A stretch of 64,000 nucleotides of DNA from Synechococcus sp. (GCA_051439425.1 JBFRWD010000123.1:1-64000); one strand, 5' to 3'. Shown: positions 1-64,000, counted from the first letter of the stretch. The notes: generated by a model not told the origin, from the letters alone. Numbers and translations: made by a program.

Positions 1-186
1 CCGAATTGTGAAAAATGGCTGCATCAGCCTCGCGTGACGATCGCCGCGACACACCCTCGTCTATATTGGTGCACTCCAAGGCCATACAGATTAACGAAAT
101 CGTACAAGAACTTGAGAGCCAACTCAGCAAGTGTAATTCTGGCGACACGTATGCGTACAGCCATAATAAAGAAGTGTTGCGCGATT

Positions 187-202
187 GGTGAAATTTATCA
201 CG
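187..202. promoter_or_regulatory. Possible CRP-family binding site
   Basis: GGTGA-AATTTA-TCACG has a perfect GTGA-N6-TCAC core. It is intergenic, upstream of mnmG, and overlaps a GGTGAAATT direct repeat. Confidence 0.3.
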
Positions 203-325
203 GTGAAATTGATTAGATAGCGATCGCACAACGGGTGCTCTAATTCAGTAAAAAGCACTACGATATTTCTCCGATTAAATCTTGCTTACTCCCTTAGTCG
301 TTAATTCTTCCGCCCCAATGCCATC

Positions 326-2233
326 ATGCTTGCCCAACCCCATGATTTCCTCGACTCCTATGACGTCATTGTTGTTGGGGGTGGCCATGCCGGATGTGAG
401 GCCGCACTAGCCTCAGCCCGCCTAGGGGCACGCACGCTAATGCTGACACTCAATCTGGACAAAATTGCTTGGCAACCCTGCAACCCAGCCGTTGGTGGTC
501 CGGCCAAATCTCAATTGGTCCACGAAATTGATGCCTTGGGTGGCGAGATGGGCAAAGTTTCCGATCGCACCTACCTGCAAAAGCGCGTCTTGAATCGCTC
601 CCGAGGTCCGGCAGTATGGGCATTAAGAGCACAGACTGATAAGCGTGAATACGCTCGTGAAATGCGTCAGGTAGTTGAATCTCAAGACAACCTCACCCTG
701 CGCGAAAGTATGGTGACAGACATCATCCTTGGGAATAACGACAACATCATCGGAGTTCAAACCTATTTCGGCACCGCTTATGGTTGTAAAGCTGTCATCC
801 TTACCACAGGTACCTTTCTGGGGGGACGCATCTGGGTGGGTCCCAAATCAATGCCTGCTGGACGGGCTGGCGAGTTTGCCGTAGAAGGACTAACGGACAC
901 TCTCAACCAATTGGGGTTTGAGACCGATCGCCTCAAAACAGGCACCCCAGCCCGCGTCGATCGCCGTACGGTTGACTTCAGCCGACTAGAACCCCAACCA
1001 GGGGATGACGAGCAACGCTGGTTTAGTTTCGACCCGTCTGCTTGGGTAGAACGAGAGCAAATGTGCTGTCACCTCACCCGTACCACCGAAGTCACTCACC
1101 AATTGATTCGTGACAATCTCCACCTAACCCCAATCTACGGGGGTTACGTAGACGCCAAAGGACCACGATATTGCCCCAGCATCGAAGACAAAATCGTCCG
1201 ATTTGCAGATAAAGCCAGTCACCAGATCTTTATCGAGCCTGAAGGGCGCGACATCCCTGAACTCTATATACAGGGCTTCTCCACCGGCCTACCAGAAAAT
1301 CTTCAACTGCAACTATTACGTACGCTCCCCGGCCTAGAAACCTGCGACATGCTGAGGCCAGCCTACGCAGTTGAATACGACTACATTCCTGCCACCCAGT
1401 GTTTCCCCACGATGATGACCAAGTCCGTGGAGGGACTATTTTGCGCTGGCCAGCTCAACGGCACAACCGGCTACGAAGAAGCAGGAGCACAGGGATTAGT
1501 TGCCGGAATTAACGCTGCCATGCTGGCGGCAGGCAAGCCCATGCACGTTCTTCCTCGCGAAGGCAGCTACATCGGCACGCTGCTAGACGACCTGTGTACG
1601 AAAGAATTGCGCGAGCCTTACCGTATGCTCACCAGCCGGTCTGAATATCGCCTCATCCTGCGATCCGACAATGCCGATAGTCGCTTAACCCCCTTAGGAC
1701 GAGAGATTGGCCTAATCGGCGATCGTCTTTGGACTCTCTACTCAGACAAACAAACCGCCATTAGCGACGAAATCAGACGGTTAGAGCACCAGCGAGTCAA
1801 AGGCCACGAGCTAGCAGGAGTTGCACTCAGTAACGTCACCGGACAAAAAATTAAAGGCTCTGCAACCCTGGCCGAATTACTTCGTCGCTCCGGGTTGCAT
1901 TACGCTCATCTGGACGAGCAGGGGTTAGGAGATACGACCCTGAATGAAATTGAAAAAGAATCGGCAGAAATTGCCGTAAAGTACCGTGGATACATCGAGC
2001 GGCAGAAGACTCAAATCGAGCGGGTGAGCAAACAGTACGGGCGATCGCTGCCGAGAGATATTAACTACGAGGAGATCGACACCCTGTCTAAGGAAGCTCG
2101 TGAAAAGCTGGGTTCAGTTCGCCCTCTAACTCTCGGCCAAGCAGCTCGTATCGGTGGAGTCAATCCGGCTGATATCAACGCATTACTTGTGTATTTGGAG
2201 ATAAAACAACGAGAAACAATAAAGTCTAGCTGA
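326..2233 (+). CDS. mnmG: tRNA uridine-5-carboxymethylaminomethyl(34) synthesis enzyme MnmG (GidA)
   Basis: FAD motif [12 protein letters not shown], plus [21 protein letters not shown] and NGTTGYEEA; 635 aa. Confidence 0.98.
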
Positions 2234-2381
2234 CACCACTCATGTAATGTCGGACTAATGTTTCCTCTGATACACGAGCGACCTCTCTAGAAGCTCCCGC
2301 ATACGTGAGCTACACTTAAGTGCTTGGGTACCTTCCCAACATCCGACCAACCCTGAACTTGATTTCCATTCAGACACCCCG

Positions 2382-3122
2382 ATGACTCAAGAAGAGAAAA
2401 AGCCAGTTCCCCCTGAAAATGCATATCCCGAGCTAGAGGACGATGGCGATCTCAACGATGCCGAGTTGGAAGAACTCATTCAGGCAGTATCCGAACCAGA
2501 CACCAGTGGTTCTGCAGAAAAGTCAGCAGACGGCGCTACTACTGCTGAGGTGGCTAAATTGAAACGAGATGCCGAAGCTGTTAGACAACAGTTAGTCGAG
2601 AAAGACGAAGCGTACATGCGGATGTACGCGGACTTTGACAATTTTCGCAAGCGCACCGCCCGCGAGAAAGAAGACATTGGTAACCGAGAGCGGCAGAAGT
2701 CTATCTTGGAAATTCTGCCCATTGTCGATAATTTCGAGCGTGCCCAACAGGCCATCAAAGTTGAAACCGAACGTGAGAAAAGCATCCACGACAGCTATCA
2801 AAGCGTTTACCGACTTCTGGTCGAATCCCTTAAGAAAATGGGCGTCTCTCGCATGAAAACAGTAGGTGAGGTGTTCGATCCGAACCTACACGAAGCCATG
2901 ATGCAACAGCCCAGCGCAGATTGCCCAGAAGGAACCATCCTGACTGAGTTTCAACCCGGTTACATGTTGGGAGAAACAGTTCTCCGTCACGCCATGGTTA
3001 TTGTCGCTACTGCCGCAGAGGATGAAACATCTAGCCCTGTCTCGGAAACCGGATCTCCCGAGACTACTGCCGAAACCGCTCTATCTTCAGAGGATGTCAA
3101 CTCTATTGAAGAACACGGGTAG
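2382..3122 (+). CDS. grpE: Nucleotide exchange factor GrpE
   Basis: ADFDNFRKR, FDPNLHEAM and GY..LRHAMV motifs; directly upstream of dnaK. Confidence 0.97.
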   Translation: MTQEEKKPVPPENAYPELEDDGDLNDAELEELIQAVSEPDTSGSAEKSADGATTAEVAKLKRDAEAVRQQLVEKDEAYMRMYADFDNFRKRTAREKEDIGNRERQKSILEILPIVDNFERAQQAIKVETEREKSIHDSYQSVYRLLVESLKKMGVSRMKTVGEVFDPNLHEAMMQQPSADCPEGTILTEFQPGYMLGETVLRHAMVIVATAAEDETSSPVSETGSPETTAETALSSEDVNSIEEHG

Positions 3123-3323
3123 ACTTGACATATTCTGAGCCAATTTATTGGGAAGAGGAACTCTCAATTCTTCAGATCATCTTTGGGAATGCGTTCTTGA
3201 ATTTGAACGGGTTTAATGGTGCTGAATTCTCATACGTTTATGTAATGAAGAGTTGAACGGCTCCAGCTACACCGCATATTCCTTAAACATCACTAATCAT
3301 CCCGGTATCCACTCGAGCGAACT

Positions 3324-5138
3324 ATGGGCAAAGTTATCGGTATCGACCTCGGCACCACCAATAGTTGCGTGGCCGTACTAGAGGGTGGACAACCAGTCGT
3401 TATTGCGAGTTCCGAAGGGGGTCGCACCGTACCTAGTATCGTCGGCTTTACCAAGAATGGTGAGCGATTGGTAGGACAATTGGCAAAACGCCAAGCGGTT
3501 ACGAACGCCGAAAATACAGTCTTTAGCATCAAGCGATTTATTGGTCGCAGATGGGAAGACACCGAGCAAGAGCGCAGTCGGGTTCCGTATAACACTGTAC
3601 GCGGTCGCGATAGCACGGTCGAGGTGACGATTCAGAACCGTTCGTTCACAGCCCAAGAGCTATCTGCAATGATCTTGCAGAAACTGAAGCAGGATGCAGA
3701 AAACTACCTGGGAGAAGAAATTACCCAGGCTGTCATTACCGTTCCCGCCTATTTCAGCGATGCCCAACGCCAGGCCACCAAAGATGCAGGTACGATCGCA
3801 GGTCTTGAAGTACTGCGAATTATCAACGAGCCAACTGCCGCCTCTCTAGCTTACGGACTCGACAAGCAAGACTCCGAACAATACATTCTCGTATTCGACC
3901 TCGGGGGAGGAACATTCGACATCTCCGTACTGCAGTTAGGAGATGGTGTTTTTGAAGTCAAGGCAACCTCGGGTAACAATCACTTGGGTGGAGACGACTT
4001 TGACGAGCGCCTGGTTGAATGGCTGATCGAACAATTTAAGGAACAGGAGTCCATCGATCTGGGACAAGATCGCATGGCTCTGCAACGTTTGAGAGAGGCA
4101 GCAGAAAAAGCCAAGGTGGAGCTATCCACGACCAGCACAACATTAATCAACCTGCCGTTTATTACAGCCGATGACACTGGTCCCAAGCACCTTGAAATGG
4201 AACTAATGCGGTCTCAGTTCGAGGAATTGGTCAAAGATCTGGTCATGTCAACCATTGAGCCGACTAAACAGGCATTAGCTGATGCGGATATCACTGTCGA
4301 TCGCATCGATCGCGTCATTCTGGTGGGGGGCTCCACTCGCATACCCGCCGTGCAGCAAGCTATCCAAGATTTTTGCAGCGGCCAAACCCCCGATCGCTCG
4401 GTCAACCCTGATGAAGCTGTCGCGTTAGGGGCGGCGATTCAAGCAGGGGTGATGGGGGGAGAAGTTAAAGATCTCCTATTGCTGGATGTCACCCCGCTAT
4501 CGATGGGCATCGAGACATTAGGGGGGGTATTTACTCGCATCATCGAGCGAAATACCACTCTACCTACCAGCAAAACTCAAGTTTTTTCCACCGCTGCAGA
4601 CAATCAAACCGTTGTCGAAATCCATGCCCTGCAAGGGGAGCGGTCGATGGCAAAAGACAATAAAACGCTGGGCAAGTTTCAACTCACCGGCATCCCCCCA
4701 GCTCCGCGTGGAGTGCCACAGATTGAGGTGGCATTCAACATCGATGCCAACGGCATTTTGGATATTTCTGCCCGTGACAAAGGAACCAATCTTGAGCAGA
4801 GCGTCACCATCAGCAACACTGGCGGCTTGAGCCCGCTGGAAGTTGAGCGTATGCGACAAGAAGCCCTCGCCTATGCAGAGGAAGATCGGACCCGACAGCG
4901 GTTGGCAGATATCCGTAACCAAGCTGACGGCTTAATTTATAGCTATGGGGCCACGATGAGCGACAGCGGTAACTTATTGGAGCCCGGTCTGAAAAATCGT
5001 TTGGAATCTGCTTCAATTCAGCTCAAACAACGGATTGCCGACGAAAACGCCACGCTGGGCCAGATTGAACAAGCAATGGATACATTGCGGGCCTTGCTCA
5101 CAGAAGCAGGCACGGCAATCTACAGCCCTGACCTATAG
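3324..5138 (+). CDS. dnaK: Molecular chaperone DnaK (Hsp70)
   Basis: [26 protein letters not shown] and NPDEAVA motifs; 604 aa. Confidence 0.98.
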
Positions 5139-5413
5139 ATTGATTAAAAATTGATCGAAAAGGCTGTTACGTCGACATATTTGCAAACTCGCAAGAACTG
5201 CGATCTCCATTCCATTGTGCTAGCGAACCGCTTAGAACAATCTCTCAAACAAAACGTCTAACAGAATTAATGAAACAGGCTAGTGTGTTGACCGGTGGAG
5301 ATACAATTGTTAACAGTGTGAAGTCGTAGCTTGATGGCGCTGCCTGTCCAAGGTACGCTCCGCTTCCCCATCGATATTTACGCTACTCTGGTTGTCTGGT
5401 TTCGAGACTGTCT

Positions 5414-6538
5414 ATGGCCCGCGATTATTACGAACTACTGGGAGTATCCCGTAATAGTTCTAAAGAAGATATCAAGCGCGCGTTTCGACGGTTGGCTCGC
5501 AAGTACCACCCGGATGTGAACAAAGAACCGGACGCAGAGGATCGGTTTAAAGAGATTAACCGCGCATATGAGGTTCTGTCCGATCCGCAGATGAAGGCGC
5601 GGTACGATCAGTTTGGAGAAGCAGGTGTTGGGGGTGCTGCTGGCGGCCCCGGGGGCTTCCAAGACATGGGTGATATGGGCGGATTTGCCGATATCTTCGA
5701 AAGCTTTTTTACCAATTTCGGCGGGGCGGCGACTACTGGGCGGCGAAGGGCTGGCCCCATTCGCGGAGACGATCTGCGCTTTGACTTGAAGCTGGATTTC
5801 CTGGAAGCAGTGTTTGGAGGCGAAAAGCAAATTCGCATCAGCCATCTTGAAACCTGCGATGTCTGTAATGGAAGCGGTGCTCGTGAAGGGACTGGGCCTA
5901 CCACTTGTTCCACCTGCGGAGGTGCTGGCCAAGTTCGACGTGCCACCCGCACACCCTTTGGCAGTTTTACTCAACTGACCGTCTGCCCCACCTGTAATGG
6001 TTCTGGGGAAGTGATAGAGGATTTCTGCGACAACTGTGGCGGCCAGGGATTGGTTCAGTCCAATAAAAAATTACGCATCACCATCCCACCGGGGGTGGAC
6101 AGCGGTACCCGTTTGCGTGTGTCTGGAGAAGGAGACGCCGGTCGCCGCAACGGGCCCACGGGGGATCTCTACGTCTATCTGTTTATTGAGCCGGATGAGA
6201 CGTTCGAGCGAGACGGAATAAATATTCTTTCTGAAGTACACATTAGTTACTTGCAAGCTATTTTGGGTGCAACGTTTGAGGTGCCCACCGTCGACGGAGA
6301 CGAAGAGGTAACAATTCCTGCAGGTTCTCAGCCAGGAGATGTGCTGCGCTTGGAGGATAAAGGTGTTCCCAAACTGGGTAATTCCGTAGCCCGTGGCGAT
6401 CATCTCCTAACGTTAGTGGTAGATATTCCTAAGAAAATTGACCCAGAAGAAAGAGAGCTATTGGAGCAGCTCGCTGAAGTGCGAGGAGAGGAGACGAATA
6501 AAGGGGGCGGCCGCTTTTTAGGAGGGCTGTTCCGATAG
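5414..6538 (+). CDS. dnaJ: Chaperone DnaJ
   Basis: J-domain HPD, G/F-rich region and four CxxCxGxG zinc-finger repeats. Confidence 0.98.
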
Positions 6539-6599
6539 CGTTCATTGACAACGACTACCATCACAGTCCAATGGCTACCTACAGGTGGTGTATATGGCC

Positions 6600-6863
6600 A
6601 TGACGTCCATTGATTTACGTGGTGTTCCCTGTCCGCTGAATTTTGTGCGTACAAAATTAAAACTGGAACAGTTGGAAGTGGGCGATCGCCTAGAAGTGTG
6701 GCTGGATGCTGGGGAACCGATTCAACAGGTGCCCACAAGTCTTGAGATTGCCGGTCACCAAATTCTCGAACTGAATCAGCAGCCAGAAGGACATTTTCGA
6801 ATGATGGTGATGCGTGGTGCAGCATTTATCGGCAATGAATCGGATGCTGAGGCTACCCCGTGA
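6600..6863 (+). CDS. TusA/SirA-family sulfurtransferase
   Basis: DLRGVPCPLNFVRTKL (TusA CPxP/CPxN motif). The start could also be ATG 6594. Confidence 0.88.
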   Translation: MTSIDLRGVPCPLNFVRTKLKLEQLEVGDRLEVWLDAGEPIQQVPTSLEIAGHQILELNQQPEGHFRMMVMRGAAFIGNESDAEATP

Positions 6864-7960
6864 CCCAGTTGTCTGCGATCTCAGCCGATATCCCGGCCAA
6901 TGCCATCGTAGGGACGGTGCTAGCGGTTCAAGCCAACTATTATCGAGTTAGCTTGTCTGCACTGGAGCATTATCCGTCCTCCCACTTGCTATGTACCCGC
7001 CGAGCCCGCCTCAAAAAACTGGGCCAGAGGATCGCAGTGGGAGATCTCGTTTGTGTAGAAGAGCCAGAGTGGAGTAGTCAAAGGGGGGCGATCGCCGCCG
7101 TTCTCCCCCGCCAGTCATTTTTGTCACGACCGCCGGTTGCCAATGTTCAACAAGCCTTAATCATTTGTGCGTTGCGAGACCCCGAGCCCGAACCGATCCA
7201 GCTCAGTCGCTTTTTGGTTCAGGCCTCTGCCAGTCAGCTCAATGTGCAGGTGTGCTTGAATAAGTGCGATTTGTTATCCGATGTAGAGTGCGAGGAATGG
7301 CGGCAACGCCTGCAGAGGTGGGGATATACCCCACTTCTGGTCAGTGCTGTGACAGGTACTGGCCTCGAACAGTTGCGTCAAGTCTGTAACAGACAAATAT
7401 CGGTGGTTGCAGGTGGCTCTGGGGCAGGTAAGTCCAGTCTGCTCAACGCGCTTGTCCCTGGATTAAAGCTGCGTACACAGCCGGTGTCCGGTCGGTTGCG
7501 GCACGGTCGTCACACCACGCGGCATGTTGAGCTGTTTGCATTGCCAGATGGGGGATGGATTGCTGACTCTCCTGGCTTTAACACCTTGGAGCTGGATGCT
7601 TGCTCGTCAGCATCGTTACTCCACCACTTTCCCGAAGTGGCTTCCCTGCACGACTGCCAGTTTGCCGATTGCACTCACACATCAGAACCGGGATGCTCGG
7701 TGCGGGACTTGCAGTGGGAGCGCTACGAGCATTACCAGCTTTTTTTGAGTGAGGTGGTGGAACGCGAAACGAAAGAACGCGAAACGACATCCGCCGATCC
7801 GTCGTTGAAGTTCAAGACAAAGCGGGGCAGTAAGGTAGCAGAGCCTCGACTAGCCAGCAAATATCGTCAAGAGTCCCGTCGATCGCGGCGACAACAGATG
7901 CAGGGAATGCGAGGAGATGTTGATGTCTTACTGCAGTCGGAGGAATGGGCAGACGATTAA
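6860..7960 (+). CDS. rsgA: Small ribosomal subunit biogenesis GTPase RsgA
   Basis: Circularly permuted GTPase motifs NKCD, GGSGAGKSS, GRHTT and DSPG, plus a CxFxDCxHxxEPGC zinc site. Confidence 0.95.
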   Translation: MTQLSAISADIPANAIVGTVLAVQANYYRVSLSALEHYPSSHLLCTRRARLKKLGQRIAVGDLVCVEEPEWSSQRGAIAAVLPRQSFLSRPPVANVQQALIICALRDPEPEPIQLSRFLVQASASQLNVQVCLNKCDLLSDVECEEWRQRLQRWGYTPLLVSAVTGTGLEQLRQVCNRQISVVAGGSGAGKSSLLNALVPGLKLRTQPVSGRLRHGRHTTRHVELFALPDGGWIADSPGFNTLELDACSSASLLHHFPEVASLHDCQFADCTHTSEPGCSVRDLQWERYEHYQLFLSEVVERETKERETTSADPSLKFKTKRGSKVAEPRLASKYRQESRRSRRQQMQGMRGDVDVLLQSEEWADD

Positions 7961-8199
7961 CGAGGATGATGAACACTCACCCTTCAGTATGGCTAGCTGC
8001 AATGCGTGAATCGATTGAGACTATCCTCCTTAGTAATCCAGACAAACGGCTAATCGCCATAACAGCAAGACGCTGCCCCTCATTCTGGCTGGCTGCAATG
8101 CCATACATCACTTGAAATCATCTTCTTTAGCAAGCCAGACAAACAATGAACACAATCGTTTAGAGTAGGGCCAGAGAGATTGACGATTGGCAACGAACT

Positions 8200-8382
8200 G
8201 TGACCGAGATTAATTGCGCTGAAGCTTGCATTAACGGCTGCGTTTTGGGGGATGATTGTCCTCATTTAGAAGACCGCAAAAAGGCATCAGCTTTTATCGA
8301 AGAGACATCGCTAGACACCATGCTGCAAATGGCTGAAGCTCGCTTGGAACGGTTGCGGAACGAGCACGCAGCCAAACAGTAA
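8200..8382 (+). CDS. Small Cys-rich hypothetical protein (60 aa)
   Basis: GTG start; CxxxCxxGCxxGxxCP followed by a helical FIEETSLDTMLQMAE; resembles small conserved cyanobacterial hypotheticals. Confidence 0.7.
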   Translation: MTEINCAEACINGCVLGDDCPHLEDRKKASAFIEETSLDTMLQMAEARLERLRNEHAAKQ

Positions 8383-8499
8383 CATTCCCCTCGGGCGGAG
8401 TCGCAGCACTATGCTGCCCGTCCTCGCTGAGTTCTACAGCAGAGACCGAGACAACCCTTGCATGCTTGATGTGTCTGTGGATCGATCTGGAGTACGGTA

Positions 8500-8946
8500 T
8501 TGGTTCAAGTCGTTTTAGTAGCCCCGGAGATTCCACCTAATACCGGAAACGTTGCTCGCAGTTGTGCAGCAACAGGAACACCATTACATTTAGTCGATCC
8601 GTTGGGGTTTCAGCTAACCGATCGCTACCTCAAACGAGCAGGATTAGATTACTGGCCGGCAGTTGATTTGCACCGACATGCAGATTGGGAATCGCTCAAA
8701 CAGCAACATCCGGATGGTCGTTTTTGGTGTTTTACGGTTCGGGGAGAGCAATGCTATACAGAAGTGGAGTTTCAACCTGACGATTGGCTGGTGTTTGGCT
8801 GCGAGAGTCAAGGACTGCCAAAGAATATTTTGGCCAAACATCCCACCCTCAAAATTCCGCTCACTGGCCCCGTGCGCAGCTTAAATTTGGGCAGTAGCGT
8901 GGCCATTGGATTGTTTGAAGCCCTACGTCAGATAAGTAGCCGCTAG
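8500..8946 (+). CDS. trmL: tRNA (cytidine(34)-2'-O)-methyltransferase TrmL
   Basis: PEIPPNTGNVAR, LKRAGLDYW, FGCESQGLP and RSLNL SPOUT motifs. Confidence 0.95.
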   Translation: MVQVVLVAPEIPPNTGNVARSCAATGTPLHLVDPLGFQLTDRYLKRAGLDYWPAVDLHRHADWESLKQQHPDGRFWCFTVRGEQCYTEVEFQPDDWLVFGCESQGLPKNILAKHPTLKIPLTGPVRSLNLGSSVAIGLFEALRQISSR

Positions 8947-9245
8947 TGTAGGGAATCCATGCGGAATTCAGAGTCCGAATGGAGGTCAGTTCAGTTGAAT
9001 CTTAGAAGAAGCCCATGCGGCTGCAAAACTCAACGGCTTTTAGAGGGCATCCTATAACCATTGTTTTCTGGCTTGCAATGGGGGTCTCAATCGATGGAGA
9101 CATTACAACCAGCCAGGATGAGGGGAAAAGTAGCCAATACTCAATGTAAAAGTAGGAATGCAACGCAAGTACGGGCGTTAACGGTAACCAACGACGTACG
9201 ATAGATTCAATTTAGGTTGGGTTGCAGCCGAGGGAGCACAGGAGA

Positions 9246-9653
9246 ATGTCTGACAACCGAGCGGGAGTGTTTTTAGGCGGAATGCTGTTGGGGACAGCAG
9301 TGGGAACCGCGTTGGGGTTGCTGATTGCTCCCCGCAGTGGTCGCGAAACCCGCAAATTTTTGCGCAAGTCGGCTCAAGCACTACCGGATGTAGCGGAAGA
9401 CTTGAAAACTAGCGTGCGATATCAGTCTGAGAAATTGCTGGATTCAGCAAAAACAAGCTTAGATGACACCTTCGATCGTCTCCAGGGCGCTATCGAGGTG
9501 GGAAAGGAAACCATGAGCCAAACCCAACGTGAATTATCTCGCCAGAAATTACCGCTCCCTAGCGAGGGGTTCCAGCCAGAACTGGCAGGCTCCGAGTTTG
9601 ATGAAGTGTTTCCCCCGGAAGAATCCTCTCGATCGTCCTCTATGGCGCCATAA
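9246..9653 (+). CDS. YtxH-domain protein
   Basis: GMLLGTAVGTALGLLIAPRSGRETR; ribosome-binding site AGGAG before ATG 9246. Confidence 0.85.
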   Translation: MSDNRAGVFLGGMLLGTAVGTALGLLIAPRSGRETRKFLRKSAQALPDVAEDLKTSVRYQSEKLLDSAKTSLDDTFDRLQGAIEVGKETMSQTQRELSRQKLPLPSEGFQPELAGSEFDEVFPPEESSRSSSMAP

Positions 9654-9790
9654 TCACACAGAAGTCCTTTCCAATTAGCAGTTGCGATCTGGGGCTGCGA
9701 TCTATTTGCCGTCTGAATGGGTCGTACTAACTGATACCTGACCGATATCTGACTGGTATATCAAACGCTGTACCGTGCTTGGAGCATGAC

Positions 9791-10228
9791 ATGACCGATC
9801 CGGTGTTTTGGCTAGGACTATCCGTTGGCTTGGTAGCAGCGGGACTATTGAGCATTTTCGTGGCCCTAATTCCGGCGGCCAAAGAACTGGGCGAAGCAGC
9901 GCGCAGCGTTAAGAAATTTTTTGACGCGTTGCAGCGGGATCTGCCCCCAACATTGGAAGCGTTGCGATTAACGGGACTAGAGGTCAGCGAGATTGCCGAT
10001 AGCTTGGATGATGGGGTAAAAAGTGCGGGTCGGATTGTCAAACGGGTTGATGGTGGTATTGAAGTGACGCGATCGCAGGTTCAGAACGTCTCTACAACGA
10101 CCCGCAGCGTTGCGGCCGGAATTCGAGCGGGCTGGAAAGCATTTACAGAAGAAGAATCGAAGAGAGCTCGACTGGCCAGCCCCGATGACGGCGATCGGCT
10201 TCCTCCCGAACAGTATCAAGAACGATAG
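9791..10228 (+). CDS. DUF948-like membrane-anchored protein
   Basis: N-terminal TM helix (DPVFWLGLS) and LPPTLEALRLTGLE; typical partner of the YtxH gene. Confidence 0.75.
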   Translation: MTDPVFWLGLSVGLVAAGLLSIFVALIPAAKELGEAARSVKKFFDALQRDLPPTLEALRLTGLEVSEIADSLDDGVKSAGRIVKRVDGGIEVTRSQVQNVSTTTRSVAAGIRAGWKAFTEEESKRARLASPDDGDRLPPEQYQER

Positions 10229-10317
10229 CCATATCAAAAACGCGATCGAGCGAGCCGCTTATCGGATTGCCTAAATTCTGGCTTACAGCAGCTACTTTAT
10301 CCGCTAAAGTCACGCCC

Positions 10318-10857
10318 CTAGTAAGTCGGCAACCCATCCAAACTGCGAGAATTTTTCTGACGGCGATAGTCCGACAATCCCTCCTCTCCCTTGCGTTCGG
10401 CCCACTGCACAAGCTCCTCCCGATGTTCCTTAAAGTCATATAGTGGTACACCAAATCCGCAGGAGGTTTGCACCAGCTCGATGTCCAGCACGACAATTTG
10501 TCGCTCCCCTGGCAGGCGATCGAAGTGAGCAATGAACGAATCCCAATCCAGGTCGGACGCCCGCACAATGTGCCCTTTGCCATACATTCTCAAAATGGTC
10601 GGCTTACCAACAAAGCTGCACATCATGATAGTCAGTCGCCCGTTGTCTTTGATGTGAGCAGCCGTCTCGTTTCCACTACCGGTTAGATCGAGATAGGCCA
10701 CTTGGGTGGGGCTGAGGCAGCGAAAGGTATCAATTCCTTTGGGAGATACATTGACTCTACCCTCAGCCGAAAGAGGAGCAGAGCCAGTAAAAAACATCTG
10801 TTGCTGTGCAATAAACGCTTGCAAATTTGGGGTGAGCTGAGAGTATTGCTTGGCCAT
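10318..10857 (-). CDS. Pyridoxamine 5'-phosphate oxidase-family FMN-binding protein
   Basis: VNVSPKG, DLTGSGNET and QTSCGFGVP motifs; likely ATG at 10857. Confidence 0.88.
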   Translation of the reverse strand: MAKQYSQLTPNLQAFIAQQQMFFTGSAPLSAEGRVNVSPKGIDTFRCLSPTQVAYLDLTGSGNETAAHIKDNGRLTIMMCSFVGKPTILRMYGKGHIVRASDLDWDSFIAHFDRLPGERQIVVLDIELVQTSCGFGVPLYDFKEHREELVQWAERKGEEGLSDYRRQKNSRSLDGLPTY

Positions 10858-11127
10858 TTCAAATGTCAGCATGCGATAGATCACCCGCCAAGCTATCTCA
10901 AACTGGGATGAAATGTTAGGGAGGAGTGATGCAAAGCGCACCAAGGTCGGTTGTCCCCACTTTCAGTCGGGATGGGGATTTCGCACTCAGCGAGTTAGCC
11001 ATGACACCACCAAGCGTTGATAACGTCCGAGCAGGGCGATCGTAATTACGAGGAAGTTCGGTTTTTCTCCCATGCAAATGCCCTCACTATGGGTTATATT
11101 TATCAGGCCAACGTTAGATTTGTTTAC

Positions 11128-11286
11128 ATGCCTAAAGCAATCAAGATCAATCTCTCTCAACTCGGTAAAGGCGATCGCAATCGCATCGGTCAGGACCTGA
11201 AAGCCTACTTGTCCAATGTTCAATCAGTCACAACTGATAGCAGCGACGGCTCCAAAAAAGCCAAGCAGAAATCTGCAGCCAACTAA
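11128..11286 (+). CDS. Small basic hypothetical protein (52 aa)
   Basis: MPKAIKINLSQLGKGDRNRIGQDLKAYLSN...; followed by a clear terminator. Confidence 0.55.
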   Translation: MPKAIKINLSQLGKGDRNRIGQDLKAYLSNVQSVTTDSSDGSKKAKQKSAAN

Positions 11287-11334
11287 AGGCTGATTACGGG
11301 CATAGTAATTTGCTCGTCCGTAAATAGAGGTGTT

Positions 11335-11367
11335 GAGTGCTCTGGGGACTTTCCAAGGCACTCTTTT
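11335..11367 (+). terminator. Rho-independent terminator
   Basis: GAGTGC...GCACTC stem followed by TTTT. Confidence 0.6.
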
Positions 11368-11538
11368 AATATCAATAGACAATCGCGACTGCAGTCAGCC
11401 TAACAAGTGTGTGAGGATGCGATCCTGCATGTATTGATATTTCACGACTCCTCTAGTCATCACTTGCAACCGTCCGAGACAAGCCCAAAATACTAAAAAA
11501 AGTCCTCCAAGCAAGCACTAGTGTTCCGCATTGCCGCT

Positions 11539-12510
11539 CTACCCCTGCTCAAATGCTTTTCCTAGAGCAGCCGGAGCCCGTACTTTTAAAAAATTCAGTA
11601 TTTTCCTCCTTGTATCAGGCTCCAATGGCATCAACACGCGTTCCAACCAGCCACTTGAGGTCACGGCTAACACCCCTATCATCAATACAAATGGAGCCAC
11701 GCTAAATACCTGAGTGGGAATTCCCGGTAACTGCCCCTGCATGGCGTTGGCAACAACTTGAAGCAGGCCAAACAAATACACTCCCAAAGCCGCTCGCAGC
11801 GGGTTCCATCCACCGAAAATGGCGATCGCCAAGGCAATCCAACCGTAACCAGCCGTATGGCGGTGACTCCATCCCGCTCGAAAATCCAATGAGTAGGCAG
11901 CTCCGGCAATCCCCATCAAACTTCCTCCTAGCAGCGTATACACATACCTCAGAAAGATCGCATCAATGCCACGAGCAAAAGCAGCAGCCGGTTGCTCTCC
12001 AACCGCTCTTAGAGCCAGTCCGGCTGTCGTGAAATAGAAAAAGCCCCACATACAGCCAATCAGCAGAAAACTGCAATACACCAGCCCATCGTGTCGAAAC
12101 AGGAGTTCCCCGAGAATGGGAATATGCTGCAAGATTGGAACCCTGAAGCTGGGCACGGTCGGACCAGGAACTCGAACAATTGGTGTGCCCAGAAATGAGG
12201 ATAAGTCCGCGCACAACAGCGCCAACACAAATCCAATCGCCACTTGAGACTGCTTCAAGGTGATAGAAGCAAACGCCACAACCAGTGCTACCAATGCTCC
12301 TACCCCAGCCGCCGCGCCAAACCCTAGCATCAAGCTGCCACTATGCTTGGCCGCCGCAAATCCCGTCATTGCAGAGAGTAAGATGGTGCCTTCTGCAGAC
12401 AAATTAATCACTCCGGCCCGCTCGCTCAAGGTTTCCCCTAAAACAGCAAACACGAGTGGCGTGGAGCTAGAGATCGCAGTAGCAAGCAAAGAAATCATGC
12501 CGATAAGCAA
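11539..12510 (-). CDS. ABC transporter permease (nucleoside/BMP-type, BPD_transp_2)
   Basis: LGETLSERAGVINL, LRAVGEQP and GWIALAIAIFGGWNP; multiple TM helices. Confidence 0.9.
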   Translation of the reverse strand: MLIGMISLLATAISSSTPLVFAVLGETLSERAGVINLSAEGTILLSAMTGFAAAKHSGSLMLGFGAAAGVGALVALVVAFASITLKQSQVAIGFVLALLCADLSSFLGTPIVRVPGPTVPSFRVPILQHIPILGELLFRHDGLVYCSFLLIGCMWGFFYFTTAGLALRAVGEQPAAAFARGIDAIFLRYVYTLLGGSLMGIAGAAYSLDFRAGWSHRHTAGYGWIALAIAIFGGWNPLRAALGVYLFGLLQVVANAMQGQLPGIPTQVFSVAPFVLMIGVLAVTSSGWLERVLMPLEPDTRRKILNFLKVRAPAALGKAFEQG

Positions 12511-12919
12511 TTATGAATAGCTGCAATTATGACCGCTCTTCGCAGATTCGTTCTTCCTGTACGACACCAACGCATCCGTTCTGGCCATCAGTGAGGCAGC
12601 CCATCAAGAAAACAAGTGCTTATTGAGTTTGACATTCCAGTTAGGGCAAAGGTTCCCGAGCGCAATCAGGGTTAAACATAGCTGAAACGTCGGCAGTGGC
12701 ATGGCTATTGCGATAGCTCGTGAAACTACCAATGCTAGTTCGTATCTATGCCGATAACAGCGATCGGGCCCTCCATAAAACTGCGGTAATATTAGTCAGG
12801 TCCTGAGGTGTTGGTGACTGCCAATATGTTTTTTGATCTGTAATCTTCGACATCAAGGGTCGGGAGACAAGCGACAGAGCAGTATGCCGGGTGGCGGGTA
12901 ACCGCGTAATATCCTGGAA

Positions 12920-13058
12920 CTATCTAACGCTGCCGAGACTCTTTCCTGGCAATCAGGGGTCGAAACCTGAGGTAAGACGGCACTGCGGGACTCATTCTTC
13001 TCAAAACTGAATATTGCCGGCGTTCGCCGGACTCTAAGCTCCCGCCTGGGAGCTTTTT
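12920..13058 (+). ncRNA. ssrS: 6S RNA (SsrS/SsaA), compact form
   Basis: Blocks resembling cyanobacterial 6S as I recall it: TAACG..CTGC, CGGCACTGCGG, TCAT..CTCAAAAC-TGA, GCCGGCGT..CCGG and the terminal CTCCCGCCTGGGAG hairpin with a U-run. A -10-like TAATAT lies at 12907. Ends are approximate. Confidence 0.7.
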
Positions 13059-13146
13059 TGTTGTTTCAGGAAGGATATTAGTTGTAGTGCACGTCCCCCT
13101 ATCGCCTCCGAATCGCCCGTAAGCTATATATCTCAAGGACAAACGC

Positions 13147-13202
13147 ATATCCGACTAAAACAGTCTGGATTATTTGACACAAAAAAAACGAGATGTTAAC
13201 TT
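13147..13202 (+). promoter_or_regulatory. Sigma70-type promoter with an adjacent Rrf2 (IscR type 1/CymR-like) palindrome
   Basis: ATATCCGACT-AAAAC-AGTCTGGATT (13147-13171) abuts TTGACA (13174)-N17-TAACTT (13197), with an extended TG. Confidence 0.6.
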
Positions 13203-13263
13203 ACTCAAGACGGACTGCACCGTTTTTGATTTTCTCTACTGTCAAACAATCCGAGTTCTTGAC

Positions 13264-14577
13264 ATGACCCAAGCCATTTCCCCTCTGTCGGACACTGTTT
13301 CCGCAATTACCTCTAAAGTGAGCCACCTGCAATGTAAGGAATGTGGCGCCAAATACGAGCCCACAGCCCAGCACGTCTGCGAATTGTGCTTTGGTCCGCT
13401 AGAGGTGGCTTATGACTACGACCGCATCAAGCAATCGGTCTCTCGCGAAATCATCGAGAATGGCCCCAATTCCATTTGGCGCTATCGCCAGTTCCTGCCA
13501 GTCGATACCGATACTCCCATTGACGTCGGTACCGGCATGACCCCCTTAGTGAAAGCAGAGCGGTTGGGTCGCCGTTTGGGCTTGAACAATCTCTATATCA
13601 AAAACGATGCAGTCAACATGCCCACCTTGAGCTTCAAGGATCGGGTGGTCTCTGTCGCCCTGACGCGTGCCGTTGAACTCGGCTTCGACACCGTCTCCTG
13701 CGCCAGCACCGGCAACTTGGCTAACTCGGTAGCCGCGATCGCCGCTCACGCTGGTTTGGAATGCACTATTTTCATCCCCTCCGATTTGGAAGCTGGGAAG
13801 GTACTGGGTTCTCTGATCTACAACCCCACCGTCATGGCAGTAGAGGGTAACTACGATCAGGTCAACCGCCTGTGCTCCGAAGTGGCCAACACTTACGGCT
13901 GGGGCTTCGTGAACATCAACCTGCGCCCTTACTATTCTGAAGGTTCCAAGACCCTCGGATACGAAGTCGCCGAGCAACTGGGTTGGCAACTCCCCGATCA
14001 CGTCGTCACTCCACTGGCCTCTGGCTCCATGTACAACAAGGTGTACAAGGGCTTCCAAGAATTCATCAAAACCGGTCTGGTGGAAGCGAAAGATGTCCGC
14101 ATGAGCGGTGCTCAAGCAGAAGGTTGCTCTCCTATTTATCAAGCATTCAAGGAAGGTCGCGACTTCGTCACTCCCGTCAAGCCCGATACCATCGCCAAGT
14201 CAATTGCGATCGGAAACCCTGCAGATGGCATCTACGCTCTCGAGCTAGCCCGCAAAACCAACGGCAACATTGAAGCTGCCAACGATCCTGAAATTATTGA
14301 AGGCATTAAACTTCTGGCCGAAACAGAAGGTATCTTTACCGAAACTGCCGGTGGCACGACCATCGCCGTTCTGAAGAAACTAGCGGAAAGTGGCCGTATC
14401 GGTTCTGATGAGGTAACCGTGGCTTACATTACCGGTAACGGCCTCAAAACCCAGGAAGCCATCCAGTCTCATGTTGGTCACCCTTTGGTGATTTCACCTA
14501 AGCTGGAAAGCTTTGAGCAGGCATTAGAGCGTGCCCGCACCTTAGAGCGTCTCGACTGGCAAGAGGTAACGGTTTAG
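13264..14577 (+). CDS. Threonine-synthase-like PLP enzyme (candidate O-phosphohomoserine sulfhydrylase, MetM-like)
   Basis: N-terminal CxxC..CxxC, PLP lysine motif PTLSFKDR, CASTGN, EGSKT and ITGNGLKT; adjacent to a sulfur-carrier gene. Confidence 0.85.
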   Translation: MTQAISPLSDTVSAITSKVSHLQCKECGAKYEPTAQHVCELCFGPLEVAYDYDRIKQSVSREIIENGPNSIWRYRQFLPVDTDTPIDVGTGMTPLVKAERLGRRLGLNNLYIKNDAVNMPTLSFKDRVVSVALTRAVELGFDTVSCASTGNLANSVAAIAAHAGLECTIFIPSDLEAGKVLGSLIYNPTVMAVEGNYDQVNRLCSEVANTYGWGFVNINLRPYYSEGSKTLGYEVAEQLGWQLPDHVVTPLASGSMYNKVYKGFQEFIKTGLVEAKDVRMSGAQAEGCSPIYQAFKEGRDFVTPVKPDTIAKSIAIGNPADGIYALELARKTNGNIEAANDPEIIEGIKLLAETEGIFTETAGGTTIAVLKKLAESGRIGSDEVTVAYITGNGLKTQEAIQSHVGHPLVISPKLESFEQALERARTLERLDWQEVTV

Positions 14578-14759
14578 TCATACTCGCAAGGCTCTCACTC
14601 TCGTCTGCCTCTCAGGTGTTGCCCTTGGGTATTGCACACTGTGCCGACAATGCCCTCAACGCGTGACCCTGTTTGAGAGTTTCGAGCCAAAAACAGCATA
14701 GCCCCAACGCTAGCGGGGCTAATCATTGGTAAACTACATCCGCTGCAAGAGAATCGTAG

Positions 14760-15038
14760 ATGGCTGTTAAAGTCCTAATCCCCACCCCCCTACAAAAGCT
14801 AACTAACAATCAGGCAGAGCTAGAGTGCGAAGGTAGCACCATCACCGAGCTACTTAACTCCCTTGAGTCCAGTTGTCCGGGTATTAAGAACCGCTTGTGC
14901 GATGACTCCGGCAGCCTTCGCCGGTTTGTCAACTTCTACGTCAATGACGAAGATATACGCTTTTTGGATAACACCAATACTGGACTCAAAGATGGTGATG
15001 TTGTGAGCATCATTCCTGCCATTGCGGGTGGCGTATAG
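14760..15038 (+). CDS. MoaD/ThiS/CysO-family sulfur carrier protein
   Basis: [17 protein letters not shown]-terminus IPAIAGGV. Confidence 0.92.
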
Positions 15039-15151
15039 CTCAATACCATCAGCTGCTATAAGTCGTGGTTATATGTACTTCATTGGCCGTGGACAACACG
15101 GCTATCATGGATGCAAACTGCTTTTGGCAGTGTCGTGTTAAGGATGGCGTT

Positions 15152-15577
15152 ATGTCCAAGGCAACCGCAACTCAAGAGATTGCATCTGCACCGGTTGAGC
15201 TGGAGAGCCAGTTTGCGAATAAAGGTCTACTTACGGAGCAGCGTCCCTGGGGTGCCTACACTGTTTTGGAAGAAGGGCCGGGTTATAAAATTAAGCGCAT
15301 CGTAGTGAAACCCAAGCATCGTCTGAGCTTGCAAATGCACTACCACCGCAGCGAGCACTGGATTGTGGTGTCTGGAACTGCCAAAGTCACTTGCAACGAT
15401 AGTGAGCATGTGCTGTCTCACAATGAGTCAACGTTCGTTCCTCCCTGCAGTACTCACCGCCTGGAGAACCCTGGCGTTATTCCGTTGGTCATTATTGAAG
15501 TTCAGAACGGTCAGTACTTAGGTGAAGATGATATTGTTCGATTCAATGATGACTATAATCGTGCTCCCAAAGAATAG
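15152..15577 (+). CDS. Mannose-6-phosphate isomerase type II C-terminal cupin protein
   Basis: RPWG, LSLQMHYHRSEHW and EVQNGQYLGEDDIVR motifs. Confidence 0.9.
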   Translation: MSKATATQEIASAPVELESQFANKGLLTEQRPWGAYTVLEEGPGYKIKRIVVKPKHRLSLQMHYHRSEHWIVVSGTAKVTCNDSEHVLSHNESTFVPPCSTHRLENPGVIPLVIIEVQNGQYLGEDDIVRFNDDYNRAPKE

Positions 15578-15625
15578 TCGTTGCTAAGATTCAAGTCTGC
15601 ACTCCACAGATTTGCATTTTGTTGC

Positions 15626-15654
15626 CTCTCCAAGAGCACTTTTGGAGAGTTTTT
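15626..15654 (+). terminator. Rho-independent terminator
   Basis: CTCTCCAAGA-GCACT-TTTGGAGAG followed by TTTTT. Confidence 0.65.
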
Positions 15655-15751
15655 CGTATTTGACAATATAGGCCTCAGAGGAAAACGCTGTCAGGTCGAA
15701 AAGTTATGAGCCGGTTCTAATCCTTAAACTCCTTAGACGAAGACATCAACA

Positions 15752-16771
15752 TTAAGTCGGATTAATCTTCTCCCCGCAACGCAACTTGCCAATCAGCTCC
15801 AGGTTGACCGAGCTGTAGCCATCGCCTACGTGACGAAGGTGGGCCCCCAATTGCTGATGGGCTAAGCCCAGCTTGTGAAAGGGAATGGATGGGCAAAAGT
15901 GATGTTCTGCATGGTACGGCATGTTCCACAGCAGCCAACGCAGCGGAGGCCACGTTAGGGTAGTGCGAGTATTAGTGAAAGGATTGGCATCGAGAGTGCA
16001 ATCCGTATGTTCTGCCAACAGGATGAGCCGCAATATAGGTTGTCCGATCGCCATCGGTAACAGCCAAACCAACACAAACCAGGGGTACTGGACGTAAACA
16101 GACATGGCGATCGCCAGGACGTACAGCGAACATTGCAGTAGCACCGAGCGCTGTACCTGCGATCTGGCATCTTCGGGGATGTAGGGCATTTCCTCCATTT
16201 GACCTGTTGCACACAGCCAATACGTCTGCAACTTGCCCAACCACCACGGAATTCCGCTGACATGCCACAGGTATTCTTGCAAGTTCGTAGGAGTGGGGTC
16301 GGTGAGTTCGGGATCGCGACCCGGAACACGGGTGTAGCGATGGTGCCACTTGTGATAGCGACGGTAAAACGTACTGTTATACACAGATACAACACCAGTC
16401 AGCCAGGCCACACTATCGTTAAGATAGCGACGGTCAAAGACCGTGCGGTGAACGCATTCGTGTAGAGGCATAAACGTGGTGGCTATCCCCAACCCGTAGA
16501 GCAGCAGCGCGGGCAACCCCAACCACAGATTGTGGAGTTGGGTTAGCCAGACATAACCCGTTGCTGTGAGATAAAAACAATGTCCTAAAAGCTGTGCGGC
16601 ACCCTTAATATTGGATCGCTGGTTGAGGTGCGCTAAACCTTCGCGGGTAAACAATTCGCGAGGAGAGGGGAAGGCCGGTGCATAGTGCGAGGCCCCGCTC
16701 AAACCGAGATCGGGATGGCCGCCAGGACACGAGGCACCTGCAGGATGGTTCGAGCGGGGCTTGTCGGACAT
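15752..16771 (-). CDS. Membrane fatty-acid desaturase/hydroxylase family protein (MocD-like)
   Basis: His boxes HECVH, HKWHH and HAEHH; LAEHTDC..NTRTT and WNMPYH. Confidence 0.85.
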   Translation of the reverse strand: MSDKPRSNHPAGASCPGGHPDLGLSGASHYAPAFPSPRELFTREGLAHLNQRSNIKGAAQLLGHCFYLTATGYVWLTQLHNLWLGLPALLLYGLGIATTFMPLHECVHRTVFDRRYLNDSVAWLTGVVSVYNSTFYRRYHKWHHRYTRVPGRDPELTDPTPTNLQEYLWHVSGIPWWLGKLQTYWLCATGQMEEMPYIPEDARSQVQRSVLLQCSLYVLAIAMSVYVQYPWFVLVWLLPMAIGQPILRLILLAEHTDCTLDANPFTNTRTTLTWPPLRWLLWNMPYHAEHHFCPSIPFHKLGLAHQQLGAHLRHVGDGYSSVNLELIGKLRCGEKINPT

Positions 16772-16952
16772 AATGGCTACCCAAGCAAAAAGAGAAAGAA
16801 GTGCGATGTGTCATGAAAGAGAAGCACGCTCCTTTTCTAACAAGTTCTAGAGAATTAGACTGTTCAACCGCTCGAACATCATGGCTCGGCAATGCCTGAC
16901 CTATATTCGAGTGAACACAGGCTTTGATTATTGTCTTCACCACGCGAGTGCT

Positions 16953-17819
16953 ATGGGGCTTAACCAGCGATCGAAAAGCAGAATTTTCATCAACTACCGG
17001 CGCGATGATGCTCGCGGAATTGCCGGTCGCCTAGAAGACAGCTTGAGTGCCTATTTTGGCGACGATCGCGTCTTTCGAGATGTTAACGACATTGAAGCAG
17101 GAGCCGACTTCGAAACCGTTTTGCAAGATACGGTATTGGCTGCCGATGCCCTAATTGTCCTCATTGGCCCGGATTGGCTCGATATGTGCGACGGAGAAGG
17201 AAGACGGCGACTGAACAATGCTGACGATTGGGTTGCCAGAGAAGTCGTGACTGCAATGGACAAACAAGTTCCAATCTTTCCAGTGTTGGTGGAAGACACT
17301 CCAATGCCCAGGGCAGCAGATCTACCAGATGCTCTAAAGCCGCTAGCCAATCGCAATGCCATATCGATTTCAGATAAACGCTGGGCCACAGATGTGGCTC
17401 GTTTAGCCAAATTTGTCGCATTGGACATTCCAGGCTCTGCTGCCGAACGGACATTGGGTTGGGTCAACATCCTCATATCGTGTGCCCTGTTTGCCACAAC
17501 TGCATTCACACCACCACAGCCACCAACAGACCAATCATCTGATTCTGGTCTGACCTACGTGGAATCAACCGTTACGTACTTTGCGATTGCAGGCAGTACG
17601 ATTTTGTTATTTGTCATTGCCCTGCTGGTCGATCCGGCCAAACGACGATTGGTCTACGCAAGTGCACTCTGTGGAGCCTTGGGCATGGGAATCAGCTTCA
17701 TTAGCTTGACGCTAGTAGACGAGGATAGGAACGAACCCGTTTCGCTATTTGTCGGTTCAACACTGACTGTCACTGGCATGTTTGCCCTCATGAACCAGTC
17801 GGGATTCAAACCAAAGTAG
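16953..17819 (+). CDS. TIR-domain protein with about four C-terminal TM helices
   Basis: IFINYRRDD, VFRD..IEAGADF and DWVAREV (catalytic-position Glu), followed by hydrophobic segments. Confidence 0.85.
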   Translation: MGLNQRSKSRIFINYRRDDARGIAGRLEDSLSAYFGDDRVFRDVNDIEAGADFETVLQDTVLAADALIVLIGPDWLDMCDGEGRRRLNNADDWVAREVVTAMDKQVPIFPVLVEDTPMPRAADLPDALKPLANRNAISISDKRWATDVARLAKFVALDIPGSAAERTLGWVNILISCALFATTAFTPPQPPTDQSSDSGLTYVESTVTYFAIAGSTILLFVIALLVDPAKRRLVYASALCGALGMGISFISLTLVDEDRNEPVSLFVGSTLTVTGMFALMNQSGFKPK

Positions 17820-17913
17820 TATAGCAATCCGCTTTAAGGTCTGGAGGGTTGAGGCCCCCAAAATACTTGCCTTTCAAGGAAAAGTGGTCAAAGAACTCTC
17901 CATAGCGGATTGC
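17820..17913. mobile_element. Small MITE-like element with 10-bp terminal inverted repeats
   Basis: TATA-GCAATCCGCT (17824-17833) ... AGCGGATTGC (17904-17913); a second copy of the left end lies at 50787. Confidence 0.5.
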
Positions 17914-18015
17914 CGATGGCTATGGCAGCTGTGTAGAAGAGTTGAAAAATAATCGCCAGCAAGTCTCCCCGCTGGCGATCGCTGATTCCGCTTTGAATTG
18001 GCTCAGGTATAGGTA

Positions 18016-19059
18016 CTACGACTCGACAGCCGAGAACGGTACATATGCAGTCTCGGGATGATAGATATGGCACTCCTGAATCACGTGCTTCATCATGTCC
18101 CAATTGAACTTGGTTTCAATCAGATACTCACCCCAATTCTCCTGCAGGCTGGCATGAGCGGCCCGCAGATTGTAAGACGGAATTCCCACAGAGACGTGAT
18201 GGGGAATGTGGACGTTGATATCGTGGCACAGCACTTCTATCCACTTGGGATAATCACAATGGACGGTACCTGCCAATTGAGAGTAGGCCGCGTTCCACTT
18301 GTTTCCAGGGAAGAATTGTATGTTGGGGGCAGTGTGGTGAACGATGGTGAAGGTGCTCATCCAGAAGTGGTAGCCCAACCAAGGCATAACCCAAAATTTC
18401 ACGAAGCCCCATACCCCCAAGAACCAAATCATGGTGGGGAAGGCAATCGCAGCGCCCACAATAACGAAAACTGCGGAGAACATGAACTTAGCGCGGTCGC
18501 GTTCTTTAACAGAGGCAGGATTGAAATGGTGCATGGCCCAGTGGAAAATGGAGGCAATCCACCAGAAAGCTCCACGCAAAGCTTTATATAGACGACTGAC
18601 GCCAGAGTTTTCGGTTTTATACTTCTCTTCTGTCCAGGGGTGCCACGCATTGTCCACATCCAACTTGTTGGTGTAGAGATGGTGGGTGTCGTGGTGAATG
18701 CGCCAGCCATGGAAGGGGTAAATCAGGGGCAACATTGCCAAGTGACCCACCAAGTCATTTACCCAACGTTTCTTAGCAAACGAACGGTGAGCACAGTCAT
18801 GACCAATCACGAAGAAACCGGTGAGGGCAGTTCCGGTGAAGAACCAGGCGAAAGGGAGTAAATACCAAGGGGAAAAGGCGATCGCAGCATAGCCAGCAAT
18901 CGACGCAGCGATAGTGATAGCAACAGCTCGCCAAGCTTTAAAACCATTTTTTTCAAACACCTCTTTCGGGAGGCTGCGAATAATGTCTCGAAGTTGAGTG
19001 CTGTCGTCGAGACGATACGACGATATTTTCGAAACGGGTCTTTCTGTAGTGGCAGTCAT
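18016..19059 (-). CDS. desA: Delta-12 acyl-lipid desaturase
   Basis: His boxes HDCAH, HDTHH and [14 protein letters not shown] and CHDINVH. Confidence 0.93.
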
Positions 19060-19428
19060 ATACCGGAGAGATCTCTATGGTTGAAACAGGATTCACATCG
19101 CACAATTGCGCCCGGACTAGAGCAGCACATCTGCACTCTTCGATTCGAGCGTCTGCTCCTCGGAAGCATCGCGGAGGAGAGTCTCTGAAGCATGGGTGAC
19201 TTAAGAAACCTTTACGTTTATATACCATGCTGACGGGGTTCATCTACCGGTTATTCCGACTAAGCAGGTGTTTCATGTAACACTGCATAGCAAAGTCGAT
19301 CCCCCAAGCCCCTTCCATTTTTGTTGAGTCTAGAAGGTTATGACGAAGGGATATCAGTGAAGTTCTCTAACCGTACTTAAGGCAATCGAGCAAGTATTCA
19401 GACATCGATTTGGAGTTCCTTGCCATAG

Positions 19429-20784
19429 TTGAAAAGTGATTGTTTCAACCATCGGCCTGTGTCTAATCGCGATCGCTCTCAGTTTTCTTCATCCTCCAGC
19501 AGCAGTTCCGAACACGAGTTGGCTGATGGAGATGTCAATACTCAAACAAAGGGGACAAACGCCATTGCTAGCGCATGGAATGCGATCGCTGTTCCCCTTC
19601 AGCAGCTAATTGGAACCGAATTGTGGGGGGGAGAGGGCGAAAAAATTGCGGAAATTTTGGCCAAAGTCCGGGCAGAGCTGCCCACCACAGAAGCATTATT
19701 GGTGGGCAAACCTCAAGCGGGTAAAAGCTCGATTGTGCGCGGATTAACCGGTGCACCAGTAGAGATCGTCGGCCAGGGCTTTCGTCCCCACACTCAACAC
19801 ACCCAACAATATGCCTATCCCTCAGAAGAGCTGCCGCTGCTGGTGTTCACAGACACTGTGGGATTGGGAGATATCGAACGAGACACCCAGGCATTAGTAG
19901 AGGAACTGTTGGTGGAGTTGCGCGAGACATCTCAAGGGGCACGCATCTTTATCCTGACCGTCAAAATCAACGACTTTGCCACCGATAGCCTGTGCCAAAT
20001 TGCCCGCCAGTTGCGCAAAACTCACCCGGAAATTCCGTGCCTGTTGGCCGTTACCTGCTTGCACGAACTCTATCCCAGGCTGACTGATCGCCACCCCGAC
20101 TACCCACCCAACTACCAAGAAATTCAAGAGGCATACACCGCTCACAAACAGACGTTTGCAGAGCTATGCGATCGCTCCCTATTGCTGGATTTCACATTGG
20201 AAGAAGATGGTATTGACCCTACGTTCTACGGACTGGAGCAGCTCCGAGATACGCTGGCGGACATGCTGCCGGAGGCAGAGGCACAGGCGATCGCTCAACT
20301 ACTGACCGCAAAATCCGATTCCACCCTTGAATCAGCATCTTCTCAAATCGGCGCAGTCTATCGACAGGCTGGGCGGCAATATTCGATGGCTTTTGCGGTC
20401 ATTGCCGCCGCTGTTTCTGCCGTGCCGTTACCCTTTGCCACGATGCCGATGTTGACGGCATTGCAAATTTCCTTGGTGGGTTTATTGGGCAAGCTGTACG
20501 GCCAAACACTATCCCCATCACAGGTCGGTGGGATTGCCAGCACGATCGCGGGTGGATTCTTAGCCCGTGCCGTGGGGCGGGAGCTATTGAAATTTGTACC
20601 GGGGTTGGGGACGGCGATCGCTGCGTCGTGGGCAGCGGCTTATACATGGGCGTTGGGGGAAGGCGCTTGTGTCTATTTCGGAGATTTGATGGGGGGCAAG
20701 ACTCCTAGCCCTGAGAAGATACGCGGGGCGATCGAACAAGCGTTGGAGGAGGCGAAGGAGCGGTTCAAGTCTGCCAATGTCTAG
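19429..20784 (+). CDS. Era/MMR_HSR1-like GTPase with a C-terminal DUF697 (YcjF-like) membrane domain
   Basis: GKPQAGKSS and DTVG; hydrophobic AVPLPFATMP..KFVPGLG. Start uncertain (GTG 19459 possible). Confidence 0.8.
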   Translation: MKSDCFNHRPVSNRDRSQFSSSSSSSSEHELADGDVNTQTKGTNAIASAWNAIAVPLQQLIGTELWGGEGEKIAEILAKVRAELPTTEALLVGKPQAGKSSIVRGLTGAPVEIVGQGFRPHTQHTQQYAYPSEELPLLVFTDTVGLGDIERDTQALVEELLVELRETSQGARIFILTVKINDFATDSLCQIARQLRKTHPEIPCLLAVTCLHELYPRLTDRHPDYPPNYQEIQEAYTAHKQTFAELCDRSLLLDFTLEEDGIDPTFYGLEQLRDTLADMLPEAEAQAIAQLLTAKSDSTLESASSQIGAVYRQAGRQYSMAFAVIAAAVSAVPLPFATMPMLTALQISLVGLLGKLYGQTLSPSQVGGIASTIAGGFLARAVGRELLKFVPGLGTAIAASWAAAYTWALGEGACVYFGDLMGGKTPSPEKIRGAIEQALEEAKERFKSANV

Positions 20785-21038
20785 CGGCTATGCTTCGGCA
20801 ATCGCCGCTGCTTCAAAACTGATTGAACTAGAGGGGCTAGGACAATGGAATGGGTCTAAAAAAATCCGAACAAATCCTTTCCTGCCAGTAGCGTTTGCAT
20901 ACACTGATTGCGTCTGGAGATAGGTATCTCCGGGATATATGCCCTCCATATAGTGCCCTGACGGTTTAGTTAGTGGAGCTAGAACAGCGGGCAATCTCAT
21001 AGCAGACGGCGCGATCGCGGAACGATAGGGATTGGCTC

Positions 21039-22952
21039 ATGAATGCTGGACAACGTTTGACCGAGTTACAGAACGAGTACGTCTACAACTACACCCATAT
21101 CGAGCCGATCGCGATGGCCGATGAGTTGCCCGATGGGGAAGGTTTTGGTACGGACTGGGTAATCCAAACGGCTCGTGAAGCTCTTGCAATCGCTATCAAT
21201 AACATCATGGTGAATACGGGGGCTAACACGACGCAAGAGGTGAAGGATGAGATCCGACAAGTGTTGCGGGAAGCTGCGTTCGAAACGCTGAGGGAAGAAG
21301 GAAGAGCCGGTCGACTCAAACTTTACGGCAATCTGGCTCGGTCGGTACCTCGTTTACTGCTGTGGGGCTTTCCGACTAACGAAAGCGAAGTGGAACGATT
21401 TTTAAGCTCGGCTCCAATCAAGGGGCTAGGAGAACAATTCCTCAAGCCGTTTGCCTCTAGAGTTTTGGAGAAACTAGACGACGTCACCAGGGGGGCTGAA
21501 AACGCGGACAGCCTGAGTGACTATCGCGACCAGTTTAAGTACAGAGACGCTCTCCCACTTCCAGAAATTGCTAATACGTTTCTAGAGGATGAAATCTTCG
21601 CCTACATGCGAGTGGCTGGTCCCAATCCGTTGACAATCGAACGGATGACGGTCGAGCAGTGGGAGAGGGAGAAGCAGACGAAGCGCTTTCTGGTTTCAGA
21701 CGAGCAGTTCAAAGCGGTGATGGGGGAGTCTGACTCTCTGGAAACAGCCATTGGAGAGGGGCGAGTTTATTGGCTTGATTACGCCATCTTGAATGGAGCC
21801 ATTAACGGCACTTACGGCCCGCGCCCCGAAAAGCAGAAGTATTTGTATGCGCCACTGGCTATGTTTGCCGTGCCAGTCGGTGACGATCCGAATCGATTAC
21901 TCAAACCAGTAGCCATCAAGTGCGGTCAATCGGATGAATACCCGGTGATTACGCCATCGACGGGGGAGTTTGCCTGGCGCTCGGCAAAAACCGTGGTGCA
22001 GGTTGCTGACGCCAATTTCCACGAAGCAGTCTCCCATTTGGCCCGAACTCACCTGCTGACCGAACCTTTTGTGATGGCCACTCATCGCCAATTGCCCGTG
22101 GATCATCCCTTAAATAAATTACTAGTACCCCACTTTAAGGGAACACTGGCGATCAATAATGCGGCTCAAGAAAGACTGATTGCACCGAAAGGTGGTGTGA
22201 ACGGATTATTATCTGCGTCCATCGATCAGGCCAGGGTACTGGCAGTCGCGGGATTACAGATGCGCGGCTTTAACGACGATTGGCTGCGCAAACGACTAGA
22301 GGCGAGGGGAGTTGACGACACCAGCAAACTGCCTGTGTATCCCTATCGAGACGATGCACTGCTGATTTGGGATGCCATTCACGATTGGGTGGAAGCCTAC
22401 ATCACTATCTACTACGCCACGGATGAGGCAGTGCAAGCGGACGACAGGCTCCAAAACTGGGCTCAAGAAGTCGTGGCATTTGATGGGGGACGGCTGTACG
22501 GATTTGGAGATGCCGAGGATGGAGCGATCACCTCTGTCGCCTATCTAGTGGATGCGGTAACGATGATTATTTTCACGGCAAGCGCCCAGCATGCTGCCGT
22601 AAATTTCCCTCAAAAAGGGATCATGAGCTTTGTTCCGGCAATGCCAACGGCAGGTTACTACCCGGCAGAGAAAATTGGCCCCGAAACGACCGAAGAGGAT
22701 TGGTTCAAATTACTGCCACCCATGGAACAGGCCCAATCAGGGATCAATTTACTGACCCTTTTGGGCTCGGTGTACTACAACCGGCTGGGATTTTATGAGC
22801 CCGGATATTTTGATGTCGAAGCAACCAAACATTTGGAGATCTTCCAGCAGCGACTGGAGGAGATAAGCGGCGAGATCGATCTCCGCAATGTAGACCGTCC
22901 CGATTACGACTACCTCAAGCCAGAGAAGATTCCCCAAAGCATCAATATCTAA
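21039..22952 (+). CDS. Lipoxygenase
   Basis: RVAGPNP, iron ligands in HEAVSHLARTH and QHAAVNF, YPYRDD, and C-terminal SINI. Confidence 0.95.
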   Translation: MNAGQRLTELQNEYVYNYTHIEPIAMADELPDGEGFGTDWVIQTAREALAIAINNIMVNTGANTTQEVKDEIRQVLREAAFETLREEGRAGRLKLYGNLARSVPRLLLWGFPTNESEVERFLSSAPIKGLGEQFLKPFASRVLEKLDDVTRGAENADSLSDYRDQFKYRDALPLPEIANTFLEDEIFAYMRVAGPNPLTIERMTVEQWEREKQTKRFLVSDEQFKAVMGESDSLETAIGEGRVYWLDYAILNGAINGTYGPRPEKQKYLYAPLAMFAVPVGDDPNRLLKPVAIKCGQSDEYPVITPSTGEFAWRSAKTVVQVADANFHEAVSHLARTHLLTEPFVMATHRQLPVDHPLNKLLVPHFKGTLAINNAAQERLIAPKGGVNGLLSASIDQARVLAVAGLQMRGFNDDWLRKRLEARGVDDTSKLPVYPYRDDALLIWDAIHDWVEAYITIYYATDEAVQADDRLQNWAQEVVAFDGGRLYGFGDAEDGAITSVAYLVDAVTMIIFTASAQHAAVNFPQKGIMSFVPAMPTAGYYPAEKIGPETTEEDWFKLLPPMEQAQSGINLLTLLGSVYYNRLGFYEPGYFDVEATKHLEIFQQRLEEISGEIDLRNVDRPDYDYLKPEKIPQSINI

Positions 22953-23002
22953 TTGAAGATGCAGGAGAAAACCTTAGCCGATGAGGGAAGCAGACCTCCC
23001 AA

Positions 23003-23839
23003 TCACTTTTGTTGGCAACTGGGACAAAAGTGAGCCGATCGCCCCGCCAACTTAATTCGTTCGATGGTGGTGCCGCACTTGCGGCAGTCTTCTCCGTCGC
23101 GACTGTACACCCACGCCTGTCCTAAATAATTGCCGTTTACTCCCCCTAAATCGCGGTAGTTGCTGAAGGTAGTACCTCGTTGGGCGATGCTGTCGCTGAG
23201 GACTTTTACGACGGCGGCACGTAACGCGATCGCCTTTCGCTTTGGAATGCGATCGCATGGGGTTTGTGGATGAATTTGGCTCAAAAACAACGCTTCGTCC
23301 GCATAGATATTTCCCACACCCGCCGCCAGCTTCTGATCGAGCAATGCATTCTTAATGGGCTTGCGACTGCGCTTGAGAGTCTTCAGCATGTACGCATCCG
23401 AAAAGCCCGGCTCCAGTGGCTCTGGCCCCAATTTGGCCAATCCCGTCATGACGTCTTTGTCTGGTACCCCCATAGGCACTAGCCACATTTGCCCGAACGT
23501 CCGCTGGTCGTTAAACCGCAGCTCGCAACCATTGGCCATCTCAAATCTGACTCGCGTATGTTTGTGAACCGGTTCGTCATTAGAGCCCATCCACAGCAAC
23601 TGTCCGGTCATGCGCAGGTGTACCCCCAAGCGATCGCCGCTCTCCAATTCGCCCAACAGATACTTACCGCGACGGTGCCAAGCCACTAGCTTTTGGCCTT
23701 CTAGCTTCTGGCAAAAGTTGTCGATGGAGGGGGAGGCTACAGTGCGATCGAGCAAGACGTCTACGGTGGCGATCGCCTGATGCAACGTCTGCTCTTCCAG
23801 ATCTCGCCGCACCGTTTCAACTTCAGGTAACTCAGGCAA
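23003..23839 (-). CDS. mutM: Formamidopyrimidine-DNA glycosylase
   Basis: TTG start then PELPEVE; RRGKYL, HLRMTG, GVGNIYADE and a C-terminal CxxC..CPxCQ zinc finger. Confidence 0.97.
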   Translation of the reverse strand: MPELPEVETVRRDLEEQTLHQAIATVDVLLDRTVASPSIDNFCQKLEGQKLVAWHRRGKYLLGELESGDRLGVHLRMTGQLLWMGSNDEPVHKHTRVRFEMANGCELRFNDQRTFGQMWLVPMGVPDKDVMTGLAKLGPEPLEPGFSDAYMLKTLKRSRKPIKNALLDQKLAAGVGNIYADEALFLSQIHPQTPCDRIPKRKAIALRAAVVKVLSDSIAQRGTTFSNYRDLGGVNGNYLGQAWVYSRDGEDCRKCGTTIERIKLAGRSAHFCPSCQQK

Positions 23840-23843
23840 CTGC

Positions 23844-24233
23844 TTACTCGCCGCAATACACAATCAGGTCAATCTCGACATTCCCTTGGTCCGCAAGTCC
23901 CAATACTCCCACTGTGGTGCTTGAGGGCAGTCGTTCAGCTGAAAAATAAGAAGAATAGACGCGATTGGCCTAATCGTAATCGCGAAAGTCGGTTAAAAAG
24001 ATGCGAGCCATCACGACTCTGTCAAAGCCTGCGCCCGCATGATCGAGCACTAACTTGAGATTTTCCATAACCCGCTGGGTTTGATCGGCGATCGGCCCCA
24101 GCACAAGTTTTCCGGTATCTGGATCTTCCGGTAGTTGCCCGGTGACGAACAGAAAATCCCCCGCCCGAACAGCGTGTGAGTAGGGAGCAACAGGAGGAAG
24201 TTTGCCGTCAGGGAGAGTAATGTATTCCAGCAT
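23844..24233 (-). pseudogene. RidA/YjgF-family gene interrupted by an in-frame TAG
   Basis: APYSHAV..FVTGQLP. After TAG at 23970-23972 the same frame continues ANRVYSSYF..LPSSTTVGVLGLADQGNVEIDLIVYCGE-TAA. Confidence 0.8.
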
Positions 24234-24290
24234 GAGAGACGAACCAATATGCCTTGCAAAAAACGCGAACGTAACTAAAGCTCTCCAGCA

Positions 24291-25496
24291 TTAGCGATTC
24301 TCAACATTGAGTGATTCCTCCACCCGCTTGGCCGCAAACGCCATACCGTAGCAGAAGACAAAGTAAATTGCTGCCACAAACACCAACACCTCCTTATCCG
24401 TCCCCAACCAATCCGGTTGGTTATAAATCTGTCGGGAGGTTCTCAGCAACTCGTTCATACCGATAATGCCGATCAAAGACGTGTCTTTAAACAGCGTCAA
24501 AAACTCGTTCACAATCGACGGAATAGCAGCCTTCAATGCCTGCGGCAGAATAATAAACATTGTGGTTTGAAACGGATTCAACCCCAACGCTTTCGCTGCT
24601 TCCGTTTGGCCGCGAGACACCGCCTGCAAGCCCCCCCGAATATCCTCCGCCACATACACCGCGGTAAACAAAATCAGACCCACCACCGCACGAATAATCA
24701 AGTCCACCGACACCACTCCTAAAAAGAGAGGCACCAGCAACCATGCAGCAAACAAAATTGTGGTTAAGGGAACTCCGCGAATAAATTCAATGGCGATCGT
24801 GCAGAACCACTTCACTACCGGCAACTTATCGTTGTTCCGCCCCAACGCCAGCAAAATTCCGATCGGAAACGCCGTAATCAACGAAGCCGCCGACAACACC
24901 AACGTCAACAACAATCCGGACAAGAAGCGAGTGTCTAGCGGCTTCAGCCCAAAGATGCCACTCACCAGCAACATGAATGACAGCGGCAGAATTACCAGCC
25001 AGATAATCAATGTGGGAGTTTTGAGGGATTCTCGCTTCCACCCCGCTACCAATCCGCCAAACGTAGCGCCACAGACCGCTGCTAGATACGGCTGGGCAGT
25101 CCCAAATGGGAAAAACGCGATCAGGCCCAGAAAGGCACCAATACCAATCACATAGCCTTTCAATAATCCTTGCCAAGCTCCCCCAGCTAGGCCCATCGTC
25201 CCCATTACCAGGCCAAATACCAGCCATACTCGCCAGAGCTGGTCGGCAGGGTAGGTCCCACTAGCGAAGAGCTTGAAGTTAGCGGCAATTACCCCCCAGC
25301 GAGTCTCCTCACCAAAAGCCCAACTGCTAAAACTCCACACCACCCATACCACGATCGCTAACGAGACAATCGTGAGGCAAGTATTGAAGAACGAATCAAA
25401 TAAATTTTCTCGCAACCACTCCACCACCGAGAGGCGACGAGTAGGTGGTTTGATGGTTTCGGGGGTAGGAGCAGGACTTGGAGTCAATGCAGTCAT
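24291..25496 (-). CDS. Amino-acid ABC transporter permease (AapM/NatH-like)
   Basis: EFIRGVP, AEDIRGGLQAV..GQTEAA and LFKDTSL motifs. Confidence 0.92.
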   Translation of the reverse strand: MTALTPSPAPTPETIKPPTRRLSVVEWLRENLFDSFFNTCLTIVSLAIVVWVVWSFSSWAFGEETRWGVIAANFKLFASGTYPADQLWRVWLVFGLVMGTMGLAGGAWQGLLKGYVIGIGAFLGLIAFFPFGTAQPYLAAVCGATFGGLVAGWKRESLKTPTLIIWLVILPLSFMLLVSGIFGLKPLDTRFLSGLLLTLVLSAASLITAFPIGILLALGRNNDKLPVVKWFCTIAIEFIRGVPLTTILFAAWLLVPLFLGVVSVDLIIRAVVGLILFTAVYVAEDIRGGLQAVSRGQTEAAKALGLNPFQTTMFIILPQALKAAIPSIVNEFLTLFKDTSLIGIIGMNELLRTSRQIYNQPDWLGTDKEVLVFVAAIYFVFCYGMAFAAKRVEESLNVENR

Positions 25497-25499
25497 CGA

Positions 25500-26666
25500 T
25501 TAACGCTCCACCAACTTGACGCGACTGTTGAGCCAGTTCACGGAATACGACACCCCGAGATTAATAATCAGATACGCCAGCATCATGATGGCAAACACCT
25601 CAATTGACCTGCCGGACTGATTAATGATCGTGCTGGAAATATTGAACATATCGGCGTAACCAATCGCGATCGCCAAACTGGAGTTTTTGATTAGGGTCAG
25701 AAACTGAGTATTCAGCGACGGCAGCATAATTCGCAGGGCCTGCGGGACAATCACCAACCGGAAAGTATCCAGTTCCGAGAAGCCGATCGCGCGTGAGGCT
25801 TCCCACTGTCCGCGCGGTACCGCCATAAATGCCCCTCGTACCACCTCGGCGATGTAGGCACCGGTGTAGGTCACTAGCCCCAACAATAGAGCCAGGAACT
25901 CAATCGAAAAATTCCATCCTCCTCGGAAATTAAAGCCCCCCAATTCGGGATACTCAATTGCAAACGGAGGGCTAGGAAGTACAACCCAACCAACCGTAAA
26001 CACCAACACCGCACCAATTAGTCCCGACAGAAACGGAACCCCGTTGGGCAGACGAGTACGAGAATGTAACAACTTGGGAATCTGCCAAGCCACGAAGGCA
26101 GCAATCGCCAGCGTAGGCAGCAGCCACCAAGTGGGAGTCGCACTGGGAAAATTGAGGCCGCGATTACTGAGATGAAAGCCAAACAAGGAATAGCTGTCTC
26201 TCACCCGCGGCATCTTCAGCAGTACACCCTGATACCAAAAGAAGATAATCAGCAGAACAGGAATATTCCGAAAGACTTCTGTGATGATGCCTGCCAGCTT
26301 CTTGGCCAACCAGTTGCTAGACAATCGAGCAATGCCGAGCCCCAGCCCTAACAGCGTTGCTAAAACAATGCCGAAGGCTGACACCCAGATGGTGTTGACA
26401 ACACCGACAAGGAACGCTTTGAAGTAAGTATCGGAGGGACTATACGGAATCCCTTCGCTGATGCCAAAGCTGGCAGTGTTTTTGAGGAAATTGAACCCTA
26501 AACTGAGACCAGCGCGATCGAGCCCGCGCAACATATTGCGGAACAGTGTGCCCAGCACCAGCACCACAGCTACGGTAAACACCGCTTGCAGCACAATCTT
26601 GAGCACATTCTCATCACGCCACCAAGGTGGACGGGCGTGAGACTCTATCTGAACTTGGCTAGTCAT
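25500..26666 (-). CDS. Amino-acid ABC transporter permease (AapQ/NatG-like)
   Basis: EVFRNIP, AEVVRG..VPRGQWEA and LIKNSSLAIAIGY motifs. Confidence 0.92.
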   Translation of the reverse strand: MTSQVQIESHARPPWWRDENVLKIVLQAVFTVAVVLVLGTLFRNMLRGLDRAGLSLGFNFLKNTASFGISEGIPYSPSDTYFKAFLVGVVNTIWVSAFGIVLATLLGLGLGIARLSSNWLAKKLAGIITEVFRNIPVLLIIFFWYQGVLLKMPRVRDSYSLFGFHLSNRGLNFPSATPTWWLLPTLAIAAFVAWQIPKLLHSRTRLPNGVPFLSGLIGAVLVFTVGWVVLPSPPFAIEYPELGGFNFRGGWNFSIEFLALLLGLVTYTGAYIAEVVRGAFMAVPRGQWEASRAIGFSELDTFRLVIVPQALRIMLPSLNTQFLTLIKNSSLAIAIGYADMFNISSTIINQSGRSIEVFAIMMLAYLIINLGVSYSVNWLNSRVKLVER

Positions 26667-27434
26667 CGAGAACTCAACCCAGGCAAAGGGAATTCGACAG
26701 TGTTGTCTTCAATACAGACTAAAGATAACCGCCATTCCGTATCTCCGCAGCAGCTTCACGAACATCTTTGGAAGCGATCGCAGTCAAACAGAGCATCATG
26801 TGTCGCGGAATTCTCTGGCATTACTTTACACAGCGGTTCCTCAACCCACTGCTTTTCGATGTCGTCCACTCGGCAATAAGATCCAAATCAGCAAAATAGT
26901 TTTCCCTATTCATTGTTGAAATCACTATAATTATCGAACCTTTTACTATGTCGAAAGACATTTTAGGCGCGACAAAATATAAACTGTTTTAAAGCAATTG
27001 TATAACTGCCGCTCTGAATCAATTGCTTAACCTAGTATTCTTAGAGAGAATTCGCCTGCAAGAATGCGAGTCCAGCATCTAATAATCTATCTGCGGAAAA
27101 TCTACTGTTCGCCATCTCTAACTCAGTCATCAGTCTTATGAGGGTCAAGCATCGAGAATTCTCTCAGTGCTTGTTTATCAAGGACCATAAGGACTAACGG
27201 GGTCAAGATTGTCCTCTGTTCAGGGAAGCTAGATCTAAAGGGTAATCCATCATCTCCACGATCATTTGACTGCGATATAGGTCTGCATTGCCATGTTTAG
27301 ATGTTATTTTTTACATCACTTTCTCGGTATATTCTCAAATCGAAATATCCGATTAAATCTGGGAATCATTGAGTTGTGAGCGAGTATTTTGGGACTGCTT
27401 GCATCAATTCTCTATTCTATCTCAAGGAAAACTA

Positions 27435-27893
27435 GTGAATATATTCAAGAAAATTGTGCGTTCTCTCGTAGCACTTTCGATCGTGTTACTTGTTGCGGTC
27501 GCATTCGGAGCCGGATCGGCTTATGCCGATGACTGCAACATCAACAAGTTCTCCACTCCCAAGGTGGGTCAGAATGGAACGTTCACTGTCACCACAAAGG
27601 CCGACTTGCCACTATCCGCACGAGTAGGTTCGGCTGTCTTAAGCTTCGACCCCCCCAATGCCAGCGGAACCATTGATTCCATCCAAATCAAAAACCTCGA
27701 CAAGCCCGTCGGTCAACAACTGGAATTCGGTTGCGGGCCTCTCAAGGTCAGTGACGGCAAAGTCAGTAACGTCACGGATCTAATCACGGCTTGCGGTGGT
27801 CCTGCTTACTTAGCAAAAGGTACCACCACCTACAACGCATCCGGCTCGGGGTTCCCGGCTGGAACCGTTGCTACCGTCTGCTTGTCGGAATAG
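27435..27893 (+). CDS. Secreted hypothetical protein (152 aa, 4 Cys)
   Basis: AAGGA ribosome-binding site, GTG start, Sec signal peptide ending AYA-D, and a Gly/Thr/Ser-rich beta-like mature part. Confidence 0.75.
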   Translation: MNIFKKIVRSLVALSIVLLVAVAFGAGSAYADDCNINKFSTPKVGQNGTFTVTTKADLPLSARVGSAVLSFDPPNASGTIDSIQIKNLDKPVGQQLEFGCGPLKVSDGKVSNVTDLITACGGPAYLAKGTTTYNASGSGFPAGTVATVCLSE

Positions 27894-28037
27894 CACCAGA
27901 AGCTGTTCATAACAGAGCAAAACACATAGCCAAACAGTTCTTAGACCCAGCATATGCCCTGACTCTAGTCCTGACTGGGCAAGAAAAAGAGGCTAAATGG
28001 GTCTTGCCAGTAGTTGGCTAACCTCGAATTAACAAAT

Positions 28038-28074
28038 AAAAGCGGAGGATCCAATATAAGGATCCTCCGCTTTT
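28038..28074. terminator. Bidirectional Rho-independent terminator
   Basis: Perfect 15-bp inverted repeat AAAAGCGGAGGATCC-AATATAA-GGATCCTCCGCTTTT between convergent genes. Confidence 0.9.
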
Positions 28075-28134
28075 GCTCTCTTTCAGCCAGCACAAAGCAA
28101 GTGCAAGCTATTTAGCAAGGGCTATCCTCCAGGC

Positions 28135-29163
28135 TTAACGGAAAGGAGGAGCGTAGAGCAAACCACCATCTACATAGGAAGCGTTGAACCCGCGCTCGGT
28201 AATTCCTAACGGAGTCAGATGGGTCTCGAACATTTCGCCATAGTTGCCAACCGATTCGATGACGTTGACGGTAAAGTCACTGTCCAAACCCAGAATTTCT
28301 CCCAAGTTGCCATCCTGTCCCAAGAAGCGCTGGATGTTGGGGTCTTCACTGCCAGCAAATGTGCCGATGTTTTCGGAGGTAATGCCAGCTTCCTCGGCAT
28401 AGAACAGAGCAAAGACGGTCCAGTCCATGATGTCGGACCACTGCTCGTCCCCTTGAGGAACCAATGGTCCCAAAGGCTCTTTGGAGATCACTTCACCCAT
28501 GATGATGTGAGCGTCGGGCTCCCCCAGAGTGGTTCGACGAGAGACCAAGGTACTGACGTCACTGGTGTTTACGTCGCAACGACCTTCGTCATAGGCACCG
28601 AAACTAGCGTCGTCGGTGTCGAAGACAACCGGGGTGAAGCTCAGGCCGCGTGCTCGGAACACATCAGCCAAGTTCAACTCGGTGGTCGTACCGGCTAGGA
28701 CACAAATGGTGGCACCGTCTAGCTCTTCGACAGTCGTTACCCCAGACTCAGCAGGGACTAAGAAGCCCTGGCCATCATAGAACGTCGTAGGGCCGTAGGT
28801 AGCGCCCCACTCGCTGTCGCGGGTGAGCGTGTAAGTGGTGTTACGACTGAGCAGGTCGATCTCGCCAGCTTGCAGCGCCGATTGACGGTTGGCAGACGTT
28901 AAGGTGATGTACTCAACGTTATCGGGAGTGCCGAACACTGCGGCAGACACTGCGCGACAGAGGTCAACATCAAATCCGAAGTGGTTTCCAGCCGAATCCA
29001 CGCTGCTAAATCCAGGCAATTGGCCGTTCACACCGCAGCGAACTGTACCGCGAGACCGAACTTGATTCAGAATTTGCGCGTCAGCAGTAGACGTCGCTGT
29101 CAGGCTTGCGGCAATGGCCAGCAATGCGGCCCCTGCAAATGTAGTAAATGGTTTAACCCGCAT
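28135..29163 (-). CDS. Amino-acid ABC transporter substrate-binding protein (AapJ/NatF-like)
   Basis: Signal peptide, CGVNGQLPGFS, LSRNTT, ISKEPLGP and C-terminal GLLYAPPFR; AGGAG ribosome-binding site. Confidence 0.93.
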   Translation of the reverse strand: MRVKPFTTFAGAALLAIAASLTATSTADAQILNQVRSRGTVRCGVNGQLPGFSSVDSAGNHFGFDVDLCRAVSAAVFGTPDNVEYITLTSANRQSALQAGEIDLLSRNTTYTLTRDSEWGATYGPTTFYDGQGFLVPAESGVTTVEELDGATICVLAGTTTELNLADVFRARGLSFTPVVFDTDDASFGAYDEGRCDVNTSDVSTLVSRRTTLGEPDAHIIMGEVISKEPLGPLVPQGDEQWSDIMDWTVFALFYAEEAGITSENIGTFAGSEDPNIQRFLGQDGNLGEILGLDSDFTVNVIESVGNYGEMFETHLTPLGITERGFNASYVDGGLLYAPPFR

Positions 29164-29353
29164 CGTTTTTTTAACTCTCCTGTAAGGTTGGTTGCATTCT
29201 TGACACTGGTAAGCTTTGCATTCTCCAATCGGGAAAAATGTGGCGGTCAATACGACGAAAATGTCCACATACCGGACAATCTTGCTAGTATTTCCGCATT
29301 GGAAATGGCCTAGCACCACCGCGAAGCTGAGAAATACAGACACAGGATATGCC

Positions 29354-30133
29354 ATGAAAGTTCCCCAAGCCTCTGCTGAACCTCAGACTGTCAACGCGCC
29401 TAAGTCAGCCATCATCGAGTGTGTTGACGTTCACAAGTGGTATGGGGAGTTTCACGTTCTCAAGGGGATTTCCACTGAGATTGAAAAGGGTGAAGTGGTT
29501 GTGGTGTGTGGCCCCTCGGGCTCTGGTAAGTCAACGTTTATTCGCACGATTAACCGGTTAGAAGAGCACCAAAAGGGCACGATTCGGGTTGATGGAATTG
29601 AACTAACACACGATTTACGTAACATTGACGCCATCCGCCGAGAGGTTGGAATGGTGTTTCAGTCCTTCAACTTATTTCCACATTTGACAGTGTTGCAAAA
29701 TGTAACACTCGGGCCGGTGTGGGTGAAAAAAAACAAGCGAGGGGACGCGAAAGTAAAAGCCATGGAATTGCTCGATCGCGTCGGAATTGGTGAGCAAGCC
29801 GATAAGTATCCCGGTCAGCTTTCGGGGGGACAGCAGCAACGGGTGGCGATCGCCCGAGCATTGGCCATGAATCCGACAGTAATGTTGTTTGACGAGCCAA
29901 CTTCTGCCCTCGACCCTGAAATGATCAAGGAAGTGCTGGACGTCATGAAAGAGCTGGCTCGCAGCGGTATGACGATGGTATGTGTTACCCACGAGATGGG
30001 ATTTGCACGGGAAGTAGCTGACCGAATTATCTTTTTCGACCAGGGCCAAATCGTGGAAGAAAATACTCCGGAAGAGTTTTTCAACAATCCGCAGGAAGAT
30101 CGGAGCAAGCTGTTCCTATCGCAGATCTTGTAA
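29354..30133 (+). CDS. Amino-acid ABC transporter ATP-binding protein (AapP/GlnQ-like)
   Basis: [25 protein letters not shown] and VTHEMGF motifs. Confidence 0.95.
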
Positions 30134-30349
30134 GGGTGCTGCTTAGATCGAACGCAAGCGAGAACGCTGATTTTGCAAGAAGAGCAAATACATCGGGCTG
30201 GAGGTCGATTGCGGCTTCTCGCTCTTTGAAATTCGCTTTCTAGGATTAAAATTATACGCGAGAATTCGATGTAAAGTTCGTCAGGGCCTGATGAATTCAC
30301 AGGCGTGGGTGAGCGATAGTCAGGCTATTCATTCCACCCCACCTCCACC

Positions 30350-31039
30350 ATGTCTAGTCTCTCGCGCGCTCTCACCGCGTCTGCTCTTGCCCTAGCGTCC
30401 CTGGCAACCCTCCCCGCAATGGCCGCGGATGAAGTCACCATTTCAACGAACGTGGGTAGCCGAACGGTTGATCGCGCCGACTTAGAGCATTATGCTCGCA
30501 CAGGTGAAGCTGAAGGTACGCTGCGCTATTTCACGGCAAATTTATCGAATGACCAACAAAGGGTAGTTCGCAGATCGCTGCGTCGCCCCATTGATGTGGA
30601 TTTCCTCCCCTTCTCAAAGTTCGTGCGCTCTGAGTTGGGGACAGCCGCGATCTCGGGATTAGCAGACGGCATCGAGCCCGGTTCGCCAAATGTGGAGTCC
30701 GAACAGGCGCTCAGGGCCGCGTTGGTTGGGGCTGCGTCCGATGGGTCCCTTTCTATCCTGGATTTGCTCGCGGCTTATCCCACCTCAGAAGTGGTGCTGG
30801 ATTGGCCTGATTTGCAATCAATGGCCACAGATTTTCAGGATTCAGGCACGGTTTCAGGGGCGCTGGGGCTGATGGATTGGGTACCGGATACTGTGGCAGA
30901 AAACGTGATCGAACTGTTCATTCAGCCAGCTTCGGCTTCAACCTCTAGTTTGACGACAGAAGAGATGGTTGGCTTGCAGCGATCGCTATCCCAACTGCGC
31001 CGCGAACTAACCGGTGTAATGACTGCGTTTACAGAGTAA
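30350..31039 (+). CDS. DUF1400-like exported protein
   Basis: Signal peptide PAMAA-DE; LEHYARTG, ALRAALVGAA and LLAAYPT motifs. Confidence 0.7.
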   Translation: MSSLSRALTASALALASLATLPAMAADEVTISTNVGSRTVDRADLEHYARTGEAEGTLRYFTANLSNDQQRVVRRSLRRPIDVDFLPFSKFVRSELGTAAISGLADGIEPGSPNVESEQALRAALVGAASDGSLSILDLLAAYPTSEVVLDWPDLQSMATDFQDSGTVSGALGLMDWVPDTVAENVIELFIQPASASTSSLTTEEMVGLQRSLSQLRRELTGVMTAFTE

Positions 31040-31259
31040 GACTCGATACAGCGCTTGATAATACGCGATGGAAAGTTCATTAACCACTTTTCCTTGAAAG
31101 GCAGGTGTTTTCGAAGCCTCAAACCTCCAGAACTTACAGCGAATTGCTACACAACGTTCTGTCTTGTCTCATCAGAGTTGCAACATTTCTTGGAGTATCA
31201 CTACAAAATCTGGTTTTGGATTACCAAAACTCCCGGCGAATAATAGTCACAATTGCTAG

Positions 31260-32441
31260 CTAACCAGAGCGCATGTGTCGCCACAGTTCTAGATACCGTC
31301 GTGACTCCTGCTCGTCCAGCGGTTCCAACAGCTCCCCTTGTTCTAAAACACCGGGTTGAAAAACCCGCCGAGTTTGCAGTCCGTCAGGAAGCTGTTCCAG
31401 CGGCACATCCACCGGTATCGGCTGGCGACTGGAAACCGCAGAGCGACGGGGAATGTCATCACTTAATAGAAACTCAAACCACGCTTGCGCGATTTTTTGC
31501 AATTCGGCTCGATCGGACTCGGGGTTGAGCTGACGGGGCAGCACCCAGACATCCCACCACAAAGCAGTGCCCGATTTAGGAATGACGACCTCGAAGCGGC
31601 GATCGACCCTGGCCAACTGATAGAGGTCGCTACTCCAGCCCACCACCGCCGCCGCATCTCCCAACAATAAAGCAGGTAAATAATCGTTCGAACTGTAGGT
31701 CAACGCTTGGGCGTGCAAGGACTTGAGGCGATCTTCAAGCGTTGCCCCCTCCAACTGCGTATCGACCTCTTCTAGCGAGCTGTTATAAGACTGACCTAAC
31801 GACTTCAGTGTCAAACCCACCACCTCACGTGGACTATCGGGCAGGGCAACTTTCTTAGCTAGCTCCGGCCTCCACAAATCCTCCCAATCTTCGATGGGAG
31901 CAGAGACTTGAGTTCGGTCATAGGCGATCGCCGTTACCCCCCAATTCCATGGCAACCCCCACAGCTTGCCCTGTCGCAAAGCTGCTTGTTGCCAAATGGG
32001 TGCCAGTTTTCCCCGAACGGGAGCGGAAAACTCACTATCTGCCAGAGGAATGAGTAAATTCTGGGCGATCGCCGCATCCAACCACCCCGACCCCAATAGC
32101 GAAAGCGAAAGGACTTGCGGAGGGGGAAAAATCGCACCCAACTGGTCAAACAAACCATCGGAGGATACCTCTGGCGGAGTTAACACTTGAAAAAGCTGAC
32201 TGCGATTATCGACGGGAAAAAACCTGGTGGGCACAGGACTAACGGCCCGAAAATCCTGGCGAATGCTGCCGGGAAAGGTTGACCCCAAAGTAATAATGTC
32301 CAATCGCTTGGCCTCTGCACCGCCACACCCCCCCAGCGCCAGTAGGGCCCCAGATGCCGCCATTCTTTGCAAAAACTGCCGACGAGAGTACAGAGGCACT
32401 GCATCCACTGGGGTATCGATCGGCTTGGAGCCAGCAGTCAT
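31260..32441 (-). CDS. PotD/PotF-type extracellular solute-binding lipoprotein
   Basis: Tat motif SRRQFL, lipobox LGGC, PWNWG..IAY and WEDLWRPEL. Confidence 0.85.
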   Translation of the reverse strand: MTAGSKPIDTPVDAVPLYSRRQFLQRMAASGALLALGGCGGAEAKRLDIITLGSTFPGSIRQDFRAVSPVPTRFFPVDNRSQLFQVLTPPEVSSDGLFDQLGAIFPPPQVLSLSLLGSGWLDAAIAQNLLIPLADSEFSAPVRGKLAPIWQQAALRQGKLWGLPWNWGVTAIAYDRTQVSAPIEDWEDLWRPELAKKVALPDSPREVVGLTLKSLGQSYNSSLEEVDTQLEGATLEDRLKSLHAQALTYSSNDYLPALLLGDAAAVVGWSSDLYQLARVDRRFEVVIPKSGTALWWDVWVLPRQLNPESDRAELQKIAQAWFEFLLSDDIPRRSAVSSRQPIPVDVPLEQLPDGLQTRRVFQPGVLEQGELLEPLDEQESRRYLELWRHMRSG

Positions 32442-32956
32442 CAGCAGAAACCCTCCTGTTGTAAATAACGCTCGATCAAGATTTGGGCCACGATGTCATC
32501 AATCGGACGCGGCGGCTCGCGCATGCCCAGTGGAATAAAGCGCTGCAGCCCCCGAGCTGGGTAAATCGACCAGTAACGCTGACGGGCTTCCTGAGAACTA
32601 AAGCGTTCGTCAACCAGATGAATATTCAGTTTGGGAAACGTTTGTAACAACCGCTGCTGCCAGCGACGAGCGGTGGTTTGATTACCCATGATGAAGTCGA
32701 GAGGGACATCAGAGTCGAGATGAAAGGTATCGAACTGTGCCTGGAGGCGAGTCTCCACATCATCCGAGCGAACAATCTCGCGATGGCATAGTTCCATAGC
32801 ATTGAGCGCTCCAGTTTCTCCCTCTCTGGCTCGCAAGGGTTCGGCAACCTTCGCTACAGCCAAACCGCACTTGTCCCGTCCAGGGTCAAAGCCCATCAGA
32901 TACTGACGATGTGTGGAGTCTGTTACAGGGTTGGGAAGATCTGGAAACTCAGCCAT
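32441..32956 (-). CDS. yqgF: YqgF/RuvX-family pre-16S rRNA nuclease
   Basis: GFDPGRDKCG, MGNQTT, VDERFSS and DDIVA motifs. Confidence 0.88.
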   Translation of the reverse strand: MAEFPDLPNPVTDSTHRQYLMGFDPGRDKCGLAVAKVAEPLRAREGETGALNAMELCHREIVRSDDVETRLQAQFDTFHLDSDVPLDFIMGNQTTARRWQQRLLQTFPKLNIHLVDERFSSQEARQRYWSIYPARGLQRFIPLGMREPPRPIDDIVAQILIERYLQQEGFC

Positions 32957-32958
32957 AA

Positions 32959-35043
32959 TTACTCCTCCCAGCGATCGGCAAGTAAAAGACCGCTGCTGTA
33001 GGAATCTGTCAGATTCACCGCCCTCAATTCAGGAAGTTGCGAAGAAAGAGTCGCTTCAGGCCAGGAGGGAAAATGCTGCCAAGCAGTGGTGTTGGTCTTG
33101 ACCAATACGGGCTCCTCTTCTCCCGAGCCTTGGACATCTTCCTCAGAATTCATACCCGTACTGTCAGCATTAGGCTCGCCAGACTCACTGGGCTCGGAGT
33201 CATCACTAGTATCTGGAGCTAACGCCACCCCATTCGAGAGTAAGTCCACCTCCAACGGACCGGACGTGTAAATGTCTCGCTGGGCCACCACCTGCACGCT
33301 GACGGGCTCGTCAATCTGACGTAAAGATTGGACTAATTCGAACAGCCTGGACTGGGAAAACTCCCCCACAGTGCCGGTGCTGGTATCGAACAAAATGCCT
33401 TCATTACGGGACTTCTGGCCCGCTTCCAAAAATAAGCGAACCAGAGTTTCTTCGATATCTTCATCGCTTCTACCGGGGGAAATGGATGTTTCAGACAGAA
33501 CTGTCCCCTCCGGAAACAATAGGCGATTGGGAATTACGCCCGTAATCACTGGGACAGGCTCCCCCACTAAACGATTTGTGAGAGAAAAGACCTGCACCAC
33601 CCAACTCCCCGGCAACGAGACCTCTTGGATGACACGGGTAACTTCCGGCACGCGGATTTGGATCGCTCTCCCGCCATTACTGGTGGGGGTGGCGCCTAGG
33701 GTACGGGCCCGTCGCTCGGCGATCGCAAACAAGCTATTAAGTGCTTGTTGAATATCTCCAGGCGTCATTCCGCCTTCGATCACGCCAGTCGCCAGGGGTT
33801 CTCCGGCCAAAACAGCAAACTCACCCCGCCGTAACCGCTCTGCAACTGCAATTAAGTTGGAAATATCGGCTTCTAGTTCCACCTTCTGAGCTTGCAGAGT
33901 GGTCAGTTCTTCTTCCGTACTCTGCAGCGACACCTGCAGTTGGTTGACTCGTTCGCGGGCATCAGCCGCAGCTGCCTCTGCCTGAGCAGTCTCCTGCTGC
34001 GCAATACCTAAAGAGGTTTGTGCTTCGTCGAGTTGACTCCGCGTTGTTTCTAGCGATTGGTTAGCGGTGGCTAATTCCTCTTCCACCGCCTCTTTGACAG
34101 CCCGCAGCTCCGTTTGCTCGACGGTCAGTTGCTGTACGCGATTTTCCGCTTCCAAGCGCTCGGTTTCTAAGGTTGCTAGTTGCGTTTGCACGGACGTGAT
34201 GTCCCCTTCCAACGACTGAATCTCCGTCTGCAGCTCGGTGACTCGCTTGGTGTAGTTGAACAGAGCATCTGCAATCGATTGGTTGGTCAGTAGCAGTACC
34301 CCCACGGAGGAAGCGGAAATAAAGATCCCGGTGAGAATCGTCACCAGAATTGCTGTATGGCGAGGGCGAAGATTAAACCAGGTGAGGCGCTTCTTACCAA
34401 TGCGGTAACCGAGGCGATCGCCGACAGTAGCAATCACTCCGCTCAGCACCAAAATGTAGAACACAAAGAGAAAACCTTGCATCCGTTGCCAGCGACTGGG
34501 CTGCGGCACAGGGGTAATTTCTGCTGTGTCCCGCGCGCCCGATTCACTATCCAGAGACTCCGGGGAAGGGGTTTGTGTCGAACGCGAATCTTCAGAAACG
34601 CTCGAATCTTCAGGAGCAGACTCTGAAGAAATGGGAGCGATCTGAGCTAGCCCGTAGCTGGAAGGCAACGACAAATCAACGGCAGACAAATGGTATGTAT
34701 GCGGCAGGGTTGCAGAGACACCACCAGCATCGAGAGAGGCCACTGCAAGACTGGAGGCTATTGCAGGACGCTCGCTAATCGGGAGGTCTAGGCCACTTGG
34801 GGCAACGATCGCAGAACCCGCGCCACCCATAGCGAACGAGACCACCGTACCCAGCAAGACACCAAGGACAGCGGTCCTTTTAAGCAAACGAGGCGAACGA
34901 TTTTGCCCTGGCCGTCCAATCGTGTTGTGGGTTGAAAATGCTTGGGCCCCAACACGGATAAGGCGATCGCCCGCAATAGCGATCGCCCCAGCGATCGCGA
35001 GGACGATGAAAACAATTTGAAACGCCTGCATGAGGCCTGCCAC
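32959..35043 (-). CDS. DUF3084-family membrane/coiled-coil protein with a long N-terminal extension
   Basis: IATVGDRLGYRIGKKRLTWFNLRPRHTA motif and a long coiled coil; directly upstream of yqgF. Confidence 0.85.
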   Translation of the reverse strand: MAGLMQAFQIVFIVLAIAGAIAIAGDRLIRVGAQAFSTHNTIGRPGQNRSPRLLKRTAVLGVLLGTVVSFAMGGAGSAIVAPSGLDLPISERPAIASSLAVASLDAGGVSATLPHTYHLSAVDLSLPSSYGLAQIAPISSESAPEDSSVSEDSRSTQTPSPESLDSESGARDTAEITPVPQPSRWQRMQGFLFVFYILVLSGVIATVGDRLGYRIGKKRLTWFNLRPRHTAILVTILTGIFISASSVGVLLLTNQSIADALFNYTKRVTELQTEIQSLEGDITSVQTQLATLETERLEAENRVQQLTVEQTELRAVKEAVEEELATANQSLETTRSQLDEAQTSLGIAQQETAQAEAAAADARERVNQLQVSLQSTEEELTTLQAQKVELEADISNLIAVAERLRRGEFAVLAGEPLATGVIEGGMTPGDIQQALNSLFAIAERRARTLGATPTSNGGRAIQIRVPEVTRVIQEVSLPGSWVVQVFSLTNRLVGEPVPVITGVIPNRLLFPEGTVLSETSISPGRSDEDIEETLVRLFLEAGQKSRNEGILFDTSTGTVGEFSQSRLFELVQSLRQIDEPVSVQVVAQRDIYTSGPLEVDLLSNGVALAPDTSDDSEPSESGEPNADSTGMNSEEDVQGSGEEEPVLVKTNTTAWQHFPSWPEATLSSQLPELRAVNLTDSYSSGLLLADRWEE

Positions 35044-35205
35044 AAGTTACGCAGATCCTATCACCCACATCCAAGACGGGCTGTAGGTGTGGGTGGGGCT
35101 AGTCAGCCCCCTGAATTCAGCGATCTCCCAGCGATCGCAAATGCCAAAACATCGTCGTCCTCAACCCGCAAACCAAAGACGACAGACAGACATCAGCCCT
35201 TAAGG

Positions 35206-35625
35206 TCAGTCCTTAATTTCTACAGAGATGATGCGATCGCCTTTGCGAATAGCGTTAACAATATCCATGTCTTCCGTCTTGCCAAAGACAGTGTGAACGC
35301 CATCTAAATGACGCTGGGGGGAATGGCAAATGAAGAATTGGCTACCGCCAGTGTTGGGACCCGCATGGGCCATCGACAAAGACCCGGCTAGGTGTTTGTT
35401 GTCATTGATTTCGCAATCAATGGTGTAACCGGGGCCACCGGTACCGGTCCCGTTGGGGCATCCTCCCTGAATCATGAAGTTGTTGATAACGCGATGGAAG
35501 TTGAGACCGTCGTAAAAGCCTTTTTTCGCCAAATCGACAAAATTTTGAACCGTATTGGGCGCATCATCGCTAAACAGCTCCAGATTGATGGTGCCTTTCT
35601 CGGTGTTCATTACAGCGCTGGGCAT
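35206..35625 (-). CDS. Cyclophilin-type peptidyl-prolyl cis-trans isomerase
   Basis: [25 protein letters not shown] and HTVFG motifs. Confidence 0.96.
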
Positions 35626-35902
35626 GGGTTCACTCCTGACAGTTGCGTGCGATCGCTGTTCAACTAGCGATTAGCTTATCCAGTCTCTCGAATTCTCGGA
35701 CAATTAGCGACATTGATTTTCGAATCTTGACTCAGCCAACGGAGTTTTCCGTGCAAAGGACATTGACCGATCGCAGAATTTTGATAGCGCCTTCCACCTA
35801 CAGCCATTCAACCTGGCAGCATCTGTCAGCATATTATTCCTAGCTGGGCCATCTCTCTTGTTGCCTAGACGGACATCTATGCCGATGTTAAACTTTCTAA
35901 TG

Positions 35903-35927
35903 AATCTACAGTAACCCCATCGGAATA
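35903..35927 (+). promoter_or_regulatory. Putative Rrf2/CymR-like operator overlapping a -10-like hexamer (TACAGT)
   Basis: AATCTACAGTAACCCCATCGGAATA; 12 of 25 positions are identical to the reverse complement of the 13147 palindrome. Confidence 0.45.
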
Positions 35928-36357
35928 CCGGTCTTTACGACAGAACCCTCATCCCAAGAGGATTTGTTCGTCCAGAAAGAGTGGGTTAAACGGTCGCTGT
36001 AAGTTTAAATTGCAGGCGAGGTCTCACACGAGTAAAGGATGTTCGTATCCAATTCTTAGGTGAATGCTCGCTTCCGGTTTAGACAGTTTGATTGCAAAAC
36101 CCAACGTTTTGCAGCTATGGATACCACGTGAACCTAAAATACATGGGGCAAAAACTCCCCTCGTAGCACTCTCGCTGTTACATTGAGAAGCCCCGGGGCA
36201 TCTTTAGCTTCGTGCCTCAAAGCGTCTCCAGCCCCTTGCTACTATCACTGGCAGCTTTATTTACAAGGGCTAATTGCCCCCTGGATAGGTTGCTGAACCC
36301 ACAAACCCGCATCTCGCTCACATTCGCGCGAATTAGCACTAGAGGAACAGCAGGACA

Positions 36358-38706
36358 ATGGTTGCTCAAAAACCGGTCGCTCAAAACTCATCCCAGTCTT
36401 GGAAGAGCCTACTGGGCGACAAGATCTCGGATCGACTGGCTGAGGAAATCGATACATTTGAAAGCCAGATGGAACTGCGTAAGCAGGGCAAACTGGACGA
36501 GAAAGTGTTCGCCGAGCTACGTCTGCGTCGTGGTGCTTACGGTCAGCGTTACGACAATGGATTTAGAGACGATGGGGAGCAATCGCGCGAACTGGAATTC
36601 CCCAACAAAGAAATTACCAAAGGCCCCGGCACCCTATACGAAGCACCGGGCATGCAACGCATTAAGCTGCCCTACGGTGGCATGACCGCCGAGCAAATGG
36701 AAGTGATGGCGGACATTGCCGAAGAATACTCCGACACCATCATTCACATCACCACCCGTCAGGACGTGCAGTTGCACTTCCTCAACTTGGATGACACCCC
36801 TGACATGCATCGTCGTCTGGCAGCTGTGGGCATTACCACCCGCGAGGCTTGTGGGAACTCTGTCCGCAACGTCACCGCTTGCCCCCTGTCCGGTGTCTGC
36901 CACGATGAGTCGTTTGACGTCACCGGCTACGCCGATCAATTAGCTCAGTACTTCTTGGGTCACCCTGACGTACAGGACTTTGGCCGCAAGCTGAAAGTGG
37001 CGTTTTCGGGATGTGCTGACCACCCCTGCGGTCTCACCTCCATGCATGACCTGGGCCTGATCGCAAAGACCCAAGTCGTTGATGGCAAAGAAGTTCAAGG
37101 CTTCGAAATGTACGTGGGCGGCGGCCTGGGTGCCGTCCCCCACTTAGCCAAGCTATTCTCAGAGTTTGTCGCACCTGAAGAGCTGCTGCCTCTGTCTCAG
37201 GCAATCTTCCGCGTATTTGCTCGCTTGGGAGAAAAAGCGAATCGCAACAAGGCCCGCATCAAATTCTTGGTCGGCAAGTTAGGCATCGACGAGTTCCGTC
37301 GCTTGGTGATGGAAGAACGCGCTATTTTGCCCGACGATCCCGACTGGAGAAGCTGGCTAGCTGACATCAATAAGTACGAGGAAGCTGGTTCCCCTGCGGC
37401 CGTCTCTCCTGGCGAGACTCCGGTTGATGCAGACATGTTTGCCAAATGGAAGTCCACGAATATTTATCAGCAACGTCAAGCGGGCTATGTCGCAGTCACG
37501 ATTCCGCTGCCGTTGGGTGACATGACCGCTACTCAGATGCGCCGTCTAGCGGATGTCGTTCGTCGTTTCGGTAACGAAGCGCTCCGTACTACGGTCGAAC
37601 AAAACCTGCTAATGCGTTGGATTCACGAAGCAGACTTACCCGCACTCTACAACGCCCTGCATGCTATTGATTTGGCAACCCCCGGCGCCGAATCGATCGT
37701 GGATATCGTGGCTTGCCCCGGTACTGACACCTGCAAGTTGGGTATCTCCAGTTCTCGTGGTTTAGGTGGCGAATTGATGCGTCGCCTCACGGTTAAGGGG
37801 TGGCAATATGACGAAGCCGTGAAAAATATCCGCATCAAGGTCAGCGGCTGCTTCAACTCCTGCTCTCAGCACACTGTTGCTGAGATTGGGTTCTACGGTG
37901 CCAATCGCCTCGTCGATCGCCATCGCGTGCCCCACTTCCAGCTCATCTTGGGTGGTACCTGGGATAAGAACGCTGCAGAATACGGTCAATCTGTGGCCGT
38001 TGTACCTTCCAAGCGCGTCCCCGATGTGGTGGAGTTCCTGGTGGATATGTACATGCAGGAGCGAGAAGGGAAAGAGAAGTTTAATGAGTTCGTCAATCGT
38101 ATTGGTAAGAAAGCCATTCGCGATCGCGTTCAACCCTTCTTAGCCGTCCCCAGCTACGCCGAAGACAAGTCCTTTTACACTGACTGGGCAGACAACCGGG
38201 AGTACACTCTCGGCGACATCGGTATTGGCGAATGTGCCGGTGAAGTAGTTACCCTAACGGACTTTGGAGTTGCCGCTGCAGAGAGCATCCACTTCGATGC
38301 CACAATTTTGCTGGAGGAAACTCCTGCCAACGGTAACGTCAAACAGGCAGCCGATAAAGCATTTGAATCCATGTTGAGTGCGGCTCAAGCACTGCTAAAG
38401 ATTCAGAATATCGATATTGCTGACGACGCCGACAGCATTGTGGCCGAGTTCCGCAAGTATTTCTACGACACGGAATTGTTCTTCGATCCCTTCGCCAAGG
38501 GCAAATTCGCCAGCTACCTGTTTAAGGCTTACGATGGCCGCAACGAAGCAGCGACGATCGATCGCGCCAAACAGCTAATTGAAGAAGCACGCCTGTTTAT
38601 CGAAGCAGCTCACGCTTGCAACGCCCGCATGGTAGAAGACGGGATTACCACCCCGGCTGGTTTCCAGCGCTGGCTCAACGAGAAACAATTGCAAGCTAGC
38701 AGTTAG
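36358..38706 (+). CDS. Siroheme/[4Fe-4S] sulfite (or nitrite) reductase with a C-terminal HEPN-like domain
   Basis: LRRGAYGQR, HITTRQDVQLH, REACGNSVRN, ACPGTDTC and SGCFNSC; GECAG followed by a helical AFESMLSAAQALL domain. Confidence 0.88.
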   Translation: MVAQKPVAQNSSQSWKSLLGDKISDRLAEEIDTFESQMELRKQGKLDEKVFAELRLRRGAYGQRYDNGFRDDGEQSRELEFPNKEITKGPGTLYEAPGMQRIKLPYGGMTAEQMEVMADIAEEYSDTIIHITTRQDVQLHFLNLDDTPDMHRRLAAVGITTREACGNSVRNVTACPLSGVCHDESFDVTGYADQLAQYFLGHPDVQDFGRKLKVAFSGCADHPCGLTSMHDLGLIAKTQVVDGKEVQGFEMYVGGGLGAVPHLAKLFSEFVAPEELLPLSQAIFRVFARLGEKANRNKARIKFLVGKLGIDEFRRLVMEERAILPDDPDWRSWLADINKYEEAGSPAAVSPGETPVDADMFAKWKSTNIYQQRQAGYVAVTIPLPLGDMTATQMRRLADVVRRFGNEALRTTVEQNLLMRWIHEADLPALYNALHAIDLATPGAESIVDIVACPGTDTCKLGISSSRGLGGELMRRLTVKGWQYDEAVKNIRIKVSGCFNSCSQHTVAEIGFYGANRLVDRHRVPHFQLILGGTWDKNAAEYGQSVAVVPSKRVPDVVEFLVDMYMQEREGKEKFNEFVNRIGKKAIRDRVQPFLAVPSYAEDKSFYTDWADNREYTLGDIGIGECAGEVVTLTDFGVAAAESIHFDATILLEETPANGNVKQAADKAFESMLSAAQALLKIQNIDIADDADSIVAEFRKYFYDTELFFDPFAKGKFASYLFKAYDGRNEAATIDRAKQLIEEARLFIEAAHACNARMVEDGITTPAGFQRWLNEKQLQASS

Positions 38707-38750
38707 GTAACTCTCACTTTTTTTGCCGGGTCAGCCGACTCGGCACTTCA

Positions 38751-38795
38751 TTTCAAGACTCGATAGTTCAAGACCCAAAATTTCAAGACTCGACT
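38751..38795 (+). repeat. Three imperfect 15-bp tandem repeats (core TTCAAGAC)
   Basis: TTTCAAGACTCGATA | GTTCAAGACCCAAAA | TTTCAAGACTCGACT. Confidence 0.75.
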
Positions 38796-38806
38796 GGAGT
38801 AAAACG

Positions 38807-39391
38807 GTGGATCTCGATCGCTTCTGCGTCAAATTGTTTGCAAATTCTGGCGTCGATATTGACGAAGCCCATTACATCAACATCTTTCACGAGTGGATTC
38901 GTAAGAATCAGCTAGAAGGATTGCTGCTGGATGTGGTGGACTATCGCCACATTCCCAACGGACCTGGCATTATGTTGATTTCCCACGAAACCAACTATGC
39001 ATTGGATCACGAGGGTGGCGAGTTTGGTGTCTACGCTCAGCGCAAGCTAGGTTTACCGGGCGAGAATGCCGACAAGAGCCACTCGGACAAGATTGTGGAC
39101 TTGGTGAAGGCTACGGCTAAGTTCAGTTCTCTGCTGGAGTCCGACAACCGTCTGGATGGCGAACTGAGCATTGATGGCAGTGGGTTCCTCTACATGACCA
39201 ACGATCGCCTACATGCCCCCAACACGGACGAGACGTTTGCAGCTCTCAAGTCTGACTTAGAGGCGGCGGCGGCGTCACTGTATCCCGGCAAAGCTGTAAC
39301 AGTGACTCGGGTAGAGAATGACGCTCGCGATCGCCTGTCTGCAAAGGTATCGGTATCCGAGCCAGTGGCAGCTGCGGCGTTGGCGGCATAA
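38807..39391 (+). CDS. Hypothetical protein downstream of the sulfite reductase (194 aa)
   Basis: GGAG ribosome-binding site and GTG start; FHEWIR..LLDVVDYRHIPNGPGIMLISHE and NDRLHAPN motifs. Confidence 0.8.
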   Translation: MDLDRFCVKLFANSGVDIDEAHYINIFHEWIRKNQLEGLLLDVVDYRHIPNGPGIMLISHETNYALDHEGGEFGVYAQRKLGLPGENADKSHSDKIVDLVKATAKFSSLLESDNRLDGELSIDGSGFLYMTNDRLHAPNTDETFAALKSDLEAAAASLYPGKAVTVTRVENDARDRLSAKVSVSEPVAAAALAA

Positions 39392-39492
39392 CCTTTCACG
39401 ATTTGGCTTTTCACCATCCAATGACAACTGGGAGACAGTTCCTGACTGCGATGGTGGAAAGCTATGGTAGTGTATGAATCGCACCACACCAC

Positions 39493-39574
39493 GCGGACGT
39501 GGCGGAATTGGTAGACGCGCTAGATTTAGGCTCTAGTGGAGCAATCTGTGAGAGTTCGAGTCTCTCCGTCCGCA
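39493..39574 (+). tRNA. trnL: tRNA-Leu (anticodon TAG)
   Basis: Acceptor stem GCGGACG/CGTCCGC, D-loop GGAATTGGTAGAC, anticodon arm CTAGA-TTTAGGC-TCTAG, long variable arm and T-loop GTTCGAGTC; CCA not encoded. Confidence 0.97.
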
Positions 39575-40069
39575 TCTGGAAATTCCTGAAGATAGCAGTA
39601 CGATCCATCTGGCAAGTTTGCTGGGTGGATTTTGTGCTGAATGGATACAGAACAGGGAGCTGTTGATCGCCGGGTCTTCCTGTTAGAGCTGAACGAACGG
39701 TATCACGAGGCGATGAAAAAGCACGAAGAGTCATCATCATGTCTGGAATGCTTGCAGGCCCGGACGTATTGTCGAGAGATTCGATCGCATTGGCTTTGAC
39801 GATTCCGCTCTGCCCATCCGCCAATATGATTGGGCAATCGTTCGCGAGTCCACCGAGATCTTCGTGCGGGACGTTTGGGAGAGGGGGGGGGGGTGGACAA
39901 CTGAACGCTACCGGAACGAACAACTACGACATTGAGTCAGCCCAGTGCGAAAACAAAAAAGCTAGAGTGTGAATACTCCGGAGATAGCCGATACCATCAG
40001 TCGATTGACGTGATATCGACTTGGGCGATCGCTTGCATTGCACTCATCTGCAAGTAATGGAGCTAACTC

Positions 40070-40605
40070 GTGGAAAGTCGCCTCAACATCGAATCAGATT
40101 CACTCTCTCGACGAACATTTCTCAACTTCCTAACCGGTACAGCACTTGCCACAACCGCTGGAGCAATTCTCTACCCTATTGCCAAGACCCTATCTCCTCC
40201 GGCAGAACAAACAGGTAGAGGTGGAGCCGTTACAGCAAAAGATAAATTAGGACACGAGATCCCGGCCTCGCAGATATTGAGCGAAGCCCCCGGTAGCCGC
40301 GCTCTAGTTGCAGGACTAGCCGCCGAGCCAACATATTTAGCAGTGCTGGATGACGGAACACTGGACAAACGTGGACTGGTGGACAATTGCCCCACCTAGG
40401 CTGTACCTTTCACTGGAATCCGCAGGCCCAACAATTTCAATGCCCCTGTCACGGCTCGCGCTACGCGCCAGACGGAAGAGTCGTTCGTGGGCCCGCTGGC
40501 TTGCTTCTAAAACTCGTTCGTGTATCGGTTGAGGGCGATCGCATCTGGATTGCTCCATGGACAACCATCGACCCCCGCACCGGACAACGCCCGTGGTGGG
40601 TTTAG
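40070..40605 (+). pseudogene. petC: Cytochrome b6f Rieske iron-sulfur protein paralog with a 1-nt frameshift
   Basis: Tat motif SRRTFL. The frame breaks at DNC|HLGC near 40390; the second frame carries CPCHGS and RTGQRPWWV. Confidence 0.85.
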
Positions 40606-40961
40606 AAGCAAATCGCTTTCGAACATTCAAGATTCTGTTAGCCATAACGGCTCTTACCAAAGTTGATGTGCGATCGTGGTCGAAGAGCAGATTACATGTA
40701 AAGACTGCAGGGTCACCCTCCACACAACAATGTCCGTTTCTGACAATTGCAGCCACTGCTGTTTTCAGAAAGTACGATTGCGAAAATGCGTCTCACCTAT
40801 GCCTGTATTGCGGCTTAAATACTTCAACAAGATCGGTACTATCTAGGCAACGGCTGAATTCGCTTGCCAGCCCTTGAAATTCTTGACTGACTTAGAAGTT
40901 TGGGTTTCGTCACGGTATCGAGCAAAGGAGCGAGCAGCATTGACATGTGTGAGGAGACACC

Positions 40962-41213
40962 ATGAGCGGCCCCCCGACACAAGAGCCCCCCCCCAACCAG
41001 CACTTCGCAACCCCCTACACCACCACACAGTTCGACAGTTCCGAAAACGCTGCCGCTTCTACCACAAACACCGAAATGCCCCTGACAACAGCTCCTCTGG
41101 CAATTCACCCTCGCATTCAGCAGGCAGGGGTCACGATTTCGCTCGTAGTTGCTGCCGTCGCCCTCTATAAACTGGAGCGCGCGCTCGAACGGTTACTCCA
41201 AACCGAGCAATAA
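40962..41213 (+). CDS. Small hypothetical protein with a C-terminal TM helix (83 aa)
   Basis: Strong ribosome-binding site GAGGAG 5 nt before the ATG; Pro/Thr-rich N-terminus and hydrophobic AGVTISLVVAAVALY. Confidence 0.6.
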   Translation: MSGPPTQEPPPNQHFATPYTTTQFDSSENAAASTTNTEMPLTTAPLAIHPRIQQAGVTISLVVAAVALYKLERALERLLQTEQ

Positions 41214-41302
41214 AGAATCTGCCCGATATTTTAAAGCCCCTCAGTATTTCAGCATGAGTCTATCAACGCAGAGAAGGCTCCCACACCTCCTACACTGAGG
41301 GC

Positions 41303-42172
41303 ATGAACGCTGAAACTTTTACCATCCCGATTCCCCTCCCACACGCCCCTGGTACCCACCTGGAAGCGCGACTGATCGCCCCGATCCCCAAGCAAGGTCA
41401 GCAGATCGATGGGCCATCAGTGTTTGTCCTTCCTGGCAGCGGACTCAGCGATGGTGACGGCAACGACGGAGATATCGGGTTTTCTCCACTGGCTCAACTG
41501 GCTGAAGCATTGGGACAAGCCGGATTTTCCAGCCTGCGGTTCGATCGCCGAGGCACCGGGGCCACAGGGGGAGAGTACGTCAGCCCCGCAGACGAGTTGC
41601 AAGACTTCACAACAGTGTTGGCTCATGCCTCCCAACTCCCGGAATTTCCCAAACCCTTGGTATTAGTGGGTTGGGGAGAAGCTGCCGCTTGGGCCGGTAT
41701 ATTGGCTCAGCAACAGCCGGACGCAATTGATGGCTTGATATTAATTTCTACTCCTACTGGAGCGATGGGCGACTTGTTTCCCTTTCGCCAAACCACTGAC
41801 GAAGCCATGGCCGCTACTCCTCCAGACGAGCATTCCGCCCTGCTAAAACGTCTGGTTGACGATTACGCCAGCCGCTCTCCGTTGTTCATGTTCAAACCCA
41901 TCTTTCAAATCAAATGCCCCCTGCTCGTCCTGCACGGGGATATGGATTGGGTGTGCCCGGTGTTCTGCTCCAGACAACTGGCATCCGAACTGGAACGTCG
42001 TCAGCAAGGGCCATCCGACTGGACTTATCGCGAGCTACCGGGACTCGATCGCTGGCTAATTCGCACCGATCGGTGGCGATCGGTGGCCGAACAGCAGCAA
42101 CCACTCTGGCAAATCGACATGGCAGCGGTGGATATCCTGGTAGACTGGTTAACACAAAAATTTCGTGTTTAA
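41303..42172 (+). CDS. Alpha/beta-hydrolase-fold protein (probably non-catalytic)
   Basis: LPGSG..DGDGN, LRFDRRGTG and LVLHGDMD motifs; the nucleophile elbow reads GWGEA. Confidence 0.8.
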   Translation: MNAETFTIPIPLPHAPGTHLEARLIAPIPKQGQQIDGPSVFVLPGSGLSDGDGNDGDIGFSPLAQLAEALGQAGFSSLRFDRRGTGATGGEYVSPADELQDFTTVLAHASQLPEFPKPLVLVGWGEAAAWAGILAQQQPDAIDGLILISTPTGAMGDLFPFRQTTDEAMAATPPDEHSALLKRLVDDYASRSPLFMFKPIFQIKCPLLVLHGDMDWVCPVFCSRQLASELERRQQGPSDWTYRELPGLDRWLIRTDRWRSVAEQQQPLWQIDMAAVDILVDWLTQKFRV

Positions 42173-42317
42173 AAAGCCATGACTCGCGACTACTGCGAGT
42201 TTTTTAAGTGCTTGGGGCACTTCAATTGGGTCACCCCTGCAATCGCAGAATCGGTTTTGCCCGACTTGAAATGTCTGACACTACAGCTTCAACTGTTTGG
42301 ATCGGGAGATGGGAACG

Positions 42318-43049
42318 TTGCGCCAGATTGTGCTTGCCGGAAACTGGAAAATGCACATGACTCAAGCGGAAACCCGCGCTTACATAGATAGCTTTACTCC
42401 CCATCTAAACAACCTCCATCCGGCTCGACAAGTGCTGCTATGCGTCCCCTTCACCGACCTTGCCGCCGCTCTTGAAGCCACGGCTAACTCCCCCATTAAA
42501 ATTGGAGCCCAGAATATTCACTGGGAAGAGAAAGGAGCATTCACCGGAGAAATTTCCGCAGCCATGCTCTCGGAAATGGGGGTGCAGTTTGCGATCGTGG
42601 GCCACAGTGAACGGCGCGAATATTTCGGCGAAACTGACGAAACAGTTAATAAGCGACTGCTAGCTGCTCAGGCTGCTGGAATCACCCCTATACTGTGTGT
42701 CGGCGAAAGTAAGGCCACCCGCGATGCCGGACAGACCGAGGAGTGGATTTTCCGCCAATTAGACCAAGACCTAGTCGGAGTCGATCAAAGCAACCTGATT
42801 ATTGCCTACGAACCCATCTGGGCAATCGGTACTGGAGACACCTGCGATTCAGGAGAAGCCAACCGGATTATTGGCTTAATTCGGAGCAAATTGAGCAATC
42901 AAGATGTTCCCATCCAATACGGGGGGTCTGTAAAGCCCGCCAATGTGGATGAAATTATGTCCCAGCCTGAGATTGACGGTGCGTTAGTGGGTGGTGCCAG
43001 CTTAACCTCCGACGGTTTTGCTCGCATTGTGAACTATCAAGCAGCATAG
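42318..43049 (+). CDS. tpiA: Triosephosphate isomerase
   Basis: [29 protein letters not shown] and LVGGASL; probable TTG start. Confidence 0.98.
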
Positions 43050-43073
43050 CTATCACGAATCTCTTGTTGCGAA

Positions 43074-43102
43074 GTCCCCGACAGGCTGTTGGTGTTGGGG
43101 AC
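43074..43102. terminator. Stem-loop downstream of tpiA
   Basis: GTCCCCGACA...TGTTGGGGAC 10-bp stem. A second perfect 10-bp stem, CTGTTGTATG/CATACAACAG, lies at 43215-43242. Confidence 0.5.
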
Positions 43103-43430
43103 GTTATAACAGTCTATTCGCTTGCAATATAGGTGAAGGTGGTGGAGTATCAAACGCCTGATTCGTCATACATTACCAATAACGCCAGCGGCTCTGAAGG
43201 AATCCCACTTAGCCCTGTTGTATGGCAGTAGGCATACAACAGCAGACATTTCAGCTATGTCCAGCCCTGACAGCAATTAAAAACTTTTGTCCTAACTGGA
43301 ATGGCAGACACTATATTCTTCACTAGACGGACAAACCAGGATAGATCCGACCATCGCAAGGCATCATGACCGCCATTCAAACACAAACGCAGTCTTATTT
43401 TCCTTCGATGCTTAACCAGTCTCACCGATC

Positions 43431-44591
43431 TTAAGCATTAGCCACCGGCTCGCCTTCCACCAAATAAGCAGTCTCACGATGCAGGGCCACGTCATCCGAC
43501 AGTACCGCACCGCACTGAGCCTGCTGCCGCAAGAAATGGTCGCATAACACCAACGCCACCATAGACTCCACCATCGGAACCGCTCTGGGAAGAACGCATG
43601 GATCGTGCCGTCCCCGCGCTGCCAGCACAGCAGCTTGGCCGTCCTTCGTCACGGTATTTTGTTCTTGGCGAATGGTTGCCGTCGGCTTAAACGCCACCCG
43701 AATCACGATATTTTCGCCGTTAGAGATTCCTCCCTGAATGCCTCCCGACCGGTTGGTGGCCGTCCGGATGCGATCGCCCTCCATATAAAACTCATCGTTG
43801 TGCTCTTTACCCGTCAGGTAAGTTCCTGCAAATCCAGAGCCAATCTCAAAGCCTTTGCTGGCTGGCAGCGACATGGCTCCCTTCGCCAGATCGGCCTCCA
43901 ACTTGTCAAACACCGGAGCCCCCAATCCAGTGGGCACATTGCGGGCAACACACTCAACCACCCCGCCAATCGAATCCCCCTGTTTGCCGGTCTCCTGAAT
44001 CAACTCGATCATCCGTTCTGCCAACTCCCCATCCGGGCAGCGGACAATATTGGATTCCACTTGCTCTAACGTGACTGCATTCGGGTCAATATCGGCCTCC
44101 AAATCTTTGATGCGCTTGACATAACCAACGACCTCAACGCCAGCAGCCAATTTCAATATCTTTTTGGCGATCGCCCCAGCAGCAACACGGCCAATGGTTT
44201 CGCGAGCAGACGCACGCCCCCCCCCTTTCCAGTTCCGAATCCCATATTTGGCCTGATACGTGGCATCAGCATGGGAGGGGCGAAATGTGGTTTTCATTTC
44301 GGAGTAATCCTGCGACCGCGCGTCCTTATTGCGCACGATGATGTGGATGGGAGTGCCGATGGTCAATCCTTCAAACACGCCCGAGGTAATTTCGCAGGTG
44401 TCGGACTCTTTTCGAGGGGTAACAATCTTGCTTTGACCGGGACGACGGCGATCGAGATCCACCTGAATTTCTTCAGCAGTAATTGGAATTCGAGGGGGAC
44501 AGCCATCCACGATCACCCCAACAGCCCCTCCGTGGGACTCGCCGTAGGTCGTGATACTGAACAGTTGTCCAAAGGAATTGCCGTTTGCCAT
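43431..44591 (-). CDS. aroC: Chorismate synthase
   Basis: [20 protein letters not shown] and GRHDPC motifs. Confidence 0.98.
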
Positions 44592-44907
44592 GCCATCTAG
44601 ATGAGTGCGGGATCTCTAGAATAAATGCCCGCTGCGAATAACGGGGGATTTCATCACCAAAGCTGCCGCATAATCGCTTGTCCCACTCGTTTAACCGGAG
44701 TTGGATTCTTATCTCCAACCCTTTCTCACAATGGGAGCAGGGAACAAGAGGCTTCAACTCTAATAGTTTCATCTCGCTGTGAGGCAACCACCCCCAATCA
44801 AGCAGATCCGTCAAGCTGACGTTATCCATACGTCCGAGTTGGAAAGCAGGAGCCCCACACCAACTCTAGTTATGAACCGTTCACTATCCAGGCTAATTCT
44901 GTCCTCG

Positions 44908-45390
44908 TTAATTGGGGCGATGCGTCTTCACCCATGACCAGAGGAAGTGCCCCGACCCTCGCTTGCGAATCGATGTGGCTAGTTTTTCCAGCTCCCGTCG
45001 CTCTGCTGCCGAAAGCCCCATGCACTCATATTTGCACTGCCACAGTAACGTCGTCAGTGTCACGGCTACGCACAGGCACAAACCAAACCCCGCCTTGGGT
45101 TGATACAGCAACGGATACTTAACCCCAGCCCAGGTAAAAAACTCCAAGAGCCTGCGGATATCCGCCCTCAGCAACCATAGCGATGGCAATCCGATCGCCA
45201 CCCATATCAGCCCTACAATGCCCCAACGAACTCGCACTTGCAGGGCGAATAACCGTTCCGCTTCGGGGGAAAGAATACGAGTCTGAGACCACTGGTAGGA
45301 GCCTGCTGCGTTGGTGGCACTACCGTTATCCGTAGCGGCATGAGTTCCAGTACTGGAGGAGCTAGCATCGGTGCGAGAATCGGTGTCGAT
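44908..45390 (-). CDS. Hypothetical membrane protein (start uncertain, possibly non-canonical)
   Basis: PSLWLLR..FTWAGVKY..GLCLC..TLLWQ..GLS motifs. The frame stays open upstream of GTG 45237 to 45402. Confidence 0.65.
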   Translation of the reverse strand: MDTDSRTDASSSSTGTHAATDNGSATNAAGSYQWSQTRILSPEAERLFALQVRVRWGIVGLIWVAIGLPSLWLLRADIRRLLEFFTWAGVKYPLLYQPKAGFGLCLCVAVTLTTLLWQCKYECMGLSAAERRELEKLATSIRKRGSGHFLWSWVKTHRPN

Positions 45391-45545
45391 AAGTCTATAG
45401 TCCTAACGAAGCAAACGGAAACTAAGGTTTGCGAGGAAAACGCGGCAAGCTCTCATAGACTGTGCCCAACCAATGATGCTTGGCAGTCATATCTGACGTA
45501 GCTGTCGTAGACTGCCCAATTCACGCAATTGCCCGCTCTAACTGT

Positions 45546-46607
45546 TTACACAACACCATCTTCAGGCAATCGCTGCGACATTTTGCGAGATGTGTTGGCT
45601 GGATGCTTTTGACGCCACCAAGTCAGCAAGGTGCTGGCAATAAAGATGCTGGAATAGGTTCCCCAAGCAAAGCCAATCAGCAGGGCCAGTGAGAAATATC
45701 GCAGTGTCGGGCCACCAAACAGAAAGATAGCCAACAAAGCCAACATGGACGTCAGCGACGTATTGATAGACCGGGCAAACGTCTGGTTCACCGAAATATT
45801 CACGACATCCGAGAACGTCGTTTTACGGCTCAGGAGGCGACGGCTATTTTCGCGGATGCGATCGTAAATCACCACGGTGTCATTCACCGAGAAACCAATG
45901 ATGGTCAGCATGGCAACCACAAATAGCTGATCCACCTCTATCCCAAACAAAAGGCCCAAGATAGCAAACACCCCAGCAGTAATCAGGATGTCGTGCAGCA
46001 GGGCCGCGATCGCGAAGATGGCGTAATCCACCTGGAAGCGAATACTGACATAGACCACAATCGCGGCAAACGCGACCAGAATAGCTAACAATCCGCTTTT
46101 GAGGAGCGTTTCTCCAATAGCTGGCCCTACCGTTTCCACCAGATCTCGACGAAACGTACCGACATCTTCCGTTAGCGCTGACTCCAGACTTAGACGATCC
46201 TCCTCGCTCAATGGCGGAACCCGCAAGATAGCAGTACGCGATGTCTCGCGATCGAGCTGAATCACGCTGTTGCTCAATTCCCGATCCGACAGCACATCCC
46301 GCAGTTGCATCTCGGTCACAGGCTGCTCGAACTCTACCTGCAGCAGGGTTCCCCCCGTAAAGTCCAGTCCTAACTTCAAGGGCGACCCGGTTTGGGAAAA
46401 GCACACCGCCATTGCCAGCAATCCCGCCAAAATGCATGCGGCAGAAATCGTAAACCAAGTTTTGGTGCGACCGACTACATCAATAAGGTGGCTGCTGGGG
46501 GTTGCACTGTTACCGGTCTTTTCGGGATCGGTTTTACCGACATCGAGCTTAGTATCGGGCATCTCTACATCTTGCGTCCGCTTATCGGCCATTGTGCCGT
46601 CTCCCAT
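45546..46607 (-). CDS. secF: Protein translocase subunit SecF
   Basis: LGLDFTGG, VGPAIG and GFSVNDTVVIYDRIREN motifs. Confidence 0.97.
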   Translation of the reverse strand: MGDGTMADKRTQDVEMPDTKLDVGKTDPEKTGNSATPSSHLIDVVGRTKTWFTISAACILAGLLAMAVCFSQTGSPLKLGLDFTGGTLLQVEFEQPVTEMQLRDVLSDRELSNSVIQLDRETSRTAILRVPPLSEEDRLSLESALTEDVGTFRRDLVETVGPAIGETLLKSGLLAILVAFAAIVVYVSIRFQVDYAIFAIAALLHDILITAGVFAILGLLFGIEVDQLFVVAMLTIIGFSVNDTVVIYDRIRENSRRLLSRKTTFSDVVNISVNQTFARSINTSLTSMLALLAIFLFGGPTLRYFSLALLIGFAWGTYSSIFIASTLLTWWRQKHPANTSRKMSQRLPEDGVV

Positions 46608-46679
46608 TGCTCAAACTGTTCTATCAAGTGATTCGTGCTGCCTGGCGATCGGGTCTGTCAGGCGATCGCCGGTCATATA

Positions 46680-47999
46680 TCAAGCAGGTGTTTGCTTCAC
46701 ACCAAAGAGTTCTGCCTTACGCCAACTACTGTTCGACATCAGCACAAGCAAGAAGGTGCGCGTACAAGTTAAGGCGGTGAAGAAACTCACTAAAATGCCG
46801 ATCGCCAGCGTCAGCGCAAATCCTTTCACCAACCCGGTTCCCAAGCTGAACAAAACGAGACAGGCCAGCAGGGTCGTCACGTTGCTGTCCAAAATACTGG
46901 CCAATGCTCGGCTAAACCCTTCCTCCACAGATTTGTAGACTGACTTACCGCTGCGCAACTCTTCACGAGTGCGCTCGAAAATTAGGACGTTGGCATCTAC
47001 GGCAATCCCGATACTGAGGATAAATCCGGCGATACCGGGCAGCGTCAGCGTAACGCCAAACAGTTGAAAGATAGAAAATGTGACTAGAGCGTAAATCAGC
47101 AGGGCGATACTGGCCATAAAACCCGGCACCCGGTAATACACCAGCATGTAACCAAACGTCAGCGTTAGCCCCCCCAATCCGGCAATCAAACTACGCTTGA
47201 CACTGGCAGCACCCAGCGTTGCTCCCACCGTACGGTTCTCGATCACTTCTACCGGTACCGGCAATGCCCCAGCCTCTAACTTGACGGCTAAATCTCTGGC
47301 TTCATCAACGGTGAATTGACCGGTAATGCTAGCAACCCCTCCGATAATGCCATTGGGGTTCTGCTCCGCATTCACACCGGGGGCACTAATTAGATTTCCA
47401 TCAAGGAAAATTCCGAGCCCTCGTCCGGTTCCTGCCAGTTCGCGGGTGATATCTGCAAAGGTGGAAGCCCCTTCCCGGTCAAATCGAATCTCAACCCCCC
47501 AATTCCCGTTATTTGTTGATTGGGGTGAAAGAATCGTTGCACTTTGAAGCTGCGCACCAGTCAGTCGAGCTGGTTCGAAAATTTGTTCGATATCTTCTGG
47601 AGATAGAGGATACTCTCCGGTCTCGCGATCGGGACGCGGAATGCTTTGGCCAAATATCTGAGAGCGAAACTCTAGCTGAGCTGTGTCTTGCAGCACATCA
47701 ATGGCACGATCGGGATCGTCAACGCCAGGAAGCTGAATAAACAGGCGATCGTCACCGCTAATTTGCAGCACGGTATCCGACACCCCAAATCCATTTACAC
47801 GCTGCTCCAGAACGGCTTCCAGCCCCAGCATGACCTGTGGTGTAATGTCCGGTACCTGTTCGGTAGGCTGCGCTTGCAAGGTGAGTTGCGTTCCCCCTTG
47901 CAAATCCAATCCCAATTGCACCGGTTTTGTTACAACGAGATAGATTGCTGCTGCCACCACTAGTAGGATGCCGATAATTCGGCCCGCCAGTTTATTCAT
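46680..47999 (-). CDS. secD: Protein translocase subunit SecD
   Basis: LGLDLQGG, GALPVP, AVDANVLIFER and DSNVTT motifs. Confidence 0.97.
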   Translation of the reverse strand: MNKLAGRIIGILLVVAAAIYLVVTKPVQLGLDLQGGTQLTLQAQPTEQVPDITPQVMLGLEAVLEQRVNGFGVSDTVLQISGDDRLFIQLPGVDDPDRAIDVLQDTAQLEFRSQIFGQSIPRPDRETGEYPLSPEDIEQIFEPARLTGAQLQSATILSPQSTNNGNWGVEIRFDREGASTFADITRELAGTGRGLGIFLDGNLISAPGVNAEQNPNGIIGGVASITGQFTVDEARDLAVKLEAGALPVPVEVIENRTVGATLGAASVKRSLIAGLGGLTLTFGYMLVYYRVPGFMASIALLIYALVTFSIFQLFGVTLTLPGIAGFILSIGIAVDANVLIFERTREELRSGKSVYKSVEEGFSRALASILDSNVTTLLACLVLFSLGTGLVKGFALTLAIGILVSFFTALTCTRTFLLVLMSNSSWRKAELFGVKQTPA

Positions 48000-48219
48000 A
48001 CTTCCGGCCCGCTTGTCATACCCCGTAGGCACTCAAGCACGTTACGACATCAGCCATCATAGGCGATCGCCCGAACTCCCACCTATCCTGTTCCCCCAAC
48101 TTCATGTTTGCTGGTGAGGTGGGCCAAAGCCTCGCGGTGATGACCAGATCGATCTGGAGCAATCGCCAATTCCCCCTACTTCAGTGGAATAACCAACGTT
48201 CCCGAGAAGAGCATGCGAC

Positions 48220-48930
48220 CTATAGCACCAGCTCGGCGCGTCCCAAACAGGTCAAAGCTGTGGAGGTTACCTCAAATCGATAGGGCAGAATTTCAACCCC
48301 CTTGTCTGCTGCCTGACGCAACAGAGCGCCATACTCGGCATCTTTCGCATCGCCCGGAGAAAACTCCGTACAATCTTCGCGATGGATGAAATACAGCATG
48401 ACCGCCCGGTGCCCCGCCTCCACCATTTCCATGAGTTCTTGCAGGTGTTTTTGCCCGCGAGTGGTGACGGTATCGGGAAATAATGCTCTGGGGCCATCGC
48501 ACCAGGTAGTGTTCTTCACTTCCACATAGGTCAAACTACTGTCTGGAAAGGTTAGTAGAAAATCAATCTTGCTCTTTTGGCTACCGTACGGTGCCTCTCG
48601 TCGCATGGTGTGAAATCCCTTTAGTTCGGGAAACCAATCATGCTCGAGTCCGTGCCGCACAATGCGGTTGGGAGCCGCCGTGTTAACCCCCACCCAAACA
48701 TCGTCCACCCAAATCGCTTCCCAAGTGTATTTGAGCTTGCGCTTCGGATCGTCGTGATAGCTGACCAATACGGGTGCCCCCAGTTCGCACACTCCGGTCA
48801 TGGGCCCAGTATTGGGACAATGAGCGGTAATTGTCTCTCCCGAATCCAGCTCAATATCGGAGAGAAAACGCTTGTAGCGCTTGCGCAAGATACCGGTTTG
48901 GGTATCGGGTAGCAAATAAGGATGGTTCAC
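48220..48930 (-). CDS. sfsA: DNA/RNA nuclease SfsA
   Basis: RYKRF, AHCPNTGPM, YVEVK and FPDTVTTRGQKHL motifs. Confidence 0.95.
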   Translation of the reverse strand: MNHPYLLPDTQTGILRKRYKRFLSDIELDSGETITAHCPNTGPMTGVCELGAPVLVSYHDDPKRKLKYTWEAIWVDDVWVGVNTAAPNRIVRHGLEHDWFPELKGFHTMRREAPYGSQKSKIDFLLTFPDSSLTYVEVKNTTWCDGPRALFPDTVTTRGQKHLQELMEMVEAGHRAVMLYFIHREDCTEFSPGDAKDAEYGALLRQAADKGVEILPYRFEVTSTALTCLGRAELVL

Positions 48931-49125
48931 TCAGGTTCAGTTTTCAAGAGGGCTCTGGACTACTCTACGCTCTATATCCCTGCCAACCTAGTCGGTCAGA
49001 ATATTGGGGCAATATGGTTCGTTCTCTCCTCATAGCAAGCCTGACAAGGCACCAGACACTATAGGAGAATGCACTCCCTCCATTCGATAATGTTGGGTGA
49101 GTTCCCCGCATTGTCTGGCCGTGCC

Positions 49126-50769
49126 ATGAAGATTGCATTGCTTCAACTGAATCCAATTGTGGGCGATTTGGCTGGAAATGCCGCGCTGATTCAGGCTGGG
49201 GTAGAACGGGCGATCGCTGCGGGAGCGGACATTGCAGTCACTTCCGAGTTAGCTCTGCTGGGGTATCCGCCACGGGATTTGTTGCTAAGACAGGAGTTTG
49301 TGGAGCGCGCTGACGAAACGTTGAAGACGCTAGCAAAGGCTCTTCCTAGCAGGATTGTGGCCATTGTAGGCACGGTCTCCAAAAATAAGGCGGAAGCTGG
49401 ACGACCGCTATACAACAGCGCGGCCTGGTTAGAGAGGGGAAACATCGCTCGTATATTCCATAAGCGATTATTGCCCACCTACGATGTCTTTGATGAGGAT
49501 AGGTACTTTGAGCCGGCTCGGGCTCTCAACTTAGTGGAGTTTCGCGGCGAAACCCTCGGGATTAGTATTTGCGAAGACATTTGGAACGATCGCGATTATT
49601 GGCAGCATCGGCGTTATGCGATCGACCCCGTCGAAGAAATGGCTAAAGCGGGGGCTGACGTTGTTATTAATCTATCGGCCTCGCCGTTCAGTGTTGGTAA
49701 ACAGTCTCTGCGGGTAGACATGATGGGAGCGATCGCCCGCAAGCATCGCCTGCCACTGCTGTACGTCAATCAGGTGGGTGGCAATGACGACCTCGTGTTT
49801 GATGGTGCCAGTTGCGCCTTCGATCGTGATGGCCGGCTCCTAGCAAGCGGTTCGGCCTTCGAGCCGGATGTTATTATCGTTGACCCTCTTACTCATTCGG
49901 GCATTGAGAAAAAAGTCAAAGAGAATTGGGCTCACTCCCCTGTCGAAGAACTGTATCGAGCATTGGTTCTGGGAACGCGAGATTACATTCACAAGTGCGG
50001 CTTCAAGCAAGTGGTGTTGGGGTTGTCAGGGGGGATTGATTCAGCTGTCACAGCCGCGATCGCGACCGAAGCGGTCGGAGCAGAAAATGTCTTGGGAGTC
50101 TTGATGCCATCTCCCTACAGCAGTACCGGGAGCATTGATGACTCGGTAGAACTAGTCAAGAACTTGGGCATTCAGACCGAGACAATTGCGATCGCACCCA
50201 TGATGCAAGCGTTTGACAGCGCATTGGCAGAGACATTCATGGGATTGGAGCCGGGCATTGCTGAAGAGAACCTGCAGTCGCGGATTCGCGGCAATCTGCT
50301 GATGGCGATTTCCAATAAATTTGGGCGGCTGCTGCTGACAACGGGAAACAAATCGGAGCTGGCAGTCGGTTACTGCACAATTTATGGCGACATGTCGGGA
50401 GGCCTGGCGGTGATCTCGGACGTTCCCAAAACTCAGGTGTACGCCCTAGCCCGATGGATGAATCGAGAACAACCGGTCATTCCCATCTCCACGATTGAAA
50501 AACCCCCGTCCGCAGAACTAAAACCCGACCAACAGGATTCCGATAGCCTGCCCCCCTACGATCTGCTTGACGAAATCTTGCGACTGCATGTGGAAGAGCA
50601 TTTGGGTTCCACTGCCATCGCTGCGCGAGGATTTGACCTGCAGACGGTTGAGCGGGTGGTTGCACTCGTTAAGCGGGCTGAATTTAAGCGACGACAGGCC
50701 GCCCCCGGATTGCGTGTCACCGATCGCGCGTTTGGGACAGGATGGAGAATGGCGATTGCTCGCCGCTAA
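49126..50769 (+). CDS. nadE: Glutamine-dependent NAD+ synthetase
   Basis: Nitrilase-like domain (GYPPRD, ICEDIW) plus GLSGGIDS, ENLQSRIRG and TGNKSE. Confidence 0.97.
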   Translation: MKIALLQLNPIVGDLAGNAALIQAGVERAIAAGADIAVTSELALLGYPPRDLLLRQEFVERADETLKTLAKALPSRIVAIVGTVSKNKAEAGRPLYNSAAWLERGNIARIFHKRLLPTYDVFDEDRYFEPARALNLVEFRGETLGISICEDIWNDRDYWQHRRYAIDPVEEMAKAGADVVINLSASPFSVGKQSLRVDMMGAIARKHRLPLLYVNQVGGNDDLVFDGASCAFDRDGRLLASGSAFEPDVIIVDPLTHSGIEKKVKENWAHSPVEELYRALVLGTRDYIHKCGFKQVVLGLSGGIDSAVTAAIATEAVGAENVLGVLMPSPYSSTGSIDDSVELVKNLGIQTETIAIAPMMQAFDSALAETFMGLEPGIAEENLQSRIRGNLLMAISNKFGRLLLTTGNKSELAVGYCTIYGDMSGGLAVISDVPKTQVYALARWMNREQPVIPISTIEKPPSAELKPDQQDSDSLPPYDLLDEILRLHVEEHLGSTAIAARGFDLQTVERVVALVKRAEFKRRQAAPGLRVTDRAFGTGWRMAIARR

Positions 50770-50786
50770 TTGGCTCCGCCCACTGC

Positions 50787-50813
50787 TATAGCAATCCGCT
50801 GTAAGGTCTAGAG
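50787..50813 (+). repeat. Second, partial copy of the MITE-like left end
   Basis: TATAGCAATCCGCTgTAAGGTCTaGAG matches 17820-17846 at 25 of 27 positions. Confidence 0.65.
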
Positions 50814-50849
50814 TCGAGAGGCAACTCAAAGCCTGAATTTATACCGATA

Positions 50850-53717
50850 TCAACTGGCGTCTTCGGCGATCGGCAAGTGCAATTGAGTCACCGTTCTGCC
50901 ATCATCTGCTTGATAGATTTCCAGCTCTCCCCCCATATTTGACACCGTTGCCTGACAAACACTCAGTTCGCGTCCGGGCGACGTTTGCAGCAGAGACACC
51001 TCAAATAAAGGTGACAGCCAATCAAACCCACGGTTGTGGTGGTGTAAGTGATCGAGTAGTTCCAACAATTCGGAGGACAACGGCTGAGCATTATCAACCA
51101 GCGATAATGAGAATCGATCTCCATCCACCTGCCCCCAAATTTCCAGAGGACCACCATCTTTGCAGCGCTTGCAAATCAAGCTGATGAGCTCCACCAGAAC
51201 CATCTCAAGGCGAGCAGCATGGGCAGAAACCGTCACAGTTGCCTCCCCGCGAACTCTAGGCCAAAGCTTGTATTTCTGCACGAGCGGATCGGCCCTGCGC
51301 AGCACGCGACGAATGAGAGTCGCACTTAGAATTCCTGTTCTCTCAGTTGATGGTTCCCAATATTCTTGCCCGACTACTTTGAGATCTTTAGGGATCTCAA
51401 TTATGGTTCGGATGGATTCTTCCTGCTTTTTCCAGTGCTCATCTTTGAGGTCGGGAATCCCCTTAATCATCCGCTTGAGCTGATAGCGCAAACAAAAGCT
51501 GGTGGTAGATAGCTGGCGATGTTTGTACCAATTTAGTTCGGTGAGCGCTCCTAACCGTTGCAACAGAACCTGTTGGGTCACAATCCGATTGATATTACTG
51601 GCAATTGTCCCCCTCAGACTCTCCAGCATCTCTTGCTCTCGCGGTTGCCATTGTCGAGACACATCATCTCCTATCACCAGTAAACAATTCGGCAAGTAAG
51701 GGCTCGGCCGATGATCGACTGCAATAGACATTAATTGTCCCAATGACGCAGCATCCAGCCACTTTCGACTGCTTTCATGCAAGTCAGCCCCTTTGAGGAG
51801 TAGTGGAGCAGCAGACTGAAGACTCCACTGAATCAAAGCATCTCCTTCGACAAGAATTGACGGATTCGTAGACGCAAGTTGAAAGTCTTCTGTAGTCTGC
51901 AAGGCATTAAGTGTCGCCACCGTAGAGCCACTATCAGCAGAGGAATCAAGCCAAGACAGCACTGCAGCAAAGGGAACGGAAAACAGCTGCTTGAGGTGAA
52001 CGGCAACCGTATCAAACAAAACTGGCAAGTCACGCGCATCGTTGAGTTCGACCAGAGCCACTCCTAAACGCTGTTGCATTTGGGCCTGAGTAATCGCACT
52101 ATCGCGCAGTTGCCATTGGCGAAACACAACCCCCACTTGTCGGGCCACTAGCATCAGGAATTGACGATCCTCTCGGTGCCAGCCTCGGGGTTGAGGGCTA
52201 ACAACTACCACAATCCCCTCTGGATCGACAGTCTCCAAATCTCGCTCTGATGTAACGGTGATGGCAGTGGTGCGAGCGGCCAGAATCGAACGAACACCGA
52301 CTGGTGCCAATGCCTCTTGCCATGCTGTCAGACGCAGATCTTCAGGGTAGCTCTCAGCGGCGATCGCCTTGTCTTCACAGAGCAAATCCTCCAGATCTCG
52401 ACCAGTCAAAGGGGGAAAATAATCTGGAAAGGAGAGCGCGGGATCGCTACTGTAAGCAATCCGAACTCGATAACCCGATACATCGCTTGCCGTTTGCAAC
52501 ATCAAACAGGCCGTAGCTTCCATACGGAAGCAAAGCTCTTGAGCAATTTGCTTCAGAGCAGCATTCCAATCGGTTTGAGCGTAAATAGTCTGAGCCACTT
52601 GGGTCGTGAGTTGGCTATCTTGCTTGATCCGCTCCAAGGTTTGTTCGAGCACTTCTAATGGAGCAGCCAAGGCCATAAATTGCACCACTCCAACCACCAA
52701 GGTTTGCTCCACCTCTGACCAAGACCGGAGATAGTCAGACTCTAACGATACAAAGCCCAACAGCTCCCCCTCGAACAGGACAGGTACCAGCATGACCGAC
52801 CGGCAATTGAGCAACTGTAGGGTGCGAGCATTGATCGGGAGCCTGCCGGATAACCCCGCTTCTCCAACCATGACCAACCGACCTTCCACCAGACTGGAAA
52901 AGGTGGGCTCTAATTCGCGGGCTGTAAAGGTTGGTCCCGATACACTATGGTCACTCTCCGAAACTTTTGCTCCCGGTTTTAGCGGAGCTTGGCGAGTGGA
53001 CCAACGTGGGGCAAATTCATTAAATTGCCGATCCAGCCAAAATACGCGAACTTGCTTGACTTCTACAAATGCCTGGATCTGAGAGATGGCTGCTTTGGCA
53101 CGCTCGTCAAAAGACTCAAAGTTGCGCATGGCGGTGCCCAGCGCCACAAGCGGAATGTCAGCTTGCTTTTGTTCTTGATGAAGCCTGCGTTCTCGTATTA
53201 ACTGCAGCGCAGAGGCCATTTGGCCATTGAGAATCCCTAAAATCGCCACCTCTTCATCGCTCGCTGTGCCCCCCCACAATTGCGATCCCATCATCAGTAC
53301 TCCCAGACAGCGATCGCCATAGCGAATCGGAATCAGCAAACATCCAACGATTCCCAATCGCTTCGCCTCATCCTGCCAGGGCCCCATGCGAGATTCTTGT
53401 GGAACATCGGGAACGGCAATCTTGCGTTGTTCGATCGCCACTTGTTCGAGAATTTGTCCCGGTTCGAGGGATATCGCTTTATCTAGGAGCGAGCAGTTGG
53501 GGACTAATGACGTCCCTCCCTGTCCGACTAACTGGTGTTGCTGAGAGTCGTAGAAGGCAATCCAAACAAGAGGGGCGTCAAAGGTTGAGGCAATAAAATC
53601 CAGACAGAGTTGAACCACCTCTTCCGAACTGTTACTGTCCCGTATCTGTCGCAGCACGCCATCGAGCGTTACAAATGGGGATTCATATGCACTTTCTAGA
53701 GTTGTCGGCTGAACCAT
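50850..53717 (-). CDS. Multi-GAF sensor protein with a degenerate histidine-kinase-like C-terminus
   Basis: About four GAF-like repeats (LLIPI..LGVL, MLVPV..LLGFV..RSWS), then WYKHR and an HATPase-like tail (LVDN..MGGEL). Confidence 0.8.
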   Translation of the reverse strand: MVQPTTLESAYESPFVTLDGVLRQIRDSNSSEEVVQLCLDFIASTFDAPLVWIAFYDSQQHQLVGQGGTSLVPNCSLLDKAISLEPGQILEQVAIEQRKIAVPDVPQESRMGPWQDEAKRLGIVGCLLIPIRYGDRCLGVLMMGSQLWGGTASDEEVAILGILNGQMASALQLIRERRLHQEQKQADIPLVALGTAMRNFESFDERAKAAISQIQAFVEVKQVRVFWLDRQFNEFAPRWSTRQAPLKPGAKVSESDHSVSGPTFTARELEPTFSSLVEGRLVMVGEAGLSGRLPINARTLQLLNCRSVMLVPVLFEGELLGFVSLESDYLRSWSEVEQTLVVGVVQFMALAAPLEVLEQTLERIKQDSQLTTQVAQTIYAQTDWNAALKQIAQELCFRMEATACLMLQTASDVSGYRVRIAYSSDPALSFPDYFPPLTGRDLEDLLCEDKAIAAESYPEDLRLTAWQEALAPVGVRSILAARTTAITVTSERDLETVDPEGIVVVVSPQPRGWHREDRQFLMLVARQVGVVFRQWQLRDSAITQAQMQQRLGVALVELNDARDLPVLFDTVAVHLKQLFSVPFAAVLSWLDSSADSGSTVATLNALQTTEDFQLASTNPSILVEGDALIQWSLQSAAPLLLKGADLHESSRKWLDAASLGQLMSIAVDHRPSPYLPNCLLVIGDDVSRQWQPREQEMLESLRGTIASNINRIVTQQVLLQRLGALTELNWYKHRQLSTTSFCLRYQLKRMIKGIPDLKDEHWKKQEESIRTIIEIPKDLKVVGQEYWEPSTERTGILSATLIRRVLRRADPLVQKYKLWPRVRGEATVTVSAHAARLEMVLVELISLICKRCKDGGPLEIWGQVDGDRFSLSLVDNAQPLSSELLELLDHLHHHNRGFDWLSPLFEVSLLQTSPGRELSVCQATVSNMGGELEIYQADDGRTVTQLHLPIAEDAS

Positions 53718-54076
53718 AACACTGCAGAGCGGTGGATTGCGGACACCAGCTACAGTCAAAGACTTGAGCGTCAAAGGTTGACTGGCGCTGGATGCACACA
53801 GAGTACCCATCCTGTAAACGGGGCCACACATTGAGCACTGCACAACCTGAGTTTAGTAGTCCTCATCCCCAACCCTTATCCCACATTTCTAGAAGGGAGC
53901 AATCAGACTTGGAACCAGACAAAGCAAGGGCCTAATTCACAATTCATCCATTAAGTGCCCGGTCGCCAGAAAAGACTGTATGTATCTTGAAGAAAAAACG
54001 GCTAAATCCACAGAGTTAGAGTGTGGTTGTTTTCAATCAAAGAATTACTAGAGACTTTCAATCGATTTAAGGATCG

Positions 54077-54883
54077 CTATATCGCCTGTGAATGGTATTG
54101 GTTGAGGTAATTCCCATTGGTTTCCATCAGCTTTGATATCACCGTCATGAAGCTTCGATCACTTAACGTTATACCCAAAAATTCACGATCGAGGAACGAG
54201 AGACATAAATTGGCAGCATACATATTGTATTTAAATCGATTCATATATGAGCGAACAACACCTGTAAAATCTGAAACAATTGCTTGTGTTAAGATAGGGC
54301 TAAACAAACCTACGGCTTTGATTTTATCAATCGGGAACTGTGAATTTAAAACCGTCAGAAACTTTGTCCCAACAGAAGTGTGAGATAGATTTCGATCTTG
54401 TTTGACAATTTCATGACAAGCATGGATGTAAAACTCAGTTAGGCTGGTTTCCTTTGAGAGCAGCATGACTGAGTTATTGACTTTCTGGGTATACCCAAGT
54501 TGATTGTTTGAAACAGGGTGCAGCCATAGCTCTCGACAAAATGCATAGCCTTCCTGCTTGGGGAGCTGAAAGTCTTGAGGAGAAAAAACAAGAACATCAG
54601 CATCAATCCAAATAGCGCGATCGTATCCTTTTGAAAATAATTCCTTTGCTAAGACGACACGAGAGAGATCGGAAACAAGATGGATTTGATTCTGGACTCG
54701 CTGTCGATACCAATCTGGAGAATATTCGAACAGCTCATCACCAACAAATAAGTAATCAAAACCATTGATTTCAGACCAGTGTTTAACCGAATCCATACAA
54801 ATATGAATCCAGTCAGGAACGTTGTCGGTTCTGAATGACTGATAGACAATCGTTGTTTTCACTGGCTTTTCAAACTCTTGCAT
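54077..54883 (-). CDS. Hypothetical protein, possible GT-A-fold nucleotide-sugar transferase
   Basis: WSEINGFDY, SDLSR and WIDADVLV (DxD motif); visibly AT-rich compared with its neighbours. Confidence 0.6.
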   Translation of the reverse strand: MQEFEKPVKTTIVYQSFRTDNVPDWIHICMDSVKHWSEINGFDYLFVGDELFEYSPDWYRQRVQNQIHLVSDLSRVVLAKELFSKGYDRAIWIDADVLVFSPQDFQLPKQEGYAFCRELWLHPVSNNQLGYTQKVNNSVMLLSKETSLTEFYIHACHEIVKQDRNLSHTSVGTKFLTVLNSQFPIDKIKAVGLFSPILTQAIVSDFTGVVRSYMNRFKYNMYAANLCLSFLDREFLGITLSDRSFMTVISKLMETNGNYLNQYHSQAI

Positions 54884-55026
54884 CTAGTGGGTACCCATAG
54901 AAAAATAGAGGTCAATTCATGTTGCATACCGATGAAAGGGCAACGCTGGATTTTCGGATCGCAGTATTTTTCAACACAACTACAAACAAATGTCTGAGAA
55001 ATTGAAGATCGCATCATGCGAGTGCC

Positions 55027-55062
55027 AAAAGTAAACCGAGCACTAGAAATCGCTCGGCTTAC
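55027..55062 (-). terminator. Rho-independent terminator after pstS
   Basis: Minus strand GTAAGCCGAGC..GCTCGGTTTAC followed by TTTT. Confidence 0.7.
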
Positions 55063-55169
55063 CCCCGTAACAGCCTATCAACGTAGAAGTGAAGATCAAT
55101 CCCCCTTTCTAACTTGCCGTAATGCATTCATTCGCTGCAGGTATATCTTTTCGTCAGCCAGACAAGTCT

Positions 55170-56216
55170 CTAGCTGCCAAACAAATCTCCAATCGGAGTT
55201 CCGGGAGCCACATTTTGGTAGTTACTCCCCGTCCCCCGAGAAGTCCAGTGGTCGGTAATGGCTGTGTATGCCTCCACTGGGAGACCAATGTAGCCAACAT
55301 TGGCGGACAATTCAGCCGCATTTTCCAAGTAATAGTCAACAAATGCAGCCACTTGAGGCTTGTCGGCGGCTGAAGCCATACTCACATAGATGAACAGAGG
55401 GCGAGCGAGAGGAACGTAGGTGCCATTTTCAACAGTCTCGGCAGACGGAACAACACACCCATCACCTCCATCAATTCCCACCACATTGAGAATCTCTTTA
55501 TTCTCTTCGTAAAACGCCAGGCCAAAGAAACCCAATCCACCTTCGTTACCCGCAACACCGGTAACAATCACGTTGTCGTCTTCACTGGGGGTGAAATCTG
55601 CTCGAATATCGTCTTCATCCAAGATGGCTTCGTTGAAATAGTCGAACGTACCGGAATCTACGCCTGGTGCGTATAAGGACAATGGAACATCGGGGAAGCC
55701 AGTTCCTTCGATATCCGCCCAACTGTTAACTTCACCCTCTGCATCAGAATTCCAGACAAAATTAAGTTGCTCGGTAGTCAAGCACTGGGCAAATTCATTG
55801 TCATTTGAGGTAACAACCGCCAGGCCGTCGAACGCCACCGGTATTTCAATAAATTCGATTCCATTCGAGGCACAGGCGTCGATTTCGCTCTGTTTGATGG
55901 GACGGGAAGCGTTGGAAATATCAGTTTCTCCCACACAGAATTTTGTGAATCCTCCCCCACTACCACTGGTGCCCACCGATACGTTCACTCCAGATTCAAC
56001 GGATTGGAAACTTTCTGCAGCAGCGATTGTGACGGGACCAACAGTACTAGAGCCATCGGCAAGCACGTCACCAGACAACGCTCCACCGGATTCTGTTGAA
56101 GATGTGCTGTCGGTTGTTGACGTCGGTTGACTGCCACCGCAAGCTGTAAGGAGCGCTCCTAGGGATAGAGCCAAGATTGACAGGGATACGTTAGAGTTCA
56201 TCGGTTTTTCATTCAC
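55170..56216 (-). CDS. pstS: Phosphate ABC transporter substrate-binding lipoprotein
   Basis: Lipobox LLTAC; DGSSTV, GSGGGF, ASRPIK, DSGTFDYF and LARPLFIY motifs. Confidence 0.93.
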   Translation of the reverse strand: MNEKPMNSNVSLSILALSLGALLTACGGSQPTSTTDSTSSTESGGALSGDVLADGSSTVGPVTIAAAESFQSVESGVNVSVGTSGSGGGFTKFCVGETDISNASRPIKQSEIDACASNGIEFIEIPVAFDGLAVVTSNDNEFAQCLTTEQLNFVWNSDAEGEVNSWADIEGTGFPDVPLSLYAPGVDSGTFDYFNEAILDEDDIRADFTPSEDDNVIVTGVAGNEGGLGFFGLAFYEENKEILNVVGIDGGDGCVVPSAETVENGTYVPLARPLFIYVSMASAADKPQVAAFVDYYLENAAELSANVGYIGLPVEAYTAITDHWTSRGTGSNYQNVAPGTPIGDLFGS

Positions 56217-56450
56217 CTAGCACTGAAGGATTGACCTGCCAACTCAGGCAACTTGCGATGACTGCAGATGTGTTGCACCACTTTGGAGAACAATGACCGG
56301 CATATCGTTCGCTCGGCTGACAGCAAACCGGAGCAGAACTCGGACAATCTAACACCTAATAAACTCAATTTTGTTTCATTTCACCAGATGCTGAGTTGTC
56401 AGAAAAAGCAATGCAAGAACACCGGAAATCCTCAGCCACGCGTTCCACTC

Positions 56451-57908
56451 TCACTGGCGACGATCACGATTGGGATCGAACAGTCGAGGAAACACCACCA
56501 GCATCTGGGTTACTTCTTCGAACAAGCGGTCAGCAACAACGGCATTCCCCTCATCGGTCAAACTATCCGGACTGTAAAAGGCTGCACCATCCATCTCGCT
56601 CATCTCTCCATAAAGACCGATCGCTGTTGCTCGATCGGACCCCTGTGCCACTTCTTGCGCCACTGCCTCCAGATGCTCGAAGAGATCTGGCATGACAGTT
56701 CGATAGGTATTTCCCAGTCCCAAGGCGATCGCCCGCTCTGTGGAACTTAGCACCTGCGGGTCGCGTCCGGTTAGCTCTGGCTGAACTACAATCAATAGCT
56801 CTCTGTTCATCCCGGAGGTGAGCTGTACCAGTTGCTCTAGAGACTGTTGATATCGATCGAGACGCTGCCGTTGTTCGGCGTCATCCTTTGGAACGCGAAC
56901 AATTGAAATACCATCTTCCGAGGCATCGACCTGAGAATTTGTTTCGCGAGCTGTTTCGGGATAAAAGGCAAATTGATTCACCCCAAGGAACGATCGCCAT
57001 TCTGGCTCTGGCTCGGAACTCAACACGTAGTAGCCAAATCCACGCACCAGGGTCAAGGTCCTAAACCATTCCTTCAACTCTAGCCAAGCTAGCCGGCCCA
57101 TTCCCCGCTGTGAAGCAACTGCCAAGCGTTCAATATCAACCCCTTCGGCTCCCCAGCGATCGCTCGGTAACATGACGTCTGCATAGCCATTGAGAACCAC
57201 CACAATATCGGGTTCGTATGCCGCCACGTGTTGCAGGTACCCAACCAGCTCGTTACTGGATGCATATCCCGGAACTGCGGCATTGATAACCCGATAGTTA
57301 CCAGTTCGGATGCGCGGAGGCAAGGCTAAAACCTCCGAAACGCGATCGGCAAAAAACGGCAGTCGTTCGGGCTGGAATTCATCAGGAGCCTCTTGCTGAC
57401 GGGCCACCCGCTGGTTGAGTAGAGTCTCCAACTGTTCGGCAATCGTGGAACTGTTCGTCGAACTGAACTGACCAAACGCAGCCGAACCACCCAGTAACGC
57501 AATTCGAATTTCTCCGTCGGGCGTCTCTACCGCAATCTCGTCATCATCGCGAAATCCGCTGCTGTTGATACTCCAATAGTCCGTGCGGCGATCGGGCATC
57601 AGGCGATAGCCCAACTGGGGATGGTAGGTTGCCATTAGCTGACCAGGCCGTCTATCTGGCGTAACAGTCAGACCTTGAGGTGTGCGAGTATCCAGACGGT
57701 AAGCCGTAACGATTCCAGGCTCGTCAATCTGCGTAAAGTCTTCCGAAACTCCAGACACTCCAGCCAAAAGACGGGCAAAGCATTCGAGAGCGATCGGAAT
57801 GCTGAGCACGATCAACACACCGAGCGCCACCCTCAAGGCAAGAGTGCGGCGGCGACGAGAAGGAGGCAGGCGGTCATGCCGCCGCAATTGTCTGGGTCGG
57901 TAGGACAT
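56451..57908 (-). CDS. Membrane-anchored SGNH/GDSL-hydrolase-family protein
   Basis: N-terminal TM helix; INSSGFR, LGGSAAFG, VINAAVPGY and LNGYAD motifs. Confidence 0.8.
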   Translation of the reverse strand: MSYRPRQLRRHDRLPPSRRRRTLALRVALGVLIVLSIPIALECFARLLAGVSGVSEDFTQIDEPGIVTAYRLDTRTPQGLTVTPDRRPGQLMATYHPQLGYRLMPDRRTDYWSINSSGFRDDDEIAVETPDGEIRIALLGGSAAFGQFSSTNSSTIAEQLETLLNQRVARQQEAPDEFQPERLPFFADRVSEVLALPPRIRTGNYRVINAAVPGYASSNELVGYLQHVAAYEPDIVVVLNGYADVMLPSDRWGAEGVDIERLAVASQRGMGRLAWLELKEWFRTLTLVRGFGYYVLSSEPEPEWRSFLGVNQFAFYPETARETNSQVDASEDGISIVRVPKDDAEQRQRLDRYQQSLEQLVQLTSGMNRELLIVVQPELTGRDPQVLSSTERAIALGLGNTYRTVMPDLFEHLEAVAQEVAQGSDRATAIGLYGEMSEMDGAAFYSPDSLTDEGNAVVADRLFEEVTQMLVVFPRLFDPNRDRRQ

Positions 57909-58131
57909 AACCCTCAGAAAGATCCCATTCAGCGTGGCAGCATGAACGAAGTAGAAGGGGAACTGTTATCAATGTAGAGATCTCTTGTCAACCTCAGGAC
58001 AGACTGATATCCACGTCGGATCGACACGATATCTTTAGGACAAATCAACTAGCATCCGGCTACGTTTCGCTTCATACTGTCGTCGTTCCACCCCGGCAAT
58101 AGTATTACCGCCAGGATACCCGGCCCCCCTC

Positions 58132-59631
58132 ATGAATTGGATTACCATCCCAGATCGTCCCCATTATTGGTTGCGACGGGCAAATGTGCCTGTCACCCTT
58201 CTGGCTGAGAGCGATCGGGCTGTGCTTTCGCTATCTGCAACGGAAGAAGGCCTAGCGTTAGTTGATATCCAAATTTCAGAAGGAAGAGTGACCCAGATCC
58301 AGCCGCACGCTTCACAGAGTTCCTCAAGTCTACAGTCAGCCAACTCAGTCTATTCGTCTGCCCAGTTCAATTCATCAGAAACGGTAAGCTCCTCTACCAA
58401 CAGTGCCGAGATAGTCACGGTCGATCTAAGAAAGGGAATGGTGTGGCCGTGCTTTGTGGACTTACATACCCACCTCGACAAAGGACACATTTGGCCGCGC
58501 ACCCCTAACCCCGACGGCAGGTTTTTGACAGCACTTGAACGCGCCAGAGCCGATCGCGACAACTATTGGACTCCCGAAGATCTCTATCGCCGCATGGAAT
58601 TTGGCCTCAAATGCAGTTACGTTCACGGCACGGCTGTCGTTAGAACCCACCTCGATTCGTTCAAAGGTCGGGCCGCCACAAGCTGGCAGGTCTTTCATCA
58701 GCTCAAACAAGCGTGGCACTCCAACATCGAATTACAGGCAGTCTCCATTCATCCTCTAGATGTTTACCTGACACCCGATGGGGAAGCTCTCGCTGATTTA
58801 GTCGCAGAATCTGGGGGACTGTTGGGAGGTGTACCGCAGATGGGGCCAAACTTAGAGCAAGCTTGCGATCGCCTATTCAAGCTAGCTAAGGAACGCGATT
58901 TAGACATCGATCTTCACGTTGACGAAAGTGGAGATCCGAACGACATCACCTTGCAATATGTCGCTCGGGCCGCGATTCAACATGGATTCGAAGGTCGAGT
59001 TCTATGCGGACACTGCTGCAGCTTAGCAATCCAACCATCCGGTACCGTTCGCGATACTCTTCAACTCGTTGCAGACGCTGGCATTGGAGTGGTCAGTTTG
59101 CCTCAATGCAATCTATATCTCCAAGATCGCTATCAATCAGCTACGCGGTCGCTCCTGACCTCGACATCTACAAAGCCCGCTCTCTTGCAGTTAGAAGGCG
59201 GTCAGACCCCTCGCTGGAGGGGAGTTACCTTATTGCACGAACTGAGCCAAGCAGGTGTTCCCGTTGCTGTTGCCAGCGACAACTGTCGCGATCCCTTTCA
59301 CGCTTTCGGAGACCACGACATGCTGGAGGTATTCGCCTGGGCAACTCGCATCGCTCACTTCGATATGCCCTACGGCAGTTGGCCTGCAGCTGTCACGCTG
59401 ACTCCCGCTCAGCTATCCGGTACCAAACACAGCGGTGCCATAGGGGTGGGCCACTCAGCAAATCTGGTGATGTTTCGCGGACGGAATTTCAGCGAGTTGC
59501 TATCTCGCCAGCAGAGCGATCGCGTGGTGTTGCGTAACGGTCAGGTCATTTCCGCTTCGTTACCCCCCTATGAAGACCTGGACGATCTGATGCAAAGCCC
59601 TCGCCCCGTCCGTACTCAAAGAGTTCTTTAG
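58132..59631 (+). CDS. codA: Cytosine deaminase-like amidohydrolase
   Basis: DLHTHLDK, RTHLD, DLHVDE, GHCCSL and ASDNCRDPF motifs; true substrate not determinable from sequence. Confidence 0.85.
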   Translation: MNWITIPDRPHYWLRRANVPVTLLAESDRAVLSLSATEEGLALVDIQISEGRVTQIQPHASQSSSSLQSANSVYSSAQFNSSETVSSSTNSAEIVTVDLRKGMVWPCFVDLHTHLDKGHIWPRTPNPDGRFLTALERARADRDNYWTPEDLYRRMEFGLKCSYVHGTAVVRTHLDSFKGRAATSWQVFHQLKQAWHSNIELQAVSIHPLDVYLTPDGEALADLVAESGGLLGGVPQMGPNLEQACDRLFKLAKERDLDIDLHVDESGDPNDITLQYVARAAIQHGFEGRVLCGHCCSLAIQPSGTVRDTLQLVADAGIGVVSLPQCNLYLQDRYQSATRSLLTSTSTKPALLQLEGGQTPRWRGVTLLHELSQAGVPVAVASDNCRDPFHAFGDHDMLEVFAWATRIAHFDMPYGSWPAAVTLTPAQLSGTKHSGAIGVGHSANLVMFRGRNFSELLSRQQSDRVVLRNGQVISASLPPYEDLDDLMQSPRPVRTQRVL

Positions 59632-59674
59632 ATAAGAGTTAAGCTCGTCACCTTCACTTGTGGAGTCGCAGGGA

Positions 59675-60079
59675 TCAGCGAGTCGTGCATACCCAGCGGG
59701 TAATAGTGCATCCTTTTCCAAACTGATTGCAAGATTCCAGCGCATATTGCTCGGCTATAGCGCGCTCGCTACCCCAGCCGCTCCCAAATGCCCCGTCTGC
59801 TTCGGCAAGAGCGCCGCAGGCATTCCGGAACCAAATCAGCACGTAGCAATCGCCGCTCCGAGACGTATTTTCACATTCATTAAGTGCTCGGTTCTCAGCC
59901 CCAGCACGGGTGTCGTAATCAAAGGAAAAGGCGTGAGTTCTTGTGGTTTCAGAATAAGAAATTGCCCCATAGTATTGAGCGCGTGCTTCGGGCGCGGGAG
60001 CAAAGGCAAGAACCTGAAGTCCCAGAACCGCCACCGCCAATAATTTCAATCTGGGAACTATCGTCAATTCAAACATCAC
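59675..60079 (-). CDS. DUF4189-family secreted protein
   Basis: Signal peptide, YGAIS, WFRNACGALA and six Cys. Confidence 0.85.
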   Translation of the reverse strand: MMFELTIVPRLKLLAVAVLGLQVLAFAPAPEARAQYYGAISYSETTRTHAFSFDYDTRAGAENRALNECENTSRSGDCYVLIWFRNACGALAEADGAFGSGWGSERAIAEQYALESCNQFGKGCTITRWVCTTR

Positions 60080-60198
60080 TCAAGCTTGGGAAACTGTGTC
60101 ATGGAACCCATCGCCTCGACAGAATTGTACCCGCAATTATTAGGCTGCTTCTTGGCCAAAACGGCCTCTCATCTCAAAAAACTTGAAACATCCAACTG

Positions 60199-60576
60199 TT
60201 ACTTCAATAGGTTCCATCCGGCAATCGCCAAACATCCCCAACCCGCCATAAATGCCAAACCACCAATGGGTGCAACAGCCCCCAAAATTTTTACTCCAGA
60301 TAGGCTGAGGGTATAGAGAGAACCGCTGAAAAAGATAATGCCGGCGATAAATAGAGCACCTGTCGCAGATAGTAGACTGCTCTCTCCAGTTACCTGAAGC
60401 AGGATGCCCACCCCCACCAGCCCGAGAGCATGGTACATCTGGTAGCGAGCACCGGTCTCAAATGACGATAGGGCTTTTTCCGATAGCTGATCGGCAAGAG
60501 CATGGGCACCAAAAGCTCCTGCTGCTACCGATAAGCCTCCTAACAATGCTCCAATCAACACAAACCAACGCGCCAT
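60199..60576 (-). CDS. DUF423 (YgdD/TMEM256-like) membrane protein
   Basis: GAFGAH, YQMYH, FSGSLY and PIGG motifs. Confidence 0.92.
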   Translation of the reverse strand: MARWFVLIGALLGGLSVAAGAFGAHALADQLSEKALSSFETGARYQMYHALGLVGVGILLQVTGESSLLSATGALFIAGIIFFSGSLYTLSLSGVKILGAVAPIGGLAFMAGWGCLAIAGWNLLK

Positions 60577-60734
60577 TTTAATCCTCTTGATTCAGTAAGT
60601 CGTTTTTCGTTCATTTCGTCGCTTTTGCCACATTCGTGCCGAATAATCGCAACCCCCAAGTTGTCATAAGTCCGAGAACCTACTGTGAGTACCACTAACT
60701 CGTGCAACGCCAATAGCCCAACATCATCGAAAGC

Positions 60735-61340
60735 TTACGCGGTGTTGTGGCAGGAACCAACAGCATTTCGAATTGTTGCAGCGATATCTTCATAGGCAGA
60801 ATCGCTCAAAACAGGATGGCTACCGTCTAGATTTATGTCTTTTTCCAGAGCGATCCACGAACGGCATCCTCCATAGGCTGACAAATACGGAATGCTAACT
60901 GAAGATGGCAATCTGTATGTTCGTAATAGCAGGAGATACAAAGGTTGATGCGGTTTCCAGTTCATCCGTTCACTGACAAACCTTTGATTCCAGACGTGAA
61001 AGGGAAGCACGCGATCTAGACTTGCCTGGTTGCGAACGGGCAAAATGGTGTCGATGGTTGCCCATGCGGACAATTCAATCCTGTCAGGATGCCACCCAGC
61101 TTTTGCGACCTGAACATCTTCGGCGTAGTGTGTTTTGAGCAAGTGGGGTTTCTGGTGCTCGACGGTAGGATATAACAGTATGTGATTGCTACGGACGCGA
61201 AATTGCCCCCCTTCCTCGCGAATTCCCCCTTTCCGCAACAATAAAATCGTGTCTCCGTCAACAAGCGCTTGAACCGCCACAGTCCATTCCTTCAAAGCCG
61301 TCTTCAAGAAAGGTGGAAATCGCTCGACGCTTGTCTGCAT
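60735..61340 (-). CDS. DUF1802-family protein
   Basis: ALKEW, LRKGGIRE, LYPT.EHQ and YGGCRSW motifs. Confidence 0.9.
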   Translation of the reverse strand: MQTSVERFPPFLKTALKEWTVAVQALVDGDTILLLRKGGIREEGGQFRVRSNHILLYPTVEHQKPHLLKTHYAEDVQVAKAGWHPDRIELSAWATIDTILPVRNQASLDRVLPFHVWNQRFVSERMNWKPHQPLYLLLLRTYRLPSSVSIPYLSAYGGCRSWIALEKDINLDGSHPVLSDSAYEDIAATIRNAVGSCHNTA

Positions 61341-61419
61341 GACTTTAGAAATTAAATAATATTTATCATCAAGCACGATAATAGCCCCCAAGCCAGATCG
61401 CTACTGGGCTGAAATAGCC

Positions 61420-62508
61420 TTATAAATACAGACTGGATTGGGGAAGTCCCTCCGTCTCAGGCCAGCCTTGCATGATATTCAGACACTGAATCGCTTGTCC
61501 TGCCTGCCCTTTTATAGAGTTGTCAATCGCAGCTACTACCACCAGTTGATTGGTACGAGTATCTAACGTCAACCCAATCGAGCACCGATTAGTTCCAGCT
61601 GTCCATTTTGTCTGTGGAAACGTACCGCTAGGCAAAATTTGTACCCAAGGAGATTGCTTGTAATAAGCCCGGTAAATGGTCAGTAAATCGTCATTCTCCA
61701 GTCCGGGATCTCGAAGGGTGACGTATACCGTCGTGAGTAACCCACGCACCATCGGCACTAAGTAAGAGGCAAACTGGACAATGGTTGGCTGCCCGGTTAG
61801 TTCGCTGTATACCTGCTCGATTTCAGGAATTTGGCGGTGTTGCAAAATGCTATCCACCCGCAGGGTATTCTCCACTGCGACCCACGGGCCATTCCGGTCA
61901 GCAACAAAATTTTCCGTGGCAGACATGCCCACCTTCGCATCAATAGCAATTCGATCTGGGTCGATAAATCCTTGGCGAAGCAGCGGAGCGATCGCCAACA
62001 CACTAGCCGTGGCGTGGCATCCTGGCACCGCAACGAGCGAGGCAGATTGCAATTGGTCTCGATACAGTTCAGGCAATCCATACACAGCTTGCTGATTGGT
62101 CTGCTGATGGATGGGAGATGGCCACTCTCCATCTTCAGATAGGTGAGCACCATACCAAGTGCGATAGTCTTCCAAATTCCGCAGACGGTAATCTGCCGAC
62201 AGGTCAATCACTTTGCAACCTCGATCGAGGAGATCGGGTATCCATCTGGCCGCTTCTCCATCTGGCAAGGCGAAAAACACCAAATCGCAAGAACGTGCCA
62301 GTGCGGCAATGTCTACTGACTCAACAAATAGGTCCAGAGTGTTCCAAAAGCGAGGATAGAGCTGCGAATAAAGAGAGCCCGAGTGAACGAGATCGGCAAT
62401 AGCTGACAGGTGAAGATTTGGGCATCGCAGCAATAGCTGCACGAGCTGCAGGCTGCCAAACCCGGAGACTCCAACCACTCCCACGCGGAGTTTTTTTTGC
62501 TTATCCAT
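61420..62508 (-). CDS. argC: Divergent N-acetyl-gamma-glutamyl-phosphate reductase (ArgC) homolog
   Basis: VIDLSADYR, AVYGLPE, LVPMVRG and IDNSIKGQAGQA are present, but several active-site motifs are altered. Confidence 0.75.
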   Translation of the reverse strand: MDKQKKLRVGVVGVSGFGSLQLVQLLLRCPNLHLSAIADLVHSGSLYSQLYPRFWNTLDLFVESVDIAALARSCDLVFFALPDGEAARWIPDLLDRGCKVIDLSADYRLRNLEDYRTWYGAHLSEDGEWPSPIHQQTNQQAVYGLPELYRDQLQSASLVAVPGCHATASVLAIAPLLRQGFIDPDRIAIDAKVGMSATENFVADRNGPWVAVENTLRVDSILQHRQIPEIEQVYSELTGQPTIVQFASYLVPMVRGLLTTVYVTLRDPGLENDDLLTIYRAYYKQSPWVQILPSGTFPQTKWTAGTNRCSIGLTLDTRTNQLVVVAAIDNSIKGQAGQAIQCLNIMQGWPETEGLPQSSLYL

Positions 62509-62763
62509 GTACGATTTGAACCACTCAAGCATGCTCTTCGCGTACTTGGGTCACCGTTCTCTTGCACTCAGTAACTGGCTATGAGGTCTAGGACGGTAAC
62601 AATGAAGCCGCAATCTGGACTCACCATAGTTCATGGTGTTCAGTTGCGGCTGACTGCATTACTGGTTTCTGCTCAACTTAAGGCTTTATTTGCTTAAGGC
62701 CACACGTTTGAAAACAAGCGTTGACTGGAGCACCGCCTAACAAGGCAAAAGAAGGAAAACAGA

Positions 62764-63642
62764 TCAGTGCTCGATCGCTCCCCCCACACCTATTTCAGTT
62801 GTTCCGTTTTCACTAGCAACTGGTCTGCTTCCGTTCAACATGGTTTCTGGATCGACAGCCACACCATTACGCCGAATTTCAAAGTGCAAGTGAGGCCCCG
62901 TACTTCGCCCAGTGCTGCCTCGGGTCATGATGGATTGCCCGCGAGAGACGCGGTCGCCGACATCCACCAAAATTTGTTGACCATGTGCGTACAGTGTCGT
63001 CATTCCATTGGGATGGGAGATATCCACCCGATAGCCGTATCCTCCTCGATCCCAACCGGCAAAGGAAACCACACCATCCATGGCAGCCTCTATAGGAGTT
63101 CCCACTGGCCCCGCAATATCCAGACCGCGATGCATCCGTCCCCATCGCCATCCATACCGAGAACTGATAGAGCCAGTAACCGGCCAATGCAAGTTAGAGT
63201 CAAAATCTTGTGGCAACATTCGCAGGGCTGCTGTGCGCCACCCGCGATCGGCTCCGGTTGAAAAATCGGGATGAACCATCACGCTAGGAACCCACGGAAG
63301 TGTAACTTCTTCGCCCTGAGGGATAGATGCGGGTAAGGTCTCTCCATTCACTGCCTGTACGGCAGCAACCGTGACACCATATCGACTGGCGATTTGTTCG
63401 AGCGTGTCTCCGGTTTCGGCAACGTAGATGGGGTTGCGATCGCTGTTGGGTGAGGCGATCACGCTTGAGCTGCCCACTAGCGATACCGTTATCGCCAGTG
63501 CGGCCATCACACCACCCAATATCCCGTTTCCAATCCCCAATGCTGGAAGACTAGATGGGGATGACTCTCTTGCGTGCAACTTGTTGGCAGCTTCAACGAC
63601 AGCAGACGTATCTGCTGCGTCAGGTGGAATGAAACTCAACAC
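62764..63642 (-). CDS. LysM + M23 family peptidase
   Basis: GDTLEQIASRYGV (LysM); HRGLD, YAH and TGPHLHFE (M23). Confidence 0.93.
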   Translation of the reverse strand: MLSFIPPDAADTSAVVEAANKLHARESSPSSLPALGIGNGILGGVMAALAITVSLVGSSSVIASPNSDRNPIYVAETGDTLEQIASRYGVTVAAVQAVNGETLPASIPQGEEVTLPWVPSVMVHPDFSTGADRGWRTAALRMLPQDFDSNLHWPVTGSISSRYGWRWGRMHRGLDIAGPVGTPIEAAMDGVVSFAGWDRGGYGYRVDISHPNGMTTLYAHGQQILVDVGDRVSRGQSIMTRGSTGRSTGPHLHFEIRRNGVAVDPETMLNGSRPVASENGTTEIGVGGAIEH

Positions 63643-64000
63643 ACCGAACTCCTGAGGTATTAGGCTGCGATGGCTACGGCAAAACGCGATCGCAGCGGAC
63701 TGTTGTTTATAGTCCTATCCTCAAAATGGTTGTTTGGCACGCTATATGTAGAGTCCAAGACGATTTTCTTTAGGACCGAGCCGTATATGTGGACATCGCC
63801 TAGGCTCCTAGTGTGATTTGTATCTGACCACAACAAAAAACCTCCAGCTTCCGAATCGGAAAACTGGAGGTTGCAGCTAGATGAGAAGAGGTTAGCGATC
63901 GAAGTTTCGTACAAACAGTTCTTGTCTCAACACGACAAATCGAGGAGATAAAGGCGGCAAGCCGCTAGCGCTGTTGAAGTTTAGTTCGTAGTTCCAGTCA

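What the first reader, a model, noticed from the sequence alone, without database searches (positions are those of the whole stretch)
36358..39391. Atypical sulfite reductase with two Cys cofactor motif sets, a HEPN-like tail and an unknown partner gene
Seen: besides the canonical C453-X5-C459/C498-X3-C502 set, the N-terminal repeat keeps C175-X5-C181/C219-X4-C224. A GECAG linker and an ~140-aa helical HEPN-like domain follow, then a closely linked 194-aa protein with His/Asp-rich motifs (FHEWI, DYRHIPNGPG, SHE, NDRL). Known: typical cyanobacterial Sir/NirA have lost the cofactor ligands in the N-terminal repeat and lack such a tail; in Wolinella an extended Sir feeds sulfide to a protein thiocarboxylate pathway. 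Inference: a non-standard, possibly acquired two-gene sulfur-reduction module that may bind a second Fe-S cluster and channel sulfur.
Basis: partly seen in the sequence, partly recalled or inferred. Interest (0 to 1): 0.7.

Follow-up and report, generated by a model that had tools for sequence, protein, structure and literature searches.

The report
Two-subunit long sulfite reductase module
This is the organism's only sulfite reductase, an unusual long form that keeps a second set of iron-sulfur-binding cysteines, carries a HEPN-fold tail and is always paired with a small unknown protein predicted to bind it, a widespread but apparently undescribed variant of a textbook enzyme.

Summary
ORF 36358-38706 encodes a 782-aa siroheme sulfite/nitrite-reductase-type protein. 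All reported Cys are at the stated positions and are invariant across 62 homologues from at least 6 phyla. C175/C181/C219/C224 align with the cluster ligands of the C-terminal repeat and of Fsr. The tail (aa 630-759) has a HEPN fold (Z 15.4), but its Rx6H motif is not conserved.

The 194-aa partner (38807-39391) has no Pfam family and no clear fold relative. It lies directly downstream of a long Sir in 73 of 80 loci, and in the same genome in 4 more. A complex model supports binding (ipSAE 0.92, best control 0.00), with the partner's invariant motifs at the interface. Part of that interface is the loop that docks ferredoxin in maize SIR.

Among 301 cyanobacterial genomes, tail and partner occur in the same 4, and none of these has a canonical Sir. 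The module is therefore the housekeeping assimilatory sulfite reductase, probably acquired.

Cofactor content, partner function and sulfur channelling remain untested. Sister enzymes with a TusA tail hint at sulfur relay. I rate it a new variant of a known kind, interest 0.64.

The parts
36358..38706 (+). Long sulfite reductase gene (782 aa plus stop).
   Evidence: ORF. Pfam NIR_SIR x2 and NIR_SIR_ferr x2. About 780-aa homologues at 61-100% identity.
36358..36651 (+). Family-specific N-terminal extension (aa 1-98). It holds the invariant R55-D66 block and the loop at about aa 65-98 that the partner is predicted to contact.
   Evidence: No match to any solved chain for aa 1-98. Invariant residues. 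Interface residues 13-18, 64-82, 95 and 97. The loop is deleted in the partner-less TusA-type relatives.
36652..37347 (+). First sulfite/nitrite-reductase repeat (aa 99-330), with substrate-site residues R101, R170, K211 and K213.
   Evidence: Pfam stretches. These four residues are 62 of 62. At position 213, both Sirs compared have K and the genome's own NirA has N.
36850..36852 (+). Codon of C165, invariant.
   Evidence: 62 of 62. It aligns with the Cys of 'TEACGD' in M. tuberculosis NirA/SirA 1zj8. That this is the Cys of the Cys-Tyr bond is recalled.
36880..37029 (+). Extra Cys set of the N-terminal repeat: C175-X5-C181 ... C219-X4-C224. Candidate ligands of a second [4Fe-4S] cluster.
   Evidence: Positions. 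Invariant. Aligned to C453/C459/C498/C502 and to the ACPGEGNC...SGCPN-KC motif of Fsr 7npa. Absent from canonical Sir and NirA.
37450..38133 (+). Second sulfite/nitrite-reductase repeat (aa 365-592).
   Evidence: Pfam and NCBIfam stretches. PDB alignment to 1zj8.
37714..37863 (+). Canonical siroheme-coupled [4Fe-4S] ligand set: C453-X5-C459 ... C498-X3-C502.
   Evidence: 120 of 120 and 62 of 62. Aligned to the Cys of canonical Sir and NirA.
38134..38244 (+). Linker (aa 593-629) with invariant D609, W610, D612, R614 and the G624-E-C626-A-G628 loop.
   Evidence: Invariant columns. Residues 611-614 are in the predicted partner interface. W610 and the E-C626 pair are also kept in the TusA-type relatives. 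The loop has low confidence when the tail is folded alone.
38245..38634 (+). HEPN-fold helical domain (aa 630-759) with near-invariant C754 in its last long helix.
   Evidence: AF2 model with pLDDT 87.3. Foldseek best hit 2hsb, E 5.2e-3, TM 0.73 on the target. VIA-align 2hsb Z 15.4, rmsd 3.0 A, 119 aligned, followed by 1ufb, 1wol, 3o10 and 4nqf at Z 11.4-12.8. R745 is kept in 34 of 62 and H752 in 36 of 62.
38707..38806 (+). Intergenic spacer. It holds a stem-loop at 38724-38745, three tandem 15-nt units at 38750-38793, then GGAG before the GTG start.
38807..39391 (+). Partner gene (194 aa plus stop). Small acidic alpha/beta protein of an unnamed family, predicted subunit of the reductase.
   Evidence: No Pfam or NCBIfam family. 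80 homologues. AF2 pLDDT 92.6. No clear fold relative. Synteny. Complex model.

Best explanation
The two genes encode a two-subunit assimilatory sulfite reductase that serves as the cell's housekeeping enzyme for sulfite to sulfide.

The 782-aa subunit is a fused two-repeat siroheme enzyme. Its active site is built as in known assimilatory enzymes. [quoted passage not shown] The N-terminal repeat supplies the Arg/Lys substrate pocket.

Unlike all solved assimilatory enzymes, the N-terminal repeat has also kept its own four cluster-ligand Cys. It most likely binds a second, non-catalytic [4Fe-4S] centre, the arrangement known from DsrA in DsrAB.

The 194-aa protein is a constitutively bound small subunit. 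Its invariant loops (DVxDYxHVPxGPG and NDRL) clamp onto three parts of the reductase:
- the 'parachute' domain;
- the family-specific N-terminal loop, which is equivalent to the ferredoxin-docking loop of maize SIR;
- the loop between cluster ligands C453 and C459.

The partner has no conserved Cys and no cofactor motif. I therefore infer that it shapes or shields the electron-entry face next to the cluster, rather than carrying electrons or sulfur itself.

The HEPN-fold tail is non-catalytic and its role is open.

Shown here: the gene pair, its conservation, its replacement of the canonical Sir, the fold of the tail, and the positional homology of the Cys. Inferred: cofactor occupancy, physical binding (model only) and what the partner does.
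For: Enzyme class:
- Two NIR_SIR plus two NIR_SIR_ferr domains.
- R101, R170, K211 and K213 are 62 of 62.
- At position 213, two canonical Sirs have K and the genome's own NirA has N.

Sulfite role:
- The own genome (96% complete) has ATP sulfurylase and a PAPS/APS reductase.
- It has no canonical Sir. TIGR02042 is over its cut-off in 0 of 1, while the Synechococcus elongatus control passes.
- Its only other NIR_SIR genes are a 513-aa NirA and a NirB-type gene.
- In 6 of 14 non-cyanobacterial loci the pair sits beside PAPS reductase, siroheme-synthesis or cysteine-synthase-like genes.

Displacement:
- In 301 cyanobacterial genomes the tail and the partner occur in the same 4.
- The canonical Sir (E <= 1e-100) occurs in 125, and in none of those 4.
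- In three non-cyanobacterial carriers the long Sir is the only hit to the Sir model.

Module:
- A long Sir lies directly upstream on the same strand in 73 of 80 partner loci. Three of the other 7 are at a contig edge.
- The remaining 4 genomes carry a long Sir elsewhere, 4 of 4.
- In 151 Planctomycetota the 5 strong tail hits and the 5 partner hits are the same genomes, with adjacent genes.

Binding:
- The complex model scores ipSAE 0.92, 0.93 and 0.92, with best control 0.00. This mark was reached by 116 of 157 solved complexes and 2 of 215 mismatched pairs, counts that hold only roughly because my own alignments were used.
- Partner pLDDT is at least 91 and the runs agree in at least 69% of contacts.
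- No solved relative of the partner exists by sequence, so the pass is unlikely to come from memory.
- The interface uses the partner's invariant residues.
- 17 of 44 Sir interface residues are family-invariant, against 23% elsewhere.
- In two partner-less TusA-type relatives only 6 of 17 of these are kept, against 83 and 97 of 147 for non-interface invariants (Fisher p 0.12 and 0.017). The loop at about aa 70-97 is deleted in them.

Ferredoxin site:
- Maize chain residues 58-66, 'DRDVRGQKN', are the Asp110-Asn118 docking loop (passages of PMC11947256).
- By the shared G-x-Y-x-Q motif this loop corresponds to our residues of about 65-82, which are in the interface.

Second site.
Against: - No cofactor, activity or binding measurement exists, and I could not read model coordinates. 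The spatial clustering of C175/C181/C219/C224 is therefore inferred from positional homology only.
- The second half-motif is CX4C, not the canonical CX3C.
- The residues that would form a substrate pocket at the second site are not basic: V448, D449 and N/D490. That fits a non-catalytic site, but equally a merely structural use of the Cys.
- Maize R324, the other side of the ferredoxin site, maps to about aa 258-263, which is not in the predicted interface.
- The partner is acidic (median pI 5.2), as ferredoxins usually are (recalled), so a donor-docking role is not obvious.
- The residue-level test against partner-less relatives rests on two sequences, and one p-value is 0.12.
- A search for longer, fused forms of the partner found none.
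- No conserved third gene points to the electron donor.
Confidence: 0.7

Rival explanations
1. Sulfur-relay reading. The C-terminal extension, and perhaps the partner, take the reduced sulfur from the active site. C626 in the invariant GECAG loop would carry it as a persulfide, with C754 in the HEPN cleft as second thiol. It would then pass to a downstream acceptor instead of being released as free sulfide. This can be true together with the best explanation.
For: - C626 is 62 of 62 and C754 is 56 of 62.
- The GECAG loop is low-confidence, possibly mobile, when the tail is folded alone.
- Two Planctomycetota Sirs (33-36% identical in the core) share the linker, W610 and the E-C626 pair. They end in a TusA sulfur-carrier domain (PF01206, 66.6 and 60.7 bits against a cut-off of 28.6) and have no partner gene.
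- PALP-rhodanese genes lie divergently upstream in 2 of 14 loci.
Against: - The partner has no conserved Cys (C7 in 35 of 62).
- The tail and partner have no TusA, rhodanese or ThiS match.
- C754 is absent from the TusA-type relatives, which have I or V there.
- None of 14 neighbourhoods has ThiS/MoaD, E1 or JAB genes.
- Assimilatory enzymes are held to release sulfide directly (passages of PMC10229431).
- The position of C626 relative to the active site is unknown.
Confidence: 0.2
2. The partner is a maturation factor. It would insert siroheme or an Fe-S cluster, or act as a folding chaperone, and bind the reductase only transiently rather than as a subunit of the working enzyme.
For: - Strict gene linkage and siroheme-synthesis neighbours in 5 of 14 loci would also fit a dedicated assembly factor.
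- The predicted site touches the loop between cluster ligands (D457, R467, G468).
Against: - The interface is large and confidently predicted, with about 88-92 low-error contacts.
- It is built from invariant residues on both sides, which is more typical of a permanent subunit.
- The partner has no nucleotide-, metal- or tetrapyrrole-binding family match.
- One metagenomic ORF carries tail and partner-like parts together, although this was not verified as a true fusion.
Confidence: 0.12
3. The four N-terminal Cys bind no Fe-S cluster. They would be a structural remnant (zinc site or disulfides), and the enzyme would have the ordinary one-cluster, one-siroheme content.
For: - CX4C spacing instead of CX3C.
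- No basic pocket at the pseudo-site.
- One TusA-type relative has lost all four Cys, with S, A, S and N, so they are dispensable in a related scaffold.
- The published view is that assimilatory enzymes lost this site (passages of PMC10229431).
Against: - All four Cys are invariant in 62 sequences from several phyla.
- They are embedded in the most conserved stretch of the protein. Residues 151-180 have mean conservation 0.96, against 0.92 for the canonical site.
- They sit in local motifs (A-C-P-x4-C and S-G-C) that copy the functional ones.
Confidence: 0.3
4. The enzyme is a nitrite reductase, or another six-electron reductase, rather than a sulfite reductase.
For: - By sequence the best solved matches include plant nitrite reductases (E 1e-41 to 1e-37).
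- NCBIfam's NirA models score higher than its Sir models.
- Sources name the protein 'nitrite/sulfite reductase'.
Against: - The top solved match, 1zj8, is the M. tuberculosis enzyme shown to be a sulfite reductase (title of ref. 20 seen).
- The genome has its own NirA and a NirB-type enzyme.
- K213 is of the Sir type.
- Neighbours belong to sulfate assimilation.
- The enzyme is mutually exclusive with the canonical Sir.
Confidence: 0.04

Closest known systems
Canonical ferredoxin-dependent assimilatory sulfite reductase (TIGR02042; maize SIR 5H8V/5H92; cyanobacterial Sir of about 635 aa).
   Same: Same superfamily, same two-repeat fusion, same C-terminal CX5C...CX3C ligands and same R/R/K/K pocket. 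Same inferred role in sulfate assimilation, since it replaces this enzyme in the genomes that carry it.
   Different: Scores 120.5 bits against a cut-off of 731.5. Keeps the N-terminal Cys set. Has about 190 extra C-terminal residues (linker plus HEPN fold). Has a different, longer N-terminal loop where maize docks ferredoxin. Has an obligate partner gene.
Mycobacterium tuberculosis NirA/SirA (PDB 1ZJ8), a monomeric sulfite reductase with a Cys-Tyr bond.
   Same: Best solved sequence match (E 2.6e-47). C165 aligns with its 'TEACGD' Cys.
   Different: 1zj8 has Gly/Ser/Leu/Val-type residues where this protein has C175/C181/C219/C224. It has no tail and no known partner of this kind. The NF007126 model scores 268.8 against a cut-off of 523.
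DsrAB dissimilatory sulfite reductase with DsrC.
   Same: Works alike in two respects, both inferred. Two homologous halves each carry cluster ligands while only one site has a substrate pocket, like the 'structural' DsrA site (passages of PMC10229431). A small dedicated partner protein binds the reductase.
   Different: Here the halves are fused in one chain and there is no inserted ferredoxin domain. The partner has no conserved Cys, unlike DsrC (recalled). Context and distribution are assimilatory. The dsrA and dsrB models score only 25-59 bits.
F420-dependent sulfite reductase Fsr (7NP8/7NPA), a single-repeat 'prototypical' sulfite reductase.
   Same: The N-terminal repeat aligns with Fsr's functional site. 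C175/C181/C219/C224 fall on ACPGEGNC...SGCPN-KC, which includes Fsr Cys428 and the bridging Cys472 named in the paper.
   Different: Fsr is a homo-oligomer of single repeats with an F420H2-oxidase domain. Here there is one extra residue in the second half-motif (CX4C).
E. coli SiRHP-SiRFP holoenzyme (PMC11947256).
   Same: The hemoprotein's N-terminal extension is the handle for a stably bound partner (passages). Here too the N-terminal extension contributes much of the predicted interface.
   Different: The E. coli partner is a diflavin reductase that delivers electrons. This partner has no cofactor motif and an unrelated fold.
Sulfite reductases linked to sulfur-carrier proteins: actinobacterial Sir-ThiS fusions and ThiS/JAB/E1 operons including Wolinella (PMC1779556), and the Sir-TusA fusions seen here.
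   Same: A C-terminal add-on to a Sir. The TusA-type shares this protein's linker and its C626.
   Different: This tail has a HEPN fold, not ThiS or TusA. No ThiS/MoaD, E1 or JAB gene appears in 14 neighbourhoods.
HEPN domain superfamily (for example AF_0298 2HSB, sacsin HEPN 3O10, HEPN-MNT toxins).
   Same: Same fold: Z 15.4 with rmsd 3.0 A over 119 of 126 residues, followed by a run of HEPN entries. A weak hit to the PaREP1 model (E 0.055).
   Different: The R-x6-H pair at the usual place is kept in only 34 and 36 of 62 sequences. No Pfam HEPN model passes. The domain is fused to a metabolic enzyme.

Membership tests
Siroheme sulfite/nitrite reductase superfamily (two S/NiRR repeats). | Two NIR_SIR (PF01077) and two NIR_SIR_ferr (PF03460) domains in one chain. 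| tested here: met
   178.6 and 134.4 bits, two stretches each.
Siroheme sulfite/nitrite reductase superfamily (two S/NiRR repeats). | CX5C...CX3C cluster ligands in the C-terminal repeat. | tested here: met
   C453, C459, C498 and C502. 62 of 62. Aligned with those of canonical Sir and NirA.
Siroheme sulfite/nitrite reductase superfamily (two S/NiRR repeats). | Bound siroheme and [4Fe-4S]. | not testable with these tools
   Needs purified protein.
Ferredoxin-dependent sulfite reductase, equivalog TIGR02042. | Score over the curated cut-off (731.5 bits). | tested here: not met
   120.5 bits. In the genome search no hit is over the cut-off.
Ferredoxin-dependent sulfite reductase, equivalog TIGR02042. 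| Lys at the second position of the K-x-K substrate pair (our K213), where the NirA compared has Asn. | tested here: met
   K213 is 62 of 62. Two canonical Sirs have K and the own NirA has N.
Ferredoxin-nitrite reductase NirA, equivalog NF007125. | Score over the curated cut-off (594 bits). | tested here: not met
   217.3 bits. A separate 513-aa NirA exists on contig C74.
NirA family protein NF007126 (M. tuberculosis SirA type). | Score over the curated cut-off (523 bits). | tested here: not met
   268.8 bits.
HEPN domain superfamily. | HEPN helical-bundle fold. | tested here: met
   2hsb Z 15.4, rmsd 3.0 A, 119 aligned. Ranks 2-5 (1ufb, 1wol, 3o10, 4nqf) at Z 11.4-12.8, three of them titled HEPN. 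Foldseek top hits 2hsb and 4nqf.
HEPN domain superfamily. | Conserved R-x4-6-H motif of the nuclease members. | tested here: not met
   R745 in 34 of 62 (Q in 24). H752 in 36 of 62 (Y in 26).
HEPN domain superfamily. | Match to a Pfam HEPN-clan model. | tested here: inconclusive
   Only PaREP1 at E 0.055, 13.8 bits against a cut-off of 24.4.
Two-site sulfite reductases (DsrAB / Fsr type: cluster ligands in both homologous halves). | Four cluster-ligand Cys in each half. | tested here: met
   The second half-motif of the N-terminal repeat is CX4C.
Two-site sulfite reductases (DsrAB / Fsr type: cluster ligands in both homologous halves). | A cofactor actually bound at the second site. | not testable with these tools
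   No coordinates or protein. Needs Fe/S analysis, EPR or a structure.
TusA / sulfur-carrier add-ons to Sir. | TusA (PF01206) domain with its CPxP Cys in the tail or the partner. | tested here: not met
   No hit in the tail or partner even at E <= 10. Present in the relatives L097 and L098.
Any named protein family for the partner (Pfam-A, NCBIfam, PDB). | Sequence match to a curated model or a solved chain. | tested here: not met
   0 Pfam families at E <= 10. 0 NCBIfam families. 0 PDB chains with the family profile at E <= 10. No named ESM Atlas cluster. Fold matches only at Z <= 6.4.

The most novel reading that the evidence does not exclude
This family would be a living intermediate between two-site sulfite reductases (Fsr, DsrAB) and the one-site assimilatory enzymes. 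It would be a fused enzyme that still loads a second [4Fe-4S] centre, possibly with a second non-catalytic siroheme, in its N-terminal half. It would work as an obligate heterodimer with a protein of a new fold family that occupies the ferredoxin-docking face. The invariant Cys of the GECAG arm, helped by the HEPN-cleft Cys754, would hand the reduced sulfur on as a persulfide, the job that a fused TusA domain does in the sister subfamily. Assimilatory sulfite reduction in these bacteria would then use protein-bound sulfur transfer, as the dissimilatory DsrAB-DsrC system does.
Probability: 0.15. Interest if true: 0.85.

Novelty: new variant of a known kind. Interest (0 to 1): 0.64.

Why it matters
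Assimilatory sulfite reductase is a textbook enzyme, described as a monomer in which the N-terminal half 'lost its cluster binding motif' (passages of PMC10229431).

This locus belongs to a large family, with at least 555 species-level genomes in Cyanobacteriota, Chloroflexota, Pseudomonadota, Planctomycetota, Acidobacteriota, Gemmatimonadota and others. The family breaks that description in three linked ways:
- the lost motif is kept and invariant;
- a HEPN-fold domain is fused to a metabolic redox enzyme;
- an uncharacterised small protein is always encoded with it and is confidently modelled onto the electron-entry face.

Because it replaces the canonical Sir in the cyanobacteria that have it, the small protein is probably needed for all sulfate assimilation there. 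It is currently annotated only as 'hypothetical protein'.

This makes the evolution of the one-site enzyme from a two-site ancestor testable with an extant protein. It also gives a function-discovery target with a clear phenotype to test, growth on sulfate.

Tried and rejected
- Family searches for the partner gave nothing: Pfam and NCBIfam, the family profile against PDB sequences, and named clusters of the ESM Atlas. Unnamed Atlas clusters of about 200 aa from Acidobacteriota, Planctomycetota and Chloroflexota were listed.
- Fold search for the partner gave only weak, mixed matches. These were AdoMetDC/prozyme (Foldseek E 6e-4, TM 0.39/0.28) and TBP, phosphoglucomutase domain 4 and AdoMetDC at Z 5.1-6.4. 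All are below the level the tool calls meaningful, so I assign no fold family.
- The tail searched against 1.84 billion representatives gave 430 hits at E <= 0.001. Most of the 150 listed were short proteins that I take to be fragments. Hits of 745-764 aa carry the tail at the C-terminus. I found no evidence for a stand-alone tail family.
- Fused forms. The 'longer' search with the partner found none, which is weak evidence. P0216 (365 aa) holds tail-like (1-161) and partner-like (198-359, 38% identical) parts in one ORF. P0283 is similar but looks frameshifted. I did not verify either as a true fusion, so I do not use them as support.
- Expression. No RNA holder was listed for the locus, and read laying was not run.
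- Promoter scan of 35600-39700 found no sigma-70-like site. Terminator-like sites numbered 4, against 4.3 expected.
- Earlier findings of this scan returned nothing.
- Literature (full-text library only) gave no paper describing this architecture. Searches were: 'sulfite reductase' + cyanobacteria + 'C-terminal extension'; Wolinella + thiocarboxylate + 'sulfite reductase'; 'sulfite reductase' + HEPN; 'PCC 7002' + 'sulfite reductase' + 'sulfur limitation'; SYNPCC7002 + 'sulfite reductase'; a repeat-evolution search; 'sulfite reductase' + TusA + fused (listing only, plus passages of PMC10839748, which were irrelevant). Subscription journals are not covered.
- I rejected the idea that the module is an accessory second Sir, because no canonical Sir is present.
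- I rejected a catalytic HEPN RNase, because the motif is not conserved.
- I could not measure Cys-Cys distances or the position of C626 and C754, because model coordinates are not exposed.

Full report
WHAT IS THERE

The window holds an ORF at 36358-38706 (+) of 782 aa, followed after 100 nt by a second ORF that ends at 39391. The second ORF most likely starts at GTG 38807, which has GGAG a few bases upstream, and gives 194 aa. G+C content of the region is 0.48-0.56, like its surroundings.

The first protein has two NIR_SIR and two NIR_SIR_ferr domains. Nothing in Pfam matches residues of about 600-782, and the second protein has no Pfam or NCBIfam family at all. No NCBIfam equivalog reaches its cut-off. 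The best scores are NirA family NF007126 at 268.8 of 523, NirA NF007125 at 217.3 of 594, and Sir TIGR02042 at 120.5 of 731.5. The best solved relative by sequence is M. tuberculosis NirA/SirA 1zj8 (E 2.6e-47), followed by plant nitrite reductases, maize SIR, E. coli SiRHP and Fsr.

Cys lie at 165, 175, 181, 219, 224, 453, 459, 498, 502, 626 and 754, so both motif sets are exactly as reported.
- In the 120 closest homologues (61-100% identical) every one of these Cys is kept in 119 or 120 of 120. Residues 151-180 are the most conserved stretch of the protein.
- I built a second set of 62 sequences from loci of several phyla (53-98% identical). In it C165, C175, C181, C219, C224, C453, C459, C498, C502 and C626 are invariant, and C754 is kept in 56 of 62.
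- An alignment of the two halves of the protein scores 158.5 against 36.5 +/- 7.3 for shuffles. It puts C175 on C453, C181 on C459, C219 on C498 and C224 on C502.
- The same four Cys align with the functional motif ACPGEGNC...SGCPN-KC of the solved Fsr enzyme. M. tuberculosis SirA and tobacco nitrite reductase have no Cys at these positions.
- Two canonical cyanobacterial Sirs (632 and 635 aa) and this genome's NirA also lack them, and they lack the tail.

[quoted passage not shown] This family has not lost the motif.

Two caveats apply. The second half-motif is CX4C, not CX3C. The residues that would make a substrate pocket at the second site are not basic: V448, D449 and N/D490, with only R/H492. 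The real pocket residues R101, R170, K211 and K213 are invariant. The second site therefore looks non-catalytic, like the 'structural' site of DsrA.

C165 aligns with the Cys of 'TEACGD' in 1zj8. That enzyme has an active-site Cys-Tyr bond (title of ref. 20 seen). That C165 is this same Cys is my recollection.

THE TAIL

Folded alone with 62 sequences, residues 593-782 give a confident helical bundle (pLDDT 87.3). The exception is the GECAG loop, which is below 50.
- Foldseek's best hits are HEPN proteins: 2hsb at E 5.2e-3 with TM 0.73 on the target, then 4nqf and 2q00.
- The Foldseek-independent search gives 2hsb at Z 15.4 (rmsd 3.0 A, 119 residues aligned). It then gives 1ufb, 1wol, sacsin HEPN 3o10 and 4nqf at Z 11.4-12.8, and many further HEPN or nucleotidyltransferase-substrate-domain entries.
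- The tool warns that helical bundles reach Z of about 13 by arrangement alone. Here the top score is above that and the list is dominated by one superfamily.

The R-x6-H pair that this protein shows (R745, H752) is kept in only 34 and 36 of 62 sequences, so a nuclease function is unlikely.

A search with the tail over 1.84 billion representatives found 430 relatives. Most of the 150 listed were short, which I take to be fragments, and those of 745-764 aa carry the tail at the C-terminus.

THE PARTNER

Eighty homologues of about 190 aa were found, and the few that sources name are all 'hypothetical'. Invariant residues in 62 sequences are W30, D42, V43, D45, Y46, H48, G52, P53, G54, N132, D133, R134, P138 and N139. 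There is no conserved Cys (C7 in 35 of 62), and the protein is acidic (median pI 5.2).

The AF2 model is very confident (pLDDT 92.6, pTM 0.91) and of alpha/beta type. Matches to solved folds are weak and mixed: AdoMetDC/prozyme at TM 0.39/0.28, and TBP, phosphoglucomutase domain 4 and AdoMetDC at Z 5.1-6.4. I assign no fold family.

THE TWO GENES ARE ONE MODULE

A scan of one genome per species found at least 555 loci encoding a partner relative. The best 80 come from Cyanobacteriota, Chloroflexota, Pseudomonadota (Steroidobacteraceae, Acidiferrobacterales and others), Planctomycetota, Acidobacteriota, Gemmatimonas and Entotheonella.
- In 73 of these 80 loci a long Sir, tail included, lies directly upstream on the same strand, 9-566 nt away. 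Of the other 7, three are at a contig edge.
- The remaining 4 genomes all carry a long Sir elsewhere.
- In 301 cyanobacterial genomes the partner occurs in 4 and the tail in the same 4.
- In 151 Planctomycetota the 5 strong tail hits (E <= 1.5e-46) and the 5 partner hits are the same genomes, with adjacent genes.

A complex model of the full 782-aa protein with the partner, each with its 62-row alignment, scored ipSAE 0.92, 0.93 and 0.92 against 0.00 for the best of three controls.
- That mark was reached by 116 of 157 solved complexes and 2 of 215 mismatched pairs. These counts hold only roughly, because my own alignments were used.
- Partner pLDDT was at least 91 and the runs agreed in at least 69% of contacts.
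- The model supports binding but does not show it. Since nothing like the partner has been solved, the pass is unlikely to be memory of a known complex.

The partner side of the interface is made of its invariant motifs (residues 41-53, 132-136 and 174-176). The Sir side has four parts:
- the N-terminal extension (13-18, 64-82, 95, 97);
- both half-domains of the 'parachute' (115-128, 141-143, 385-395, 438-441);
- the loop between and after the cluster ligands (D457, R467, G468, 471, 474);
- linker residues 611-614.

Seventeen of the 44 Sir interface residues are family-invariant, against 23% of the rest.

WHERE THE PARTNER SITS

Passages of PMC11947256 state that in maize SIR ferredoxin bridges from domain 2 to the loop Asp110-Asn118, near the metal sites, with Arg324 stacking on ferredoxin Tyr37.

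The maize chain printed has 'DRDVRGQKN' at chain positions 58-66, an offset of 52, directly after 'HGSYQQ'. This protein has 'RGAYGQ' (59-64) followed by a longer loop. The docking loop therefore corresponds to about residues 65-82 here, which are in the predicted interface.

Maize Arg324 (chain 272, 'GRTHR') maps to about 258-263, which is not in the interface. The partner thus overlaps one side of the classical ferredoxin site and reaches the cluster loop. This mapping is my inference from alignments, not from coordinates.

WHAT THE MODULE IS FOR

The own genome (96% complete, 182 contigs) has ATP sulfurylase and a PAPS/APS reductase, so it makes sulfite. Its only NIR_SIR genes are a 513-aa NirA, a NirB-type large subunit and this gene. 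No hit reaches the cut-off of the canonical Sir model, while the Synechococcus elongatus control does.

Across 301 cyanobacterial genomes the canonical Sir is found at E <= 1e-100 in 125. By the family tallies it is in every sampled genome of families f2-f30, except one genome of f9 and all three of f21. Those three f21 genomes, together with the own genome, are the four carriers of the module.

In three non-cyanobacterial carriers the long Sir is the only hit to the Sir model.

In 14 non-cyanobacterial loci the neighbours include:
- PAPS reductase (3 loci);
- siroheme-synthesis genes (5 loci);
- PALP-rhodanese genes (2 loci);
- a LysR regulator (1 locus).
Six of the 14 loci have at least one sulfur-assimilation or siroheme gene. 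None has ThiS/MoaD, E1-like or JAB genes.

K213 matches both canonical Sirs compared, where the own NirA has Asn. Together this makes an assimilatory sulfite reductase that has displaced the canonical enzyme by far the best reading.

ORIGIN

In a quick maximum-likelihood tree of the 62 long Sirs, the 29 rows labelled Cyanobacteriota and 4 unlabelled rows form one clade (SH-aLRT 100). This clade sits beside the Anaerolineales/Caldilineaceae sequences in a clade with support 99, then with Acidiferrobacterales and Gemmatimonas (100). The other Pseudomonadota, Planctomycetota and Acidobacteriota lie outside.

The outgroup branch is very long, so the root is unsure. With a frequency of 4 in 301 sampled cyanobacterial genomes, and carriers labelled as Coleofasciculus, Waterburya, Spirulina, Cyanobium, Cyanothece, Leptolyngbyaceae and Synechococcus-like, acquisition followed by spread within the phylum is plausible. 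It is not proven.

A RELATED FORM THAT BEARS ON THE 'SULFUR CHANNEL' IDEA

Three further Planctomycetota genomes gave weak tail hits without a partner. I fetched the two with long open frames (L097 at 785 aa, L098 at 776 aa).
- They are Sirs 33-36% identical in the core.
- They share the linker, W610 and the E-C626 pair, but they end in a TusA sulfur-carrier domain (PF01206, 66.6 and 60.7 bits).
- L098 keeps all four N-terminal Cys. L097 has S, A, S and N at these positions.
- Both lack C165 and C754 and have the partner-binding loop (about 70-97) deleted.
- Only 6 of 17 family-invariant interface residues are kept in each, against 83 and 97 of 147 non-interface ones (p 0.12 and 0.017).

This gives modest support to the predicted interface. 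It also shows that the linker Cys travels with a sulfur-carrier domain in the sister group. That keeps a persulfide-relay role for C626 alive, though nothing here tests it.

COMPARISON WITH THE KNOWN

The enzyme works like a ferredoxin-type assimilatory sulfite reductase, but it fails the curated membership scores of TIGR02042, NF007125 and NF007126.
- It resembles DsrAB and Fsr in keeping cluster ligands in both halves.
- It resembles E. coli SiRHP in using its N-terminal extension to hold a partner.
- It differs from all of them in its HEPN-fold tail and in a partner of no known family.

My searches of the held full-text library found no description of this architecture. Subscription journals are not covered, so prior work may exist.

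VERDICT

This is a widespread, probably horizontally acquired, two-subunit housekeeping sulfite reductase, and I rate it a new variant of a known kind.

Still unshown are cofactor content at the second site, physical binding, the partner's function, the tail's function and any sulfur relay.

Noticed in passing
L097 (G352:C144:10800-15500) 545-2899 and L098 (G404:C77:5300-10000) 560-2887: Sister subfamily of long sulfite reductases in Planctomycetota that ends in a TusA sulfur-carrier domain instead of the HEPN tail. It shares the linker Cys and has no partner gene. In L097 a Flavin_Reduct gene follows directly (2865-3392). A PALP fragment lies upstream in L098.
   Followed up: partly
window 38707-38806: The spacer between the two genes holds a 9-bp-stem hairpin (38724-38745) preceded by a T-run. 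It then has three tandem 15-nt units of ATTTCAAGACTCGA-like sequence (38750-38793) just before the partner's ribosome-binding site. This may be a regulatory or processing element.
   Followed up: no
window 40070-40605 (+): A Rieske-type iron-sulfur protein gene appears split between two frames. The first part, 40070-40399, has a twin-arginine-like signal and ends ...DNCPT. The second part, 40387-40605, reads PHLGC...CPCHGS. The break is at a run of four C at about 40391-40394, so it is either a one-base assembly error or a true frameshift.
   Followed up: partly
G000 contig C39 (L003 1249-3357, minus strand): The genome also carries a NirB-type NAD(P)H nitrite reductase large subunit, in addition to the ferredoxin-type NirA on C74.
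   Followed up: no
L035 6890-7288 and L048 6677-7324: In two Anaerolineales loci a DUF4202 gene follows the partner, and PAPS reductase plus a siroheme-synthase N-domain gene precede the Sir. This looks like a compact sulfate-assimilation operon.
   Followed up: no
L078 2202-3605 and L084 2051-3610 (minus strand): In two Planctomycetota loci a fused PALP (cysteine-synthase-like) plus rhodanese gene lies divergently upstream of the Sir-partner pair.
   Followed up: no
P0216 (365 aa) and P0283 (385 aa), metagenomic proteins: Single ORFs that contain a Sir-tail-like part followed by a partner-like part (P0216 is 38% identical to the partner over residues 198-359). They are either rare natural fusions or read-through or frameshift artefacts.
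   Followed up: partly
G122 (cyanobacterial genome, family f9): The only sampled genome of its family (1 of 18) with neither a canonical Sir at E <= 1e-100 nor the long Sir module. It is reported as 99% complete.
   Followed up: no
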